DNA of 63,912 bases, the filler included, from Octopus bimaculoides (Eukaryota): the NCBI RefSeq assembly GCF_001194135.2. It is 6 parts of 6 records of this genome, joined end to end, with 100 filler letters (N's around TTAATTAATTAA, not from the genome) between each part and the next. Parts side by side here need not be neighbours in the genome. Positions count along the whole stretch, not along the records: positions 33,905 to 51,301 come from NC_068987.1; 5 more parts are not named here. One strand, written 5' to 3'. Both the position numbers and the translations under genes were made by a program. Below, piece by piece: positions 1 to 63,912 of the stretch. Below the pieces are notes generated by a model. It was not told the DNA's origin, searched no databases, and saw nothing but the letters and a program-made list of their open reading frames with translations. Position 1 is the first letter of the stretch; every line of letters starts with the position of its first letter.

Positions 1-39749: not shown

Positions 39750-40420
39750 ATTCCCTGGACGGTCGTGGAATTTGAGTCCTTGGGCACCTCCTCCATAGAG
39801 TCATATCAAAAGCAACCGTCATTATAATTTCTTGCTGGATTACCATGCGTGGCCAACTGAGATTACAGATATTATCCAACCATGTGTTTCTTAATCTACC
39901 CCTAAGTCTCCTCCCGGTTGGCTTGGTTTGAAGAATTCGTCCAGTGACTCTTTCCTTGGACATTCTTATCACATGTCCTTAATACTGGAGCTGTGACTTC
40001 TCAATGCAGAGAAGTAACAACTCGACCTGGAGGGTCTCTCTGACCTCCGAACTATGTCATCTATCGAAAAAACGTTACTCCAGAGATCCTTCAGAGGAAT
40101 TCCATTTCGGCAGCTTGTATTCACAGTCGTACCCTTTCGGTCATTATTGAAAAAACATGACCCTAGTTGGGGACAGACGCGAAAACCGAACAGAAGTAGC
40201 TAGTTTGACATTCATACCAAGCTTTCCTCTTTTGACGATTGAATGATGGAGTTTGCACACTACTGTGCCAGCACTTGCAATTCTAGCATACAATTTAGCC
40301 TCCTGCTTCCCATGACTTCTGAGTACAACCACGATAAATTTGGTTTGCTTTCAAACCAGATTCCACCACTCTTTCACTCACATGCAGATTTTGAATTTGT
40401 TTCTGTGTAGAGATTACATG
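39750..40420 (-). mobile_element. RTE-clade LINE ORF C-terminal part
   Basis: HVIRMSKERVTGRILQTKPTGRRLRGRLRNTWLD; GKQEAKLYARIASAGTV..KLHHSIVKRGKLG..KL. Confidence 0.8.
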
Positions 40421-40706
40421 TCGTGATTGGTGAATGCCTAACTATCACGAAGGCAACACACACTTCAAACATACACAATATGTACATATGTTTATATGAA
40501 ATGTTGCGTGTACATGTTGTACTGTCCTATAGAACGTATCTATAGGTTTCTATTTTTCTATTCAACATTGTGTGTTACGACTATTGTAAATAATTCCTAT
40601 GTACAATAAGTCTTCAAATAATAAAAAGGGGCAACAACTATCCGTACGTTTCGACTCTTTTTGGAGTCAAATTATCATTAGCTTTGTACTACCATTGAAA
40701 TGTATG

Positions 40707-40737
<31 letters not shown>

Positions 40738-41251
40738 NNNNNNNNNNNNNNNNNNNNNNNNNNNNNNNNNNNNNNNNNNNNNNNNNNNNNNNNNNNNNNN
40801 NNNNNNNNNNNNNNNNNNNNNNNNNNNNNNNNNNNNNNNNNNNNNNNNNNNNNNNNNNNNNNNNNNNNNNNNNNNNNNNNNNNNNNNNNNNNNNNNNNNN
40901 NNNNNNNNNNNNNNNNNNNNNNNNNNNNNNNNNNNNNNNNNNNNNNNNNNNNNNNNNNNNNNNNNNNNNNNNNNNNNNNNNNNNNNNNNNNNNNNNNNNN
41001 NNNNNNNNNNNNNNNNNNNNNNNNNNNNNNNNNNNNNNNNNNNNNNNNAGACTATATGAATGCTAAAACTCCGATCCGTCGTAAGTTTGCACTGGGAATG
41101 TTTCCAGTAATTTTCAAACTTATTAAACACACACATGCAACAATATACACACGCTGAAGACATATATTTATGGTCTGCATGTGTATGTGTGTATGTATAC
41201 ACAAACAGAGAACGAAAGAGAGAGAGAGAGAGGGGGAGAGAGAGAGAGAGG

Positions 41252-41282
<31 letters not shown>

Positions 41283-41710
41283 TCAAACTATCACAAATAA
41301 TTAAATCTATATTTATAACAAAAAATAATACTGAAAGACATACACATGTATAGATTGAATACCAGGAATAGACAGATGTATGAAAACAAGATTCGCTGCA
41401 TTCTTGGAAATGATTATAATATATATAATATGGAAGGAGTTTCTGAAAACTCGAAATGGTGTGCTAGAAGAAAACGGTGGAAGAGTGGGAGACAAAAAAT
41501 GATTAAGAGGCCGAAAAAGAAAGAGACCTTTTTTTGTTTTTTTACTCTATTACTGGTTCCAGGCAGCTAGCGGCGGCCATGTTAGAGTAGCCACCTAGAT
41601 TGGTTTTAAAATAAAGACAATAAAAATATTAAGAAATACAGTCAATTGAGAGACTGAGTATTATATTGGTAATTTGTGTCTGTGTATACGTAGGTGTATA
41701 CGCACAGGCA

Positions 41711-41756
<46 letters not shown>

Positions 41757-42135
41757 CACACATATATATACAGGAGTGAAAATGTCTATAAACATATTTG
41801 GTTTTGTGAGTGCATGTGTGTCTAAGCTTGTATATGCGTGTGCAAGTGTGTATCAATGCATGTATGTAAGTATCGATATATTTTCTATACACGCATCCGC
41901 ATATTTTTACAGACAAAATATATATAGTATATGTATAGTTATTGTTTATATGTATATTTATGTATATATATATATTCAAATATATATATATATATATATA
42001 TATATTTCTTTTATTTTTATAAATATGTATATGTATATATACATGTATAATCTGTATGTACATGGGCATATTTACGCGTATGTACATATAGATATATATA
42101 ATACACGTATGTATATATATATATGTGTGTATATA

Positions 42136-42167
<32 letters not shown>

Positions 42168-42567
42168 NNNNNNNNNNNNNNNNNNNNNNNNNNNNNNNNN
42201 NNNNNNNNNNNNNNNNNNNNNNNNNNNNNNNNNNNNNNNNNNNNNNNNNNNNNNNNNNNNNNNNNNNNNNNNNNNNNNNNNNNNNNNNNNNNNNNNNNNN
42301 NNNNNNNNNNNNNNNNNNNNNNNNNNNNNNNNNNNNNNNNNNNNNNNNNNNNNNNNNNNNNNNNNNNNNNNNNNNNNNNNNNNNNNNNNNNNNNNNNNNN
42401 NNNNNNNNNNNNNNNNNNNNNNNNNNNNNNNNNNNNNNNNNNNNNNNNNNNNNNNNNNNNNNNNNNNNNNNNNNNNNNNNNNNNNNNNNNNNNNNNNNNN
42501 NNNNNNNNNNNNNNNNNNNNNNNNNNNNNNNNNNNNNNNNNNNNNNNNNNNNNNNNNNNNNNNNNNN

Positions 42568-42610
<43 letters not shown>

Positions 42611-42768
42611 AAAGTGTGTTTGTGTGGGGAGTGGGGGTGAAAGCGTGTGAGAATGAACAAATGAGAAAAATCAGAGGGAATTTAGTTATAGGATAGGAAA
42701 GCTACGGGGGAATAATTGTTAAATTAGTGAATTGAGGCTCGCATACCCTACGGGGAGGAAATAGCGAC

Positions 42769-42781
42769 TGACCTTTGACCT
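42769..42781. promoter_or_regulatory. Perfect DR1 nuclear-receptor element (TGACCT-T-TGACCT)
   Basis: Exact two half-sites, spacer 1. Confidence 0.3.
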
Positions 42782-43025
42782 ACTAATATTCACTTAATGG
42801 AAAATCATTTAGCTTGGCAAGAACATGGTCGTGGGGTGAGGGATGATTGCTTTATGCGATGGTTGTGAATAGTTACGTTTCGTATGCATCTCCATAAGTT
42901 ACAAGTTATGGGAGATCAAGGAGTTGGGGTAACGACTGGAATTCGGAAAGTAATACAGAAAATTAATAAACAGATAGGAAATAGTATAAAATAGCCAAAA
43001 AGCAATATAAGTGCGCGCGCGTACA

Positions 43026-43065
<40 letters not shown>

Positions 43066-43142
43066 CATACATACATACATACATGATGCATATATACATA
43101 TACGCACGTAGATGTGTATATGTGAATGTGCTGGTGTATGTC

Positions 43143-43196
<54 letters not shown>

Positions 43197-43527
43197 AATA
43201 CATACATACATACATACATACATACATACATACATAGATATAATCACGTAGNNNNNNNNNNNNNNNNNNNNNNNNNNNNNNNNNNNNNNNNNNNNNNNNN
43301 NNNNNNNNNNNNNNNNNNNNNNNNNNNNNNNNNNNNNNNNNNNNNNNNNNNNNNNNNNNNNNNNNNNNNNNNNNNNNNNNNNNNNNNNNNNNNNNNNNNN
43401 NNNNNNNNNNNNNNNNNNNNNNNNNNNNNNNNNNNNNNNNNNNNNNNNNNNNNNNNNNNNNNNNNNNNNNNNNNNNNNNNNNNNNNNNNNNNNNNNNNNN
43501 NNTATATATATATAGATATAGATAGAT

Positions 43528-43590
<63 letters not shown>

Positions 43591-43637
43591 CATACATACA
43601 TACATACATACATACATACATACATACATACATACAC

Positions 43638-43800
43638 ACCCTACCACAAAAATTAAGAAATCTGAATAAGATGGAAGTAGATATCTTCAAAAAGGAACTA
43701 GACATCTTCCTCTCCACAATACCGGATGAACCAACAGCCTGACATGAGATGCAGACGAGAGCAGCGGAATCAAACTTCCTTATACACCAAATGGGCCAAC
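43638..43800 (+). mobile_element. CR1/L2-group LINE C-terminal fragment
   Basis: LPQKLRNLNKMEVDIFKKELDIFLSTIPDEP..QTRAAESNFLIHQ. Confidence 0.7.
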
Positions 43801-43946
43801 AGCTAGGACAAAGGCACATACACGAGTGGTTATGTGTAACACCGCAGACTGAGGAAATCAATAAGACCACGGTGATGCTCCAGCATGACCGCAGCCGCAC
43901 GGCTGAAACTAGTAAAAGAATAATAGAATATATACATACATGCATG

Positions 43947-44002
<56 letters not shown>

Positions 44003-44129
44003 TGAATGGACAAAAGAAAGAAAGTGGCACTCAACACAGTTTGTAGGAGTTATATTATTTAATAACAGTTTGAAACGATTTAAGTTTCATAGTTATCTTC
44101 CATGAAGTTCTTCCATGATACCCATGCAT

Positions 44130-44480
44130 ATTGGATTCCAAAACCAATTGCTTTGGTCACATGATTCTTCTCTTCAATATGACAAATTTCTTTGATTAAA
44201 ATACCTCGTCCACCTTTTTTTTTATTATTCGTGGGGTATCCATCGGTGTTCCCAGCAACTTACGTATCGATTCGTTCCATTCCAGGATGGTCTTTCTCAC
44301 CTCAACAACTTTTCTCATAATCCTATCCATTGTGAACAATATTCGCAAAGCAGCACAAACCATGGTTCCTGCCAACCTGATAGCATTATTTGTTTGTGGG
44401 CTTTCATCCTTTCAAACACCTCTAGCAATGATGTTAAAGACATATTCCTCTAGTGAATGACGGGAAACTAAGACATTCTT
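44130..44480 (-). mobile_element. Possible very old RTE-type LINE 3' fragment
   Basis: Fragmentary KLLGTPMDTPR..KKRW motif on minus strand. Confidence 0.35.
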
Positions 44481-44710
44481 CTATGAACTTCCTAGCATAC
44501 TTTTCCATTTTATCTGATATTTTTAATAGCAAACGAAGCACTTCGAGTGGACATAAGAAACCGGAGAGAAAGTCAAGCCAAACAGTAGTGGTCATTGACA
44601 GTTAATTTCTATCACAACTTGGTATCATTTCAATAACACCCTTAGCATCAACCAAAGGTACTAGATAGATAAGAATAAAGCGTTTAACTGCCTGTTATTT
44701 GACCGTTGGC

Positions 44711-45090
44711 GTGGAGGCGCAATGGCCCAGTGGTTAGAGCAGCGGACTCGCGGTCATAGGATCGCGGTTTCGATTCCCAGACCGGGCGTTGTGAGTGTTT
44801 ATTGAGTGAAAACACCTAAAGCTCTACGAGGCTCCGGCAGGGGATGGTGGCGAACCCTGCTGTACTCTTTCACCACAACTTTCTCTCACTCTTACTTCCT
44901 GTTTCTGTTGTGCCTGTAATTCAAAGGGTCAGCCTTGTCACACTGTGTCACGCTGAGTATCCCCAAGAACTACATTAAGGGTACACGTGTCTGTGGAGTG
45001 CTCAGCCACTTGCACGTTAATTTCACGAGTAGGCTGTTCCGTTGATCAGATCAACTGGAACCCTCGATGTCGTAAGTGCCAACAACAACA
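44711..45090 (+). mobile_element. Full-length tRNA-derived SINE with 14-bp TSD
   Basis: A-box TGGCCCAGTGGTTAGAGCAG, B-box GGTTTCGATTCCC, (AAC)n tail; ATTTGACCGTTGGC at 44697-44710 and 45091-45104. Confidence 0.95.
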
Positions 45091-47013
45091 ATTTGACCGT
45101 TGGCACTAGCTTGCGTTCAATTTCAAAGCCGAATTGTTTAACTAAGAGGTTCCCAACCATTTATTACCGATAGACTCTTTTAATTACTATTTTATTCTGG
45201 TGGACTCCCATAACCATTCGATATTTACAAAGTAGCTTTATGGAAATTTCTTTCGAAATTCCTATTTCGTTTTTCACATATTAACTTGTGTCGGGTGAAC
45301 TATGTAAGATGTTAAAGAAAGATACCTAGTTGTTTCTTGCAAAACATACCAATACATTCATGTAAAGCAAAATTTTTTCAGGGGGAATACTATTGTGGAT
45401 TCCTAATTTACTATTTTCTTGCATGGTCTCCCAAAAATCTTATATGGACCTTCAGACGCCATATGGACCCTTTAACTGATCTAGCAATATGTAGAATCTG
45501 CAAACTTTTTTGCAGCTTAGTATGTAGTTGATTTTACTAAAATGGATAGCTTTTTCCAATATGGATTAGGAGAGATTTCTCTTTTTCTTACCACAAGAGC
45601 GGTAATGTCCTCTGTAAAAGTACACAACGTTAGCTATACCAATTATATGCACGCATACATACAAGGAAATGAACACACGCACACATATCTATACTATAAA
45701 AGGCAAATCTACTCTGTGTGTGTGTATGTTTAAAATTCATACATTTACACAATTCAAAATTTCTTCGATTAAACAATCGCAATTAATATTCTAAATACAA
45801 TAAGTTAGGTCACTGCGTCATTTTTTCACTCCAAAAATTTCCTGAGTAAACATTTTCTCCCTAATAAAATCTAATTTCCTTTTTCTAATACAAATCCTTT
45901 CAACTCCTACTTCCTCTGATGAACCTTTACGAAAAATCAAACAACAAATACAAAAATAAAGGAAGGAGAAAGAGAAAACTATTTCAATATCAAATCACAT
46001 TTCGATACTGTAATGACAGATACTAAAAGTACATACAAAATTACTTTGCCCCTCTAAAATTAACTATTTCTATTCCTCTTACACATCGTTTCAATTGCTA
46101 CTTTCTTTNNNNNNNNNNNNNNNNNNNNNNNNNNNNNNNNNNNNNNNNNNNNNNNNNNNNNNNNNNNNNNNNNNNNNNNNNNNNNNNNNNNNNNNNNNNN
46201 NNNNNNNNNNNNNNNNNNNNNNNNNNNNNNNNNNNNNNNNNNNNNNNNNNNNNNNNNNNNNNNNNNNNNNNNNNNNNNNNNNNNNNNNNNNNNNNNNNNN
46301 NNNNNNNNNNNNNNNNNNNNNNNNNNNNNNNNNNNNNNNNNNNNNNNNNNNNNNNNNNNNNNNNNNNNNNNNNNNNNNNNNNNNNNNNNNNNNNNNNNNN
46401 NNNNNNNNNNNNNNNNNNNNNNNNNNNNNNNNNNNNNNNNNNNNNNNNNNNNNNNNNNNNNNNNNNNNNNNNNNNNNNNNNNNNNNNNNNNNNNNNNNNN
46501 NNNNNNNNNNNNNNNNNNNNNNNNNNNNNNNNNNNNNNNNNNNNNNNNNNNNNNNNNNNNNNNNNNNNNNNNNNNNNNNNNNNNNNNNNNNNNNNNNNNN
46601 NNNNNNNNNNNNNNNNNNNNNNNNNNNNNNNNNNNNNNNNNNNNNNNNNNNNNNNNNNNNNNNNNNNNNNNNNNNNNNNNNNNNNNNNNNNNNNNNNNNN
46701 NNNNNNNNNNNNNNNNNNNNNNNNNNNNNNNNNNNNNNNNNNNNNNNNNNNNNNNNNNNNNNNNNNNNNNNNNNNNNNNNNNNNNNNNNNNNNNNNNNNN
46801 NNNNNNNNNNNNNNNNNNNNNNNNNNNNNNNNNNTGTCATTCTCTTCCAAATACGATCGACAGTCAAACATTTATTCCTTACAAACTGAATTTTTTTAAT
46901 ATCTTTCTTGAAACGCATTTACTTACTACCATATATAGACACAGAATACACATTAATACACACATACATACAAATATCTGTCATTTTTTTTTAGTGTGTG
47001 TGTGTGTTGCCCA

Positions 47014-47796
47014 TCTTAATATATAATGCTGAAGTTCTGTACTTACTAACATTTTTTTATTTAGTGTGTATGTGTGTGTGTGTGTGTTGCCCATATATAT
47101 ATGCACTTAAGACTTAGTTGTTGGTTGGGAGTTTCATCTGCAGAGGTCATTATTATTATTATTCAAATTAACACCCGCACGATTTTCACTAGGGTGTTAG
47201 GGTTACGGTTTCGGGGTCAGGGTTACGGTTTTAGGGTTACGATGAGGGTTAGTCTTACGGTTACGGGTTTAGGGTTAGGGTTACGTAATCGTGCGGGTGT
47301 TGTTCTGTTTAATATGTACATAGATTATGCCTCCGTTTAAAAAGACAGCAACAGACTGCAGCAATTCACCACATTCAAGAAGTTACTTTGAACATAATGC
47401 AAAACGGTGCATCATCATCTACTGCCCAATCTGATAGAATTCTGGCAGAACTGTGTAGCAACAGATCGTCAGCAATTGCGTCATCAGAAATTGCCGTCCT
47501 ACCTCCTGCGAAAAGGAATTACCCTGCTACGTGTAATCAAGGCAGCGCAAAAAGTTGTTTTGCACAAGCATTTCTATAGCCAATTAGACGGATGAAATTT
47601 ACGTACACTTAATAATGTTACACAAAACAGCCTTCAGACTTCCCCTATTAATTTCGTCTTTTGAATTATGAACATATTTACATCATATGGGTTTTTTCAT
47701 TGTAAGGCTTTCTTTTTTAGTTGATTTTCACCTAGCAAGACTTATCGTAGGTGGCGTAATAAGTCACACCCGGACAACGTCGGGTTATACTGCTAG
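47014..47796 (+). mobile_element. Non-autonomous Helitron
   Basis: 5' A|TCTTAATATATAAT; 3' hairpin ACCCGGACAACGTCGGGT (47768-47785) then CTAG|T; internal TTAGGG/TTACGG tract 47188-47285. Confidence 0.75.
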
Positions 47797-47799
47797 TTT

Positions 47800-48720
47800 T
47801 CTATAAACTAGATCAATTTAAGGGAAACATCAGATTCATATGATAAATTATAAACCAAACTAAAAGCCTGTAGTTAAAGCTGAATTTATAATTCTTAACT
47901 ATAATACAAAGTATATGTTAATAGCTACAAGTTGAGTTATAGATCAAGTTTTTGCCATCTATAGATCAAAATATTGGTTAAGTCTAAAATCTAATTGTAT
48001 ATGTTAGACTATAGGCCAAAATATATGTCATAGTATAGGCCAATTTATAGGCTGATTATAAGACGAATTTATAGGTTAAAATATATAAGCTAAGCAATAC
48101 ACCAAACAATAAGCTTAAAGCTATAGGTTAAATTATATGCTATACTAGTGGTTAAAAATTATAATTTGATAAATATATACATTATAATAAATACTCTTAG
48201 GTTAAATTATAGGCTTATCTATAGGTTGTTTAGGTTTTGCTAGGCTTAAGAATTTATAAACCATTTATAAATAGATACAAAAAATTATTGAGATTTTTTT
48301 ATCAAAAGTAATGTAAAAAGAAAAAAGCTATTCATCAATAGGATAAAATCAATAAGCAATAAGCTAACAAAATTTAAGCAAAGCTATAAATTCATTGATT
48401 AACAGATCAATACACAAAATTACGTTTAACTACTGGCTAAAAGTCTATAATTCATAGATAATTTTAAAAATAAAGATTAATGTCAATGCTAGAAAATAAT
48501 ATCCATTTTTATGGTATATATATTATATATTTTATTCTACAGATATTTGAATTGATGATTCTATATTTAATTGATATTAGGTGATTCCAGTCTATGAGTA
48601 ATAGGAGATTGAAATTCTATAGACAAAATTATAGATTAAATTCTATAGGTAAACTAAAGGCAGCTTCATTGGCTGAGTTATATACACAAACGCATAAATT
48701 AGAATCTAAATGCTAAACTT
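47800..48720. repeat. Degenerate AT-rich satellite-like tract (TATAGGTTAAA-type units)
   Basis: Recurrent TATAGG(T/C)TAAA(T)TATA at e.g. 48069, 48122, 48198, 48219, 48644. Confidence 0.5.
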
Positions 48721-48868
48721 TAAGGGGATTTTTATATCCAACTTAACATGGATGTCTTCTTAGAACACCGAACACTGCGTTATGATCCTTTAGGAGATCT
48801 TTTGATATAGGTGCTTGGTCTATTAAAGCATAGCTATAGATCATAGCAGACGATTTTCGTCTGTAATG

Positions 48869-48929
48869 GGTGCCGGAATTCCAATATCAAGTAATTTCGT
48901 TCTGTTGGAACTCATCAGTGGCAAGCACC
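48869..48929 (-). ncRNA. Type I hammerhead ribozyme (Sm-alpha-like)
   Basis: ggtgc tt gcca CTGATGA gttc-caaca-gaac GAAA ttacttga TA ttggaa ttcc ggcacc; intact core, 4-bp stem II, distal stem I ggtgc/gcacc; predicted cut 3' of A48885. Confidence 0.85.
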
Positions 48930-49381
48930 GGGTGACTGCATGACAGTTAAACCTTGCTGATACGATATAAATATAGAATTGCAGCATATTTTCAGATGCT
49001 GACATCACAAATAGCCAGCAGATTTACTGAAAATTAATTATTAGCGACGGAAGCAGTATTAATACCAAAAGATAATCATTATTTCCAACTAAACATGGAT
49101 GCCTTATTAGAACACCGAATACTGCATTATTAGCCTTGAGAAATCCTCTCCTGAAGGAGCTTGGTGTGCATAAAAGCACACACATAGATCGTAGCAGACG
49201 AAATTTGTCTGTCACAGGCGCTGGAATTTCCATATCACATGCATTTTTGATATTTATACTGCTTCCATCACTGATAACTAATTTTTGATAAGCCTGCTGG
49301 ATATTTGTGACATCTTAGCCTGAAAAGGTTTGGGAATTCTGTATATCATAGCAATGAAATTTGACTGGCATGCGGTCAACC

Positions 49382-49432
49382 GGTGCTTCCCACTGATGAG
49401 GTCCAATAAGACGAAATCATGTGATATGGGGA
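49382..49432 (+). ncRNA. Type I hammerhead ribozyme (inverted copy)
   Basis: ggtgc ttccca CTGATGA g gtc-caataa-gac GAAA tcatgtga TA tgggga; intact core, 6-bp stem I; predicted cut 3' of A49426. Confidence 0.8.
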
Positions 49433-49898
49433 ATTCTGTTGCCCAAGACAGACGAATTTCATTTCCTATGACTTATGTGTACTTTCATTTTGGCTTATGC
49501 AAAATATTCTAGCGTAGCATCATCGTTCATTTAGTGTTTTCTTTCTTGGTTAACAATTCTCATTATTTCCTGAAAAGCTTCAGATTCGTTGTTCGTCATA
49601 CGACAACTTCTGTTTCCAATTTTGCATAAATTTCATTCCTATCTTCCTCAGTTAATGCTTCTTATCCTTCCTGATTCTCCTCTCTTTTTTCCTAATTCTT
49701 ATTTCTTCTATTAGCCCTCCCTTCCCTAATTTTTTTCTGTATCTTCTCTGCCTCTTTCGACTCAATTCTCGCTGTCCTTCGCTATGATATCAGTCCACAG
49801 CAACGCACGAAAGACCGTTCCGATAACAGAATAATTTAAAACACCCGTATTCCTGATATATTGTTATGCACATTTAACGAAGAAATTTAAGCAAACGG

Positions 49899-50262
49899 TT
49901 AACCCTGCGCGCGTTAGCGAAACAGGGTTATTGTAGTCGCTCGTCTTTGTTTCTTTGTCTGTATGTTTGCAAAATTACTGGAAAACGGCTAAACGGATGT
50001 TCACCAAATTTGGCAGAAATGCTCATTGGATGAGTGGTTCGAACTCATTAACTTTTGGTTTATCTTCAAAACTGGCAGGCGGGTGAATCAAAATGCTTAA
50101 TTTTTTTTCTTTGCTAAATATACATAAACGATAATCAGGGAAAATAACTCTTGGTGTCATTTTGTTGAAATATAAATTCGTCTAAGAATATATTCATTAA
50201 AATAAATGTTACTTTATCCTTGTGTGCGTGCAGGGTATGCATTGCTCCTCCGATGCCTTTTT
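49899..50262 (+). mobile_element. Helentron-associated non-autonomous element (second family)
   Basis: SubTIRs TAACCCTGCGCGC / GCGTGCAGGGTA, 3' hairpin GCATTGCTCCTCCGATGC, T-rich end, internal CCAAATTTGGCAG. Confidence 0.65.
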
Positions 50263-50707
50263 CTTTTTTTTTTTTGGCGAAGAGAATCCGTATCCAACAT
50301 ATACCGTAACATATACTTTACGAAGGAAGTTAGGAACATGTCTATTAATAAATAGGTAATAGAACAGATAGATTTTCAGTGTTCAAAACAATGACTTCTT
50401 CTGAGATGCATCCTTAAACCATCGGGTAAAATAAAAAGATAAAGTCAGACAAACACTGATGTCACGTGCACACATACACACACAATACAAACCCCAATGG
50501 CGTGCGCGCACACATACATCCATTCCTTCTTACACATACATACACACACACACAGGCAACTGTCTGATTGTGTGTCTGTGTGCACCAACAACGTTCGTAC
50601 CTACGTGATGAGTGTAGATATGCACATACCAGTAGCGTTTATTTGAATCTCTCTGTATATCTATCTATCTCTTGATTTCTAACAATCTCTTCCTTTCTCA
50701 CTCCCCC

Positions 50708-50738
<31 letters not shown>

Positions 50739-51230
50739 GCACGCACAGTTTTACTATCCCAATTCTACAGCCTTGCTGAATTTTTTACACCACAGGAATT
50801 TATCGTTAGCACTTTAATAAGATAAATTGAAAAATGTAGCCAGTAAATTAGCTACAGAAGTATAGGTAACAATTATATGAAGTACTATACGCTAAACGTA
50901 TCATTTAATCCGCGGGCTAAATATATACAGCTATACCCAAAACTGTAAGTTTAATTATGTGCTGATCTAGAGGCTGAATTAGGTTGATATCTGGGATAAA
51001 ACGTCATAATATATATAATTACACAAATTGTTAATCAACTATGGATGGATGGATGGATGGATCTGAAAAGGCGCATGGCCTAGTGGTTAGGATGTTGCAT
51101 TCATTTATGATCGCATAAGTGTTGTTTCGATTTACTGACCAGTGGTACGTTTCGTTCTTGAACAAACCCTTCGCTTCACGTTGCTCCAGTCTGATCAGCT
51201 GCATTGGATAACAATGACTTGAATACACAT

Positions 51231-51301
<71 letters not shown>

Positions 51302-51401
51302 NNNNNNNNNNNNNNNNNNNNNNNNNNNNNNNNNNNNNNNNNNNNTTAATTAATTAANNNNNNNNNNNNNNNNNNNNNNNNNNNNNNNNNNNNNNNNNNN
51401 N

Positions 51402-63912: not shown

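What the first reader, a model, noticed from the sequence alone, without database searches (positions are those of the whole stretch)
48741..49500. Candidate cephalopod non-LTR retrozyme: ~348-nt repeat unit with a type I hammerhead ribozyme
Seen: an ORF-less unit repeats at offset 347 (48745 vs 49092). It contains a canonical hammerhead with core CUGAUGA/GAAA, paired stem II, short stem III, an AUA cleavage triplet and a bulged stem I closed by ggugc/gcacc. The distance between homologous cut sites on the minus strand (49232 to 48885) is 348 nt. Established: tandem 170-400-nt units with one type I hammerhead define the metazoan non-LTR retrozymes described in coral, mussel and axolotl, which self-cleave into monomers that circularise. 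Inference: this is a family of that class, unrelated to the Penelope hammerheads elsewhere in the window (different stems). I cannot tell whether it has been reported in cephalopods.
Basis: partly seen in the sequence, partly recalled or inferred. Interest (0 to 1): 0.88.

Follow-up and report, generated by a model that had tools for sequence, protein, structure and literature searches.

The report
Decayed hammerhead-ribozyme retroelement relic
This is an old, mutated remnant of a small non-coding mobile element that carries a self-cutting hammerhead RNA motif, a kind already known in molluscs and other animals, and this copy can probably no longer release an RNA circle.

Summary
The repeat and the hammerhead motifs are real, but the locus is not a tandem array of ribozyme-bearing units.

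- **Anatomy:** there is one full 347-nt unit (48732-49078), read on the minus strand. Upstream of it sits a 5'-truncated second copy (49079 to about 49254). Head-to-head against that copy sits an inverted partial copy (49245-49488, plus strand). The copies are 74-77% identical. No other copy lies in the piece.
- **Hammerheads:** only two are complete, one per strand, with cut sites after A48885 (-) and A49426 (+). Both keep CUGAUGA and GAAA and have the canonical metazoan type I architecture. Each has a damaged helix.
- **Scores:** both motifs score 23-26 bits against Rfam HH9, whose threshold is 52. A strict descriptor matches them but almost never matches shuffled sequence.
- **Missing ribozyme:** the upstream homologous cut site (A49233) has no ribozyme, so this locus cannot excise a 348-nt monomer.
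- **Best reading:** this is a fossil insertion of a retrozyme-type, ORF-less hammerhead element. Its partial-tandem-plus-inverted-copy shape is typical of Penelope-like element integration.
- **Not checked:** cephalopod origin, genomic copy number and cleavage activity could not be checked.

It is a known kind of element and of low to moderate interest.

The parts
48732..49078 (-). Copy 1: the only full repeat unit (347 nt; ribozyme sense is the minus strand).
   Evidence: Direct and inverted repeat families and in-piece blastn; alignments. GC is 0.372.
48873..48931 (-). Hammerhead of copy 1. CUGAUGA runs 48918->48912. Stem II is GUUC/GAAC with loop CAACA. GAAA runs 48898->48895. Stem III is AUU-ACUU-GAU. 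The cut is after A48885. Proximal stem I has 4 of 6 pairs (C.U and G.G mismatches). A possible distal closing helix is GGUGC/GCACC.
   Evidence: Rfam HH9 23.0 bits, E=0.0048 in 1 kb and 0.084 in the piece. Strict descriptor hit with 0/1000 shuffles. Coordinates. Energies.
48847..48863 (-). Small palindromic hairpin (CAGACG-loop-CGUCUG) just 3' of the hammerhead. It is also present in copy 2 (49195-49211) and decayed in copy 3.
   Evidence: Inverted repeat I8; alignment.
49079..49254 (-). Copy 2: a 5'-truncated partial unit directly upstream of copy 1 on the minus strand. It is clearly alignable to 49237, and probably to about 49246-49254. It keeps the 3' strand of stem I, stem III and a degenerate GAAA (now CAAAAA). 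The homologous cut position is A49233. It has no CUGAUGA box and no stem II.
   Evidence: 77% identity to copy 1; 37/48 identity to copy 3 across the ribozyme's 3' half. One search lists all CUGANGA boxes in the piece and finds none here. Coordinates.
49245..49488 (+). Copy 3: an inverted partial copy corresponding to unit positions 49070->48822 of copy 1. Its 5' end abuts the 5' end of copy 2 (head-to-head).
   Evidence: Inverted repeats I1-I3; blastn 74% over 233 nt, E=4.6e-35; alignments. Extension beyond 49488 is not significant.
49375..49449 (+). Hammerhead of copy 3. CUGAUGA is 49393-49399. GAAA is 49413-49416. Stem III is AUC-AUGU-GAU. The cut is after A49426. Proximal stem I is perfect at 6 bp (UUCCCA/UGGGGA). 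Stem II is damaged: GGUC...GAC gives 2 of 4 pairs, or 3 pairs with one bulged G.
   Evidence: Rfam HH9 26.1 bits, E=0.00052 in 1 kb and 0.009 in the piece. Descriptor hit only when a bulge is allowed, 5/1000 shuffles. Energies.

Best explanation
The locus is a fossil insertion of a short (about 348 nt), non-coding, hammerhead-bearing retroelement of the retrozyme type. Such an element is non-autonomous and probably depends on Penelope-like elements (PLEs) for mobility.

Inferred life cycle of the family, taken from the literature and not shown here: multimeric transcripts cut themselves after the A of an AUA triplet using a canonical type I hammerhead. The 348-nt monomers are ligated into circles. 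A PLE-type reverse transcriptase/endonuclease copies them back into DNA.

What is shown here: the insertion has the shape typical of PLE integration. A full copy is preceded by a 5'-truncated copy (partial tandem), and an inverted 5'-truncated copy abuts the 5' end.

Since insertion the three copies have each drifted, to about 0.27-0.32 substitutions per site pairwise. One ribozyme lost pairs in helix I, one lost pairs in helix II, and the third was never complete.

This locus now has only one complete ribozyme per strand. It cannot release a monomer or a circle and is most likely inert.
For: - The repeat anatomy is one full unit, one direct partial copy and one inverted partial copy.
- The three pairwise identities are nearly equal: 77%, 74% and 77%, giving JC distances of 0.28, 0.32 and 0.27. 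This fits three copies made in one event.
- The arms are not symmetrical about the junction. Copy 2 ends inside the ribozyme and copy 3 starts about 140 nt upstream of it. A simple fold-back duplication is therefore unlikely.
- Craig et al. 2021 (PMC8557442) describe PLE insertions as partial tandems, often with an inverted 5'-truncated copy adjacent at the 5' end.
- Cervera & de la Pena 2014 saw paired hammerheads 100-700 bp apart on opposite strands.
- The hammerhead is real. The core is intact in both complete copies, the descriptor gives 0/1000 and 5/1000 shuffles, and the sub-threshold Rfam HH9 alignments cover all three helices.
- The architecture is the canonical metazoan type I: helix I 6 bp, helix II 4 bp, short helix III with a tetraloop (definition).
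- The defects are complementary. Combining stem I of copies 3/2 with stem II of copy 1 gives a sequence whose MFE structure keeps helices I and II.
- The unit is 348 nt, 37% GC and ORF-less, which matches the non-LTR retrozyme description. Mussel units are 350-390 bp.
Against: - No other family member could be examined, because none of the searchable DNA collections holds animal genomes. Pattern scans gave 0 hits and the ORF-translation search gave none.
- No target-site duplication or 'tail' could be recognised (p=0.83).
- The 3' ends of copy 1 and copy 3 do not coincide in unit coordinates. This fits a circular or multimeric template, or later deletion, better than a simple 3'-anchored copy.
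- Rfam scores are about half the gathering score.
- The hammerhead folds are 12-14 kcal/mol above the MFE in present-day sequence.
- The monomer is not more structured than shuffles, z=-1.04.
- The hammerhead is not significantly better conserved than its flanks: 48/60 against 132/190, p=0.14.
- There are no compensatory double changes.
- No PLE ORF lies in the piece.
Confidence: 0.6

Rival explanations
1. This is a broken piece of a once longer tandem retrozyme or satellite array. The inverted copy and the truncation arose later by inversion or deletion, not at integration.
For: Non-LTR retrozymes are normally tandem arrays, from dimers to large multimers. The ends of copy 1 and copy 3 do not coincide in unit coordinates, as rearrangement might produce. 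No target-site duplication was found.
Against: Only 1.5 units survive, and no further degenerate units are detectable on either side. The head-to-head junction with a 5'-truncated copy is exactly the arrangement described for PLE-type integration. The nearly equal pairwise divergences need no extra event.
Confidence: 0.15
2. These are remnants of the pseudo-LTRs of an autonomous Penelope-like element whose coding body was lost, or was never copied because of extreme 5' truncation. On this reading there is no separate non-autonomous family.
For: PLE pLTRs carry type I hammerheads and form tandem/inverted structures. In Xenopus, retrozyme consensus sequences are sisters of PLE pLTRs.
Against: The repeat period is 348 nt, so the whole 'element' between homologous points is 348 nt with no ORF. 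The hammerhead is of the canonical type (helix II 4 bp, helix III present). It is not the minimal PLE type, which has helix II of 7-8 bp and no helix III. No PLE RT or GIY-YIG fragment lies in the piece.
Confidence: 0.12
3. The hammerhead resemblance is a chance match inside an ordinary decayed interspersed repeat and never had ribozyme function.
For: There is no Rfam gathering-level hit. Present-day sequences prefer other folds. There is no covariation and no significant extra conservation. The two motifs descend from one ancestor, so they count as one observation.
Against: The strict descriptor gives 0 hits in 1000 shuffles of 17.4 kb on both strands. All 11 core nucleotides are kept in both copies at about 75% background identity. 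Helix lengths and the loop 2 sequence match the canonical metazoan type I consensus. The helix defects of the two copies are different, and they disappear when the intact stems of the copies are combined, which points to an intact ancestral motif.
Confidence: 0.05

Closest known systems
Metazoan non-LTR retrozymes (Cervera & de la Pena 2020, NAR, PMC7229834), in particular the 350-390-bp Mytilus galloprovincialis repeats
   Same: Both have a canonical type I hammerhead inside a short (348 nt), AT-rich (37% GC), ORF-less repeat unit. Both have a short helix III capped by a tetraloop, as in invertebrate retrozyme ribozymes. A direct repeat of the unit is present.
   Different: This locus has only about 1.5 tandem units, and the second lacks the ribozyme. 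An inverted copy is attached. The sequences are decayed. There is no sequence similarity to the mussel or coral clones beyond the CACUGAUGAG box. The monomer fold is not unusually stable. Expression, cleavage and circles are untested.
Penelope-like element insertions with pseudo-LTRs (Craig et al. 2021, PMC8557442; Cervera & de la Pena 2014, PMC4209133)
   Same: The insertion architecture is the same: a full copy preceded by a 5'-truncated copy, plus an inverted 5'-truncated copy at the 5' end. Hammerheads end up on opposite strands a few hundred bp apart.
   Different: There is no RT/GIY-YIG ORF, and the unit is 348 nt rather than about 3 kb. The ribozyme is the canonical type, not the minimal PLE type. 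No 30-40-bp tail could be recognised.
Schistosoma Sm-alpha and the Rfam Hammerhead_HH9/Hammerhead_1 models (canonical metazoan type I hammerheads)
   Same: Helix lengths, the loop 2 sequence (GUUCCAACAGAAC against the HH9 consensus GCUCCAAAAAGAGC) and the internal loop in helix I are alike. The similarity in unit size to Sm-alpha (about 335 nt) is from my own recollection, not from a tool.
   Different: The scores are 23-26 bits against the HH9 gathering score of 52. No tRNA-like or pol III-type part was detected. There is no evidence of conservation or function.

Membership tests
Non-LTR retrozyme | Type I hammerhead with a complete catalytic core (CUGAUGA ... GAAA, cleavable H17) | tested here: met
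   Two motifs have an intact core, with A17 at 48885 (-) and 49426 (+). Each has one damaged helix.
Non-LTR retrozyme | Tandem repeat with a complete hammerhead in at least two consecutive units (operational criterion of Li et al. 2026; Fig. 1C of PMC7229834) | tested here: not met
   There are about 1.5 direct units. The second has no CUGAUGA box and no stem II. TRF with the preprint's parameters finds no array.
Non-LTR retrozyme | Unit of about 150-450 bp, GC below 45%, no coding capacity, no LTR/PBS/PPT | tested here: met
   The unit is 347/348 nt with GC 0.372. The longest ORF is 69 aa, with no Pfam hit and no homologue.
Non-LTR retrozyme | Many copies in the genome, from dimers to multimers | not testable with these tools
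   No animal genome collection is searchable by DNA. There is no further copy in the 17.4-kb piece, and pattern scans of the metagenome, viral and prokaryote collections gave 0 hits.
Non-LTR retrozyme | Self-cleavage and accumulation as monomeric circular RNA | not testable with these tools
   This needs in vitro transcription and RNA analysis. The energy model puts the hammerhead fold 12-14 kcal/mol above the MFE in both copies.
Non-LTR retrozyme | Highly self-paired monomer RNA | tested here: inconclusive
   The monomer MFE is -83.7 kcal/mol, z=-1.04 against 100 shuffles. The copy is decayed, so this says little about the family.
Rfam Hammerhead_HH9 (RF02275) / hammerhead clan CL00010 | Score at or above the curated gathering threshold | tested here: not met
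   There are no gathering-level hits. The scores are 26.1 and 23.0 bits against 52. Lower-scoring hits to other families of the hammerhead clan were suppressed by the tool and were not seen.
Penelope-like element (autonomous) | ORF with a PLE-type RT and a GIY-YIG endonuclease between the pseudo-LTRs | tested here: not met
   No such ORF lies in or next to the element. The only RT in the piece is an RVT_1 fragment of an RTE-like LINE, 12.5 kb away.
Penelope-like element (insertion architecture) | Partial tandem (5'-truncated copy before the full copy) plus an inverted 5'-truncated copy adjacent at the 5' end; optional 30-40-bp tail | tested here: met
   Copy 2 followed by copy 1 on the minus strand, with copy 3 inverted and head-to-head, matches the description. 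The tail and target duplication were not recognisable.
PLE minimal hammerhead (min-HHR) | Long helix II (7-8 bp), helix I of 4-5 bp, no or vestigial helix III | tested here: not met
   Here helix II is 4 bp, helix I is 6 bp, and helix III is 3 bp with a tetraloop.

The most novel reading that the evidence does not exclude
The unit belongs to a still undescribed retrozyme family of this (possibly cephalopod) genome that is active elsewhere and makes circles of about 348 nt. This fossil would then preserve a PLE-style integration footprint (partial tandem plus inverted 5'-truncated copy) for a canonical-hammerhead, ORF-less element. That would be direct structural evidence that Penelope-type machinery inserts retrozymes.
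Probability: 0.3. Interest if true: 0.45.

Novelty: new member of a known kind. Interest (0 to 1): 0.25.

Why it matters
Short hammerhead-bearing repeats are already known across invertebrates, including molluscs. Hammerhead loci have already been counted in a cephalopod genome. One decayed locus therefore adds little by itself.

Its one useful feature is its shape. A retrozyme-sized, non-coding unit shows the tandem/inverted insertion signature of Penelope-like elements. If that shape recurs genome-wide, it would support mobilisation of retrozymes by PLE machinery with structural evidence, rather than only phylogenetic evidence.

Tried and rejected
1. Rfam at gathering thresholds gave nothing.
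2. I looked for more copies or hammerheads in the piece with blastn, the Rfam E-value scan, my own descriptor and a list of all CUGANGA boxes. Only the three copies and two ribozymes were found.
3. I tested whether the inverted copy extends beyond 49488 to the same 3' end as copy 1. The alignment scores are no better than shuffles or control regions.
4. I looked for a target-site duplication at the borders. The best candidate (TTCA..TTGGCT) is not significant, p=0.83.
5. Two family-specific patterns were scanned in the metagenome, viral and prokaryotic genome collections and gave 0 hits. These collections do not hold animal genomes, so this says nothing about copy number.
6. I searched the protein database with the two spurious ORFs that cross the ribozyme, hoping to catch other copies called as genes. 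There were no candidates.
7. I tried to identify the organism through the RTE-like RT fragment. The relatives are gastropods, schistosomes and unnamed ENA contigs. One of those contigs carries a coral-type hammerhead, so the RT does not identify the host.
8. I tested homology to the published mussel and coral retrozyme clones. Only the core box matches.
9. I looked for a tRNA-like, SINE-like part and found none.
10. MFE folding of the single motifs does not return the hammerhead fold.
11. I rejected a viroid-like reading with ribozymes in both polarities, because the two ribozymes sit on different, inverted copies of the unit and not on both strands of one unit.

Full report
**What is in the sequence**

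Repeat finding, in-piece blastn and pairwise alignment agree on three related segments.
- **Copy 1** (48732-49078, 347 nt) is the only complete unit.
- **Copy 2** is a direct repeat of copy 1's left part with 347/348-nt spacing. It runs from 49079 and is clearly alignable to 49237 (77% identity over 160 nt, E=4e-29). A comparison with copy 3 shows that it continues to about 49246-49254.
- **Copy 3** (49245-49488) is an inverted copy of unit positions 49070->48822 (74% over 233 nt, E=4.6e-35).

No other copy exists in 33905-51301. TRF reports no period near 348, neither with the tool's settings nor with the parameters of a published retrozyme pipeline or relaxed ones.

In ribozyme sense, the minus strand reads 5'-[copy 2, truncated]-[copy 1, full]-3'. 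The 5' end of copy 3 abuts the 5' end of copy 2 on the other strand.

**The hammerheads**

Rfam gives no hit at gathering thresholds. In E-value mode the only ribozyme matches are to Hammerhead_HH9:
- 49375-49449 (+): 26.1 bits, E=5e-4 in a 1-kb search and 0.009 in the whole piece.
- 48873-48931 (-): 23.0 bits, E=0.005 and 0.084.

The gathering score is 52. Lower-scoring overlapping matches to other families of the same clan were left out by the tool.

I wrote my own type I descriptor. It requires:
- a CUGANGA box;
- a helix II of at least 3 bp;
- GAAA;
- a helix III hairpin with A15.1-U16.1;
- N17 not G;
- at least 4 of 6 pairs in proximal helix I.

It finds the minus-strand motif and nothing in 1000 block shuffles of the piece. 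With one bulge allowed in helix II it finds both motifs, and something in 5 of 1000 shuffles. The motif is therefore more than chance. The two occurrences descend from one ancestor, so they count as one observation.

Coordinates:

| Feature | Copy 1 (-) | Copy 3 (+) |
|---|---|---|
| CUGAUGA | 48918->48912 | 49393-49399 |
| GAAA | 48898->48895 | 49413-49416 |
| A17 | 48885 | 49426 |

The position in copy 2 homologous to the cut site is A49233, so the 'monomer' 49232->48885 is 348 nt. Copy 2 has no CUGAUGA box and no helix II, and its G12 is lost.

**Quality of the ribozymes**

The architecture is the canonical metazoan type I as defined by Cervera & de la Pena 2014: helix I 6 bp, helix II 4 bp and a short helix III with a small loop. 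It is not their minimal PLE type. Loop 2 (CCAACA/CCAAUAA) resembles the HH9 consensus.

Each copy is damaged.
- Copy 1 has two mismatches in proximal helix I.
- Copy 3 has a perfect helix I, but helix II has only 2 of 4 pairs (or 3 pairs with one bulged G).

With nearest-neighbour energies the hammerhead fold is -2.9 kcal/mol for copy 1 and -2.2 for copy 3. The corresponding MFEs are -15.5 and -16.7. In copy 1 the competitor is a GAGUUCCAA/UUGGAAUUC helix.

Taking helix I from copies 3/2 and helix II from copy 1 gives a sequence whose MFE keeps helices I and II. The Rfam HH9 consensus behaves similarly. The ancestor was therefore probably a sound hammerhead, and the present copies are probably weak or dead.

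There is one one-sided pair-preserving change (U.G to C-G in helix III) and no compensatory double change. The ribozyme is not significantly better conserved than its flanks: 48/60 against 132/190, p=0.14.

**Other properties**

- The unit GC is 0.372 and the piece GC is 0.364.
- The longest ORF across the element is 69 aa (96 codons stop to stop). These ORFs have no Pfam match and no relatives.
- There is no tRNA-like part.
- No other ribozyme family matches the region.
- The 347-nt monomer folds to -83.7 kcal/mol, z=-1.04, which is not unusual.
- No target-site duplication is recognisable.
- Copy 3 does not detectably extend to the same unit position at which copy 1 ends.

**Interpretation**

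Non-LTR retrozymes are short tandem repeats of about 150-450 bp with low GC and no ORF. Each unit carries a type I hammerhead, and the transcripts self-cleave and circularise. Mussel units are 350-390 bp, and PLEs are the suspected mobilisers (PMC7229834).

A 2026 preprint argues from phylogeny that animal retrozymes derive from PLE pseudo-LTRs. It defines active ones as tandem repeats with at least two consecutive units carrying complete hammerheads. This locus fails that criterion.

Craig et al. 2021 (PMC8557442) describe PLE insertions as follows:
- they are 5'-truncated;
- they are often partial tandems, with a full copy preceded by a truncated one;

That is the arrangement seen here. The three pairwise distances are nearly equal (JC 0.27-0.32), which fits a single event followed by independent decay. 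The junction is asymmetric in unit coordinates, which argues against a simple fold-back duplication.

I therefore read the locus as a fossil, PLE-style insertion of a retrozyme-type element, with confidence about 0.6.

Rivals:
- a rearranged fragment of a longer array (0.15);
- pseudo-LTR remnants of an autonomous PLE (0.12);
- a chance motif (0.05).

The steps 'self-cleavage, circularisation, reverse transcription by PLE machinery' are inferred from the literature. None is shown here.

**Organism and prior knowledge**

The cephalopod origin could not be checked. The only coding clue is an RTE-like RT fragment (35946-36275; RVT_1). Its best relatives are 60-81% identical and come from unnamed ENA contigs, gastropods and schistosomes.

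One of those contigs (L001) carries a hammerhead almost identical to the published Acropora retrozyme ribozyme. Such RTs therefore do not identify the host.

The giant squid genome paper lists 235 Rfam hammerhead_1 loci (PMC6962438). I found no paper describing retrozymes in cephalopods in the held library.

The unit shares nothing with the mussel or coral clones beyond the core box, as expected for species-specific families.

**Verdict**

This is a new, decayed member of a known kind, not an intact retrozyme, and it is of low to moderate interest. Its only notable aspect is the PLE-type insertion footprint on a retrozyme-sized unit.

Copy number, arrays elsewhere, cleavage and circles remain untested, because no animal genome or wet assay was available.

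Noticed in passing
window 35946-36611: This is a fragment of an RTE-like LINE reverse transcriptase. It has an RVT_1 match and a YADD box in a second frame at 36456-36611, so it is frameshifted and dead. Its relatives are 60-81% identical and come from gastropods, schistosomes and unnamed ENA contigs.
   Followed up: partly
window 47157-47314: A 28-nt inverted repeat (82% complementary, with a perfect 14-15-nt core ACACCCGCACGATT/AATCGTGCGGGTGT) brackets about 100 nt of degenerate telomere-like repeats (GTTAGGGTTACGG..., TRF period 20 at 47196-47285). It could be a small foldback element or an interstitial telomeric remnant.
   Followed up: partly
window 47993-48653: An AT-rich minisatellite-like stretch of TATAGGCCAAAA-type units (periods 12/24 and 13) ends about 80 nt from the left border of the element. 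PLEs are reported to prefer microsatellite targets (PMC8557442). The link was not tested.
   Followed up: no
L001 12505-12590 (ENA contig ERZ25071792:ctg18933_61x_l): Two hammerhead-like motifs lie side by side. The first (AUGAUGAGGCCCAGAAGGCCGAAACAGUUCUGUC) is almost the published Acropora millepora retrozyme ribozyme, but with the core C3 changed. The second (CUGAAGAGUGAAUUAUUCACGAAAC) has a 5-bp helix II. The contig is probably cnidarian.
   Followed up: partly
window 48875-48882, 49224-49232, 49430-49437: A GGAATTCC-type palindrome in the 3' strand of helix I is kept in all three copies (GGAATTCC, GGAAATTCC, GGAATTCT). In copy 1 it pairs with helix II/loop 2 (GAGUUCCAA) in the MFE fold. 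This could be a natural off-switch of the ribozyme, or just decay.
   Followed up: partly
window 34699-34819, 40738-41048, 42168-42567, 43252-43502, 46109-46834: Five runs of N (121-726 nt) are mostly flanked by microsatellites. The piece therefore comes from a gapped draft assembly, and repeat structures near the gaps may be incomplete. The element itself lies in gap-free sequence (46835-51301).
   Followed up: no
window 49620-49760: A CT-rich low-complexity stretch with weak 21- and 33-34-nt periodicity lies just right of the inverted copy. It has no recognisable relation to the unit.
   Followed up: no
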